Below are positions 1-64,000 of a stretch of 64,000 nt of DNA, one piece after another (within the stretch, counting starts at the first letter, position 1; each line of letters opens with the position of its first letter). Location: positions 1-64,000 of the forward strand of contig NIVC01000508.1 of NCBI GenBank assembly GCA_002269645.1. The letters are read 5' to 3'. This stretch comes from Macrostomum lignano (taxonomy: Eukaryota). Both the position numbers and the translations under genes were made by a program. The notes beneath the pieces were generated by a model that made no database searches, was not told where the DNA came from, and was given only the letters and a program-made list of their open reading frames with translations.

Positions 1-24
1 GCAGGTCTGAAACACTTCTAGCTT

Positions 25-450
25 AGCTACACCATCTCAAAAGTACACCATAGAGCTACACCATCTCAGAGCTACACCATCTCAGAGCTACACCATCTCA
101 GAGCTACACCATCTCAGAGCTGCACCATCTCAGAGCTACACCATCTCAGAGGTACACCATCTCAGAGGTACACCATCTCAGAGCTAAACCATCTCAGAGC
201 TACACCATCTCAGAGATACACCATCTCAAAGCTGCACCATCTCAAAGGTAAACCATCTCAAAGCTACACCATCTCAAAGCTACACCATCTCAGAGCTACA
301 CCATCTCAGAGATACACCATCTCAAAGCTGCACCATCTCAAAGGTAAACCATCTCACAGCTACACCATCTCAAAGCTACACCATCTCAAAGCTACACCAT
401 CTCAAAGCTACACCCCAATCCAAAGCTATGCACCATCTCAAAGCTGCACC
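25..450. repeat. 16-bp minisatellite (CCATCTCAGAGCTACA)n in the DENND3 intron upstream of the 485 exon
   Basis: Unit read directly; about 25 copies with point variants. Confidence 0.95.
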
Positions 451-484
451 TTTCTAACCTTCCAACATTTTAATTTGCACCCAG

Positions 485-3400
485 GCGCGTGGCGATTCAC
501 TACCTGCGCAGCATGTACCACTTGGCCACTGGTCAGAATGTGCCAGCTCTGCGCGACTGTCACGAGTGCTACAGACTGGACAGTCGCCTGGTGAACAGCC
601 GGCAGTTCGCGAGATCATGCGCGGCCTGTCAGATGCCGAGCGTCAGCATTGAAAGAGGAGCTGACCAGCTGCGCCAGTTCGTTCATTCAGCTAGCGGTGG
701 CAACTTCGATTTGGACGCCGAGGACAGCTTCGAGCAGCCGGCGTCGATCATGACGGCCGCTGTGGCAGCCGCAGCTGCAGCCGCCGCCGTAGCAGGCGGA
801 GACGTCGTCGACACAATTGATTCCGGCGACGAAGCTTTAAAAGATCGGCGAAGAATTAGTCGCCAAATTCAGCTGCCAACTCCTGCATCAGCAAGACGAG
901 CTTCGGCGAGTGTCTGGCCAATCTGGGCATCAGCTTCGACGAGGAACTCCAGCGGAGGCTGTTCAACACCCTGTTGCTGCTTTCGCTGGACCAGTCTGCC
1001 GTCACCGGCACTGCTGCCAACGTTGACATCAACATCGAAGACGAGGACGGCGACCAGCTGCTGATGCCGGAGGAGAAATTCGGCGTCGATCCGGGAGTGT
1101 TCGACGCTTTCTACGAAATGTGGAGCAGCCGGGTGCGCGCCTGCTGGACGTTGATGCGCCCGAGGATGGCGCGGTGAGTCTGTTGCTGACTCCACTGTAA
1201 CAAGCTTAAGATCGAATATCAACCTTCCGTTTTTCCACCACCCGCAACTCAGTTCCTGTAGCATCATTCCAGATCCTCAGTTGCTGAGCCAGTCTCCCAG
1301 ATGCTCAGTTGCTGGGCCAGCAGATCCTCAGTTGCTGGGCCAGCAGATCCTCAGTTGCTGGGCCAGCAGATCCTCAGTTGCTGGGCCAGCAGATCCTCAG
1401 TTGCTGGGCCAGCAGATCCTCAGTTGCTGGGCCAGCCTCTCAGATCCTCAGTTGCTGGGCCAGCCTCTCAGATCCTCAGTTGCTGGGCCAGCCTCTCAGA
1501 TCCTCAGTTGCTGGGCCAGCCTCCCAGATCCTCAGTTGCTGGCCAGCCTCTCAGATCCTCAGTTGCTGGGCCAGCCTCTCAGATCCTCAGTTGCTGGGCC
1601 AGCCTCTCAGATCCTCGGTTGCTGGGCCAGCCTCCCACATCCCTAAGCAAAGCTAGTACAGCACTAACTAGCTCATGCCTCCACTATCCAATAATTCAGA
1701 TCGTCCTCAAAGCCGGCAGTCTGGTGCACGTGGAGAAGCTGGGCGCCGGTCACCTCATCCTCACGACAAGAGACTCTACCTGCGCAGTCCGCAAGGCCAC
1801 AGCGGCTCCCCTTTGTATGCCTGGCCAATCTGGCCCAGGTGTCCAAAGTTGAACGACCAACTCGGATGCTCTGGCGGCTGGCCTCAGGGTACGCGTCGCT
1901 GAGGATAACAGTGGAGAGCTCCATGCCGGCTGGGCCTGCGGAGAGGTTTGTTTACCCAGGTTTCTGACTCCCTACAGCTCAGCCCGAGTTGCATTAAACA
2001 CCTTCCAGGCCAGTCCCAGTTGTAATAAACCCCCTTAAGGCAATTCCAGTTGCATTAAACACCTTCTAGGTCAATTCCAGTTGCATTAAACACCCACCAG
2101 GTCAGTCCCAGTTGTAATAAACACCCTCTAGGTCAATTCTAGTTGCATTAAACACCCTCTATGTCAATTTCAGTTGCAATAAGCACCCTCTAGGTCAGTC
2201 TCAGTTGCATTAAACACCTTCCACGCCAGTCCCAGTTGCATTAAACACCCTCTGGGTCAATTCCAGTTGCAATAAACACCCTCTACGTCAGTCCCAGTTG
2301 CATTAAACACCTTCCACGCCAGTCCCAGTTGCATTAAACACCCTCTGGGTCGATTCCAGTTGCAATAAACACCCTCTACGTCAGTCCCAGTTGCATTAAA
2401 CACCTTCCACGCCAGTCCCAGTTGCATTAAACACCCTCTAGATCAATTCCAGTTGCATTAAACACCCACCGGTCAGTCCCAGTTGTAATGAACCCCCCTC
2501 TAGGTCAATTCTAGTTGCATTAAACACCCTCCAGGTCAGTCCTAGTTGCATTGAACACCATCCAGGTCAGTCCTGGTTGCATTAAACACCCTCTAGGTCA
2601 GTCCCAGTTGCAATAAACACCCTCTAGGTCAGTCCCAGTTGCAATAAACACCCTCCAGGTCAGTCCCAGTTGCATCAAACACCCTCCAGATCAGTCCCAG
2701 TTGCATTAAACACCCTCTAGATCAATTCCAGTTGCATTAAACACCCACCGGTCAGTCCCAGTTGTAATGAACCCCCCTCTAGGTCAATTCTAGTTGCATT
2801 AAACACCATCCAGGTCAGTCCTAGTTGCATTAAACACCATCCAGGTCAGTCCTAGTTGCATTAAACACCCTCCAGGTCAGTCCCAGTTGCTTTAAACAAC
2901 CTCCAGGCCAATTCCAGTTGCTTAAAACACCCTTTAGGCCAATTCCAGTTGCATTAAACACCCTCCAGGCCAATTCCAGTTGCATTAAACACCCTCCAGG
3001 CCAATTCCAGTTGCATTAAACACCCTCCAGGCCAATTCCAGTTGCATTAAACACCCTCCAGGCCAATTCCAGTTGCATTAAACACCCTCCAGGCCAATTC
3101 CAGTTGCATTAAACACCCTCCAGGCCAATTCCAGTTGCATTAAACACCCTCCAGGCCAATTCCAGTTGCATTAAGCGCCCCTGCAACCATTTTCAGCAAG
3201 TCACTGGATCGTCACCAGTCCGCGCACCAGCACAACAGCAGCCACACCATATGGCTGAAGGGTGATCTGCCGGCATGGTACACTGTGCTAGAAGAATATC
3301 TGGCGGCCGTGAGAGCATATCGCATAGCCAAGGACAGAACCATACTGCACAAGGCTTGCGAGAATGCCCTCATTATTGACACCCTCCTGGCACTGGCTTC

Positions 3401-5947
3401 AGTGGAGGGTAGCCAGTTTCACCGGGCTGACAAACAGCTCATGGACTGTTTTCTGTACTTTAGCAAGGGCCGCTACGATTGCAGCCTGCCCGCTAGCACC
3501 TACGACAGTCTGGTTAGCAAGTTTAATCCGGCTTTTGGCGAATCAGAGAAGGTCACCATTGTTGGCCTGTTTCCAATGAGCAATGCTGCTCAGTACAGCT
3601 ACCCAGAACCTATCTATTGCGCATTCAACACCAGCAATGTCCAAATTGGCTATTGTGGATGTTGAGGCTGGACAAATCGATTGTGTTGTAGCCAGTCCGC
3701 CAGGCAGGATTCACTGCGCGATGCAGGTCTGTGTCTGCTTCTGTGCCTACCGTCTCACCTACCCTGCCTACTGTCTCACCTACCCTGCCTACCGTCTCAT
3801 CTACCCTGCCTACTGTCTCACCTACCCTGCCTACCGTCTCATCTACCCTGCCTACTGTCTCATCTACCCTGCCTACCGTCTCACCTACCCTGCCTACTGT
3901 CTCACCTACCCTGCCTACCGTCTCATCTACCCTGCCTACTGTCTCACCTACCCTGCCTACCGTCTCATCTACCCTGCCTACTGTCTCACCTACCCTGCCT
4001 ACCGTCTCATCTACCCTGCCTACTGTCTCATCTACCCTGTCTACCGTCTCACCTACCCTGCCTACTGTCTCATCTACCCTGCTACCGTCTCACCTACCCT
4101 GCCTACCGTCTCACCTACCCTGCCTACCGTCTCATCTACCCTGCCTACTGTCTCATCTACCCTGTCTACCGTCTCACCTACCAGCTGTCTACCGTCTCAC
4201 CTACCCTGTCTACTGTCTCACCTACCAGCTTTCTACCGTCTCACCTACCCTGTCTACCGTCTTATCTACCCTGCCTACACCCTGTCTGCCGTCTCACCTA
4301 CCAGCTGTCTACCGTCTTATCTACCCTGCTTACCGTCGTCACCTACCGTGTCTATCGTCTTTTCAACCCGTCTACCGTCTCACCTACCCTGCTTACCGTC
4401 TCATCTACTATCTTATCTACAATTTTAACTTGCCTAGCATTCTGTCTACCGTTTCTTGTACTACCCTGTCTACTGTCTCATCTATTCTGTCTACCATTTC
4501 CCCTACTACAAATGTTTACTCTAATTTCTGTCTTCTCAGGTGAGCAGCGAGCCGTCGCACTTCTGGTTGGCCACCTACCATCACCAGAGCGGCAGTCAGC
4601 TGACTGTGATCTGCACCGCCCATCGTACTCATTCAACCGAGGAGCGCTTGATAGGTCACCGACATCCGGTGCTGAGCATGGTAGAAGTTAACGATCACTG
4701 CTACTCAATCAGCAGCGGATTCAGCATCGCCGACAAGCAGCCAGCCGAAATTTTAGTCTGGCACACTGCTCAAAGAAAGCTGCTAAGACGAGTAGACTGC
4801 GGACCGGGTGTCAGGCCAGTGTGCTTGAGTCCGATCACCGCTGCCCACCAATGTGCAGGCGGATGCGATATGAGCGAAGTAGTCAAACCGTTGCTGCTGT
4901 TCTGCAGTCGCAGGTTTGGACGATTAGAATTGCTTGCCTAAATACTACTACTTACTAAGTAGATTAAAAGTCCATATATGGCCCAACTCCTAAAAATCTT
5001 TAGTCCTCCAGTCACGCGGCCCTAGACAAAATTTTCTACCCCCCTCCAATGTACACCCGCTCTAGCCTAACTGCTCCAATCCTCCAGCCACGCGGCCCTA
5101 GGCAAATATTCCCCCCCCCCAATGTACACCCGCTCTAGCCTAACTGCTCCAATCCTCCAGCCACGCGGCCCTAGGCAAATATTCCCCCCCCCAATGTACA
5201 CTCGCTATAGCCCAACTGCTCCAATCCTCCAGCCACGCGGCCCTAGACAAATATTTCTACCCCTTAAATGTACATTGCTCTAGTCAAGGCACTACTGATG
5301 TGATTCGTCTACACCTGCTACCATTGATTTCCAGAGCAATCTTCAGCCTAAATGCCAGTCACAAGCCTCAACTCTTGGTCAGCTTAGAATCCGGTGGCCA
5401 TTTTGAATGCGATCGATTGTTAGCTTTAACCACTCAAGACCATCGCCTAGTGCTGGTGGCAGCCTCTGATCGAGTTGGTGAACTACGTTTCTACCCTACG
5501 GAGCTTGGCCCTAGCAACAAACCGGCTCTAACAGTTCGAGAGCCGGCTAGCCGACTAAAGCTACAGTGCCCGTCGGAGACTGGCCGCTGTCGAGGCATTG
5601 GCTCGCTGTGCCAGCTAACCGTGCCGGAAGATTCTAAAGACCCTAGCAACAAAGCTTCAGCTAAGAAATCTATGCTGCTAGTTGGCTGCAAAGAGGGCTA
5701 CATCTTTCTAGTTGAATTCGGCTTTGGGAAAGCCGACAGCCAGTGTTGCGAGGCCCGACAGCTGCTTTCGCTGCACGGCCACGCCGACGTTGTGGAGTGT
5801 CTGACCGCGCCGCCATCGCCTGGTCGGTGGTTTCTGAGCGCCGCTCGCAGTCACGATGGCTACATCGCAGTGTGGGACTCGAGGACGACGGCGAGGATTG
5901 CTAGCCTAGCGGGACTGGACGAGACGAAGGGAAAGAAGAAACAATAG
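485..5947 (+). CDS. DENND3: DENN domain-containing protein 3 homolog (Rab GEF), 3' part: exons 485-1173, 1700-1945, 3197-3726, 4540-4913, 5335-5947. The 5' exons lie left of the window. About five 1-nt frameshifts are needed to keep the frame.
   Basis: All four introns are GT..AG and phase-compatible once the frameshifts are allowed. Peptides align colinearly with the recalled DENND3 C-terminal half: IHYLRSMYHLATGQNVPALRD; SFGECLANLGISFDEELQRRLFNTL..VDPGVFDAFYEMW; PH-like IVLKAGSLVHVEKLGAGHLILT-KRLYL; WYTVLEEYLAA..KDRTILHKACENALIIDTL; KFNPAFGES; terminal WD40 HGHADVVECL..FLSAARSHDGYIAVWD. Stop TAG at 5945-5947. Confidence 0.85.
1268..1640. repeat. 23/28-bp minisatellite (AGATCCTCAGTTGCTGGGCCAGC[CTCTC])n in a DENND3 intron; same family as 54365-55340
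   Basis: Unit read directly. Confidence 0.95.
1985..3175. repeat. 31-bp minisatellite (CCAGTTGCATTAAACACCCTCCAGGCCAATT)n in a DENND3 intron
   Basis: Unit read directly; degenerate at the 5' end and homogeneous from about 2940 to 3170. Confidence 0.95.
3745..4490. repeat. 21-bp minisatellite (CTACCCTGCCTACCGTCTCAC)n in a DENND3 intron
   Basis: Unit read directly. Confidence 0.95.
5005..5280. repeat. About 72-bp tandem repeat, roughly 4 copies, in the last DENND3 intron
   Basis: AATGTACAC..CTAGCCTAACTGCTCCAATCCTCCAGCCACGCGGCCCTAG recurs at 5048, 5121 and 5193. Confidence 0.9.
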
Positions 5948-6030
5948 GGAAGAAACAAACTTCCAACTACCATTGAACACTACAAGTTTTGAAAGCGTAT
6001 TTAATGAATTTGATCCGAAATTCTAGTGAA

Positions 6031-6342
6031 GGGGGTTGTAGCCTAGTGGTCAGAGCGTCGGACTCACGACTAAAAGGTCGGGGGTTCGATTCTCGACCCC
6101 ACTCGGAACAATTTGTGTCCTTGAGCAAGACGCTTGACTCTGCATTGCTTCAGTTCACCCAGCTTTAAAATGGGTGCCAGCATTAGCTGGGGTAATTGAG
6201 GGTGCGTGTGTGGCAACCCCCCAGTCCTTGGACTGAACAGCCGTACGCAGCCTTCAGATGGGCCGCGCAATAGCTGCGGCTGAGCTGTCGGTTGCACATC
6301 TGCCGCAATTAGAGCAGGTGTAATCAATGATTATTATTTATT
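6031..6342 (+). mobile_element. tRNA-derived SINE with a CORE-like central domain (copy 1)
   Basis: A box TAGCCTAGTGG and B box GGTTCGATTC; central TGTGTCCTTGAGCAAGAC..TTCAGTTCACCCAGCT..AAAATGGG; (TTA)-rich tail; a second similar copy at 43005-43310. Confidence 0.85.
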
Positions 6343-6957
6343 GGTTAAAAAACACTGCGCTTGTTCTACTCTACTATTACTAATGACAAACCGACTAGTA
6401 AGACACTGTTGCCCAATGAAACCTGGGCGAGCCATTACATGTATGTTGCTTTTTTGCGCCAGATGAGTCATTCCAGAAATTTTTAAACGAACTTTTAATT
6501 TTGTGTCTTTTTTCGATGATTTTTTTACAAAGAAACCTTCAAGTGCAATCGATTTTTTTATGGTTGTTACACTGATTTTTACTGTACTCGTAATAGTGCA
6601 TAATCAGTTTTTGATTTTTTAGTTGGTTCCTGCAATTTATTGTTGATTTTTTAAGTATATGGTTTCAATCTTTTTTTAACTTCGACTTAACAAATATACA
6701 ATATATTGGTGCTAGAATTGCGCTTATGACAAAGTCAGTTTTTGATAATAAATTTGTGTTTATTTGTGTTTAGTTTAGTTCTTAGTTTCAGTAATAACAA
6801 ACTATTTCCTTTGTTTAAATAATTTCTAGAAGGATTCAGATTTGTCTATGGCACAATCCCAATTATCGGCATGCAAAAAGTGAATCTCTCTCTCGTAACA
6901 CGTTACGTAAAACATGGAATGACCCAGTCAGTCATACTACTTATATGCTACGCATAG

Positions 6958-9900
6958 TCAGTAGTACTTGGAGCTTGGCGGTGGCTCGCCAATATCAATG
7001 ACAATGTGAGTGTAGAGCGGCTGCATCTTGAATGAAACCAGAGAATAATTGAGACTGTTCAAGCCGTCCAAACGGTAGCGCCTGGAGCTCAGGTGCAGCA
7101 GCTTGTATCTATAAGGTTGGCATAGTGGTAAGACTGCATCATGTTTTTTACTTTGTAGAATGATTGACTACTTCTAGTAGCTTTATAGCTGTCTCTAGGA
7201 ATGCTCTTGTTCAGTGAGAATTCTAATAGTCAATAGATTATGGAGTGGAGAGAGAGGTTGAAGGGAGAGAGAGGGGCTGAGGGGAGAGAGGGCTGAGGAA
7301 AGAGAGGGGCTGAGAAAAGAGAGGGGCTGAGGAAAGAGAGGGCTGAGGAAAGAGAGGGGCTGAGGAAAGAGAGGGGCTGAGGAAAGAGAGGGGCTGAGGA
7401 AAGAGAGGGGCTGAGGAAAGAGAGGGGCTGAGAAAAGAGAGGGGCTGAGGAAAGAGAGGGCTGAGGAAAGAGAGGGGCTGAGGAAAGAGAGGGGCTGAGG
7501 AGAGAGAGGGTGAGGAGAGAGGGGTGAGAAGAGAGAGGTTGAGGAGAGAGAGGATGAGGAGAGAGGGGGTGAGAAGAGAGAGGGTGAGGAGAGAGGGGGT
7601 GAGAAGAGAGAGGGTGAGGAGAGAGAGGGTGAGGAGAGAGGAGGTGAGGAGAGAGAGGGTGAGGAGAGAGGAGGTGAGGAGAGAGAGGGTGAGGAGAGAG
7701 AGGGTGAGGAGAGAGAGGGTGAGGAGAGAGAGGGTGAGGAGATCGGAGGGGTGAGGAGATCGGAGGGGGTGAGGAGAGAGGGTGAGGAGCGAGGAGGTGA
7801 GGAGAGAGAGGGGGGTGAGGAAAGATGAAAGACACTGGGGAGAGATGAGGAGTTTATTAAATAACAAAGATTCATGTATGCCGTTTGGTCACACAATTAG
7901 TCTAAAATCTACTTTACTTGACACACCTGACTTCGGCGAGAATCTCTTTTCTGCCGTTGTGTCGAATCATTGTGTACCTGGCCAGCCTGGGGTGCGGCCG
8001 GGTCACCAGCAGCCCGACGCTGCGAATTCTGCAGTTAGGGATTTTCATAAATTGTACTATTTGATATTACTGAGCATGAGCCACGCATACTACTTAAATA
8101 AATCGTTAGAGCATAGTATAGAAAAATAGATTTTGAAAATAAAAACACTAATAAAACTTCCGATTCCAGGTTGAGATAGGCTGGATTGAGTTCAGATGAG
8201 AATTGATTCTCGAGTTGAGATGACGCTGAATGTTGAGTCGATATGAAGCTGGATTCTCGAGTTGAGATGAGGCTGAATGTTGAGTCGATATGAAGCTGGA
8301 TTCTCGAGTTGAGATGAGGCTGAATGTTGAGTCGATATGAAGCTGGATTCTCGAGTTGAGATGAGGCTGAATGTTGAGTCGATATGAAGCTGGATTCTCG
8401 AGTTGAGATGAGGCTGAATGTTGAGTCGATATGAAGCTGGATTCTCGAGTTGAGATGAGGCTGAATGTTGAGTCGATATGAAGCTGGATTCTCGAGTTGA
8501 GATGAGGCTGAATGTTGAGTCGATATGAAGCTGGATTCTCAATTTGAGATGGGGCTGGATTCTCAAGTTGAGATGTTGTTGGATTCTCAAGTTGAGATGA
8601 GGCTGGACTCTCAAGTTGAGATGTTGTTGCGGATTCTCAAGTTGAGATGTTGTTGGATTCTCAAGTTGAGATGTTGTTGGATTCTCAAGTTGAGATGTTG
8701 TTGGATTCTCAAGTTGAGATGTTGTTGGATTCTCAAGTTGAGATTTAATTGGATTCTCAAGTTGAGATTTTGCTGGATTCTCAAGTTGAGATGTTATTTG
8801 ATTCTCAAGTTGAGATTTTGCTGGATTCTCAAGTTGAGATGAAGCTGAATTCTCCAATTGGGATAAGGCTGAGCATGAGGATTCTGAGGCAATCCCACCT
8901 GGTCTCCATATCGTCGTCCTCGCCGCCCCAGCCCCAGAACAGGTTTGAGTAGCCGTTCACGCGCAGAAAGTGGCGAATTGGCATGGCGAGTACGCCGCCA
9001 ACCAGCTGCTTGTAGGGCAGGCTGCCGGGTTTGTGGGGCGGATTTCTTAGAAACAGTGTCTTATCTGTTTTAAGCGTGGGGCAATTTGTTACAAACAGCA
9101 GAGGGTTTCTTAGAAACGGAGCAGATTTCTTAGAAAGTAGGGTAAATTGGATTTTCTGGGCTAGAGTGGCGGATTTGTTAAAATGGAGGCTGTTTTCTTA
9201 GAAACGGGGGCGGATTTGTTTAGAACGGGGGCGATTAACAGGGGAGGGTTTCTTAGAAACGGGGGCGGATTTGTTTAGAACAGGGGCGATTAAAAGGGGA
9301 GGGTTTCTTAGAAACGGGGGCGGATTTGTTTAGAACGGGGGCGATTAACAGGGGGGCGTTTTTTAGAAACGGGGGCGGTTTGTTTAGAACGGGGCGATTA
9401 ACAGGGGGGCGTTTCTTAGAAACGGGGGCGGATTTGTTTAGAACGGGGGCGATTAACAGAGGAGGGTTTCTTAGAAACGGAGGCGGATTTGTTTAGAACG
9501 GGGGCGATTAACAGGGGGCGTTTCTTAGAAACGGGGGCTGATTTCTTAGAAACAGAGGTGGATTTGCTGGGCTGGAGTGGCGGATTAGTTAGAACGGAGG
9601 TTGGTTTACTAGACTCGGGGCAGATGCTTTCTCAAGGACTACTTAAGTAGACGTTACTTTTTTCGTCCTTGTGCTTTCTTAGAAAGTGGGGCGGATTTGT
9701 TAGAACGAGGCGGACGGAGTTTTAAGACTGATGGGGATGGCGGTTGCTATGGGGAATTGTGAGTTGGTCGGGGCGCGGATCCAAATGGATGCAGAAAGCG
9801 GCACTCACGAATATCCAAATTTGTCAATAGACACGCTGTTATGCCTGGGATACGCCGGGCAGCCGTAGGGAATTCTCCTATTCGCTGGGATCAAATCAAC

Positions 9901-10887
9901 GTCGTGAAAGATGACGCAGCCGAATTTTCCCAGCTTCACGCCTTCTAGGAATGCCGCGTTCATTAGCTTGGCCTTGTTGAAGGTGGCGTTGCCATGCTGA
10001 GAGTGGCGCGAGGGTTCGAGACATTGGTTGGGGGCTTTCGTATTCAGTAGAGAACAATTCCCATAGAGAGCTGAGAGAGGAGAGATAGGATAGAAGGAGA
10101 GAGAGGGATAGAGAAAAGGAGAGGGTAGAAAGAGGAGACAGGGGTTGAGAGAAGAGAGAGGGGAGAGAGGTAGAGAAAGGAGGGAGGGGTTGAGAAAAAA
10201 GAGAAGTAGAGAGAGTGAAGAGAGAAAAGAGAGAGGGGTAGAGAGAGGAGAGTGGGGGAAAGAGAGGAGAGGGGGGGAAAGAGAGGAGAGTGGGGGAAAG
10301 AGAGGAGAGTGGGGGAAAGAGAGGAGAGTGGGGGAAAGAGAGGAGAGTGGGGGAAAGAGAGGAGAGTGGGGAAAGAGAGAAGAGTGGGGAAAGAGAGGAG
10401 AGTGGGGGAAAGAGAGGAGAGAGGGGTAGAGAGAGGAGAGTGGGGGAAAGAGAGGAGAGTGGGGGAAAGAGAGGAGAGTGGGGGAAAGAGAGGAGAGTGG
10501 GGGAGAAGAGAGAGGGGAAGAGAGGAGGAAAGAGAGGGGAGAGGGATTCAGAGAGGAGAATGGGAGCAGAGGGAGACAGCCAGACACAAGGACGTCTTAA
10601 CAATCGTTGATTTTCAAGTAGTCCTCGAGCAGACAACAGCCACCACGGCCTTACCTGTTCAGCCACCACAATAGTGTAGCACAAGTTCTGCGCCTGCATG
10701 ACCGGATGCAGATGTCGCAGCAGCACCTGCAGATGCCGCAGCCGCTGCCTGTAGGGAATCAGCAGCAGGACGCAGCTCGACGGCCGGCAGTCCGCTGGTC
10801 GGTGACGGCCGCCGAATTGGGGCTGTCGAAACTCCGACCACGGCATCAACGTGGATGGTCGGGCGTTGCTAGGCAATTGTTGAGTCG
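6958..10887 (-). CDS. B4GALT: Beta-1,4-galactosyltransferase (GT7 family; B4GALT1-4/beta4GalNAcT-like), catalytic exons 10887-10655, 9996-9809, 9021-8899, 8028-7927, 7108-6958
   Basis: Phase-consistent GT..AG splicing gives GGRHRPADC..LLIPYRQRLRHL..EQHGNATFNKAKLMN..FHDVDLIP..DKFGYSLPYKQLVGGVL..VNGYSNLFWGWGGEDDDM..ARYTMIRH..DGLNSLNYSL..PLYTHIVIDIG, stop at 6958-6960. The DVD and WGWGGEDDD motifs are diagnostic of GT7. Confidence 0.95.
7245..7845. repeat. Purine-rich 15-20 bp repeat (GAGGAGAGAGAGGGT-type) in a B4GALT intron
   Basis: Unit read directly. Confidence 0.9.
8170..8850. repeat. Composite minisatellite: a 47-bp unit grading into a related 24-bp unit (GTTGAGATGTTGTTGGATTCTCAA), B4GALT intron
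   Basis: GAGTCGATATG recurs at 8235 and 8282 (period 47); the period is 24 after about 8620. Confidence 0.92.
9040..9720. repeat. About 55-bp minisatellite (TTCTTAGAAACGGGGGCGGATTTGTTTAGAACGGGGGCGATTAACAGGGG..), B4GALT intron
   Basis: Unit read directly; edges degenerate. Confidence 0.9.
10070..10580. repeat. Purine-rich about 19-bp repeat (GGGGGAAAGAGAGGAGAGT)n, B4GALT intron
   Basis: Unit read directly. Confidence 0.9.
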
Positions 10888-10929
10888 CTGGCGACGGAGT
10901 AGAGTGAAAAATACTGTGTGAAAAGTACT

Positions 10930-11680
10930 CACCCTACCAACTACCCACACCCTACCAATCTGTAGGGCTACCCACCCTACCAAATTGTAGGTCATAAAGC
11001 TACCATCCCTACCAATCTGTAGGTCATAAATCTACCATCCCTACCAATCTGTAGGTCATAAATCTACCCACCCTATTAATCTGTAGGTCATTAAGCTACC
11101 ATCCCTACCAATCTGTAGGTCATTAAGCTACCATCACTACCAATCTGTCGGTCGTAAAGCTACCATCCCTACCAATCTGTCGGTCATAAAGCTACCCACC
11201 CTACCAATCTGTCGGTCATAAGCTACCATCCCTACCAATCTGTCGGTCATAAAGCTACCCACCCTACCAATCTGTCGGTCATAAAGCTACCCACCCTACC
11301 AATCTGTCGGTCATAAAGCTACCATCCCTACCAATCTGTCGGTCATAAAGCTACCCACCCTACCAATCTGTCGGTCATAAAGCTACCCACCCTACTAATC
11401 TGTAGGTCATTAAGCTACCATCCCTACCAATCTGTCGGTCATAAAGCTACCCACCCTACCAATCTGTAGGTCATTAAGCTACCATCCCTACCAATCTGTC
11501 GGTCGTAAAGCTACCATCCCTACCAATCTGTCGGTCATAAGCTACCATCCCTACCAATCTGTCGGTCATAAAGCTACCCACCCTACCAATCTGTAGGTCA
11601 TAAAGCTACCCACCCTACCAATCTGTCGGTCATAAAGCTACCCACCCTACTAAGCTGTAGGTCATAAAGCTACCCACCCC
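10930..11680. repeat. 32-bp minisatellite (CTACCAATCTGTCGGTCATAAAGCTACCCACC)n
   Basis: Unit read directly. Confidence 0.95.
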
Positions 11681-12049
11681 AACATTCCTTGTTAGGCATT
11701 TCATTAGGGATTTTTACAAGCTTGAATTTTTTTTCAAAATCAGATCACAATAATGAAAGAAGCGATTAGCAATGTTCATGTGTGTTCAATAGCCTGTGAT
11801 AATCACTTTAAATCTGACTGATTGAACGAATTAGCCGATTATTTGGAAAGGGCTTTAAAAGGCCGACTTTTCAGATCGGAGACGGGCATACAATAATGCA
11901 GGAAGTTCCCTCACTGCATTGTCGAGTATTATTTTGCACTAGAAACATTTTAGGCTTATAAAAAGGATTTCATCACGCAAGTTTATTTTTTAGGAAGCCG
12001 ACATAGTTAATGTTTTATGGACATTTTCATTGCATCCATTTGGCCGTGG

Positions 12050-12480
12050 TGAATTCCCTCCCCACGAATTCTCCACTCCCACGAATTCTCCACCCTACGA
12101 ATTCCCTACTCCACTGATTCCCCACTTCACTAATTCTCCACCCCACTAATTCCCCACCCCACTAATTCCTCACTCACTGATTCTCCACCCCAATGATTCT
12201 ACACCCCAGTAACTCTCTACTCCACTAATTCCCCACCCCACTAATTCTCCACCCACTGATTCTCCACCCCACTAATTCCCCACCTCAGTAATTCCCCTTC
12301 TCACTAATTATCCACACCACTAATTCCCCACCCCACTAATACCCCACCCCACGTATTCCCCACCTCACCGATTCTCCACCCCACCCCACTAATTCCCCAC
12401 CCCACTAATTCCCCATCCCACTAATTCCCCACCCCACTAATTCCCCACCCCACTAATTCCCCACCCCACTAATTCCCCAG
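12050..12480. repeat. 16-bp minisatellite (CCACTAATTCCCCACC)n
   Basis: Unit read directly. Confidence 0.9.
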
Positions 12481-13017
12481 TAGTTCCCAGCACAAACCAG
12501 GGGCCAGATGCACCGGTAAATTATCGCACCGAAAAGACTAGAAACGATCGTAAAAAAAGCAATTTAAACTTGGAAGCGCAATGTCCCTCCAGCAGTTTTC
12601 TAGGGAAATAAATGGCTCGTATTTGCCCAAGAAAAAATAGACATGGAGAGAGAGGGGGGAGCGGTAGAGTTATGGGGCCTGCCAAGGCTTGTTTGCAGCC
12701 CCGATCTTCGCCATCCCACACCCCCTAGAGACCACGCAGGAGATATCCTATTGATTTTGGGCCCGGCTGGCTCCCCGGCTCCCATCCCAGTTCGCCCTGG
12801 ACAGCTGCAGTCGGTAATCACTGCAGCTAATCTCTTCAATCCCCTTTACTCTGCCTCTGGGGTCTCTCTTCTTCCCCCCTTTCTTAATCTTCTTTCCTTT
12901 TTTTCTAACCGAAAAACTGCGCGCCAAAGCCTTCGATTACTTGGCTGCGGCTGAGCGGGACAATTTTCCCCGTGTCTCATTTTGCCTGCACTGCGGGCTG
13001 CCTCAGCTCCTGCTAGC

Positions 13018-13062
13018 GCTCTCTCACTCACTCTCTCTCTCTCACTCTCACTTTCACTCTCC

Positions 13063-13110
<48 letters not shown>

Positions 13111-13134
13111 TTCACTCTCTCGCTCTCACTCTCA

Positions 13135-13167
<33 letters not shown>

Positions 13168-13283
13168 ACTTTCACTCTCCCGCTCTCACTCGCTCTCTCA
13201 CTCTCTCTCTCACTCTCACTTTCACTCTCCCGCTCTCACTCACTCTCTCTCTCTCTCTCACTCTCACTTTCACTCTCCCGCTC

Positions 13284-13370
<87 letters not shown>

Positions 13371-13433
13371 TTCACTCTCTCGCTCTCACTCTCTCTCTCT
13401 CTCTCTCTCTCTCTCACTTTCACTCTCCCGCTC

Positions 13434-13468
<35 letters not shown>

Positions 13469-13572
13469 TTCACTCTCTCGCTCTCACTCTCACTCTCTCT
13501 CTCTCTCACTCTCACTTTCACTCCCTCTCACTCACTCTCACTCACTATAACTCTCACTCTCAAATCACTCTC

Positions 13573-13603
<31 letters not shown>

Positions 13604-13681
13604 TCTCTCACTCTCAAATCACTCTCCGCTCTCACTCTCTCTCTCTCTCTCTTTCTCTCTCTGACTTTCACTCTCCCGCTC

Positions 13682-13766
<85 letters not shown>

Positions 13767-13870
13767 TTCACTCTCTCGCTCTCACTCTCACTCTCTCTCT
13801 CTCTCACTCTCACTTTCACTCCCTCTCACTCACTCTCACTCACTATAAATCTCACTCTCAAATCACTCTC

Positions 13871-13930
<60 letters not shown>

Positions 13931-14251
13931 TACTCTCACTCTCTCTCACTCTCTCTCACTCTCACTCCCTTTCACTCACTCTCACTCACTATGACTCTCA
14001 CTCTCGCTCTCTCTCTCTCTCACTCTCACTTTCACTCCCTCTCACTCACTCTCACTCACTATAACTCTCACTCTCAAATCACTCTCCGCTCTCACTCTCA
14101 CTCTCACTCTTACTCTCACTCTCTCTCTCACTCTCTCTCACTCTCACTCCCTTTCACTCACTCTCACTCACTATGACTTTCACTCTCATATCACTCTCGC
14201 TCCCATATTACTATCACTTTCACTCTCGTTCTCGCTCTCGCTCTCGCTCTC

Positions 14252-14288
<37 letters not shown>

Positions 14289-14325
14289 TTTTAACTCTCA
14301 CTCTCATTCTCACTCTCACTCTCAA

Positions 14326-14387
<62 letters not shown>

Positions 14388-14390
14388 CAC
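13018..14390. repeat. (CT)n/(CTCACT)n microsatellite complex
   Basis: Read directly. Confidence 0.95.
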
Positions 14391-15187
14391 TGTCACTCTA
14401 ACGCTTTCAATATCTCCTACTCTCAGATTCCCACCCTTACTTTTATTTAAACTCTCACTCTGGTACTCTTTCCCAACTTCTCAGCGGCTAGATGCTAGAC
14501 ATTCGAGTAAGAGGGTACTCGAGAATCTGCAACAGACCAAATGCTAGCAGCTTAAGGAGAAGGAAATTGACGCCAGCCCCCCCCCGCCTCATCAGCTTGT
14601 TACTAAGCCAGCAATAAAGCCAATTGCATTCCAATATTATTGACAAGCAGATAATATAAGAAATTGCCAATATTTTAGTAATGAGTTTCTATCGCCAGAC
14701 TGTAATAAATAATAGTTAGTCAAAAGTACATTATTGTTTCCGAGAAAATACATCGAAATCGCTGTCAATCAGTTTGAACAGGCAGAAAAAACTTGTGCTA
14801 CACAGCTGTGCGAGTTTGGCAAAGGGGAAGAGCGTGACTAAAATTTCTGATAAGAAGCAGCCTCCTCTTCATCTACTCGTCTCTTCATTTGCTCTCAGCC
14901 TCCTTTTCCCTCCCTATTTTCAATCATCCAGCTGTGACTTCATTCCTAGGAGAGAAAAGCTAGCCGGGACTTCATCAGCAGAGGGGCGGCTCGCGATTTC
15001 CCAGGGGGAGGGGCTGGATGGGAAACTCAGGATCCAGCTGCTGCTGCTGGTTGTGGAAGCGGCTCTGCTCGGGGCCTCGGACTGAATTTGCGTGTGCGAT
15101 TTTTTGTCAAATTTCGAGGTTAATGAGAAATACGAATTTTATTGCTGGTAAAGGGGACGCTGAGAGTATGATTGCGCTTATTCTTGT

Positions 15188-15870
<683 letters not shown>

Positions 15871-15904
15871 TTCGTTATGCAACCTGTGTCCATCCTCATT
15901 TTAC

Positions 15905-16529
15905 CTGAACCATTCTCAGTCTCGTCTTCCCACTGCCCATCAGCTGCAACATCAGCATCAATCCTGCAAGGTGGCTGCCGCTGACTCTCAGCTGCAGCAG
16001 CTTCATCAGTGACCCGCTCCCTGAGACCGGCAGCCTTCAGGTCAGCCAGAAATCGCTGCTGAAACTCCTCGACAGTCGGCACCGGCTGCACAGCCAGCAA
16101 CCGCAGCTCCGCGTCCAACGCTCGCAGACATTTGACAACTCGGCGTTGATAGCGCTGCCGCTGCAGTTCAGCACGTCTAGCCGCCTCCTCGGCAGTCGAC
16201 AACGCATTGCGACCTCCTTGTCGCTGACCAGCAGAGGTTGCTTGCACTAGCAGCAGCAGTCTCTGATGCCTCGCGTCTACAGTGGCACCAAGACCGCTGG
16301 CTCGTCTGCCGCCAGTGGCTGACAAGCTGCTCGAGTGAGCCAGCAGAAGTTGCAACGACACAAAAACTGCCGAGCAGAGGCACAGAGCTCGAGCTACCAG
16401 TTCGATGCGCCGCTGGTTGGCACCGCCTGCAGCTCTTGTGCTGCGAGGCCGGCTGGCACATTGGAATATTAATGTCATTGCTTGACTGGCATTGCTCAAT
16501 GTCTTTAAGAGTCGATCATTGTCTGTCAC
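15905..16529 (-). CDS. B4GALT: Probable first coding exon of the B4GALT gene (cytosolic tail, type II TM anchor, stem). ATG at 16529 or 16478, donor after 15905. Linking exons are uncertain (candidates 13012-12941 and 15081 to about 14975).
   Basis: GC-rich ORF with hydrophobic ARALCLCSAVFVSLQLLLA, then a coiled stem. It ends in TCAG|GTAAAA in phase 1, matching the phase-1 start of exon 10887. The orientation is the same and no other TM-coding exon was found. Confidence 0.6.
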
Positions 16530-17834
16530 GGAAGCGCGTGCATTTAATTATTATTCTAAATCTAGACTTATAGCTCCGGTTAATCCTGAAGTATAGACAA
16601 ATGACTGCTGCGGAGACTCGTCTGCGCTCGTCTTTGATTGGTCGGCCGGGTCGCACAAGTTTGTGTCCGTTGCCCGTTCCAGCCCTGTACCTCCCAGTCG
16701 CCAACTCGCAGGATAGTCAATTAACAGTTGACTGAGGGCTTTCCTTTATACTGGTGGCTTTATTCGGAAAACGGAAGCACTTGTCGTAGGCACACATGCT
16801 ATTCGGTTTACTATGCACTTTATAAGAAGCCCCAATAAATCTCTAATGATGCCTGACGAGCACAGAAGTTCACGCACGGAGTCTCTGGACGACTCCTATT
16901 GAACTATTATTAACCAAATTATAAACCAAGCATGCATCCTGTACAAGCCATGTATGTTGACATGCTTTTATATAACCTTGACGTTCGGCCTATGTAGAAG
17001 GTCTCTCCAACCAAATTACCATGTACAACGTCGTCCATCGACGGTATATCGATGTCCGGATACGTCGACCGAGGTGTTTGATTCGAGATTGATTTGACCA
17101 ATAAAAATTCGGAAAGAAATTTTAAGAAAATCGGTAGAACGGACTTAAGAAAAATAAGCTTTTTGCAGATCTGGATTGGATTTTACTCGTATCATAGACA
17201 AGAGTCAGTCAAGAAATCTCTGCGCTAGAAAAGTACACTAAAGAGATATCCTATATACTAAAAATGAAATGTCTGTAACTAACTAGCTATGCGATAGATT
17301 TCAGAAAAAATGGCTCAACCGATTTTCTTCAAACTTGCAGCATTCGATCAGAAATGTTCCTGGGACGGTACATGTATCTTGGCTAAGAAATTGCTCAATG
17401 TTAAAGGGATTAAATATTCGAAAAACATGCTTTTTTGCAAAGGTCAAGCCAAATTTTTGACTTGAAATGCATTGTAAGAATGCTAGAGAAAAAACTGACT
17501 GGCTGAATTACGATTGTGATAAAGATTGCATCACAACAAGGTGAAAACAGTGCCACAGAAACGCACACAAGACTTCATTGAAATTGCGTAACCATATTGC
17601 TAACTTGAATTGAGACTGATACTGGCTGACTGAGAAATTGATTATGTCATAACTTTTTACTCTTACCGACTTGCTATAAGTATTGAATTATAAGGGCCAC
17701 AAGTCATGTTCTCCAATTGAAAAGAGATAGCCGGATGCAAACAGACTGGAATGCTAATGTAGCGACCTTGGTTCGAATCTTAGTGGTGAAAAATGTTTTT
17801 TTTTATTAAAACACGTTAAAAAACACAAAATTCT

Positions 17835-20100
17835 CAACATTAAAGAGCCACCATGTCGAAACATTAAAGAGCCACCATTTCAAACATTAAAGAGCCACAA
17901 TGTCAAACATTAAAGAGCCACCATGTCGAACATAAAAGAGCCACCATATCAAACATACAAGAGTTACCATTTCAAACCTAAAAGAGCCACCATGTCGAAC
18001 ATTAAAAAGCCACCATGTCAAACATTAAAGAGCCACAATGGCAAACATTAAAGAGACACCATTTCAAACCTAAAAGAGTTACCATGTCAAACATTAAAGA
18101 GCCGCCAGGTCAAACATAAAACAGACACCATTAAGAACATTAAAGAGCCACCATGTCGAACATTAAAGAGCCACCATGTCAAACATAAAACAGCCACCAT
18201 TTCGAAAATTAAAGAGCCACCATTTTAAACATTAAAGAGCCACCTTGTCAAATATTAAAGAGCCACAATGTCAAACATTAAAGAGCCACCTTATCAAACA
18301 TTAAAGAGCCACCATGTCAAACATTAAAGAGCCACCATGTAAAACATTAAAGAGCCACCATGTCGAACATAAAAGAGGTACCATGTCAAACATTAAAGAC
18401 CCACCAGGTCAAACATGAAAGTGCCACCATGTCAAATATTAAAAAGCCACCATGTCAAACATTAAAGAGCCACCAGGTCAAACATGAAAGTGCCACCAGG
18501 TCAAACATATACATGACTCCATGTCAAACATTAAAGAGCCACCATGTCGAACATAAAAGGGCCACCATGTCAAATATTAAAGAGCCACCATGTCAAACAT
18601 TAAAGAGCCACCAGGTCAAACATGAAAGTGCCACCATGTAAAACATTAAAGAGCCACCATGTCAAACATTAAAGAGCCACCAGGTCAAACATATACATGA
18701 CTCCATGTCAAACATTAAAGAGCCACCATGTCGAACATAAAAGGGCCACCATGTCAAATATTAAAGAGCCACCATGTCAAACATTAAAGAGCCACCAGGT
18801 CAAACATGAAAGTGCCACCATGTAAAACATTAAAGAGCCACCATGTCGAACATTTAAGAAGCACCATGTCAAACATAAAATAGCCACCATGTGAAACATA
18901 TAGGTGACTCCATGTAAAACATTAAAGAGCTACCATACCAGACATATACATGACTCCATGTCAAACATATACGTGACTCCATGTTAGACATTTAAGAGCC
19001 ACCATGTCGAACATTAAAGAGCCAACGTGTTAAAAATACAAGAGCCACCAGGTCAAACATATATATGACTCCATGTCAAACATTAAAGAGCCACCATGTC
19101 GAACATAAAAGGGCCACCATGTCAAATATTAAAGAGCCACCATGTCAAACATTTAAGAGCCACCATGTCAAACATATACATGACTCTATGTCAAACGTTA
19201 AAGAGACACCATGTCAAACATTACAGAGCCACCATGTCAAACATTTAAGAGCCACCAGGTCAAACATGAAAGTGCCACCATGTAAAACATTAAAGAGCCA
19301 CCATGTCAAACATATACGTAACTCCATGTCAAACATTGAAGAGACCCCATGTCAAACATTAAAGAGCCACCACGTCGAACATAAAAGAGCCACCATGTAA
19401 AACATATACGTAACTCCATGTCAAACATTGAAGCGACACCATGTCGAACATAAAAGAGCCACCATGTCGAACATTAAAGAGCCACCATGTCGAACATAAA
19501 AGAGCTACCATGTCAAACATTAAAGAGCCACCATGTTAAACATAAAAGAGCCATCATGTCAAACATATAAGTGACTTTATGTCGAACATTAAAGAGCCAC
19601 CATGTCTAACATTAAAGAGCCACCATGTCCAACATTAAAGAGCCACCATGTCAAAAATTAAAGAGCCACCATGTCTATCATTAAAGAGCCATCATGTCAA
19701 ACATTAAAGAGCTACTTTGTCTAACATTAAAGAGCCACCATGTCAAACATTAAAGAGCTACTTTGTCTAACATTAAAGAGCCACCATGTCAAACATTAAA
19801 GAGCCACCATGTCAAACATTAAAGAGCCACCATGTCAAACATAAAAGAGCCACCTTTTTGAACATTAAAAAGCCACTTTGTAAAACATAGAAGAGCCCCC
19901 ATGTCAAACATAGAAGAGCCCCATGTCAAACATAGAAGAGCCCCCATGTCAAACATAGAAGAGCCCCCATGTCAAACATAGAAGAGCCACTATGTCAGAC
20001 ATTGAAAAGCCACCGTATCAAACATAAAAGAGTTACCATGTACGAGCGTAGAACATAAAAGAGCCACCCTGTTAAACATAAAAAGATACACAATTTCAAA
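17835..20100. repeat. 23-bp minisatellite (ATTAAAGAGCCACCATGTCAAAC)n
   Basis: Unit read directly; about 95 degenerate copies. Confidence 0.95.
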
Positions 20101-20169
20101 CGTAAAAGTAAGCGAATTTTAAAGGAGCCGCTATAATGCTAAGGAAATTGTCGCACTAGCTACTTATTG

Positions 20170-20605
20170 TCTGGTGGATGCTTGCTATTTGGGGATGCTA
20201 TCTATCTTGGGGATGCTTGCTATCTGGGGGATGCTTGCTATCTGGGGATGCTTGCTATCTGGGGGATGCTTGCTATCTGGGGGATGCTTGCTATCTGGGG
20301 GATGCTTGCTATCTGGGGGATGCTTGCTATCTGGGGGATGCTTGCTATCTGGGGGATGCTTGCTATCTGGGGGATGCTTGCTTTCTGGGGATGCTTGCTA
20401 TCTGGGGGATGCTTGCTATCTGGGGGATGCTTGCTATCTGGGGGATGCTTGCTATCTGAGGGATGCTTGCTATCTTGGGGATGCTTGCTATCTGGGGGAT
20501 GCTTGCAATCTGGGGGATGCTTGCTATCTGGGGGATGCTTGCCATCTTGGGGATGCTTGCTATCTAGGGGATGCTTGCTATCTGGGGGATGCTTGCAGTC
20601 TTGGG
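20170..20605. repeat. 18-bp minisatellite (GGGGGATGCTTGCTATCT)n
   Basis: Unit read directly. Confidence 0.95.
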
Positions 20606-21420
20606 ATGATTTCTTTTTGCAATGCACTTCATTTGAGCAGTTTGTCTGTTGTCTTTTTGAAGGATTTTTGGCTGTCTTTTTGTTACTTTAGAAAACAGAG
20701 ATTCTATCCAGATGTCCCCCATCGGGGGGCGAAGATTGCTAGTCAGCAACTGAAATTTCCCTGAAACTTTGCTTGGTTGGTTTGTTTGCTAGGTGCGTGC
20801 ACTGGGTTGCTGATGAGAAAGTCAACACTGATGTTCACCCATATGATCTAGGAGTGTTTGTTTTATGTTCATAGCCTCCTGTGCTGTCTGAAGTCCACTG
20901 ACGCCAACAGCACCCCAGCAAACTAGCTTGTATGTAGCTCGATATGTAAATCACTCTCTTGAAATGAGCCGTTGCTCAGAAATGACATTTTCGCCTATAT
21001 TTATCGATGTCTGCTAACCAGAATTCATGCCTATTGCAGTTCTCTGAAATAGATCTAGACCTAGAAACACACGACATTCAATTCCTCTAGCCCTTACAAG
21101 AATAAGAGCTGCTTGTACTCCGTAAAAAGATGCGTCGAACAAGGTCTCAAAAATCGTTCACTAAAGTTTCTCACTCAAGGATCGCTTGTCTAACGCTGGA
21201 AACCTGGACAGGGTCCAACAAGGACTTAACCTCGACAATTCAGACTGGGGCAACGCTTACGGAAAATCAATAAAAACAGACCCCAGTTCACAACATTCTG
21301 CCACCGAAACAAGGTTTAGCCATAGAAAAAATTTTCCCCAGTCTGAATTGACTGAGTTGAATTTCCGCTAGTTTTTTAGAACTGGACTTTGATCAAAATT
21401 GAATGTGAAATTGTGTATTA

Positions 21421-22321
21421 TAGGATTTTTCGTTTGATTTCATAAAATTGTCATTTGATTTCGTCCATAGAAGTTGGCAGCGCGGCCATAGAGTCTATGC
21501 CAATAAAGTGCGCTGTTTTCCGATTGAATTCATAACTTTGCCACTTCATTTCGACTTGACGCGCGGAGTGACTCAAACACTGCCAGAGGGGGCTGGGATA
21601 TCAGTGGGTGAATATCTATATGAAAAGCCTATACGAACGTGTCCACTTCTTGGGCAACAGTCACCTTCCTTGTGTGCCTAAAAATGGCTGCATACGCGTC
21701 CATTGGAGACCTATAAACGCGGCCAATCGTATTCAACTGCGAACTCTGCCACCGTACTCTCCATTTCTTAACGCCGCGGAGCAGGCACACAGTTGTCTCA
21801 AGGCTTCGCTTAAACGCCAGCTAGCAACACCTGAGCTTCAACAGGAACTTAGCAATCCGCCTGATGGCATCAACCTAACGCAGTGGAGACTCATGGTGCT
21901 TTTCCGCTGCGGCTGCGTTGCACTAGAGGAAATTTCCGCCGCGAAGTGCCTTGCCTGGGAACGACATGTGATGCGGTTTCTGCCCCTGTGCATCAATGAG
22001 CAGCAGATAATGTGAAATTTGTAGCTTGTTGCAGCGAACGAGCATTAACTTTGGCGGACATAACTGATTTCACTGTTGCAACTGTCTACTTCCTCATGTG
22101 ACTTAAATACACAGCTTTCTGTTTCTAACAGTTCTTTCTGTACTGGACAAGCGCATCGAATTTTCTGTTGCCTTTCTACTGGGTATGTCGAAATGAAGTG
22201 GCAAAGTTATGAATTCAATCGGAAAACAGCGCACTTTATTGCCATAGACTCTATGGCCGCGCTGCCAACTTCTATGGACGAAATCAAATGACAATTTTAT
22301 GAAATCAAACGAAAAATCCTA
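21421..22321 (+). mobile_element. Internally deleted IS630/Tc1/mariner DNA transposon (901 bp) with 135-bp TIRs, TA target duplication and a transposase C-terminal fragment
   Basis: 21421-21555 is the reverse complement of 22187-22321 (one mismatch seen). TA flanks at 21419-21420 and 22322-22323. ORF 21608-22015 encodes LPPYSPFLNAAEQAHSCLK, a DDE third-acid motif, and ..CLAWERHVMRFLPLCI. Confidence 0.88.
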
Positions 22322-22925
22322 TACTATAAGTTATAGTAACATTTATTTGAAATAGGAGTTTCATTACAGACGATAAGGAGAAATCTTTCATCAAGCGACA
22401 ATATGGTCTAGCTCACGGTGTGATTCCAATGGAAATGACTCAAAAGTTACAGCTATAGTTTTAGTAAAAATATTATTTCTTTTCTTTGCTGTCCCCCCAA
22501 TGGGGGGCAAAGACCGCTAGTCCAACTGACTATGAAGCAATATCATCGATAGCATCGGTTCACTCGTTTTTGAGCATAGGAATTCTGTTATAATTAAAAA
22601 TAAACACTGCAGCAAACGTTGCCTTAAGCATTAACTGTTTGCTAAGTTGGTGAGCATTCATTTCGCTACTTAATGTCTTTATACGAGCTAGGAGGGGAGT
22701 GCATGGCAATTAAAACCATCTTTCCATTAGAAAGCGAGCCAATTATCTTCACAGCAGAACTTGCATTTTGCATTGAGAATGGGTTAGAAATGCGTTGTCA
22801 ACTCATTGGAAAATAAGAGGCATTCGAAATTTCTAGCCAGAAAATTTTCCCATAAAACCGCGTTGGCACACCAGCTGTTTCTCTCATCCATTGTCTGCAG
22901 TTGCTGCAGCTCTGACTGCTGAATC

Positions 22926-23675
22926 ATGCGGAGCGGCATCATCAGAGTTCGCCTCCAGCTGCTCATGCTGCCACTCCTACTGTGGCACAGCGCGTCAGGA
23001 AGTTTTTACCATCCAAGGCACGGATTCCTCTGCATCCGGCCCGAGTACCAGACTACGGTGTCGGGCGTCACGTCCGACATCCTGTGCGCGGATTTGTGCA
23101 ACAATGACCAGCGCTGTCAGGCCTTCAGCCTGGCTGACGGCCCTTGCCAGCTGTTCGTGTTCGACAAGTGCAGCAAGTCGGTGAGGGACTGCGGCTGCTC
23201 CAGGAGAGGCCGGGTGTTCGTGAAGCAGCAGCCAGGACTCGAGCCGGGCGCGCTGTGTCCGTCAGGCTACGCCATGGACCTGTGCGGAGTGAAGTACAAG
23301 GCCTTGCTGACACGTGCACCTTGGACTACTCAGAGGCAGGCTTGCGAGTCGACCAGCGGCTTGGTGATCATGGCCGATGTGACCAGCAGCGCTGAGATGT
23401 CGCATATCGGACAGCTTTACGTTAACAACTTCACTGGTGGCCAGTCGATGTGGCTTAACGGCCTTCAGGCTCCCGGGAGTGTTGAGCCCGACGGAGGCTG
23501 GAGCTGGGTCACCTGCAGCATCACAGTGGATGCCAGCTTCTGGGCCAGTGGCGAGCCTGACAATGGAGGCGCAAACGGAACCGAAGACGTTATTTTTGCG
23601 AGCACGAAGTTGCGTGACAGCAAAGAGGGAGCCACCCTTGCTGGTCTGTGCGAGTGCCCGTCACCGTTTGATTGA
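22926..23675 (+). CDS. Intronless secreted protein: signal peptide, PAN/apple-like domain and C-type lectin domain (EPD motif)
   Basis: Hydrophobic N-terminus LQLLMLPLLLWHSASG; CADLCNNDQRCQAFSLADGPCQL (PAN-type); CPSGY..W..QRQAC..WLNG..WSW..FWASGEPDN..LCEC (CTLD). A strong pyrimidine tract and AG lie upstream at about 22875-22909. Confidence 0.85.
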   Translation: MRSGIIRVRLQLLMLPLLLWHSASGSFYHPRHGFLCIRPEYQTTVSGVTSDILCADLCNNDQRCQAFSLADGPCQLFVFDKCSKSVRDCGCSRRGRVFVKQQPGLEPGALCPSGYAMDLCGVKYKALLTRAPWTTQRQACESTSGLVIMADVTSSAEMSHIGQLYVNNFTGGQSMWLNGLQAPGSVEPDGGWSWVTCSITVDASFWASGEPDNGGANGTEDVIFASTKLRDSKEGATLAGLCECPSPFD

Positions 23676-23942
23676 CAATGCAATGATTAATAAGTTGCGA
23701 TGTCTTGGTTTTTGGTTTACTAAAACCTACTGATAAAATTAATTAATACTTATTCGTTCCTTTATTACTTCGTCTAGACATCGTCTGACCCACTAAGTTA
23801 ATAAGTTCAAGAATAAAAGTTAAAGAAAAAAGTTTAATTTTCGTTCCAACTGCAAACAAAGCATATACATGTAGGACTGGTGCTTATTTTTTCAACATTG
23901 TTTGTTGACCTGTGTGTAAATGTGAAGAAATCTTAGTATAAA

Positions 23943-24320
23943 GGGGATGTAGCCCAGTGGTCTAGCGGGGCGCTCTGATGTGCCAGTGGCCCAGGCTCGA
24001 TTCCAAGTGCAGTCCCATTAATTTGGGGGGGGGGGCTAAATTGGAATCTCGGCTTGGCTCTGCTCGTGCAATTAACGCCCTTGAGAGCCAACCCCTAAGG
24101 CACAGTGAAGTGTACATGCCTAACGATAAATAAAGTTAGGGCCGCTGTACACTCCTGTGTGAGTGTGTGCCTGTGCGTATGACTGCGTACGTATCCACGC
24201 GCTTGTGTGCCTGCTCAGGGAGTCGGCAGAATGAGCAGTAATGCCTCTCGCCGGTTGTGTGACAATGTCGCTTTAAGTGCGCCGGGGTGCACGCGGCCCC
24301 CTGTCTCTTATAAAAATGTG
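23943..24320 (+). mobile_element. Second, older tRNA-derived SINE-like element; its 3' part has a diverged homolog at about 41320-41475
   Basis: Head GGGGATGTAGCCCAGTGG (A box) and GGCTCGATTCC (B-box-like). CTCAGGGAGTCGGCAGAATGAGCAGTAATGCC..GACAATGTCGC resembles CTCAGGAGTCCGAGGAATGGGCAGAATTGCC..GACAAAGTCGC at 41.4 kb. Confidence 0.5.
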
Positions 24321-25316
24321 TGATACAGCATAAAACATTTTCCAGTCACTCGTCAGAAGCCACTAGACAATCAAACACCTCAACACCAGACACATCATAC
24401 CTCATAACTGTATTCGTAAAGAGAGAGAGAGATACGAGTAATTGCGTGTAGTGTCTAAACGCACGAACTTCCACTTCGAGACCGTGAGTCTGGTAACAAA
24501 ATCGAGTGTTCACTTACTGTCATGGGCTCCTCTGCTTGTCCTTGCAACGCGCGGGGTTCTCTTCTTGAAGTCTGAAGATTTCTTTTTTCCGGGTTGATTG
24601 GTTGTTTACGATATTCAGGGTAAACCTGGTTTATCTTTGCGTTATAAACAGTAACATAATTCAAGGTTTTATTTCTACGAGCGATTTTCCGTTTGCGTTA
24701 CGAGCTACTCTACTTACAGTAGCATTTTGTAACTTAGTGATGCTCTACGAGCTAAACGCATATGCTATAGACTAAATCTACATGACAATGATCACGAGTA
24801 ATTGTAGCCCATTAATAGCGAGGCCAGTAACGTCTGTGTTAGACAGTGCCTCGAAAGCAAAAACTTATTTTAAGAAGCATACCGTAAGTTTAAGAGAATC
24901 GGTTTGTATTATTCTGGGTAGCAGAAATGTTTGTATGCAGTTGCGGAAGCGTTCGCTAAAGCACGCCGCTGCACATTCCCGTGAACCCGGGGGTATCATG
25001 CCAGTACTTTCTTCCACTGTTCAGCAGCATTCCAAATGATAGTCTTTTGTACTGGGTGGGCTTCAAGCTTTCTTCCCAAACTTTATCCCCATCGGCTGGG
25101 AACACCGGGGGCAGGGAAAGTGGCACGTGACGTGTGCTGTACTTGAACTTTTCGCTAAACGAATAGCTGAATTCGAATCTACCTTGATCGTGGCTTAGAC
25201 GAGGATATTATGGGATAACTTGGGAAATCATCGAGATGACTTAAACGCTCTCATCGCGCAGCAGATATACAGGCAAAGATATTCGTCGAGCGGCTTCAGT
25301 CTCACCAGCATTCACA

Positions 25317-25715
25317 ATGGCGTCTTTGCGTGCACCGCCGGCCAGATTCGACACAGAGTGCAACCAGCGACGTCGCAGCCAGTCCTGGAGCGGATCGCGT
25401 CGCTGTCTGGGGCCTCTGGAGCGTGGCCTCTGCTGCGACTCCCGACGAGAGCTGTACCAGCTGAACAGGCTCGCCAGACGGCACATCATGCTGAGAATTG
25501 AGCGAGAAATTCCCTCCAATGCGGAGCAGCGACGTCGGGAAGTTGAAGCGCAGCTTGTCCAGCAACACGGTCAGTTGCTAGGCAACAGAGAAAATGCTAT
25601 AGAGACGGTTGCCAGACTGCAGCGCGAGATGGACCAGATCCGACTGCTCATGCGACTGGCTGAGTGGGCTCACGGGCCGGGGAATTGCAACCCTCTCCGC
25701 CGCGGCTGGGACTGA
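25317..25715 (+). CDS. Possible small single-exon coiled-coil protein (132 aa), unknown
   Basis: GC-rich ORF starting at ACAATGG and followed by AT-rich sequence; no recognised homology. Confidence 0.3.
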   Translation: MASLRAPPARFDTECNQRRRSQSWSGSRRCLGPLERGLCCDSRRELYQLNRLARRHIMLRIEREIPSNAEQRRREVEAQLVQQHGQLLGNRENAIETVARLQREMDQIRLLMRLAEWAHGPGNCNPLRRGWD

Positions 25716-26129
25716 CAGCCTATGGAATATGGAAAGCTCACTTTAAATACATGTCGATGATTACACGCAGTAAATCTCAATGGAAATGTACTAACTAGAT
25801 GCAATGCAATTCCTAAATATCATTTTCTGGCCATATTTCAAAACATGTCTATACTTCCGGGCAAATACATACGTCATTGAAATTGATTTTTAAAGATTAT
25901 AATCTTAATTAAAAAGATTTAGAACTTTGTGCCCATTTTTAATAGCAAAATAATTTTCAGGCCTCGCATTGAACGACACAGGACGCTATGCAAATGTGGA
26001 AAAATGTACATGAGCATTTTAAGAACGTTAAAAAAGTTGTTTGGCCAGTAGACTTTCTTTGATGAAATAATTATAAGAAGAATAGTAAATATATACATAA
26101 AAGATCATTAATTTTATACACTGTTCGGC

Positions 26130-26640
26130 AAACGCATCTTGGACGTGCTCAAGAATCCTCCGGCAGATGAAGAATACAGCAGGTTGAAGGAGCGGCTCGT
26201 CGTAGCCTACGGCCTCACCCGACAGCAGCGGGCCAGTCGCCTTCTCAACACATGACCGGGCTCGGCGACAGACAACCGAACGAGAGCTAAATAATGGATG
26301 AGATGCTCGCCCTGCTGGGGAATCACCGAACCTGCATGCTGTTTGGGGAGCTTCTCCACGAGCAGTTGCTACCTGACGTGCGATGCGGATTTCAGTGATC
26401 CAACAACGCGGCTGCGAAACGGGCCAAAAACCTAAGTGGTCCAGTCGACTGCCTCCGTCCATCAGTTGACGTCAGAGACGACCTAGCAACACTCGATGAC
26501 AGAGCGGGTGTCGGCGGCAAACAGAGGTAGCAGCCACCCCAGCAACCAGAGCCTGTCCTAGCCTGATGAGGGCCGCTACCGTTTTCACTGCCAGTTCGGC
26601 GCGAAGGCTTACCGCTGATCGGCAACTGATTTTCTGCGGC
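26130..26640 (+). pseudogene. Degenerate Ty3/Gypsy gag remnant
   Basis: Frameshifted translation gives NPPADEEYSRLKERLVVAYGL..RASRLL..GLGDRQP..MDEMLALLG..LFGELLHEQLLPDVR and RFHCQFGAKAYR, recalled Gypsy gag motifs including the zinc-knuckle-like HxxFGxKA. Confidence 0.7.
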
Positions 26641-29600
26641 ACCGCAGCCTGCTGGTGGATCTGCCGAATCTCCTGGACGTCCACTCGCTTGCCAGTGTAC
26701 ACCCGCTGGCTACGCTGGACTCAAAGGGGTATTGGCCTTGCATGCTGCTATTAGCTGCCGCAGCTTGAGGGCGGCACACACTAATTGAATGCCACTTGGA
26801 TTTGAGGACACGCTAGGCTTGAAAATGAAATAACTCTGCAGTGAAATTCCCCAGAAAATTAAACAATTCAATGGACTAAATCGATACCGTATTCTATTGT
26901 ATTGTACGTATTGTACTAGATGCGAGATCGAACTATAAAAAAGTACTACTCTCGGAACTTCCCCTCCCTAAGTCTTGGAGTCTTCATAGCGTTAAAGAGC
27001 TTATTACGAGCATCTGTCAATTGATAGCTTAATTAATATATGAATATCAACTTCAGGTCTTTTAGTCGGAGTGTACGTCATATCGCTGTTGGAGATTCTG
27101 TAACTTGTCGTCCAGCTGCTGCAGCTGATCGCCTTCAGAGTACGACCAGCTGCTTCAAAGAATTCCGCAGATTCAGCTGCAGTGCTGTGTCAATGGAGGA
27201 CGCTGAAAGCAAGACCCAGCAAGCGTCCAAGAATTCACACTCAGCAGCTCAACTTTTAGAGGCTGCTCGGCCTTCTCAACAGATGTGCCGCCGCCGAATC
27301 CGCCTTCAATTGCGGCGAGCCGCCCGGAAGAAGCCGGTGAAAGGAACTAATTCAACCCTGGCCTTCCTCGATTACGACAGGTTTTTATTAGCGAAAGCAA
27401 TAATGGCCTTGAAGTGATACATTTTGAAAGTATGGATGAACTTTATAGAGCATGGTCTATCCTGATCACATAATTAACGTAATGCAGTGTGGTGTCTGGC
27501 CTGTGGAGTGCTCTTGTACTTTTTGAGTTGTTTTGCGTGCGCCCTAGGCGGCCATCCCCAGACCAGTTCTGGCTGGATGGGGGAGGGGGCGCTCGGCCCG
27601 GCTTGAGTCTTTCCCCGCGGCGGCCACTGATTGGCTGGGCTTGTGTTTTTGTGTTTTTCTTTTCTAGCCCCCATTCAGTCAGATCTGCTCGGCGGCACGC
27701 TGATTGGCTGAGAGGTCATTTCTTTTGTTTGGCGTTTCTCTCTCTCTCACGCTGTCTGCCCCTCTACCCTGTTTAAATGGTATATAGTGCTCAAGCCTGG
27801 CCCAGCTCTTCTGAGGCCTTGCCGTAGCAGTGGTTTCATAGCTAGAGCGTCATCACGCCTGCGACTGTGACCACTGCAGCACAGCAGTGTTGTATATTGT
27901 GTATTATTGTAGTACTGTACCGGTTACTTTATAGTGTACAACCTACAGTATCGAAACTAGAAGCACTCGAGAGTGTCACTACACCTCGAGACGCAGCGTG
28001 AACTCTGAGTGTCCCGACACCAGAGGGATCGACCCATTATCGCAGAGCGTCGTCACGCCTGCTCGTATCCATAAAAGTACCGACAGCGTCACTACGCCTG
28101 TTATACGAGTATTTTGTATAACATGTTGTACATTGGCTTTGCACTTACCTGCCAACTAGTGTCTTTTTGCTGTCAATCTCGAAGTCATAGCCGATGATCG
28201 GGGACACTGCTGGGACTAGATCGCATTGGCCATGTAGGTACAGAGGGGACTTGTGCAGGGGATTCTTGCAGTGGCGAGTCTATGGGGTAGCTACATGTAC
28301 TATTACATTGCTAAATACGAAGAATTGTACTTTTGTCCTTCAACGCACCAACTAGCCTCTCATAGCGCTGATGATAGACTAACTCGAACTTCAGAGACCG
28401 CATGATTCATTACCCGAGCCGCTTGGCTAACCTAAAGTGCACAGAGTACATCTCTGGAGCCGATTCTGCACTATTGGCAATTTCGCTAACTGATTTGATA
28501 GATTGATCGACTGAGAACTGCTTTGCCATTGGTCCACTGTGACCGGCACCTACTAGCTTAGCCACTCATCTGAGCCATCGGCGAACAAAGAAATAAAACC
28601 GATAAAATAACTGTCAGATTTAACCTTCTCCTTAAATCACTTCACACCTCAGATTGAATTGGAGTTTCAGACTACTAGCAGTATTATTGAATGACTTCTG
28701 CCTCAGCGACAGCACTACTGAACAAAATGAGCAAAAGAGTAAATGAGCAAAAATTCAGCTACTGAAACAGGGGACAGATGGGGGATCACCCAATCAAGCA
28801 AGTCCAGGTAGCCTCTCACCCAACCAATCAGAAACTCAACGGCCGGAGACCAGGTAATCCACAGTGACCGAATCGGCTTGATGCTCTGTAGCTCTAGACT
28901 CGGGATGATGCTGTCACAGTCTTCGCAGATAGCTAGCAGGCGATGCTCTTCGTTTGTTGTTCGCTGCTGATGACCGGGGGACTCGTCCTTGATGATGATG
29001 GGGGGAAGTCGCAATCCGGGGATCAAGAAACGACGGTCGCGCTCCGGGAACCAGAAGTTGCGTGCTGGGCCCGAGCAAGTTGGAGTCCGAGCGGGCCGAA
29101 AACACCGGTTTAAATAGCCGCCAACTGGACCGCAGTTTGTTATAATGGAACACGTCGATTCTGATAGGCTGAGCCGATTTGTTAAAATGAGCGCCGAATT
29201 TTTTGATTGGCTAAGCTTGTTGCTACCCAGAATCACGTGATCGGGAGATCCTATCAGTTCCCACAGGGTCGTAAATAGATGACAGGTGCGGCCATAAATC
29301 AATCAAAATCGCAACAAAATGATTTATGACTTTTCGCGTAGGATTGACAGAAATTAATGAAAAAATATACATTAGAAAGCTCTTATTAAATAGAAATTGA
29401 AGATAATGAAGAGAAATCACTAATCGCTAATCCCAAGGTACTTTTATGGGTAAAACGCATAGCTGTCAAAGCTGTCACACGCTTGAGTGAACACGAACAA
29501 TAGGCTCTGACCCCATAAATCTTGATGGCCTGTCAAAATGATGAGAAAAAAGCTACCGCCCGCATCCTCTCAGACCATCTGGCGCCCGCCTCAACACTAA

Positions 29601-29869
29601 GTGAGGCGCAGGTGGCTGTCAGACCAGCTTCGAAAGCGATGATTTATGACCCAAAAAGCTGCGCCTATGTTATTATGACTACTAGTATGACCAAGCATTA
29701 TATCTAGTATAGATCACAGATACTAAATACTGTATAGATATAGGTTTATTATCTGTTTTATTATCTGTGGTATAGATTCTATGACAATTCGCAGAAAAAG
29801 GATAAAAATGCCCATTGCCCACTGTTAGTAGGCTGGTAAGTTTAGAGCCCATGTGCTAGCGCGGGGTTT

Positions 29870-30940
29870 GGAAAAAAGTGCGTCCTCATCATGGGCATAT
29901 ATCAAGGACGCCGGGAACGTGCTCATTATCGTGGACTCCTTCGGACTCCTTCTCTGGGTGGATTGAGGCATTCCCCAGTGGGTCGGGCGAAAACTTCATC
30001 GCTTCTTTGCGCACTGTGTTCTCTCGGTTCGGCGTATCCGAAACTGTGGTGTCAGACAACGCTCCGGAATTCACAGGCGATCCTGTCGGCACCTGGCTGA
30101 AAGCTAATGGCGCGACAAAACTGGAATCCCCTCCATATTATTTTCAAGCGAACGGTTCAGCGGAACGAGCAATTCAAACCGTGAAGGCTGCACTGCGCTC
30201 CTGGACTGAGCGCATCACCCGCCTGCCGTTCATCTCCTTTCTGCAGAAGGTACTTATGCATCACCGCAACTCCGCCATGAGTCGAGGAAAAAGCCGAGTT
30301 GGTTTTTGGACGACGCCTGCCAGTTCCCGTGGTTTCAGCATTCGACCAAGGTGAGCCTGTTCTGTACAAACCATCCGATGCTGTTGGACAGCCCGCGAAA
30401 TTCCTGATGACTGCGGGACGCAACACAGCCTGGGTTTTGGCGAATGGCCGCCTACAGTTTGCTAGCATCAACCAAATCGCCATACCATGGTGCTGACATC
30501 GACGATGGTGAGGCGGAAGAGGGTGATGCTACACCGGCAACGACCCCGGATGACAATGGACAGCATCCAACGTCCACGCTGAGACGGAGCTCAGCGTTCG
30601 GCAGCAACCGAACAGATTCACTCCATATAAACTCAGAACTCATACCTATAGCTAAGATCGTCACTAGTTTAAATGCGCTTAGTGTTTACTGATATTTAAA
30701 CTGTTCCACTATATGTACTTGTTTGCGGATCCCATTCGGAGGGGGACATGAAGCGCATTGTAAATGCACTTAATAGTTATAGCTCATACTCGTATTTTGC
30801 CTATTAGCGTTTACCTGCATATTGCCCCATTCATTTATGTCTATGGCTACAACCTTAATTAGAACCCTTGCTATTGCATTCCCCTGAGCGTGTCTCCTCT
30901 CTAAGCGGCTCACGTATAAAAAGTGAAAGATTACGCGACA
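29870..30940 (+). mobile_element. Ty3/Gypsy LTR retrotransposon 3' remnant: integrase core, polypurine tract and probable short 3' LTR (about 30749-30940)
   Basis: DSFSGWIEAFP..LRTVFSRFGVSETVVSDNAPEFT..ESPPYYFQANGSAERAIQTVK (rve D,D35E); frameshifted LVFGRRLPVP; GGAGGGGG PPT before TG at 30749; TATAAAA at about 30915. No 5' LTR was found. Confidence 0.8.
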
Positions 30941-31591
30941 TAGCAATCAAATACATGTAAGCACAGGATCACAAGACATAACAGTACATGTATCCACGGT
31001 CTGCACTGGGTGCAGTTGAACATAGGGTCTGCCTCCTATCGAAAGCAATAACAATTTTAATACGTAAAAAGTGGAAATTTCGTATCTCCATAGTGTATTT
31101 TTCGACGAAAACAAGCCTCCTTAAGATCATATATGGAGTAGTCCTTGTTAGTATAATCTGCGCTTCCGGGTGGCTTCTGCACTCAGACCGGGGCTTCTGT
31201 GTCGGGTGATTGATTCGGCCAGCCGGTTGAGCCAACGTCATTCACTATGCTTTCGCGTAATTACATAACCGTAAGACAGCCAGCCAGTCAGTCGCGACTT
31301 TGTCAGGCTGCGGGTCGGGCTGCGCGAAGGCACAGCCGTTCCTCACCTATGCCTGAACTTTTAAGGAACAGAAAATTTTTTAGTGCGAAAATTGTTTGAC
31401 TAGAATTTATATCGACCTACTTTTTTCTGCAATAATTCGCCTCGCAAAGTCTTTTTGTTATATATTTGTTATACTTTATATACTATACATTTGAGGGCTC
31501 ATGCGCGTCCGTGTAAGAGGATCTGGCCCTTGCCTAGCCGGCTGTAAGGCAGCGACAACAGCGGCAGGTGATTTGATCCACCAGTAGCTAG

Positions 31592-32293
31592 CCCAAGGAC
31601 GACTTAAGTAGAAGGACGGGAAACCTCGTTTCTTAGAAAAGTTTTGAAGGCACTTTTTCCCGAAAAAATACACTACGGAGATAGGAAGTTTTCATTTTTT
31701 CAGCACAAAAATTGTTATTGCGTTTGATAGGAGGCAGATCCAGTGTTCATCTTGTGATATGTTGCGCCTTTTTTATTGCTCTATCGATATTTATAAAGCT
31801 TTTCGTTCAGAAAATTAGGATTCTATGTTAATTTTTTATTCTACGTATATTTCCTGTATCTAAAAATCACAAAAATGCATGACACAGCTCCAATATTTGG
31901 TTTTATGAACCTATTTTATCATCTCTGTTACAAATATTTGCTACACAGTCGGGTAAGAATGATAAAAAAGACTCATGAAGCTAAAGAGCCGAGCCGTGGC
32001 ATTCTAATGTATTTCAAGCACAAGACACATGAAAATATACGTAGAATAAAAAATTAACATAGAATCCTAATTTTCTGAACGAAAAGCTTTATAAATATCG
32101 ATAGAGCAATAAAAAAGGCGCAACATATCACAAGATGAACACTGGATCTGCCTCCTATCAAACGCAATAACAATTTTTGTGCTGAAAAAATGAAAACTTC
32201 CTATCTCCGTAGTGTATTTTTTCGGGAAAAAGTGCCTTCAAAACTTTTCTAAGAAACGAGGTTTCCCGTCCTTCTACTTAAGTCGTCCTTGAG
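31592..32293. mobile_element. Foldback/MITE element of about 700 bp with about 260-bp near-perfect TIRs
   Basis: 31592-31853 is the reverse complement of about 32033-32293, with a spacer of about 180 bp. CTAG flanks both sides (31588-31591 and 32294-32297). Confidence 0.9.
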
Positions 32294-33734
32294 CTAGCCT
32301 AGTTGCCTAAATGGGACTTTCATATTGCTTGTTATGGTTCCAGAACCAGAACCAATTTGTGAAGTATAACTTTTTGTCTCCATAACTAGAGGGAGATACG
32401 TGCTATAAAGTTTTTATTATTGAATGACAATCGCCAAGAAGAAAGTGAAAAATTGTGCTAATTGAGGTTGTTAAGGCAGTCAAACATTCAACAGAATTAA
32501 ATAGTTATACTGCTGTTTTTCTTGGAAGATCCGAACCGATTCTTATTCTGGAATTGGTATTATGAAAAGCCTCATGGAGTGGAGGCCGTGGTTGGACGGA
32601 TCCTGTCTATGGCCAGCAAGCTGCACACGCGCATGTTTAAATAACCATCTTTGCTCAACAATATTACAATATTAAAATAGTAAAATATTAAGTTATACTT
32701 AATAACTTAATACAGTTATTATAGCATGACACATTACACATAGCCCATAGGCCTAACTAATTTCAAACAAAAAATTGGTGGTTCTCAATAAATAAAAGGC
32801 TTAGGGCCTAAAAAGGCTTGGGCAAAATTGGAGGATTGCCCAAGTTACTAATAACAAGGCTAATAATAATATAATTGTTTTCTTTCTATTTAGTATTTAT
32901 TTATTATCATCATTGTAAGGCCTACACATTTAACAAATAATAATATTAGCATTGATAGATAGAATAGGCCTAGTGTAACTATGCCTAGGCCTATTGCAAT
33001 ATTTTTTCTTCTTTCTTTGAGTTTAGGCCTTATTTTACTTTTAACAGTAATTTTATTGCATTGTTAAAGTGTTAATAATAAAAAACTACTTTTTAAAATT
33101 TGCTTTTTCATGAATATTTAACAAGTCACAAGAGTCAAGACCCTTGGCCTTTATGAAAAAATCTTTAGCTTAAAATGTCATTGTAAAATGCAAAGCCAAA
33201 TAGACAAATATATATAGCTGATACTATAGGCCTAATCTTTTTTAAATTTTAAATTAGGCTTAAATCATAATTCATCTTTTATAGGGGCCTATTAATAGAG
33301 GCCATAGGCCTAGTAGGTAGGCCTATATTTGTTTGTTCTACTTTGGAAAACAATCTTACTCTTAATAGTAATACCAAATTATAGTAGGCCTAGGCTAGGT
33401 GCTAGGTCTAGCGCCCAGTGGTTTGGTTTATTTTCCTTTCATAATTGTTATCTGGGTTTATTTTTTGTACGTAGAGTATGCGTATGCACCTTAAATTTAA
33501 AAACTGCACCCTGAAATTGAAACATAGATGCAGTTTAGGTGTAGTCTTATAACCTATTTATAGGCCTAACCTAATTCGCACTGCCTTGAAATAAGAAAAA
33601 AGAGAAATTTGCACTTTGAGCCTTAAAATTGCACCATGAAAGTGAGCATAGGGTGTGATTTTGCACATTGTCTCTGGCAAAAAAGAAAACCCTGATTGTT
33701 ATGCATTTTTCTTTTAAAACTTAATAAATAAATA

Positions 33735-34149
33735 GGTCATTCTATAACAAGAGGGTCCTATCATATTTGTGAACTTTAAGGGGGTAAGCACTTGTAACTT
33801 TTGAACCATAATCAATATAACAAAGCTCAAAAAGCAATATGTCAAACTTATATATATTTCATATAGCTGTTTATGAATTCTAAAATAATTAAATTATTAT
33901 AGACCTATAGTTAGAGAATATTTATAAACTATGCTAATAGTCATTTTTTATTACCAAATGACTGTCAGCATAGTTTATGCTCTGCTATGTGTTCAGTTGT
34001 TTTAGAATTCATAAGCAGCTATATGAAAAACATAGAATTAGAAGTTTGATATATATTGCTTTTTGCAACTTTGTTTTATCTAATTTAGTTCAATAGTTAC
34101 AAGTGCTTACAGTTCAAAAACACAATGGGACCCTCTTGTGGAATGACTC
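33735..34149. mobile_element. Old, diverged palindromic MITE
   Basis: Nested inverted pairs: ACAAGAGGGTCC/GGACCCTCTTGT, GTAAGCACTTGTAACT/AGTTACAAGTGCTTAC, AAAAAGCAATAT/ATATTGCTTTTT, ATGAATTCTAAAA/TTTTAGAATTCAT and ATAAACTATGCT/AGCATAGTTTAT. Confidence 0.75.
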
Positions 34150-34206
34150 AAATTAATTATACATTTTTGATAGTTAGTCTAATCTAATGTAATACATGTA
34201 TAGCCT

Positions 34207-34505
34207 CATACATGCGCAACAGTCGGCCGAGTCGGCCGATCCGGCCGACCGATTTGGTGGCCAACCAAGGAAGTCGCAAAAATGCCCACCCGAAAAAAAC
34301 GCCCAAGTAGTAGTACTAAGTAGCTGACGAGGCATTTTAGCTTAATAAGACAGTCATAGTTACTCCTGCCGTTTACCCAAAGTTGCATCAATTTTGCTTT
34401 AGGGTTTTTCTACATGTAAGTCGCATTTTTGGCAAAAAACTACGTCGCATTTTTGTTAAAACTAAGTCGCACGGCCGACCGAATTTTGGAGGTTGCGCAT
34501 GTATG
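34207..34505. mobile_element. hAT-type MITE (299 bp) with 14-bp TIR and 8-bp TSD
   Basis: TIR CATACATGCGCAAC / GTTGCGCATGTATG; TSD TATAGCCT at 34199-34206 and 34506-34513. Confidence 0.92.
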
Positions 34506-36529
34506 TATAGCCTAAGTAGTTATATGTACTAGTTTTAATTCTAGGCATTAGGCCTTATCAAGATTAGAGGGTTACACTTGTCATTTCATTCTTCTTAATA
34601 TCTTTGACCTTTTGCATAGGCTTTTAATTTAAACTTATCTTTAGTATATTTCTATTTTTTATCACTATTCTTAGGTTATAGGATCTCGCTCAAAAGTTAA
34701 TAATAGCTTTTTTAAACTATACAGGGCCTTTATTGATTATATAATGATTATTGAACCATTAAAGATTTAGCCTTAAGAAATAGGTGAATAAGCAGTATTT
34801 GACACCCATTAATAAAATATTTTTGAAAATCTCTTTATCTTTTTAGATAGTCTCTTTTTATTTTACTTAGCTTTAGTGCAAAAAACATTTTTTAAATTTT
34901 TTTCTTATTGAAAATTATATATTTTTATTTTTCCTTTTTATATATTTTTGATAATTATAAACAAGAGTTAATTTTTATATTACTTTTAATTAGATTTTTG
35001 TATACTTGATAAGTTAAAAATGTGTTTTTGATTTAATCTTCTTAAACCATTTTATGTTATAATACTCCAATGAGAAATCAACACTAAAATTGATTTATTA
35101 TATTTATAAACTCAATTAAAACTAAATGTGACATTATTGATACTTGTATATTTAATTTTTATTTATAATTAAGCTTTTTTGTATGCATGCTTTGTATAGC
35201 CTTATAGGTAATGGTCTAATGCAATTTAATCAAATGAACAGCTTTCCAAAATTAAGAAAATATATTAATTTAACTAAATAAATAATGCTTTTTGGTAAGG
35301 TAAAATAAGAGTATTGTAGAGCATTTATTATTGGTATCATTTGTACTAATAAATATTTCTATTTATTAGATTTAATTTTTAATTTAATCATCATGAATCA
35401 GGGCATTAAAAGACAAACTGGGATATCAAAATGTTTAGTAAATACAAACAAAAAGGTTGTTTCAGTAGTATTAGCAGGCATAATAGACAGTTATAAAAAT
35501 TAGGTAAGAAATCCAAGCAATACCCAGATGCAAGCAATCCCTAGATGACATTGATTTGCCTATTCTTACAAGATCTGACTTGAGCTTCCCAATAAGTTCT
35601 TACTAGAGCCCACAAGATCTATACCATTCAAATGTATAAGCAGATCTTACATTATCTGCTAAGATCTTACAAGGCAAATCTGGAAAGATCTTGACCAAGA
35701 TCTGCTAAAATATGCAAAGATCTATATGTAAGAAAACATGCTCAACTTGAATTTCTGAGCAGATCTGCAGAGCCAAATTAATTAGCCTATTTGCAAGTGT
35801 ATGCATGTTTAACTTTAGATGTTTATAAAACTATTTACTCACATTTAGCTTAAAGCAAAAATTGATTGTCAAAGATGTGCAAAGAAGAATATTAGCAAAA
35901 TTTAGTAAGATGCAAAGAAAAAACGCATGCAAATATACAATAATTTGAACATTGAAAACTATAAGTTATCAATTATTAATGGAAAAATCTAATGGCACTC
36001 TTATGAGGCTATAGAACTTTCATCCTTTATTTAATAATCAAAAAATTGCCCTTAATTATATCCTAGTTTATACAATTTAAACCCAATGATTACACCTTTA
36101 AAGAGTAAAGTTGAAACTATTTTAGTTTTAGTGTTTATCCATTGACATACATTAAGAATTTATAGTAGCAAAAAACAAATATTATATTCAAGCATAAAAA
36201 ATGTTAAATGGGGCAATTAAATGTGTGGATTTCAGTTGGCATAAAACAGCAATATATTAACATAAAAATATTACTAATTCAGTACAATGACTAATTACAG
36301 AAAGCATAAAACATAATCATGTGGGCAGCCATGCATTCAACATAAAGTTAAGAAATACTTAAAACACAAAAAACTAAAAAACAATCAGTAACTAAAATAA
36401 TAGTGTCTGCAGTGTGGACATAGCAGATTCATCTGCTGATTGATGAGACAGTTAGAATCGATGGCAAACGTTTTTCAATACATATGGCATATGAGAGATC
36501 AATTTGGCAATTGCGAGATTGTAGTAGCG

Positions 36530-37223
36530 GCAGCGAGACTAGACTTGGATCGGCGAGACTAGACTGGGATCGGCAATACTAGACTGGGATCGGCGAGACT
36601 AGACTGGGATCGGCAATACTAGACTGGGATCGGCGAGACTAGACTGGGATCGGCGAGACTAGACTGGGATCGGCAATACTAGACTGGGATCGGCGAAACT
36701 AGACTGGGATCGGCGAGACTAGACTGGGATCGGCGAGACTAGACTGGGATCGGCGAGACTAGACTGGGATCGGCAATACTAGACTGGGATCGGCGAGACT
36801 AGACTGGGATCGGCGAGACTAGATTGGGATCGGCAATACTAGACTGGGATCGGCGAGACTAGACTGGGATCGGTGAGACTAGACTGGGATCGGCGAGACT
36901 AGACTGGGATCGGCGAGACTAGACTGGGATCGGCAATACTAGACTGGGATCGGCGAGACTAGACTCGAGTAGACTGGGATCGGTGAGACGAGACTGGGAT
37001 CGGCGAGACTAGACTGGGATCGGCAATACTAGACTGGGATCGGCGAGACTAGATTGGGATCGGCAATACTAGACTAGGATCGGTGAGACTAGACTGGGAT
37101 CGGCGAGACTAGACTGGGATCGGCAATACTAGACTGGGATCGGCAATACTAGACTGGGATCGGCAATACTAGACTAGGATCGGCGAGACTAGACTGGGAT
37201 CGGCGAGACTAGACTGGGATCGG
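36530..37223. repeat. 20-bp minisatellite (AGACTGGGATCGGCGAGACT)n
   Basis: Unit read directly; two alternating variants (GAGACT and AATACT). Confidence 0.95.
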
Positions 37224-37396
37224 TTTATCTGTTTTGACAGATAAATGTTGTATGTAAACATTGACGAATTTACTAGTTAACTTACTTAACTTTTCCTTGA
37301 TACTTTACTACTAGTAGTTGTATGTAACTTGATTTGTAGGTAGCAAAATGAATTATTGTATTTAATTTGATTCCAGTTAACACAACAGCAACTATA

Positions 37397-39106
<1,710 letters not shown>

Positions 39107-40104
39107 GCTTGAGAAAAAATATTTTTGACCAGACTTTGACCGCATTGGCGTCAAAAAAACGAAGTTAGTATTTTATTAAAATGTATTTGAATTTTAAATA
39201 CAAACAATGATTTACTTTTATTTTATCTAATGTCATTCGTTTCCTTAACTTTTTTGCAACGACGTATATTAAAACTAAGGTAAATATCGATCTATTTATG
39301 TACTTTTATTGCAATCAAATTTTCACACCGGTTTCGCTAGTTTTTTGTGTATAAATCATAATTCAATTTTTCGGCATGCATTTGTTCGCAGTTGCTAAAG
39401 TAGTTTGTAAATAAATTTTTCCTCTCAAACATGTCGCAGTGCTTATTTTATTTTTATTTATCGAATTTTAAAAAATTCAACTTTTATTATAATTTGTCTA
39501 GAAAAATACACTTGAAATGTTTATTGCTCTACTATGAGTAGACTTTTGCGAGCATGACTTGAAGCTATATATATTTTTTGTGCAACAATTTGCTATTACG
39601 ATTTATTACTGTATTGCTCAATGGTATTGCTATTGCAAGTTGCTTCCTAAACTGTGTGCCGTTACCCACACACTGTACTTTCTGTAACTAAATGTGTTTA
39701 CGTTTACTTTTTGTGTCAATGATTATCATAGTCGGGGCGAAGTTTTTCTGCTTTTTTTTCTCTTCTCGTATACAGTTGTGCAATAAAAATATATGTCGAA
39801 TATTTTATAAGGCCACGCGATTTGCTTGTTTGTTAATTGGCTCTCCTTGTTATTTAATAATTATAAACAGTTAGAATTATTCATTAAGAAATTTTCTAAA
39901 GTTGACGCTGCAAGAGTGCAAATGGGTTTTTAAGATCACATAGAATCAGTTTTCATAGAATCTAGTAGAAGCAGGTTTTTTAGAATCCAAGATAATCACG
40001 TTTATAATGATGCAGAGTAGAATCGAGTTTCTAAGAATCCAGGAGAGTCAAATTTCTTATAATAGGGCAGAATCATGTTTGTTAAAATCTAAGAGTAAAA
40101 CCAG

Positions 40105-40680
40105 CTTTCTTAGAATCCAGAGTAGAATTAGCTTTCTTAGAATCCTGTAATTATCGAGTTTTGTTAGAATCCACTAGTTATCGAGTTTTCTTTGAATCCA
40201 GTAGTTATCGGGTTTTCTTAGAATCCAGTAATTATTGGGTTTTCTTAGAATCCAGTAATTATCGGGTTTTCTTAGAATCCAGTGATTATCGGGTTTGCTA
40301 GAATCCAGTAATACCGGGTTTCTTAGAATCCAGCATTATCAATTTTCTTAGAATCCAGCATTATAAAGTTTCTTAGAATCCAGCATTATAAAGTTTCTTA
40401 GAATCCAGCATTATAAAGTTTCTTAGAATCCAGCATTACCAAGTTTCGTAGAATCTAGCATTATCAAGTTTCTTAGAATCCAGCATTACCAAGTTTCTTA
40501 GAATCCAGCATTATCAAGTTTCTTAGAATCCAGCATTATCAAGTTTCGTAGAATCTAGCATTATCAAGTTTCTTAGAATCCAGCATTACCAAGTTTCTTA
40601 GAATCCAGCATTATCAAGTTTCTTAGAATCCAGCATTACCAAGTTTCCTTAGAATTCAGTGTTATCAGGTTTCTTAGAAT
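40105..40680. repeat. 25-bp minisatellite (TTCTTAGAATCCAGCATTATCAAGT)n just upstream of ABCB7
   Basis: Unit read directly. Confidence 0.92.
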
Positions 40681-40809
40681 GCTGAGTAGAATCAGGTGTA
40701 TTGGAATCTAGCAGAATTATTTTTCCCGGAAATCATTAGAAAGCTGCGTAATAAACTCCATAAACAATGCTGCAATCCAAATATACTACTTATTACCCGA
40801 CAACGCCAG

Positions 40810-41638
40810 TCGCTAATTGGGTGCTCTCGGGTTCTGCTGGCCAATCGCCTCCTGCTGGGCCGGTTGCCACCGCCGCCCGCAGTCAGCCTGGTACTGCAGT
40901 CTTCTCGTTGCTTAGCAACGCGTCGTCAGCTGCCGGACGCTGGCCAGCAATCGCAGCAGCAGCAACAGCAACAGAAAAATAATCAGAGCCGCAGGCTGTG
41001 CAGCTCACACGGCCATATCGACTCAAGTCTAGGCGGCACCAACATCGACGCTAAACAGTCCGTTCGATCCACAGAATGGGGCACCGTGAAGTACATGCTG
41101 AACTTTGTCTGGCCGAAGGATAAACCGGGAATCCGGGCCAGAGTGCTGCTAGCTTTGGGCCTGCTAGCCGGATCTAAGCTGGTTAATGTGCAGGTGAGCG
41201 TCTAAGTGTCTGAGCGTCCGGCTCTCGCGCCACAACTCCCCTCCCCTTGCCCCCTGGGTTTTGGGGCCTTTGGTGCGCGAAGCTTGGCCAAGGGGTTGAC
41301 TTTCATGCCTGTGCACCATGTGTGAGCGTGTGTATGAGTGCGTGCCTGCGTACAGTATTGGCGCGCTTGTCTGTGCTCAGGAGTCCGAGGAATGGGCAGA
41401 ATTGCCGTCAGCGCTAGCTGTGGGACAAAGTCGCCGAAGGCGTTGTTCCAGTGTGCTCGCAGCCTTCCCGAAAATATTTATTTTTGTAAACTGAACTTCA
41501 ATTCAGGCTGTCTGTCTTTCTGTCATAGTGTCTGTCTGTGTGTCTGTCTGTGTGTCTGTCTGTCTGTCTGTCTGTGTGTCTGTCTGTGTGTCTGTCTGTG
41601 TGTCTGTCTGTCTGTCTGTCTGTGTGTCTGCCTTTCTT

Positions 41639-41693
<55 letters not shown>

Positions 41694-41712
41694 GCCTTTC
41701 TTTCTGTCTTTG

Positions 41713-41745
<33 letters not shown>

Positions 41746-41773
41746 TAGTGTGTCCTAGATCTGTCTGCTTGCC

Positions 41774-41818
<45 letters not shown>

Positions 41819-44800
41819 CCATTAGGTCTGCTGTCTAATGTCTGTGTTACAGATGTTTCTACATATATACGCGTAATGCCTCTCTGTCTGTGGAGGTCTG
41901 CCTACACACGGATCAAATATCGAATTCCAATGGTTTGCAAATTCTCAAACAGCGCCGCCTCTCCCGCTCCCAACCGCAGGTGCCCTTCCTATTCAAGTAC
42001 GCAGTGGACGCAGTCAATGACGCCAACACGGCCATAGGTTCCGCTGTAGGCGATGGTGCACCTGTTGTAGCCGCCGCGTTGTTCTCAGTTACTGGCCTTA
42101 TCGCGTCGTACGGCGTTGCCAGGGCAACCGCTAGCGGTTTTAACGAGCTCCGTAATGCGGTATTCGCCCGCGTTGCTCAGGACTCGATTCGCCGTGTTGC
42201 CAAAACTGTATTCCTGCACCTGCACAGCCTTGATTTGCAGTTTCATCTGAATAGGCAGACTGGGGCTCTGTCCAGGGCTATTGACCGAGGCACCAGGTGA
42301 GAATCGCTCCACACCATGAGAATCGCCCCACATCAAGAAACCCCACACCATGAGAATTGTCCCACACATCAAGAAACCCTACACCATGAGAATCGCCCCA
42401 CATCAAGAAACCCCACACCATGAGAATCGCCCACACATCAAGAAACCCCACACCATGAGAATCGCCCCACATCAAGAAACCCCACACCATGAGAATCGCC
42501 CCACATCAAGAAACCCCACACCATGAGAATCGCCCACACATCAAGAAACCCCACACCATGAGAATCGCCCACACATCAAGAAACCCCACACCATGAGAAT
42601 CGCCCCCCCCATCAAGAAACCCCACACCATGAGATTCGCCCCCCATCAAGAAACCCCACACCATGAGAATCGCCCCCCATCAAGAAACCCCACACCATGA
42701 GAATCGCCCACACATCAAGAAACCCCACACCATGAGAATCGCCCACACATCAAGAAACCCCACACCATGAGAATCGCCCCACATCAAGAAACCCCACACC
42801 ATGAGAATCGCCCACACATCAAGAAACCCCACACCATGAGAATCGCCCACACATCAAGAAACCCCACACCATGAGAATCGCCCACACATCAAGAAACCCC
42901 ACACCATGAGAATCGCCCCCCCCATCAAGAAACCCCACACCATGAGATTCGCCCCCCATCAAGAAACCCCACACCACGAGAGTTGTCCCCCATTAAGAAA
43001 CCCTGGGGTTGTAGCCTAGTGGTTAAAGCGTCGCACCCACGACTTGAAGGTCGGGGGTTCGATTTCTGATCCAATTGGAACAATTTGTGTCCTTGAGCAA
43101 GACACTTAACTCTGCATTGCTTCAGTTCACCCAGCTGTAAAATGGGTGCCAGCATTAGATGGGGTAATTGAGGCTGTGTGGCGACTCCCCAGTCCTTGGT
43201 CTGAACAGCCGTACGCAGCCTTCAGATGCGCGGTGCAATAGCTGCGGCTGAGCTGTCGGTTGCACATCTGGCCCAATTGGGCAGGTGTAATCAATTATTA
43301 ATATTATAAATAAACCCCTCACCATGAGAATCGCCAATCACACAACCCCGCAGAGGCATCAACTACATACTAAATGCAATAGTATTTAACGTGGCGCCAA
43401 CCGCCCTGGAGGTGTCCCTAGTAACCGGCATTCTGTGGTACAAGTGCGGCCCAGCCTACGCCGGGGTGGCCATCGCCAGCATCGCCTCCTACGCGGCTTT
43501 CACATTCAGCTTCACCCAATGGCGCACGAAATTTCGTCAGCAGATGAACAAGGCGGATAATTTGGCTGGCAATCACGCTATTGATTCGTTGATTAATTAT
43601 GAGACTGTTAAGTATTTTAATAATGAGCGCTTTGAGGCCGACGAATACGACCGATTGTTGAAGGTAAGTCTTTATTGGTTGGCAGCTAGTTCTACCTGGG
43701 GAGATAGACTTGCAGCCAAATCTACTCAGGTAGATAAATAGACTTGCAGCCATATCTACTCAGGTAGATAAATAGACTTGCAGCCATATCTACTCATGTA
43801 GATAAATAGACTTGCAGCCATGTCTACTCAGGTAGATAAATAGACTTGCAGCCATATCTACTCAGGTAGATAAATAGACTTGCAGCCATATCTACTCATG
43901 TAGATAAATAGACTTGCAGCCATATCTACTCATGTAGATAAATAGACTTGCAGCCATATCTACTCATGTAGATAAATAGACTTGCAGCCATATCTACTCA
44001 TGTAGATAAATAGATTTGCAGCCATATCTACTCAGGTAGATAAATAGACTTGCAGCCATATCTACTCAGGCAGATAAATGGACTTGCAGCCATATCTACT
44101 CAGGCAGATAAATAGACTTGCAGCCATATCTACTCAGGTAGATAAATAGACTTGCAGCCATATCTACTCAGGTAGATATATAGACTTGCAGCCATATCTA
44201 CTCTGGTAGATAGACTCGCAGCCATATCTACTCAGGCAGATAAATAGACTCGCAGCCATATCTACTCAGGCAGATAAATAGACTTGCAGCCATATCTACT
44301 CAGGTAGATATATAGACTCGCAGCCATATCTACTCAGGTAGATAAATAGACTCGCAGCCATATCTACTCAGGTAGACAGACTCGCAGCCATATCTACTCA
44401 GGTAGACAGACTCGCAGCCATATCTACTCAGGTAGACAGACTCAGCCATATCTACTCAGGTAGACAGACTCACAGCCATATCTACTCAGGTAGACAGACT
44501 CGCAGCCATACCTACTCAGGTAGACAGACTCAGCCATATCTACTCAGGTAGACAGACTCAGCCATATCTACTCAGGTAGACAGACACAGCCATATCTACT
44601 CAGGTAGACAGACTCAGTCATATCTACTCAGGTAGATAGACTCACAGCCATATCTACTCAGGTAGACAGACTCAGCCATATCTACTCAGGTAGACAGACT
44701 CACAGCCATATCTACTCAGGTAGACAGACTCACAGCCATATCTACTCAGGTAGACAGACACAGCCATATCTACTCAGGTAGACAGACTCACAGCCATATC

Positions 44801-47800
44801 TACTCAGGTAGACAGACTCGCAGCCATATCTACTCAGGTAGACAGACTCACAGCCATATCTACTCAGGTAGACAGACTCGCAGCCATATCTACTCAGGTA
44901 GACAGACTCACAGCCATATCTACTCAGGTAGACAGACTCGCAGCCATATCTACTCAGGTAGATAGACTCACAGCCATATCTACTCAGGTAGACAGACTCG
45001 CAGCCATATCTACTCAGGTAGACAGACTCACAGCCATATCTACTCAGGTAGACAGACACAGCCATATCTACTCAGGTAGACAGACTCACAGCCATATCTA
45101 CTCAGGTAGACAGACTCGCAGCCATATCTACTCAGGTAGACAGACTCACAGCCATATCTACTCAGGTAGACAGACTCACAGCCATATCTACTCAGGTAGA
45201 CAGACTCGCAGCCATATCTACTCAGGTAGACAGACTCACAGCCATATCTACTCAGGTAGACAGACTCGCAGCCATATCTACTCAGGTAGATAGACTCACA
45301 GCCATATCTACTCAGGTAGACAGACTCACAGCCATATCTACTCAGGTAGACAGACTCGCAGCCATATCTACTCAGGTAGACAGACTCACAGCCATATCTA
45401 CTCAGGTAGACAGACTCACAGCCATATCTACTCAGGTAGATAGACTCACAGCCATATCTACTCAGGTAGACAGACTCACAGCCATATCTACTCAGGTAGA
45501 CAGACTCGCAGCCATATCTACTCAGGTAGACAGACTCACAGCCATATCTACTCAGGTAGACAGACTCACAGCCATATCTACCCAGGTAGATAGACTCGCA
45601 GCCATACCTACTCAGGTAGATAGACTCACAGCCATATCTACTCAGGTAGATAGACTCACAGCCATATCTACTCAGGTAGATAGACTCACAGCCATATCTA
45701 CTCAGGTAGATAGACTCAGCCATATCTACCCAGTCCCGTCATGGATCACCAATCCAAATGCCATATCCGCAGGACTACGAACGCGCATCGCTCCGCATTC
45801 AGACCAGCCTAGCGGCGCTGAACTGGGGCCAGAGCGCCATATTCAGCGCCGGATTAACAGCTGTAATGCTACTAGCGGCCAGCGACATAGCAGCCGGCAG
45901 TCTGACAATAGGCGATCTGGTTATGGTTAACGGCCTATTGTTTCAATTAACAATACCATTGAACTTTCTTGGCTCAGTTTATCGGGATATGCGCCAAGCT
46001 TTAGTTGATATGCACGCCATGTTTAGTCTGCTACAATTGCGCGGCCAATCTGATTATGATGCTGCAGATGAGGCTAAGCCGAAATTGAATGCCAGGCCCG
46101 ATCGAGCCGAAGTGGAATTTCGCGATGTTAACTTTGGCTACGTTCCGGGTAGTGACATTTTATCCGGCTTGAGCTTCACTGTGCCCTCCGGCAAGAAGGT
46201 GGCTTTAGTTGGCGGCAGCGGTAGCGGCAAGTCAACTATAGTGCGACTATTGTACCGCTTCTTTGAGGCCCAATCGGGTTCTATACTCATTAATGGTGTG
46301 GACATTCGGCAGGCTAGTTTGGGCGAGCTGCGCAAAGCTGTTTCTATTATACCGCAGGTAAAATATTCTAGGGGTATTCGGAATTGCAGTACTAGTAGTT
46401 AGTAGTAGTAGTTAGAAGTAGTAGTAGTTACTAGTAGTCGTAGTAGTAGTAGTAGTAGTAGTTACTAGTAGTCGTAGTAGTAGTAGTAGTAGTAGTAGTT
46501 AGTAGTAGTAGTAGTATAGTAGTAGTAGTACTCGTAGTAGTAGGTAGTAGTAGTAGTAGTAGTAGTACTCATAGTAGTAGTAGTAAGTAGTAGTAGTACT
46601 CATAGTAGTAGTAGTAAGTAGTAGTAGTACTCGTAGTAGTAAGTAGTAGTAGTAGTACGATAGTTTAAATAAGTAAGTAATAGTAGTAAGTAGTTTAACA
46701 CAATTTCCAAACACCCTTAACCTGACCTATCGACAACCCACCACAGGACTGCGTGCTCTTCAACAACACCATTCGTCACAATATACACTACGGCGACCTC
46801 TCAGCCACACCCGAACAGGTGGAAGCCGCTGCCCGCCTAGCCGATCTTCACGATTCAATTATGCGAATGCCGAGACAGTACGATACTGTTGTTGGCGAGC
46901 GGGGACTCAAGCTTAGCGGTGGAGAGAAACAACGAGTAGCAATTGCTAGAGCCGTGCTCAAACAGGCGCCTATCCTTATCTACGATGAGGCCACTTCGAG
47001 TCTGGATTCTATTACAGAGAAGAATATTCTTAGTAAGTCTGGTTTTTCTACTATCTAAGTTTGTACTTCTCTCCAGTGTCTAAAAAGTTTCCTGGGGTGC
47101 CGACACACCTGAAGATGCTATGAGTAGCGGCACCCACTCCTAAAAAAGTGGCACCCACCCTGAAGAATCGGAGGGTAGCGACACCCACCCCTGAAGAATC
47201 AGAGGTTAGAGACACCCACCACCCCTGAAGAATCGGAGGTTAGAGACACCCACCACCCCTGAAGAATCAGAGGTTAGAGACACCCACCACCCCTGAAGAA
47301 TCGGAGGTTAGAGACACCCACCACCCCTGAAGAATCGGAGGTTAGAGACACCCACCATCCCTGAAGAATCGGAGGTTAGAGACACCCACCACCCCTGAAG
47401 AATCAGAGGTTAGAGACACCCACCACCCCTGAAGAATCAGAGGTTAGAGACACCCACCACCCCTGAAGAATCAGAGGTTAGAGACACCCACCACCCCTGA
47501 AGAATCAGAGGTTAGAGACACCCACCACCCCTGAAGAATCGTAGGTTAGAGACACCCACCACCCCTGAAGAATCGGAGGTTAGAGACACCCACCACCCCT
47601 GAAGAATCGGAGGTTAGAGACACCCACCACCCCTGAAGAATCAGAGGTTAGAGACACCCACCACCCCTGAAGAATCGGAGGTTAGAGACACCCACCACCC
47701 CTGAAGAATCGGAGGTTAGAGACACCCACCACCCCTGAAGAATCGGAGGTTAGAGACACCCACCACCCCTGAAGAATCGGAGGTTAGAGACACCCACCAC

Positions 47801-50800
47801 CCCTGAAGAATCGGAGGTTAGAGACACCCACCACCCCTGAAGAATCGGAGGTTAGAGACACCCACCACCCCTGAAGAATCGGAGGTTAGAGACACCCACC
47901 ATCCCTGAAGAATCGGAGGTTAGAGACACCCACCACCCCTGAAGAATCAGAGGTTAGAGACACCCACCACCCCTGAAGAATCAGAGGTTAGAGACACCCA
48001 CCACCCCTGAAGAATCAGAGGTTAGAGACACACACCACCCCTGAAGAATCGTAGGTTAGAGACACCCACCACCCCTGAAGAATCGTAGGTTAGAGACACC
48101 CACCACCCCTGAAGAATCGGAGGTTAGAGACACCCACCACCCCTGAAGAATCAGAGGTTAGAGACACCCACCACCCCTGAAGAATCAGAGGTTAGAGACA
48201 CCCACCACCCCTGAAGAATCGGAGGTTAGAGACACCCACCACCCCTGAAGAATCGGAGGTTAGAGACACCCACCACCCCTGAAGAATCGGAGGTTAGAGA
48301 CACCCACCACCCCTGAAGAATCGGAGGTTAGAGACACCCACCATCCCTGAAGAATCGGAGGTTAGAGACACCCACCACCCCTGAAGAATCAGAGGTTAGA
48401 GACACCCACCACCCCTGAAGAATCAGAGGTTAGAGACACCCACCACCCCTGAAGAATCAGAGGTTAGAGACACCCACCACCCCTGAAGAATCAGAGGTTA
48501 GAGACACCCACCACCCCTGAAGAATCGTAGGTTAGAGACACCCACCACCCCTGAAGAATCGGAGGTTAGAGACACCCACCACCCCTGAAGAATCAGAGGT
48601 TAGAGACACCCACCACCCCTGAAGAATCAGAGGTTAGAGACACCCACCACCCCTGAAGAATCGTAGGTTAGAGACACCCACCACCCCTGAAGAATCGGAG
48701 GTTAGAGACACCCACCACCCCTGAAGAATCAGAGGTTAGAGACACCCACCACCCCTGAAGAATCAGAGGTTAGAGACACCCACCACCCCTGAAGAATCAG
48801 AGGTTAGAGACACCCACCACCCCTGAAGAATCAGAGGTTAGAGACACCCACCACCCCTGAAGAATCAGAGGTTAGAGACACCCACCACCCCTGAAGAATC
48901 GGAGGTTAGAAACACCCACCACCCCTGAAGAATCAGAGGTTAGAGACACCCACCACCCCTGAAGAATCAGAGGTTAGAGACACCCACCACCCCTGAAGAA
49001 TCGGAGGTTAGAGACACCCACCACCCCTGAAGAATCGGAGGTTAGAGACACCCACCACCCCTGAAGAATCAGAGGTTAGAGACACACACCACCCCTGAAG
49101 AATCAGAGGTTAGAGACACACACCACCCCTGAAGAATCAGAGGTTAGAGACACCCACCACCCCTGAAGAATCGGAGGTTAGAGACACCCACCACCCCTGA
49201 AGAATCAGAGGTTAGAGACACCCACCACCCCTGAAGAATCGGAGGTTAGAGACACCCACCACCCCTGAAGAATCGGAGGTTAGAGACACCCACCACCCCT
49301 GAAGAATCAGAGGTTAGAGACACCCACCACCCCTGAAGAATCAGAGGTTAGAGACACCCACCACCCCTGAAGAATCGTAGGTTAGAGACACCCACCACCC
49401 CTGAAGAATCGTAGGTTAGAGACACCCACCACCCCTGAAGAATCGTAGGTTAGAGACACCCACCACCCCTGAAGAATCGGAGGTTAGAGACACCCACCAC
49501 CCCTGAAGAATCGGAGGTTAGAGACACCCACCACCCCTGAAGAATCGGAGGTTAGAGACACCCACCACCCCTGAAGAATCAGAGGTTAGAGACACCCACC
49601 ACCCCTGAAGAATCGGAGGTTAGAGACACCCACCACTCCTGAAGAATCAGAGGTTAGAGACACCCACCACCCCTGAAGAATCAGAGGTTAGAGACACCCA
49701 CCACCCCTGAAGAATCAGAGGTTAGAAACACCCACCACCCCTGAAGAATCAGAGGTTAGAGACACCCACCACCCCTGAAGAATCAGAGGTTAGAGACACC
49801 CACCACCCCTGAAGAATCGGAGGTTAGAGACACCCACCACCCCTGAAGAATCGGAGGTTAGAGACACCCACCACCCCTGAAGAATCAGAGGTTAGAGACA
49901 CACACCACCCCTGAAGAATCAGAGGTTAGAGACACACACCACCCCTGAAGAATCAGAGGTTAGAGACACCCACCACCCCTGAAGAATCGGAGGTTAGAGA
50001 CACCCACCACCCCTGAAGAATCAGAGGTTAGAGACACCCACCACCCCTGAAGAATCAGAGGTTAGAGACACCCACCACCCCTGAAGAATCAGAGGTTAGA
50101 AACACCCACCACCCCTGAAGAATCAGAGGTTAGAGACACCCACCACCCCTGAAGAATCAGAGGTTAGAGACACCCACCACCCCTGAAGAATCGGAGGTTA
50201 GAGACACCCACCACCCCTGAAGAATCGGAGGTTAGAGACACCCACCACCCCTGAAGAATCGGAGGTTAGAGACACCCACCATCCCTGAAGAATCGGAGGT
50301 TAGAGACACCCACCACCCCTGAAGAATCAGAGGTTAGAGACACCCACCACCCCTGAAGAATCAGAGGTTAGAGACACCCACCACCCCTGAAGAATCAGAG
50401 GTTAGAGACACCCACCACCCCTGAAGAATCAGAGGTTAGAGACACCCACCACCCCTGAAGAATCGTAGGTTAGAGACACCCACCACCCCTGAAGAATCGG
50501 AGGTTAGAGACACCCACCACCCCTGAAGAATCAGAGGTTAGAGACACCCACCACCCCTGAAGAATCAGAGGTTAGAGACACCCACCACCCCTGAAGAATC
50601 GTAGGTTAGAGACACCCACCACCCCTGAAGAATCGGAGGTTAGAGACACCCACCACCCCTGTAGAATCAGAGGTTAGAGACACCCACCACCCCTGAAGAA
50701 TCAGAGGTTAGAGACACCCACCACCCCTGAAGAATCAGAGGTTAGAGACACCCACCACCCCTGAAGAATCAGAGGTTAGAGACACCCACCACCCCTGAAG

Positions 50801-52710
50801 AATCAGAGGTTAGAGACACCCACCACCCCTGAAGAATCGGAGGTTAGAAACACCCACCACCCCTGAAGAATCAGAGGTTAGAGACACCCACCACCCCTGA
50901 AGAATCAGAGGTTAGAGACACCCACCACCCCTGAAGAATCGGAGGTTAGAGACACCCACCACCCCTGAAGAATCGGAGGTTAGAGACACCCACCACCCCT
51001 GAAGAATCAGAGGTTAGAGACACACACCACCCCTGAAGAATCAGAGGTTAGAGACACACACCACCCCTGAAGAATCAGAGGTTAGAGACACCCACCACCC
51101 CTGAAGAATCGGAGGTTAGAGACACCCACCACCCCTGAAGAATCGGAGGTTAGAGACACCCACCACCCCTGAAGAATCGGAGGTTAGAGACACCCACCAC
51201 CCCTGAAGAATCGGAGGTTAGAGACACCCACCACCCCTGAAGAATCAGAGGTTAGAGACACCCACCACCCCTGAAGAATCAGAGGTTAGAGACACCCACC
51301 ACCCCTGAAGAATCGTAGGTTAGAGACACCCACCACCCCTGAAGAATCGTAGGTTAGAGACACCCACCACCCCTGAAGAATCGTAGGTTAGAGACACCCA
51401 CCACCCCTGAAGAATCGGAGGTTAGAGACACCACCACCCCTGAAGAATCGGAGGTTAGAGACACCCACCACCCCTGAAGAATCGGAGGTTAGAGACACCC
51501 ACCACCCCTGAAGAATCAGAGGTTAGAGACACCCACCACCCCTGAAGAATCGGAGGTTAGAGACACCCACCACTCCTGAAGAATCAGAGGTTAGAGACAC
51601 CCACCACCCCTGAAGAATCAGAGGTTAGAGACACCCACCACCCTGAAGAATCAGAGGTTAGAAACACCCACCACCCCTGAAGAATCAGAGGTTAGAGACA
51701 CCCACCACCCCTGAAGAATCAGAGGTTAGAGACACCCACCACCCCTGAAGAATCGGAGGTTAGAGACACCCACCACCCCTGAAGAATCGGAGGTTAGAGA
51801 CACCCACCACCCCTGAAGAATCGGAGGTTAGAGACACCCACCACCCCTGAAGAATCAGAGGTTAGAGACACACACCACCCCTGAAGAATCAGAGGTTAGA
51901 GACACCCACCACCCCTGAAGAATCGGAGGTTAGAGACACCCACCACTCCTGAAGAATCAGAGGTTAGAGACACCCACCACCCCTGAAGAATCAGAGGTTA
52001 GAGACACCCACCACCCCTGAAGAATCAGAGGTTAGAAACACCCACCACCCCTGAAGAATCAGAGGTTAGAGACACCCACCACCCCTGAAGAATCAGAGGT
52101 TAGAGACACCCACCACCCCTGAAGAATCGGAGGTTAGAGACACCCACCACCCCTGAAGAATCGGAGGTTAGAGACACCCACCACCCCTGAAGAATCAGAG
52201 GTTAGAGACACACACCACCCCTGAAGAATCAGAGGTTAGAGACACACACCACCCCTGAAGAATCAGAGGTTAGAGACACCCACCACCCCTGAAGAATCGG
52301 AGGTTAGAGACACCCACCACCCCTGAAGAATCGGAGGTTAGAGACACCCATCCCCCCTGAAGAATCGGAGGGTAGCGACACCCACCACCCCTGAAGAATC
52401 GGAGGGTAGCGACACCCATCCCTGAAGAATCGGTGACTGCAGTACAGTGCTGGCACTCAATCCTTCAAGTTCGCTCCCAATGCCGCCAACTACATGCTAA
52501 TTTTCAGACTCCCTAAAAGCCGCCTCCAGCGGTCGAACCTCAATCGTGATTGCGCACCGCCTGGCAACAGTGGTTGACAGCGATCTAATCTTGGTACTAC
52601 AGGGCGGTCGAGTTGTTGAGCAGGGCAACCACTACGAGCTCATAGCCCAGCCAGACAGCTTGTACAGTCATCTGTGGCGAGAGCAAAATAAAGGCGCTCA
52701 GGGATTTTGA
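40810..52710 (+). CDS. ABCB7: Mitochondrial ABC transporter ABCB7/ATM1: exons about 40810 (or 40767)-41193, 41980-42296, 43354-43663, 45773-46357, 46747-47032, 52508-52710
   Basis: All five introns are GT..AG and phase-consistent. The translation has [123 protein letters not shown], Walker [10 protein letters not shown], signature LSGGEKQR, Walker [12 protein letters not shown] and IAHRL. The start is ambiguous (see findings). Confidence 0.97.
41505..41830. repeat. (GTCT)n/(GTGTCT) microsatellite, ABCB7 intron 1
   Basis: Read directly. Confidence 0.95.
42297..43003. repeat. 34-35-bp minisatellite (ACCATGAGAATCGCCCACACATCAAGAAACCCCAC)n, ABCB7 intron 2
   Basis: Unit read directly; it starts at the donor site and resumes briefly after the SINE. 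Confidence 0.95.
43005..43310 (+). mobile_element. tRNA-derived CORE-like SINE (copy 2) inserted in ABCB7 intron 2
   Basis: Colinear with 6031-6342; A and B boxes present; flanked by AAACCC on both sides (possible TSD). Confidence 0.85.
43700..45730. repeat. 34-bp unit grading to a 30-bp unit (AGACAGACTCACAGCCATATCTACTCAGGT)n, ABCB7 intron 3
   Basis: Unit read directly; about 65 copies. Confidence 0.97.
46390..46690. repeat. (TAG)n microsatellite, ABCB7 intron 4
   Basis: Read directly. Confidence 0.95.
47125..52432. repeat. 34-bp minisatellite (CCCCTGAAGAATCRGAGGTTAGAGACACCCACCA)n, about 155 copies over 5.3 kb, ABCB7 intron 5
   Basis: Period 34 (ACCCCTGAAG at 47221 and 47255); very homogeneous. 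Confidence 0.98.
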
Positions 52711-53114
52711 ACTACTACTGTGTGCGTGCTAAACGCGATCAGTGCTACTTAATAGTAGCATAAATAGGGGAGCATTTTTAATTACGAAGTTGCCTTCCTT
52801 GACTGCCTTGCTTACATACTCATTTGGCATCAAGTAGATTGTTAGTGCGCGATATAGATATATGATAACAAATCAATTTATTGTAGCCCTGGATATTCTT
52901 AATAAGTACGTAATACAATGTGTTCTGCATAAGCTAACTCGAATGCTTATTTTAGTAAATACATGTAGATGTTGTTTAAATTAACGTACGCAAAGTTATT
53001 GAATTGTTGAATTAGATTATGTAATGGCGTGTCTATTATTCTTTTTAGTAATTGTATGAGCCTAAATTGTTTTTAAAGTTTTTTTTTCAAATTTCTTTTA
53101 TAATATAGTGCATA

Positions 53115-53780
53115 GGGCGATTCCCCAGGGGGGGGGGTAATTAGGGTAGGGCGATTAATTGGGGAGTGGAGGCGATTCCCTAGGTGGGTAATTAAGGAGG
53201 GGGCGATTCCCCAGGTGGGTAATTAAGGAGGGGGCGATTCCCTAGGTGGGTAATTAAGGAGGGGGGCGATTCCACAGGTGGGTAATTAAGGGGGGCGATT
53301 CCCCAGGTGAGTAATTAAGGGGGGCGATTCCCCAGGTGGGTAATTAAGGGGGGGCGATTCCCCAGGTGGGTAATTAAGGAGGGGTCGATTCCCCAGGTGG
53401 GTAATTAAGGAGGGGGGCGATTCCCTGGGGGATAATTAAGGAGGGGGGCGATTCCACAGGTGGGTAATTAAGGAGGGGGGCGATTCCCCTGGTGGGTAAT
53501 TAAGGAGGGGGCGATTCCCCTGGTGGGTAATTAAGGAGGGGGCGATTCCCCAGGTGGGTAATTAAGGAGGGGGCGATTCCCCAGGTGGGTAATTAAGGAG
53601 GGGGCGATTCCCCTGGTGGGTAATTAAGGAGGGGGCGATTCCCCAGGTGGGTAATTAAGGAGGGGGCGATTCCCCAGGTGGGTAATTAAGGAGGGGGCGA
53701 TTCCCCAGGTGGGTAATTAAGGAGGGGGCGATTCCCCAGGTGGGTAATTAAGGAGGGGGCGATTCCCCAGGTGGGTAGTT
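53115..53780. repeat. 31-bp minisatellite (GGGGGCGATTCCCCAGGTGGGTAATTAAGGA)n between ABCB7 and CCDC43
   Basis: Unit read directly. Confidence 0.95.
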
Positions 53781-53867
53781 GGAGGCGACAGAGGGGCACT
53801 AAAAATCTCAAATCTTCACAAATTTGTTTTCAGCGAGTTCCAACACCTTCAAGCAGCAGGAGCAGCA

Positions 53868-55651
53868 ATGTCGACAGCGGCGGTCGATGCCGACTCAGCT
53901 TCATCATCAACGGCGACATCATTCGCCGACTGGCTGGCTGACACCATCGCCCAGCTGGCTCCGACGGCCGCCGCCGCGCCGGATATTGACGCCGCCAGTT
54001 TAGTGGACTATTTGACCGGCGTCCTTGAAGCCGACGCCGCCAGCGGCGAAGATGCCGACGCTCAGCGCGACTCGGTCCGCGACATCGTCCAGGAGTTCGG
54101 CCTGCTGCCGCCTGCTGCCAGCGAGGCCGACGCCGAAGCTCTGGCTGGCCGGATTGTCCAGGCCTTCAATCGGGACGCTTCGGCATCTGCCGGCGCCGCT
54201 GCTGCCGCGTCTTCAGCTTCGGCCGAGCTGACCGCGGCTGAGGCGGAGGCGCTGGCCAAGGTTCGCGAGATGACCGTCAAGCAGCAGCCGCCGCCGCCGC
54301 TGCAGCAGCAGCAGGTCAAACAGTCGGATGAGAAGCAGATTATTTTGCAGGTGAGGCTGCGGCTGTCCCAACCTCCCAAATCCTCAGTTGCTGGGCCAGC
54401 CTCCCAGATCCTCAGTTGCTGTCCTAGTCCCCCAAATCCTCAGTTGCTGTCCCAACCTCCCAGATCCTCAGTTGCTGTCCCAGCCTCCCAGATCCTCAGT
54501 TGCTGTCCTAGTCCCCCAAATCCTCAGTTGCTGTCCCAACCTCCCAGATCCTCAGTTGCTGTCCCAACCTCCCAGATCCTCAGTTGCTGTCCCAACCTCC
54601 CAGATCCTCAGTTGCTGTCCCAACCTCCCAGATCCTCAGTTGTTAGGCCAGCCTCCCAGATCCTCAGCTGCTGGGTCAGTCTCCCAAATCCTCAGTTGCT
54701 GGGCCAGCCTCCCAAATCCTCAGTTCCTCAGTTGCTGGGCCAGCCTCCCAGATCCTCAGTACCTCAGTTGCTGGGCCAGCCTCCCAGATCCTCAGTTCCT
54801 CAGTTGCTGGGCCAGCCTCCCAGATCCTCAGTTCCTCAGTTGCTGGGCCAGCCTCCTAGATCCTCAGTTGCTGGGTCAGTCTCCCAAATCCTCAGTTGCT
54901 GGGCCAGCCTCCCAAATCCTCAGTTCCTCAGTTGCTGGGCCAGCCTCCCAGATCCTCAGTACCTCAGTTGCTGGGCCAGCCTCCCAAATCCTCAGTTCCT
55001 CAGTTGCTGGGCCAGCCTCCCAGATCCTCAGTTCCTCAGTTGCTGGGCCAGCCTCCTAGATCCTCAGTTGCTGGGTCAGTCTCCCAGATCCTCAGTTGCT
55101 GGGCCAGCCTCCCAGATCCTCAGTTGCTGGGCCAGCCTCCCAAATCCTCAGTTCCTCAGTTGCTGGGCCAGCCTCCCAAATCCTCAGTTCCTCAGTTGCT
55201 GGGCCAGCCTCCCAAATCCTCAGTTCCTCAGTTGCTGGGCCAGCCTCCCAAATCCTCAGTTCCTCAGTTGCTGGGCCAGCCTCCTAGATCCTCAGTTGCT
55301 GGGCCAGCCTCCCTGATCCTCAGCTGCTGGGCCAGCATCCTGGATATTTGACACTAGAAAATTCCCAAGTCATGCCCAACAAAGCGCCTTGAATCCGCTA
55401 ATCCCCAGGCCTACGCTAACGTATCGGACAGTGACGGCGAGGTGGAGCTAGCGGCAGGCGACAAAGGCCCTGCCATCAACAATCGGGCGTCAAAGGAGAG
55501 CGAGGAGCGACTGAAACGGGAGCGAATGAAGCTGGAGCACGCCAGCAAGGTGGAGAAAGACAAGGCCGACAGGGAGAAGCAGCGCGTCGCTAAAGAGGCC
55601 AGAAAGGAGGCCGAGAAACGGCGAACGCAGAAGCAGGAGAGGCGAAAATGA
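53868..55651 (+). CDS. CCDC43: Coiled-coil domain-containing protein 43: exons 53868-54350 and 55409-55651
   Basis: SFADWL..DYLTGVL..RIVQAF N-terminus; QIILQ|AYANVSD junction (phase 0, CAG|GTGAGG..CCCCAG|GCC); C-terminal EKDKADREKQRVAKEARKEAEKRRTQKQERRK matches the recalled CCDC43 tail (KRTQRGERKR). Confidence 0.9.
54365..55340. repeat. Minisatellite of the AGATCCTCAGTTGCTGGGCCAGCCTCCC family in the CCDC43 intron
   Basis: Same unit as 1268-1640, with local variants (GTCCCAACC and inserted TTCCTCAG). Confidence 0.95.
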
Positions 55652-55775
55652 TCATGGATCAATGCTGTACTTTCTAAGAATATCTTTGGTTTAAACATTT
55701 GCAGTATCTAGTCTTTCAAAGGGTTTTAAGTGGTTTATTTATTGTCGATTTAAAAAAAATAAAGCTTCAGCTTTA

Positions 55776-56208
55776 AAACCGGAAGGGAATCGGTACTCAA
55801 CTAATCGAAACCGGAAGTGAATCGGTAATCAACTAATCGAAACCGGAAGTGTATCGGTAATCAACTAATCGAAACCGGAAGTGAATCGGTAATCAACTAA
55901 TCGAAACCGGAAGTGAATCGGTAATCAACTAATCGAAACCGGAAGTGTATCGGTAATCAACTAATCGAAACCTAAAGTTTATTGGTAAACAACTAATCGA
56001 AACCGGAAGTGTATCGGTACTAAACTAATTGAAACCGGAAGTGAATCGGTAATCAACTAATCGAAACCGGAAGTGAATCGGTAATCAACTAATCGAAACC
56101 GGAAGTGAATCGGTAATAAACTAATCAAAACCGGACGTGAATCGGTAATAAACTAATCGAAACCGGAAGTGAATCGGTAATTAAAGTAATCAAAGCCGGA
56201 AGTGTATC
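55776..56208. repeat. 32-bp minisatellite (AAACCGGAAGTGAATCGGTAATCAACTAATCG)n starting just after the AATAAA at 55758
   Basis: About 14 units read directly. Confidence 0.93.
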
Positions 56209-56654
56209 GCCTTTGTTGTATTAATGTTACTGAAAAAGAACCAGAAAAATTAAAGTTACGATTGTAAAAGCGCTGCCAAGAATTTGCTTTTAACCAGCTT
56301 CGTGTCCCTCAATTATTTACTTGAGTTCGCGCCGCCATAGTGAGCCCTTATCTCTAAATTGGGTGACAGCTCATTATCTCAGTAACTCTAATTTAATATA
56401 TCAGTCAATTTAAATAATTTGGATTTTATCGATTCCTAAATTTGTGTCCGTTTATAACTTTAAGCCACTTTCAAGCATTTTAGTGGCTCAGCTTTGTTTG
56501 TTTTCCTTTGTCTTCTGATCTATTTGTAGCTTTCTTCCAGATCTGCTTGGCTCTTCAAATACCTGATCTGCGTGCTTAATCAATGGATTCATTTTACTAT
56601 TTCTATTTCATTTATTACCTATATTCTGCTTCCAAAAGGTGTGCTTTGGTTTCT

Positions 56655-57190
56655 ACATTGATAGTAATGTACATCACATGCTTTGTACATTGATAAAAAT
56701 GTACATCACCTGCAGTAATGTACTGTACACCATATGCTTTGTACATTGATAGTAATGTACACCACCTGCAGTAATGTACATCACATGCTTTGTACATTGA
56801 TAGTAATGTACATCACATGCTTTGTACATTGATAAAAATGTACATCACCTGCAGTAATGTACTGTACACCATATGCTTTGTACATTGATAGTAATGTACA
56901 CCACCTGCAGTAATGTACATCACATGCTTTGTACATTGATAGTAATGTACATCACATGCTTTGTACATTGGTAGTAATGTACATCACATGCTTTGTACAT
57001 TAATAGTAATGTACATCACCTGCAGTAATGTACACCATATGCTTTGTACATTGATAGTAATGTACATCACCTGCAGTAATGTACACCATATGCTTTGTAC
57101 ATTGATAGTAATGTACATCACCTGCAGTAATGTACACCATATGCTTTGTACATTGATAGTTATGTGCATCACATGCTTAATTGTACATTG
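56655..57190. repeat. About 32-bp composite minisatellite (ATGTACATCACATGCTTTGTACATTGATAGTA with CTGCAGTA variants)
   Basis: Unit read directly. Confidence 0.9.
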
Positions 57191-57529
57191 ATGGTTGTGT
57201 ACACTAAAAGTGCAAAACTTTCTAGCAGGCCAATTGCAAAGAATACGCAGATTTCCTAGGCTTCTATTGAAAAAGTGAATTTCTCTATTTTCATGGCCTG
57301 TACCTTTTATCCTGCCTGCAACTAAAACTTTCTCATAAGGAGATTCTGGTATTTTTCTGGCACTCCCGCCAATTCGCACTTTCACCGATTCTTTGACTTT
57401 AAAGTGCATTCAACTCGACTATGTTGGCTGCAAATATATAACTGTGGGATTTAAGAATAACTTATTCATCTCTTCATGTGTTGCTTGACTTGAAAATTTC
57501 ATAATACTTAACTATCACTTTCTCTGCCC

Positions 57530-58085
57530 CTCCTCACTATCCACCCTATCTCTACACAACCCACCTCATTCTACCCACCCCATCTGACTCTGCCCCACCC
57601 CACATCACCCTACCCATCTCACCCCACTCTACCCCTTCATCTCACTCTAGCTACCCCACCTCACTCTGTTCCACCTCATCTCTACCTACCTCACTCTGCC
57701 CACCCCACCTCACTCTGCCCACCCCACCTCACTCTACCCCATCTCATGCCACCCCAAAACCCTCTACCCCTCCTCACGCCACCGCAAAACCCTCTACCCC
57801 ACCTCACGCCACCGCAAAACCCTCTACCCCACCTCACGCCACCCCAAAACCCTCTACCCCACCTCACGCCACCCCAAAACCCTCTACCCCACCTCACGCC
57901 ACCCCAAAACCCTCTACCCCACCTCACGCCACCCCAAAACCCTCTACCCCACCTCACGCCACCCAAAACCCTCTACCCCACCTCACGCCACCCCAAAACC
58001 CTCTACCCCACCTCACGCCACCCCAAAACCCTCTACCCCACCTCACGCCACCCCAAAACCCTCTACCCCACCTCACGCCACCCCA
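57530..58085. repeat. C-rich degenerate repeat grading into the 30-bp unit (CCCCAAAACCCTCTACCCCACCTCACGCCA)n
   Basis: Unit read directly; it abuts the RIC-3 acceptor. Confidence 0.92.
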
Positions 58086-58098
58086 CCCGGCTCCGCAG

Positions 58099-59565
58099 CC
58101 GGTGGCGGCAGCCTTCAATTCCGGGTTGGCCCAACTGGGCATCGCCCTGGCGGTCGCAGTGGCCTGTCTCTCGGCCATCTACCCGGGTCTGCTGCGCCCG
58201 CTTCTGTCAGCCGCCGGGACTCGTCTATTCCAATCATCGAGTGCTGATAGCAGCGGTAGCGATAGCAACGCGTTGAATCCCCAGCAACCGTTGTCAAGGC
58301 CGCCGCCGGGACCGAATCCGCACCTGCAAGGTCGGCAGCAGCATCAACAGCCGCAGGCGTCTCTTCTACTAGCCATAGTGCTGCCAATCTACAGTGTGGC
58401 AATCGTGTGCTTTCTCATCTACACTCTAGTGAGGTTTCTCAGCGTCCGTCCCACCCGACGGCAGCTGTCTATGGCCGCGGCCGCTGATGCTGCTGCAGTC
58501 GCCAACGACAAGGCTGTCGTCTACGATGCTTCGTTGAGAGAATTTCGTCGCTCCGGCGAGCGTCAGTTTACTCCGATTTCTAAGAAAATGGATGGCGTGA
58601 GTCGGTTTCTAAATTTTTATTCAACTCGATGTAGCTTGGCTTTTGAGTAGAAATTTTATTGTTGAATACTTGTTGAAGAATTGCATCATAGAAGAAAGCT
58701 CCTCGTGTTTCCTAGAAACAATTCCGTTTCTGAGAAAAATTCTTTGTGGTTCCAAAAACAGGCTATAGGAGTCCTAAAAACAGATTATATATAACTTCTA
58801 GAAACAGACGTTCTGATTCCTAGAAACAGACTTTCTGATTCCTAGAAACAGACTTTCTGATTCCTAGAAACAGGCTTTTTGATTCCTAGAAACAGGCTTT
58901 CTAATTCCTAGAAACAGGCCTTCTGATTTCTAGAAACAGGCTTTCTTATTCCTAGAAACAGGCTTTCTTATTCCTAGAAACAGGCTTTCTTATTCCTAGA
59001 AACAGGCCTTCTGATTCCTAGAAACAGGCCTTCTGATTTCTAGAAACAGGCCTTCTGATTTCTAGAAACAGGCCTTCTCATTTCTAGAAACAGGCCTTCT
59101 AATTCCTAGAAACAGGCTTTCTGATTCCTAGAAACAGGCTTTCTGATTCCTAGAAACAGGTCTTCTAATTTTTAAAAACAGGCTTTCTTATTCCTCAAAA
59201 CAGCTTCTCTCTGATTCCTAAAGCGTCATAGCTAGAAATTCACAAACTGAAACGAACTGTTCAATTCCTAGAAACCCTTCCCCAAACAGCATTCGCAGCC
59301 ATCCAACGAACCGCCTTTGGAATCGTTGGAGCGTGACCTTCAACGCCTGGTGGAGCGATTGGACGCCAGGGAGCCGCAGCAGCAGCGGCGACACTACGGC
59401 GACGCCGATGTCGGCTACGGAATCGACAAAAACTCGGGGGCCGAACTGGCCGACCGGGCCGCGCTGCGGCGAGAGCTGGCCGCCACCGAAGTGCGGATGA
59501 TGCGGCTGCTGGAGCAGATCCGGAGAGGCGAGTTGAACGCGTCTGAGGACGACTGCGCTAGCTAG
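58099..59565 (+). CDS. RIC3: RIC-3 (nicotinic acetylcholine receptor chaperone): exons 58099-58596 and 59290 (or 59299)-59565; no in-frame genomic ATG found
   Basis: N-terminal hydrophobic LGIALAVAVACLSAIYP, Pro-rich spacer, TM LLAIVLPIYSVAIVCFLIYTLVRF (recalled RIC3 IIPIYGFGIFLYILY) and C-terminal coiled coil LRRELAATEVRMMRLLEQI; phase-0 intron GGC|GTGAGT..ACAG|CAT. Confidence 0.85.
58790..59220. repeat. 22-bp minisatellite (TTCCTAGAAACAGGCTTTCTGA)n, RIC-3 intron
   Basis: Unit read directly. Confidence 0.93.
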
Positions 59566-59624
59566 AGGCGTAGGGAGGATTTTCGAGGGTTTTAATTTGT
59601 TAGGTTTGGGAGATTTTGAATTTA

Positions 59625-60845
59625 GAATCTGGGGAAAATCTTCCCTAGAAGTATTGGAAATAGGAATCTGAGGAATTTTTCCTTAGGGTACTTTTATTTA
59701 GGGAGAATCCTCCCTTTGGAGTATTTGGATCTGAGGGGAGAATCTTCCCTTTGGGATGTTTGGATCTGAGAGGAGAATCTTCCCTTAAAGATATTTGGAT
59801 CTGAGAGGAGAATCTTCCCTTTGGGATATTTGGATCTAAGGGGAGAATCTTCCCTTTGAGATATTTGGATCTGAGAGGAGAATCTTCCCTTTGGGATATT
59901 TGGATCTGAGGGCAGAATCTTCCCTTTGGGATATTTGGATCTGAGGGGAGAATCTTCCCTTTGGGATATTTGGATCTGAGGGCAGAATCTTCCCTTTGGG
60001 ATATTTGGATCTGAGGGCAGAATCTTCCCTTTGGGATATTTGGATCTGAGGGGAGAATCTTCCCTTTGAGATATTTGGATCTGAGAGGAGAATCTTCCCT
60101 TTGGGATATTTGGATCTGAGGGGAGAATCTTCCCTTTGAGATATTTGGATCTGAGGGGAGAATCTTCCCTTTGAGATATTTGCATCTGAGGGCAGAATCT
60201 TCCCTTTGGGATATTTGGATCTGAGGGGAGAATCTTCCCTTTGGGATGTTTGGATCTGAGAGGAGAATCTTCCCTTAAAGATATTTGGATCTGAGAGGAG
60301 AATCTTCCCTTTGGGATATTTGGATCTAAGGGGAGAATCTTCCCTTTGAGATATTTGGATCTGAGAGGAGAATCTTCCCTTTGGGATATTTGGATCTGAG
60401 GGCAGAATCTTCCCTTTGGGATATTTGGATCTGAGGGGAGAATCTTCCCTTTGGGATATTTGGATCTGAGGGCAGAATCTTCCCTTTGGGATATTTGGAT
60501 CTGAGGGCAGAATCTTCCCTTTGGGATATTTGGATCTGAGGGGAGAATCTTCCCTTTGAGATATTTGGATCTGAGAGGAGAATCTTCCCTTTGGGATATT
60601 TGGATCTGAGGGGAGAATCTTCCCTTTGAGATATTTGGATCTGAGGGGAGAATCTTCCCTTTGAGATATTTGCATCTGAGGGCAGAATCTTCCCTTTGGG
60701 ATATTTGGATCTGAGGGGAGAATCTTCCCTTTGGTATATTTGGATCTGAGAGGAGAATCTTCCCTTTGGGATATTTGGATCTGAGGGGAGAATCTTCCCT
60801 TTGAGATATTTGCATCTGAGGGGAGAATCTTCCCTTTGAGATATT
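59625..60845. repeat. 35-bp minisatellite (AGAATCTTCCCTTTGGGATATTTGGATCTGAGGGG)n
   Basis: Unit read directly. Confidence 0.96.
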
Positions 60846-61559
60846 TGAATTGGAAAGCAGCTAGGACTTATTGTTAATTATAGGATTGAACGTAATACCC
60901 CTAAGTCCTAGCTGCTTTCCTACTGTAGCGATTGCTTAGTTGCTGCCTCATGCTAGTTGCGGGTTCTTTGTAGAGCAGTGTGCACATGTAGTTTCAGTAC
61001 TACTGCTAATACTAAAGATAGTATTTTCCACGCGCTGCAAAACTTTTCTGTACAGATTTATAGTTTGGCATTTTCTATATGCTTAGAGCTCATAGCTGTT
61101 TAGTTTTTTTTCCTTTGCTAATATGACTACTTAGAGTAGTGTAGAGTGAAAAAGTTTTTTATCAGTGGCAATTTTTTTTAATATTCGTTTTACCGATTCT
61201 AGTAAAAAAGTATAAATATTGCATAATTATTGCGATTGACCGAATCTCTGTAAAGGTTTTTTGTGTTTTCATTTTTGTGTTTCTACCACAATAATAATAA
61301 ATTTCACAAAAAATAATTAACTGCTAAAATTATAATCTGAATCTATTTTAAGATCTTAGTTAAGATCTTAAAAATCAAGGGCGATATTTTCTTAATTTTT
61401 TACTATTTTTTATTATATAAAACTCCCACAGTCTACTGTTAAGTAGTGCTATTACAGACTTTTCCTTGATAAAATACTTGTTTAGTGGCTAGAAATTTAG
61501 GAAGCATTCATTCTAGATTTGAATATCATTTCGAATAGCTATTGTTTAAAATTGGGTTC

Positions 61560-63205
61560 CTTCCTCATTCCTAAAAACAGCCCCATCCTCATTCCTAGAA
61601 GCAGCCCCATCCTCATTCCTAGAAACAGCCCCATCCTCATTCCTAGAAACAGCCCCATCCTCATTCCTAGAAACAGCCCCATCCTCATTCCTAGAAACAG
61701 CCCCATCCTCATTCCTAGAAACAGCCCCATCCTCATTCCTAGAAACAGCCCCCATCCTCATTCCTAGAAACAGCCCCATCCTCATTCATAGAAACAGCCC
61801 CATCGTCATTCCTAGAAACAGCCCCATCCTCATTCCTAGAAACAGCCCCATCCTCATTCCTAGAAACAGCCCCATCCTCATTCCTAGAAACAGCCCCATC
61901 CTCATTCCTAGAAACAGCCCCATCCTCATTCCTAGAAACAGCCCCATCCTCATTCCTAGAAACAGCCCCATCCTCATTCCTAGAAACAGCCCCATCCTCA
62001 TTCCTAGAAACAGCCTCCTTATTTGTAGAAACAAAGCTCCATCGCGATTCCTAGATACGCATCGAATTATTGTTTTTTTGAAAAACGGTAATGTATACAA
62101 CATGTATCTAGCGCATTCAGTCTGCCAGCCTGCTGAGAGTAGCGGTTTGACCCACAGTTTTACATATGTAGTTTGAATAATACATTACAATATCTAAGTT
62201 CCTCATTCCTAGAAACAGCCCCCATCCTCATTCCTAGAAACAGTCCCCATCCTCATTCCTAGAAGCAGCCCCATCGTCATTCCTAGAAACAGCCCCATCC
62301 TCATTCCTAGAAACAGCCCCATCCTCATTCCTAGAAACAGCCCCATCCTCATTCCTAGAAACAGCCTCCTTATTTGTAGAAACAAAGCTCCATCGCGATT
62401 CCTAGATACGCATCGAATTATTGTTTTTTTGAAAAACGGTAATGTATACAACATGTATTTAGCGCATTCAGTCTGCCAGCCTGCTGAGAGTAGCGGTTTG
62501 ACCCACAGTTTTACATATGTAGTTTGAATAATACATTACAATATCTAAGTTCCTCATTCCTAGAAACAGCCCCATCCTCATTCCTAGAAACAGCCCCCAT
62601 CCTCATTCCTAGAAACAGTCCCCATCCTCATTCCTAGAAGCAGCCCCATCGTCATTCCTAGAAACAGCCCCATCCTCATTCCTAGAAACAGCCCCATCCT
62701 CATTCCTAGAAACAGCCCCATCCTCATTCCTAGAAACAGCCTCCTTATTTGTAGAAACAAAGCTCCATCGCGATTCCTAGATACGCATCGAATTATTGTT
62801 TTTTTGAAAAACGGTAATGTATACAACATGTATTTAGCGCATTCAGTCTGCCAGCCTGCTGAGAGTAGCGGTTTGACCCACAGTTTTACATATGTAGTTT
62901 GAATAATACATTACAATATCTAAGTTCCTCATTCCTAGAAACAGCCCCATCCTCATTCCTAGAAACAGCCCCATCCTCATTCCTAGAAACAGCCCCATCC
63001 TCATTCCTAGAAACAGCCTCCTTATTTGTAGAAACAAAGCTCCATCGCGATTCCTAGATACGCATCGAATTATTGTTTTTTTGAAAAACGGTAATGTATA
63101 CAACATGTATTTAGCGCATTCAGTCTGCCAGCCTGCTGAGAGTAGCGGTTTGACCCACAGTTTTACATATGTAGTTTGAATAATACATTACAATATCTAA
63201 GTTCA
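61560..63205. repeat. Composite tandem repeat: blocks of the 24-bp unit (TTCCTAGAAACAGCCCCATCCTCA) alternating with four copies of an about 190-bp spacer
   Basis: The spacer AGCCTCCTTATTTGTAG..ATATCTAAGTT starts at 62012, 62363, 62738 and 63015. Confidence 0.95.
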
Positions 63206-63289
63206 TCTGTTAGTCCTGCAAAAAAACAGAATACCTTGAAACTAAGATCTTAAAAAACTGTCACAGGATGAGCCTCAAAGCTCAAGGCA

Positions 63290-64000
63290 CAGGCAGTCAG
63301 TCGACGACGTACATGCGAGTATTTAGCGCTGTGGGCGCTCCAGACCTCGTAGTTGGGGTGCCTGCAGCAGTCGCTGCTGCACCAGCCGTGTGCAGTACAG
63401 TAACAACTCGGCGCGGATCAATTGGCCAACTAGCTGGAGTCGCAGACGGAGTCCAACACGTTTGGACGGACTGAGGGAAGTGATGAAAAGGGGGCGCCAT
63501 GCAGCTAGAGGGGCGCCAGCTACAGGGGGAGACAGCTGGAGCGATTCTGAAGTCCACTGTTACACTGACGGCTCAATGAGGCATGGTCTTTCCGGCTTCG
63601 GAGCTTGCGTCTTCTTCAAGGGAGAAGTGGTGTGGAGCTACTCCCAGCACACTGGGCCCAACTCCAGTGTTTTTCAGAGCGAGGTGCTTCCCATCAGCTC
63701 CTGCGCGGCAGAGCTGCGCCGAAGGCAGCTCAGCGATCGAAAATTTATTTTTCACTCTGACAGCCAAGCAGGCCTTCGGGCCCTCTGCCGCTCCAGATCT
63801 GTCCTGGACTGCAACTGCAACGCCCAGCTCATCGGGCTTGCGCTAGGCAACCAGGTGGAGCTAAGATGGATCCCGGGCCGTGCTGGTTTCCTCGGCAACG
63901 AGCGGGCTGACCTGCTGGTTCCGCCGGCGCGCTGCTGGGGCCGGGTCCGGGGGCCCTCATCCCCGCCTCGATGATCAACTCCCGCGTTAAGCGCTGGACT
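63290..64000 (+). mobile_element. Non-LTR retrotransposon fragment (I/R1/Loa-type) with RNase H domain, degenerate, running off the window
   Basis: YTDGS..SGFGAC..NSSVFQSEV..FHSDSQAGLRAL..VELRWIPGRAGFLGNERADLL is an RNase H D-E-D-D pattern typical of LINE pol C-termini. Confidence 0.88.

Follow-up and report, generated by a model that had tools for sequence, protein, structure and literature searches.

All spliced leaders (SLs) reported from flatworms end in AUG and are able to supply a start codon (PMC12582326). For S. mansoni, an in-frame SL AUG is reported for 28% of trans-spliced transcripts, and over 40 cDNAs depend on it (Cheng et al. 2006, via PMC9851317), and flatworm ORFs started by an SL AUG have been termed 'slORFs' (PMC9851317). 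The SL of Macrostomum lignano has 35 nt (CGGTCTCTTACTGCGAAGACTCAATTTATTGCATG) and ends in ...TTGCATG (PMC8629364), and the terminal ATG of the Macrostomum SL has already been called a likely start codon (PMC10468722). S. mansoni and M. lignano have the same last seven SL nucleotides, TTGCATG. Translation from the schistosome SL AUG was reportedly tested by Cheng, Cohen, Ndegwa and Davis in 2006 (J Biol Chem 281:733). In the available text of Wudarski et al. 2017 and Ustyantsev & Berezikov 2021, the 5' ends of trans-spliced M. lignano genes are set by SL reads, SL-AUG-dependent ORFs are not discussed, and such CDSs are deposited as '5' partial'. Schistosome phytochelatin synthase was considered as a precedent for a mitochondrial signal made by an SL AUG and was rejected, since the available part of the source describes alternative cis-splicing.

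Here we explore the 5' end of the M. lignano gene for ABCB7. The mechanism is known in flatworms, and ABCB7 is a further gene of the SL-AUG class. As in that class in S. mansoni, its acceptor is in phase with the ORF and there is no genomic start codon for the conserved N-terminus. Unlike the S. mansoni cases it concerns another gene, in a free-living basal flatworm, and the SL-AUG start is here predicted from sequence. No paper tying ABCB7 to SL-AUG initiation was found in the literature searched.

The stretch of DNA analysed, hereafter the window, comprises positions 1-64000 of contig NIVC01000508.1 of M. lignano assembly GCA_002269645.1 (Mlig_3_7). When its conserved exons were concatenated, the top match was PAA81874.1, 'hypothetical protein BOX15_Mlig023843g2, partial [Macrostomum lignano]', placed by the contig record at 40810-52710 of NIVC01000508.1, and the next-ranked matches were metazoan ABCB7 proteins at 55-63% identity. 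Against structures, PAA81874.1 matched human ABCB7 with 798 bits (E about 5e-239) over residues 62-692, followed by plant ABCB25/ATM3 (701 bits), fungal Atm1 (599-636), ABCB6 (446) and ABCB1 (about 416). Precomputed domain assignments give a six-helix ABC_membrane domain (PF00664) and then one nucleotide-binding ABC_tran domain (PF00005). As judged from these matches the gene product is ABCB7, nearer to ABCB7/Atm1 than to other ABCB members. The half-transporter layout of ABC_membrane and ABC_tran is the same as in human ABCB7 and yeast Atm1, the mitochondrial exporters of the Fe-S-cluster pathway, as is the presence of a non-conserved N-terminal extension ahead of the first transmembrane helix. 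Unlike in human ABCB7 and Atm1, the start codon is not encoded by the gene and the poly-Gln length of the extension varies among copies. The deposited PAA81874.1 is reproduced exactly by a six-exon model with GT-AG introns, all exons resting on that model:

40810 to 41193, forward strand: ABCB7 exon 1, opening with TCG, which would become codon 2 of the protein behind an SL AUG
41980 to 42296, forward strand: ABCB7 exon 2
43354 to 43663, forward strand: ABCB7 exon 3
45773 to 46357, forward strand: ABCB7 exon 4
46747 to 47032, forward strand: ABCB7 exon 5
52508 to 52710, forward strand: ABCB7 exon 6, stop codon included

The gene is 11.9 kb long in the window and about 6 kb in three sister copies, the window copy being inflated by repeat arrays. 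Tandem repeats occupy the outron and the introns, namely a 25-bp unit repeated about 29 times (39941-40680), CTGT x 76 (41508-41818), a 35-bp unit x 20 (42298-43003) and a 30-bp unit x 66 (43702-45733). The sister copies likewise contain the 3' end of the first array, close to the ABCB7 acceptor on its upstream side.

39941 to 40680, forward strand: 25-bp tandem-repeat arrays (unit TTTCTTAGAATCCAGCATTATCAAG, about 8 + 21 copies; TRF), outron or intergenic, upstream of ABCB7

The original prediction was that the ABCB7 frame has no Met before its conserved core and that the only nearby ATG, at 40767, lies in another frame, which closes at 40982. Both statements are borne out by the reading frames. 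The ABCB7 frame is open from 40696, that is 38 codons upstream of the acceptor, and its first ATG lies at 41095. The prediction also placed a CAG at 40807-40809, followed in frame by TCG CTA ATT GGG TGC TCT CGG, which is correct, and a quoted tract in front of this CAG, which needs a small correction: the tract, TACTACTTATTACCCGACAACG, spans 40784-40805, and one extra C (40806) separates it from the CAG. The features at issue are the following:

40767 to 40982, forward strand: 71-codon out-of-frame ORF from the ATG at 40767-40769 (context AAACAATG), an ATG upstream of the acceptor
40807 to 40809, forward strand: CAG, probable SL trans-splice acceptor of ABCB7 (deposited CDS start at 40810; SL 3' bases in sister copies L002 and L004, see below)
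40810 to 41094, forward strand: codons 2-96, non-conserved N-terminal extension with a putative presequence and a poly-Gln linker (from sequence; structures align only from residue 62)
41076 to 41078, forward strand: first genomic AUG of the predicted mature mRNA, out of frame, with a 15-codon ORF, in strong context (CAGAATGG)
41095 to 41097, forward strand: Met97, the earliest in-frame ATG of the genomic sequence, with which the conserved MLNFVWPKD core begins (frame reading)

The M. lignano annotation was made by trimming and mapping SL-containing reads and using their peaks to cut transcripts at the exact 5' ends (PMC5730564). The deposited ABCB7 CDS, PAA81874.1, is 5'-partial and starts at 40810, the first base past the CAG. 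Since the frame is open for those 38 further codons upstream and yet the CDS was not extended into them, the acceptor must be where the transcript model begins. In three copies the CDS (PAA81874.1, PAA51918.1 and PAA81848.1) is flagged 5'-partial and begins SLIGCSRV..., and all four annotated CDSs of the same-strand cluster in the window (37379, 40810, 53835 and 58099) begin 0-2 nt past a CAG. With the published trans-acceptor motif, [T/C]TNCAG, the ABCB7 acceptor shares just the CAG. Two older UniProt models, A0A1I8J8T1 and A0A1I8J2P1, which from their accession series we take to come from the earlier ML2 assembly, are identical to the products of two copies apart from an extra N-terminal Gln (CAG codon), and this gives slight support to CAG being the true genomic state. 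No entry starting MSLIGC was found by exact look-up of M + PAA81874, PAA81848 or PAA51918 in the protein collection, and a search with exons 1-2 yielded nothing but remote ABCB7 fragments from vertebrates, insects and others, with no N-terminus from Macrostomum or another flatworm.

An acceptor without a cis donor upstream is the classical condition for SL trans-splicing. Between the stop of the upstream gene and the acceptor (39107-40809) no donor fits GT[AG]AG, the consensus published for M. lignano. The alternative is that an unannotated 5' exon, spliced in the ordinary way to 40809 besides or instead of the SL, brings an ATG. Parasitic flatworms are reported to use the same acceptor sites extensively for both trans- and cis-splicing (PMC12582326), the open frame continues upstream of the CAG, and 12 of the 98 GT dinucleotides in 39107-40809 follow an ATG whose frame is open and in phase. 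Against such an exon, these 1.7 kb from the upstream stop (39106) hold zero consensus donors, the RNA-seq-guided annotation shows no such exon in any copy, and the bases found over the acceptor in two sister copies match the SL and not an arbitrary exon end, a pattern repeated at a second gene. We consider a cis-spliced exon very improbable. That the CAG at 40807-40809 is the SL trans-splice acceptor of ABCB7, with the SL AUG supplying the start codon as the original prediction proposed, is in our judgement highly likely.

No SL RNA gene was found in the window, nor any match of at least 8 nt to the SL 3' end (8, 10, 12, 20 and 35 nt tested), and an Rfam search of the 64-kb window at gathering thresholds gave zero matches. 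Matches of at least 6 nt to the SL 3' end were fewer in the window than expected by chance, so there is no obvious overwritten acceptor in the window copy.

The 5' regions of four genomic ABCB7 copies were aligned: the window, L002 (NIVC01000655.1), L003 (NIVC01003335) and L004 (NIVC01000510.1). With the splice junction marked by a slash, the acceptor reads CAACGCCAG/TCG in the window and L003, CAACGCATG/TCG in L002 and CAATGCATG/TCG in L004. The latter two carry 2 and 3 substitutions, respectively, each toward the SL 3' end, so that a junction core of GCCAG/TCG in the unaltered copies stands against GCATG/TCG in L002 and TGCATG/TCG in L004. The acceptor of the next gene (window 53833) behaves likewise: TTTTCAG/C in the window and TTTCCAG/C in L003 and L004, but TTGCATG/C in L002, whose 3-4 changes are again every one toward the SL, at a place where the SL AUG falls outside the reading frame and plays no coding role. 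When the four loci were scanned on both strands, CATG-versus-AG differences proved to be confined to those two acceptors. L002 and L003 differ at 3/570 aligned bases, and the chance of such substitutions is about 3e-6 to 1e-11 per site. The division into CATG and CCAG copies also cuts across haplotypes. The window and L004 share a long poly-Gln allele and downstream SNPs, L002 and L003 share a short poly-Gln allele, and each haplotype pair includes one CATG copy.

The assembly was polished with Pilon using RNA-seq mapped by STAR (PMC5730564). The simplest and most likely reading is that RNA-seq reads with a short SL overhang aligned across the junction and that Pilon 'corrected' the DNA toward them; SL bases would thus stand in the DNA because RNA-seq was used for polishing. 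If they are such a polishing artefact, the bases in the sister copies would be the footprint of mRNAs reading ...UUGCAUG/UCGCUAAUUG, an indirect stand-in for SL-clipped reads. Alternatively, the CATG copies may be real alleles that carry their own ATG where the other copies take that of the SL; the deposited L002 and L004 do read ATG/TCG in frame, and if these alleles were true, the polyploid genome would hold, beside copies with a genomic ATG, others in which that ATG has turned into a CAG acceptor and the SL brings the AUG, and would show encoded and SL-donated start codons in the course of interconverting. This is contradicted by the equally overwritten acceptor of the next gene (TTGCATG/C), where the SL AUG does nothing for coding, by changes that reach past the ATG and match 5-7 nt of the SL, by a CATG distribution in conflict with the haplotype background, by the documented polishing with RNA-seq, and by older UniProt models that are identical to the L004 product and start with Gln (CAG), not Met. 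Real alleles are accordingly a doubtful proposition to which we give very little credence.

Overwriting by SL bases is an observation in its own right. The SL 3' end (GCATG, TGCATG or TTGCATG) lies over CAG acceptors at 5585-5589 and 12444-12450 in L002 and at 5995-6000 in L004, sites that correspond to 40805-40809 and 53827-53833 in the window.

The copies also bear on the alternative offered with the original prediction, namely a 1-nt assembly error after the ATG at 40767, with a protein that really starts MLQSKYTT.... This assembly is based on PacBio and does have indel errors, of which the 7-nt gap in the poly-Gln run of L002 is an example. The position and frame of the ATG at 40767 are, however, kept in all four independently assembled copies, with zero indels between it and the acceptor; this identical spacing, with the same out-of-frame relation, contradicts the alternative. 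Homopolymers in between do not exceed 3 nt, the deposited transcript models start at 40810 and not upstream, the SL footprints lie exactly at 40809/40810, and the peptide in the frame of the ATG at 40767 has just 2 basic residues in its first 40. A frameshift is therefore extremely improbable. For any single acceptor the chance of being in phase is 1 in 3, as had been pointed out and as we agree; the in-phase acceptor, the deposited start at 40810 and the SL footprints in paralogues are together well beyond chance.

The gap in L002 lies at 5700-5760 of NIVC01000655 (window 40950-40965), within the run of CAG and CAA codons. It consists of the 6-nt L003 allele and the loss of one A from an A5 run, and as a consequence the L002 protein, PAA79020.1, is annotated in the wrong N-terminal frame. 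The probable cause is an assembly error in a homopolymer; the copy is less likely to be a pseudogene.

With trans-splicing at the CAG, the 5' part of the primary transcript (the outron), including the ATG at 40767, would be discarded; that ATG would be missing from the mature mRNA because it sits in the outron. The 35-nt SL would be joined to TCGCTAATTGGG... at 40810, with a predicted junction ...TTGCATG/TCGCTAATTG at 40809/40810. The SL carries a trimethylguanosine cap. Its last three bases, AUG, would directly abut the ABCB7 frame in phase and thereby form the initiation codon, which scanning ribosomes would meet first. In the sequence of SL plus exon 1 the SL AUG is the sole AUG within the first 300 nt, with none in any frame until 41076, and AUG/UCG CUA AUU GGG... 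runs in frame through the ABCB7 core to the stop at 52710. The product would be a 695-residue half-transporter of the ABCB7/Atm1 type starting MSLIGCSRV..., and we infer that ribosomes start at this SL AUG. Its context is weak, with U at -3 and U at +4. Two neighbouring genes use their own ATG, the SL AUG not being in their frame, so that leaky scanning (or re-initiation) is to be assumed there and scanning past the SL AUG must be frequent in M. lignano; some leakiness at the SL AUG of ABCB7 is plausible too.

In a further alternative, the SL would still be added but translation would start at Met97 (41095) or at a non-AUG codon, giving a protein without the 96-residue extension. The weak context of the SL AUG speaks for this, as do the neighbouring genes, which must be translated by scanning past it, and an older database model, A0A1I8J8S6, that begins at Met97. 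A start at Met97 would remove the entire N-terminal extension, and several findings argue for its being translated. A strong-context, out-of-frame AUG (41076) lies 19 nt upstream of Met97. No stop codon interrupts the frame over the 285 nt between the acceptor and Met97, and here the copies differ by an in-frame 6-nt indel. The extension, with 96 residues before MLNFVWPKD, compares with 112-130 ahead of the same motif in seven metazoan orthologues with full N-termini. ABCB7 is moreover a protein of the inner membrane and is expected to need an N-terminal import signal, as in human ABCB7 and yeast Atm1. We therefore regard a start downstream of the SL AUG as unlikely.

With initiation at the SL AUG, the N-terminus was predicted to be Arg-rich, acid-free and amphipathic. 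The composition holds: the first 40 residues include 6 Arg and 0 Asp/Glu, the first acidic residue being at position 44, and are rich in Leu, Ala and Ser. Amphipathicity is not supported, given that, in a crude calculation with an 18-residue window at 100 degrees, the first 40 residues have a helical hydrophobic moment of 0.25-0.30, not above that of composition-matched shuffles. An Arg-rich, acid-free composition is typical of matrix-targeting presequences, and the ABCB7 N-terminus is on these grounds a putative mitochondrial import signal.

Like the published M. lignano clusters of same-strand trans-spliced genes with repeat-rich spacers, as described in the available text of Wudarski et al. 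2017 and Ustyantsev & Berezikov 2021, ABCB7 belongs to a same-strand cluster, here of four genes. M. lignano operons have been defined by adjacent same-strand trans-spliced genes at a repeat-adjusted intergenic distance below 1 kb (Ustyantsev & Berezikov 2021). From the upstream stop at 39106 to the acceptor at 40809 there are 1703 nt, about 740 nt of which are tandem repeat, leaving about 960 nt before subtraction of the 3'UTR. An AATAAA hexamer at 40750-40755, about 55 nt upstream of the ABCB7 acceptor, is kept in four of four copies. Were this hexamer to serve the upstream gene as its poly(A) signal, it would leave an intercistronic distance of at most about 100 nt, a typical operon size.

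Two of the other cluster genes deserve mention. At the upstream gene (297 aa product; 37377-37399) an SL AUG would open a 7-codon uORF, AUG UUA ACA CAA CAG CAA CUA UAA, the stop of which overlaps the gene's own start codon (UAAUG) in an arrangement like that of termination and re-initiation; in the sister copies the leader is 2 nt longer and the frame relation is another. The annotated CDS of a RIC3-like gene (254 aa product; window 58099-58460) lies directly after CCGCAG, and its frame, read colinearly, has no Met in the first 120 codons (58099-58458; PVAAAFNSGLAQLGIALAVAV...). A tandem repeat, CCACCCCAAAACCCTCTACCCCACCTCACG, lies directly upstream. By its reading frame, the RIC3-like gene at 58099 is a candidate for a second SL-donated start codon in the cluster.

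The ABCB7 case leaves the known SL-AUG mechanism unchanged and is of modest interest, such starts being established in flatworms. In some copies of Mlig_3_7 the probable overwriting of acceptors introduces ATGs that are not genuine and removes AG acceptors, which is a caveat for studies of splice motifs, start codons and allelic variation that use this assembly; in practice this may outweigh the ABCB7 case itself. Pipelines that trim the whole SL, its ATG included, would systematically mis-call genes of this kind. The M. lignano ABCB7 proteins deposited as 'partial', with a Gln start or with a Met97 start, would be complete once the SL AUG is added, and other '5'-partial' CDSs that start right at acceptors are likely to be completed by the SL AUG as well. 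To the set of genes that rely on trans-splicing for their start codon, ABCB7 would add an essential gene of the mitochondrial Fe-S pathway.

What the first reader, a model, noticed from the sequence alone, without database searches (positions are those of the whole stretch)
58085..58200. RIC-3 has no genomic start codon but begins exactly in phase after a 3' splice acceptor: candidate spliced-leader-donated AUG
Seen: CTCCGCAG| at 58091-58098 is followed at once by the in-frame codons CCG GTG GCG GCA GCC TTC.. (PVAAAFNSGLAQLGIALAVAVACL). There is no in-frame ATG before the first hydrophobic segment, and I found no phase-0 ATG-bearing exon upstream (55.7-58.1 kb is mostly tandem repeat). Known: flatworm spliced leaders end in AUG, and in Schistosoma this AUG has been shown to act as an initiator Met. 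Inference: SL+exon gives M-PVAAAFNSGLAQLGIALAV, a typical short RIC-3 N-terminus, so the gene would need trans-splicing to be translated.
Basis: partly seen in the sequence, partly recalled or inferred. Interest (0 to 1): 0.78.

Follow-up and report, generated by a model that had tools for sequence, protein, structure and literature searches.

The report
RIC-3 gene using the spliced-leader AUG
A flatworm (Macrostomum lignano) RIC-3 chaperone gene has no start codon of its own and almost certainly takes its AUG from the trans-spliced leader, which is a sound example of a mechanism known in flatworms since 2006.

Summary
The window is the first 64 kb of Macrostomum lignano scaffold NIVC01000508.1. 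GenBank already carries a 5'-partial RIC-3 CDS (PAA81876.1, Mlig011656.g3) that starts at base 58099, the first base after CTCCGCAG. That annotation set its 5' ends from spliced-leader read peaks.

The M. lignano leader ends in ATG. Leader plus exon 1 plus exon 2 gives a 255-codon ORF whose first AUG is the leader's. The first genomic in-frame ATG is codon 125, downstream of both transmembrane segments and of RIC-3's invariant C..YP....P motif. No ATG lies in frame between the upstream stop (57502) and the exon.

One ATG in the upstream minisatellite is a single base out of frame. In the duplicate locus that frame is full of stop codons, so I rejected it.

A second RIC-3 paralogue, about 31% identical, has the same layout: a TTTCAG acceptor in phase 0, an in-frame stop 48 nt upstream, and its first genomic ATG after TM1.

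I saw no RNA reads, so trans-splicing at this site is inferred. The mechanism is established for flatworms (Cheng et al. 2006), so this is a new member of a known kind and only modestly interesting.

The parts
57651..58096 (+). 3' end of the outron: an AG-free, C-rich tract. Its last 354 nt (57732-58085) are an 11.8-copy 30-nt minisatellite, CTCTACCCCACCTCACGCCACCCCAAAACC.
   Evidence: TRF. The last AG upstream of the acceptor ends at 57650, giving a 448-nt AG-free zone, and positions -50 to -4 are 70% pyrimidine. The copy number is 29.8 in the duplicate locus L002, so the array is non-coding.
57746..57748 (+). ATG inside the minisatellite, rejected as the start codon.
   Evidence: It lies 353 nt upstream of 58099, so it is out of frame by one base. 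In L002 the same ATG (9100) is 901 nt upstream, also out of frame, and its reading frame holds eight TAA stops.
58072..58076 (+). Candidate branch point CTCAC (yUnAy), with the A at 58075, 22 nt upstream of the AG.
   Evidence: Read directly from the sequence. This is inference only.
58091..58098 (+). 3' splice acceptor CTCCGCAG, the proposed trans-splice site.
   Evidence: It is identical in L002 (13/13 bases upstream of the exon). It ends in CAG but misses one position of the published M. lignano trans-splice motif [T/C]TNCAG.
58099..58596 (+). Exon 1, 166 codons in phase 0 at both ends. It encodes PVAAAF...KKMDG and is followed by the donor GTGAGT at 58597.
   Evidence: The GenBank CDS starts at 58099. 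Translation. It differs from the duplicate copy at 3 of 498 bases with no indels.
58126..58182 (+). Transmembrane segment 1 (residues 10-28). With the next six codons (to 58200) it carries the RIC-3 invariant residues C23, P29 and P34.
   Evidence: Hydropathy and alignment A1.
58363..58431 (+). Transmembrane segment 2 (residues 89-111), with the LPIYxVxIVxFLIYTL motif.
58471..58473 (+). First genomic in-frame ATG (codon 125). Starting here would give a 130-residue product with neither transmembrane segment.
58597..59298 (+). Intron (GTGAGT...TTCGCAG) containing a 22-nt tandem repeat at 58798-59220.
   Evidence: The splice is confirmed by the GenBank protein, which reads ...KKMDG|PSNEPP....
59299..59565 (+). 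Exon 2 coding part, the coiled-coil region, ending in stop TAG at 59563-59565.

Best explanation
The gene is an intact two-exon Macrostomum lignano RIC-3 homologue (Mlig011656.g3), a likely chaperone of nicotinic receptors. Its pre-mRNA is trans-spliced at the CAG acceptor 58096-58098. The 35-nt spliced leader, which ends in AUG, is joined directly to C58099. That AUG becomes the first AUG of the mRNA and sits in phase 0, so translation gives M-PVAAAFNSGLAQLGIALAVAVAC..., 255 residues. Without trans-splicing no full-length protein can be made, because the next AUG lies after both membrane segments. Shown here: the sequence layout, the annotated CDS start, the phase, the lack of any genomic ATG, and the conservation of the region before the first ATG. 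Inferred: that the leader is joined at this site in vivo, and that ribosomes initiate on its AUG.
For: (1) The GenBank CDS PAA81876.1 ('partial', 254 aa) spans 58099-59565 of the record, which matches window coordinates. The duplicate copy, PAA79022.1, starts at the homologous base. The 13 unique, in-frame open bases just upstream (58086-58098) are left out of the CDS, so the annotated 5' end is not simply the edge of mappable sequence.
(2) The annotation pipeline (TBONE) cut transcripts at peaks of trimmed leader-containing reads (PMC5730564). The neighbouring gene's CDS also starts one base after a TTTTCAG acceptor.
(3) The M. lignano leader ends in ATG (PMC8629364). Wiberg et al. 2023 call this ATG a translation start codon (PMC10468722).
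(4) In the modelled mRNA the leader AUG is the first AUG and opens a 255-codon ORF. The next AUG is at 58471.
(5) The RIC-3 invariant residues C23, P29 and P34, and all of TM1 and TM2, are encoded upstream of that ATG.
(6) The acceptor follows a 448-nt AG-free, pyrimidine-rich tract.
(7) The paralogue group Mlig009353/Mlig012159 is 31% identical overall and 56% over TM1. It is also annotated as partial. Its CDS starts at, or 3 nt after, a CATTTCAG acceptor in phase 0. It has an in-frame TAG 48 nt upstream and its first genomic ATG after TM1.
(8) There is precedent. Cheng et al. 2006 showed that the flatworm leader AUG can initiate, and that more than 40 S. mansoni cDNAs require it (as cited in PMC9851317; PMC12582326). 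In E. granulosus, 143 of 187 leader-bearing clusters are full length only with the leader ATG (PMC3510090).
Against: The acceptor CCGCAG departs from [T/C]TNCAG at one position. The leader AUG has a weak initiation context (T at -3, C at +4). An in-phase acceptor has a 1 in 3 chance on its own. Parasitic flatworms often use the same acceptor for cis- and trans-splicing (PMC12582326), so a cis-spliced isoform cannot be excluded.
Confidence: 0.85

Rival explanations
1. The acceptor at 58098 is used, always or in some isoforms, for ordinary cis-splicing from an unannotated upstream exon that carries the ATG.
For: The same acceptors are widely shared between cis- and trans-splicing in parasitic flatworms (PMC12582326). 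There are 84 ATG-to-GT phase-0 stretches in 55660-58090 if any GT counts as a donor.
Against: No ATG-to-GT[AG]AG phase-0 mini-exon exists between the upstream gene and the acceptor, in the window or in L002. The RNA-seq-based gene model has no such exon in either copy. The single-exon paralogue shows the same lack of an ATG, with an in-frame stop right upstream.
Confidence: 0.07
2. Translation starts at a near-cognate codon, such as GTG at 58102, so the leader AUG is not needed.
For: GTG is the second codon of the exon. Non-AUG starts are used in other trans-splicing taxa (PMC9851317).
Against: On a trans-spliced mRNA the in-frame leader AUG lies 3 nt upstream and a scanning ribosome meets it first. 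The paralogue has no GTG at the matching place; it reads TTT CTG CAC.
Confidence: 0.03
3. The ATG at 57746 in the minisatellite is the real start. The one-base frame difference would then be an assembly error in a C run, giving RIC-3 a 118-residue proline-rich repeat N-terminus.
For: Adding one base to the single 29-nt repeat unit near 57964 would bring ATG 57746 into frame. The peptide repeat PPQNPLPHLT reads the same on both sides of that unit.
Against: In the duplicate locus the array has 29.8 units instead of 11.8. There the ATG is 901 nt from the exon and out of frame, its frame has eight TAA stops, and the RIC-3 frame has a stop inside the array. The annotated CDS leaves the array out. 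All other RIC-3 proteins have only 5-35 residues before TM1.
Confidence: 0.02
4. The protein starts at the genomic ATG 58471, or the locus is a decaying copy. The upstream part would then be an untranslated leader.
For: 58471 is the first genomic in-frame ATG. The 372 nt before it hold no ATG in any frame, as a long 5' UTR under selection might.
Against: The Pfam RIC3 match begins at residue 21 and the family's invariant residues lie at residues 23-109, nearly all upstream of that ATG. Exon 1 differs from its duplicate at only 3 of 498 bases, two of them at third codon positions, with no indels. The leader AUG would be translated in frame anyway.
Confidence: 0.02

Closest known systems
[quoted passage not shown]
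   Same: A flatworm leader ending in AUG is joined in frame to an exon that has no ATG of its own before the conserved N-terminus. The leader supplies the initiator Met.
   Different: The species is a free-living macrostomorph and the gene is different. Initiation was shown experimentally in Schistosoma. Here it is inferred from sequence and annotation.
Echinococcus granulosus leader-bearing transcripts that are full length only with the leader ATG (PMC3510090)
   Same: The argument is the same: the leader ATG is needed for the N-terminus to match conserved orthologues.
   Different: In Echinococcus the leader was seen on the cDNAs. Many of those transcripts also have another ATG within five codons, whereas this gene has none for 124 codons.
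RIC-3 family (C. elegans RIC-3, human RIC3; Pfam PF15361)
   Same: Two hydrophobic segments separated by a proline- and glutamine-rich linker, followed by a coiled coil. The motifs C..LYP....P and LPxYxxxxxxFLxYTL are conserved.
   Different: The protein is short (255 aa), highly diverged (21-27% identity) and only just above the Pfam cut-off. It has no genomic start codon. RIC-3 proteins of flukes, nematodes, a spider and a mollusc, and one M. lignano paralogue (Mlig010549.g1, MELSVQTK...), all start at a genomic ATG.
slORFs, reading frames created by spliced-leader addition in nematodes, Oikopleura and trypanosomes (PMC9851317)
   Same: The start codon lies in the leader, not in the gene.
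   Different: Those mostly use near-cognate NUG codons and often give alternative or extended ORFs. Here a true AUG is required for the only functional ORF.

Membership tests
RIC-3 (PF15361) | Pfam RIC3 profile match above the gathering score | tested here: met
   29.8 bits against a cut-off of 28.9, covering residues 21-189 and model positions 2-136 of 146. The margin is small, and exon 1 alone scores 26.5 bits.
RIC-3 (PF15361) | Two hydrophobic segments with a proline-rich linker and the conserved TM1 and TM2 motifs | tested here: met
   Hydropathy peaks at residues 10-28 and 89-111. C23, P29, P34, P96, Y98, Y108 and T109 are invariant across 11 RIC-3 sequences.
RIC-3 (PF15361) | Coiled-coil segment after TM2 | tested here: inconclusive
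   The conserved L222, L226, T229, E230 and M233 align with the coiled-coil region of other RIC-3 proteins. No coiled-coil predictor was run.
RIC-3 (PF15361) | Promotes maturation of nicotinic or 5-HT3 receptors | not testable with these tools
   Needs co-expression assays.
Flatworm mRNAs dependent on the spliced-leader AUG | The organism's spliced leader ends in AUG | tested here: met
   The source is M. lignano. Its leader ends ...TTGCATG (PMC8629364; PMC5173321).
Flatworm mRNAs dependent on the spliced-leader AUG | The leader is actually joined at this acceptor | not testable with these tools
   Only indirect evidence: the 5'-partial GenBank CDS starts at 58099, and its pipeline used leader-read peaks. 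No reads could be examined.
Flatworm mRNAs dependent on the spliced-leader AUG | The leader AUG is in frame with the main ORF, with no stop in between | tested here: met
   Leader plus exons gives a 255-codon ORF from the leader AUG.
Flatworm mRNAs dependent on the spliced-leader AUG | No genomic AUG can give the conserved N-terminus | tested here: met
   There is no in-frame ATG from the stop at 57502 to 58471. The minisatellite ATG and upstream mini-exons were rejected.
Flatworm mRNAs dependent on the spliced-leader AUG | Ribosomes initiate at the leader AUG in vivo | not testable with these tools
   Needs proteomics, ribosome profiling or reporter assays.

The most novel reading that the evidence does not exclude
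Dependence on the leader's AUG may be an old, maintained feature of this gene family rather than an accident of one locus. Two M. lignano RIC-3 paralogue groups that share only about 31% identity both lack a genomic start codon and begin in phase 0 at a trans-splice acceptor. A third paralogue and the fluke orthologues have their own ATG. If so, trans-splicing is an obligatory switch for making these receptor chaperones, and many of the M. lignano proteins flagged 'partial' in GenBank are really complete.
Probability: 0.45. Interest if true: 0.4.

Novelty: new member of a known kind. Interest (0 to 1): 0.3.

Why it matters
It matters for annotation. In M. lignano, and probably other flatworms, a protein flagged '5' partial' whose CDS begins right after an acceptor can be complete once the leader's Met is added, and gene finders that require a genomic ATG will truncate or miss such genes. 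It also matters for biology. It adds a clean, testable case in a flatworm that can be made transgenic, where loss of trans-splicing should abolish a specific protein. It shows the same dependence in two diverged paralogues. It does not reveal a new mechanism.

Tried and rejected
- **Minisatellite ATG (57746) as a start hidden by a one-base assembly error.** Rejected, because the duplicate locus has a different copy number, a different frame and many stops.
- **Scan for an upstream ATG-bearing mini-exon with a GT[AG]AG donor in phase 0.** None was found in either copy. With any GT allowed there are 84 trivial candidates, which tells us nothing.
- **Conservation between the two copies as a guide to hidden exons.** Unique outron segments are also nearly identical, with exact blocks up to 199 nt, so this does not discriminate.
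- **Search for a spliced-leader RNA gene in the window.** No match to even the last 12 nt of the leader.
- **Homology search with the N-terminal 81 residues plus Met, hoping to find transcript-derived proteins.** It returned nothing, not even the known protein, so it is uninformative.
- **Literature and supplement searches for Mlig011656, Mlig009353 and Mlig012159.** No hits.
- **Wasik et al. 2015.** Not in the held library.
- **Whole-library HMMER search.** No close orthologue outside M. lignano, only distant RIC-3 relatives. Whether other Macrostomum species share the layout could not be tested.

Full report
**What is there**

CTCCGCAG lies at 58091-58098. From 58099 an open frame reads PVAAAFNSGLAQLGIALAVAVACLSAIYPGLLRPLL... 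and runs to a GTGAGT donor at 58597. A second exon, 59299-59565, follows a TTCGCAG acceptor and ends in TAG. The joined product has two hydrophobic segments, at residues 10-28 and 89-111. It matches Pfam RIC3 at 29.8 bits, just above the 28.9 cut-off. Exon 1 alone scores 26.5 bits.

**Source and existing annotation**

A protein search found one cluster, from Macrostomum lignano. It holds PAA81876.1 (Mlig011656.g3) and PAA79022.1 (Mlig011656.g4), both named 'hypothetical protein, partial', both 254 aa and both starting PVAAAF. The contig carrying PAA81876.1 is NIVC01000508.1, and the gene sits at 58099-59565 of that record. The second copy lies on NIVC01000655.1 (locus L002) and starts at the homologous base after the same CTCCGCAG.

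The annotation pipeline matters here. Wudarski et al. 2017 trimmed the leader from leader-containing RNA-seq reads, mapped them, and used the resulting peaks to set the exact 5' ends of mRNAs before calling ORFs (PMC5730564). The 13 unique bases just upstream (58086-58098) are open in the same frame yet are excluded from the CDS. The 5' end is therefore not just the edge of the repeat. The neighbouring gene's CDS (from 53835) likewise begins one base after a TTTTCAG acceptor.

**The leader**

M. lignano uses one 35-nt spliced leader, CGGTCTCTTACTGCGAAGACTCAATTTATTGCATG, on about 30% of its genes (PMC8629364). A longer form with the same 3' end is given in PMC5173321. Wiberg et al. 2023 note that its final ATG is probably a translation start codon (PMC10468722).

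I modelled the mature mRNA as leader plus exon 1 plus exon 2. The leader AUG is the first AUG and opens a 255-codon ORF. The next AUG in any frame is the in-frame one at 58471, codon 125, which would give a 130-residue product with neither membrane segment. The first 372 nt of exon 1 contain no ATG at all. Dinucleotide shuffles give 4.1 on average and reach zero in 0.25% of trials.

**Why the region before the first ATG must be translated**

A search of 1.84 billion representative proteins returned only distant relatives. Those that carry a source name are RIC-3 proteins of flukes, a spider and a mollusc, and others resemble nematode RIC-3. In the alignment the invariant residues are C23, P29 and P34 (the TM1 motif C..LYP....P) and P96, Y98, Y108 and T109 (TM2). 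All lie upstream of codon 125. Every other RIC-3 in the alignment starts with Met 5-35 residues before TM1, so M plus nine residues before TM1 is ordinary.

**Rivals tested**

- *An in-frame genomic ATG upstream.* The frame stays open back to TAA at 57502 only because the repeats are C-rich, and it holds no ATG.
- *The ATG at 57746 inside the 30-nt minisatellite.* It is 353 nt from the exon, and one extra base in the single 29-nt unit would put it in frame. In L002 the array has 29.8 units rather than 11.8 and the ATG is 901 nt away and out of frame. Its frame has eight TAA stops, and the RIC-3 frame has a stop inside the array. The array is evolving as non-coding DNA.
- *A hidden upstream exon.* No ATG-to-GT[AG]AG phase-0 mini-exon exists between the upstream gene's stop (55651) and the acceptor in either copy. 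A weak-donor or distant exon cannot be ruled out without RNA data.
- *A dead gene.* Exon 1 differs between the copies at 3 of 498 bases with no indels, and exon 2 at 2 of 267. The intron has 38 mismatches and 88 gap columns.

**The acceptor**

It ends in CAG, the commonest acceptor triplet in this species. CCGCAG departs at one position from the enriched trans-splice motif [T/C]TNCAG. It is the first AG after a 448-nt AG-free tract, positions -50 to -4 are 70% pyrimidine, and a CTCAC branch-point candidate lies 22 nt upstream. These features are consistent with a working 3' splice site but do not prove one.

**A second, independent case**

M. lignano has at least three RIC-3 groups. Group b (Mlig009353.g1 and g2, Mlig012159.g1) is 31% identical to this gene overall and 56% over TM1. 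It is also deposited as 'partial' and starts (F)LHSQQAKGYAALGLAALCFAALYP. In locus L004 the CDS begins on the first base after CATTTCAG, which fits the motif perfectly. In L003 it begins 3 nt after the same acceptor. With the leader added, the ORF starts MFLHSQQ... in phase 0. An in-frame TAG lies 48 nt upstream with no ATG in between, and the first genomic in-frame ATG is codon 37, after TM1.

Group c (Mlig010549.g1) has its own ATG (MELSVQTK...) 19 nt after a TTTTCAG, so there a leader AUG would be out of frame. Two diverged paralogues with the same layout make an annotation accident unlikely.

**How it compares with what is known**

A 3'-terminal AUG is a general feature of flatworm leaders. 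Cheng et al. 2006 showed that it can serve as the initiator. It is in frame in 28% of S. mansoni trans-spliced transcripts, and more than 40 cDNAs need it (as cited in PMC9851317; PMC12582326; PMC5832876). In E. granulosus, 143 of 187 leader-bearing clusters are full length only with the leader ATG (PMC3510090). This gene is therefore a new example of a known mechanism. I found no paper that mentions this gene.

**Limits**

I saw no RNA reads, RACE products or peptides. The leader AUG has a weak context (T at -3, C at +4). Acceptors can serve both cis- and trans-splicing in flatworms.

The UniProt models from the older assembly start one codon earlier, at QPVAAAF. I read this as an aligner extending the leader's GCA(T)G onto the genomic GCAG, but that is a guess.

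**Possible operon**

The upstream same-strand gene ends at 55651 and has an AATAAA at 55758-55763. After subtracting about 1.5 kb of tandem repeats, the spacer to 58099 is under 1 kb. That is the threshold Ustyantsev and Berezikov used to call operons. RIC-3 may therefore be a downstream operon gene, which would make trans-splicing necessary in any case. This is inference.

**Verdict**

The case is ordinary for flatworm biology, so interest is 0.3.

Noticed in passing
window 53820-53870; L002 5729-5745: The neighbouring 252-aa gene has its first exon starting at 53834 after aaatttgtTTTCAG and its own ATG at 53868. In the duplicate locus the same spot reads aaatttgtTGCATG|cgag. The acceptor's TTCAG is replaced by GCATG, the last five bases of the spliced leader, exactly in register with the exon (12/13 match to AATTTATTGCATG). 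The nearby flanks are otherwise identical. Leader-like 15-mers with 3 mismatches are expected by chance, so only the register is odd. It could be gene conversion from a leader-bearing cDNA, or an assembly artefact.
   Followed up: partly
window 53834-53940: For the neighbouring gene, a leader AUG joined at 53834 would be out of frame. It would open a reading frame of about 35 codons that overlaps the gene's own ATG at 53868. This contrasts with the in-frame RIC-3 case.
   Followed up: partly
L003 and L004 3990-4790; L005 and L006 2980-3880: M. lignano has at least three RIC-3 paralogue groups. Group b (Mlig009353, Mlig012159) is a single-exon gene that also has no genomic start codon and begins in phase 0 after CATTTCAG. 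Group c (Mlig010549) has its own ATG 19 nt after a TTTTCAG acceptor.
   Followed up: yes
window 48099-59565; L003 and L004 1-8789: Both RIC-3 loci that lack an ATG lie 1.2-2.4 kb downstream of a same-strand gene, with a spacer filled by repeats. Here the order is ABC transporter, 252-aa gene, RIC-3. At the paralogue it is eIF3e, RIC-3, Kelch protein. By the published rule of less than 1 kb after subtracting repeats, these would count as operons.
   Followed up: no
window 59288-59298: Exon 2 has two in-frame CAG acceptors 9 nt apart (aaaCAG at 59287-59289 and tcgCAG at 59296-59298). The deposited protein uses the second. Using the first would add His-Ser-Gln.
   Followed up: no
window 54368-55340, 55776-56209, 56650-57177, 57550-58085, 58798-59220, 59701-60847, 61562-63204: Different minisatellites with periods of 16-375 nt are very dense in introns and spacers. 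Copy numbers differ strongly between the two duplicated loci, for example 11.8 against 29.8 units of the 30-mer.
   Followed up: partly
window 63390-63974: An ORF contains an RNase H-like motif (...HSDSQAGLRAL...IPGRAGFLGNERAD...), which suggests a retrotransposon fragment near the end of the window.
   Followed up: no
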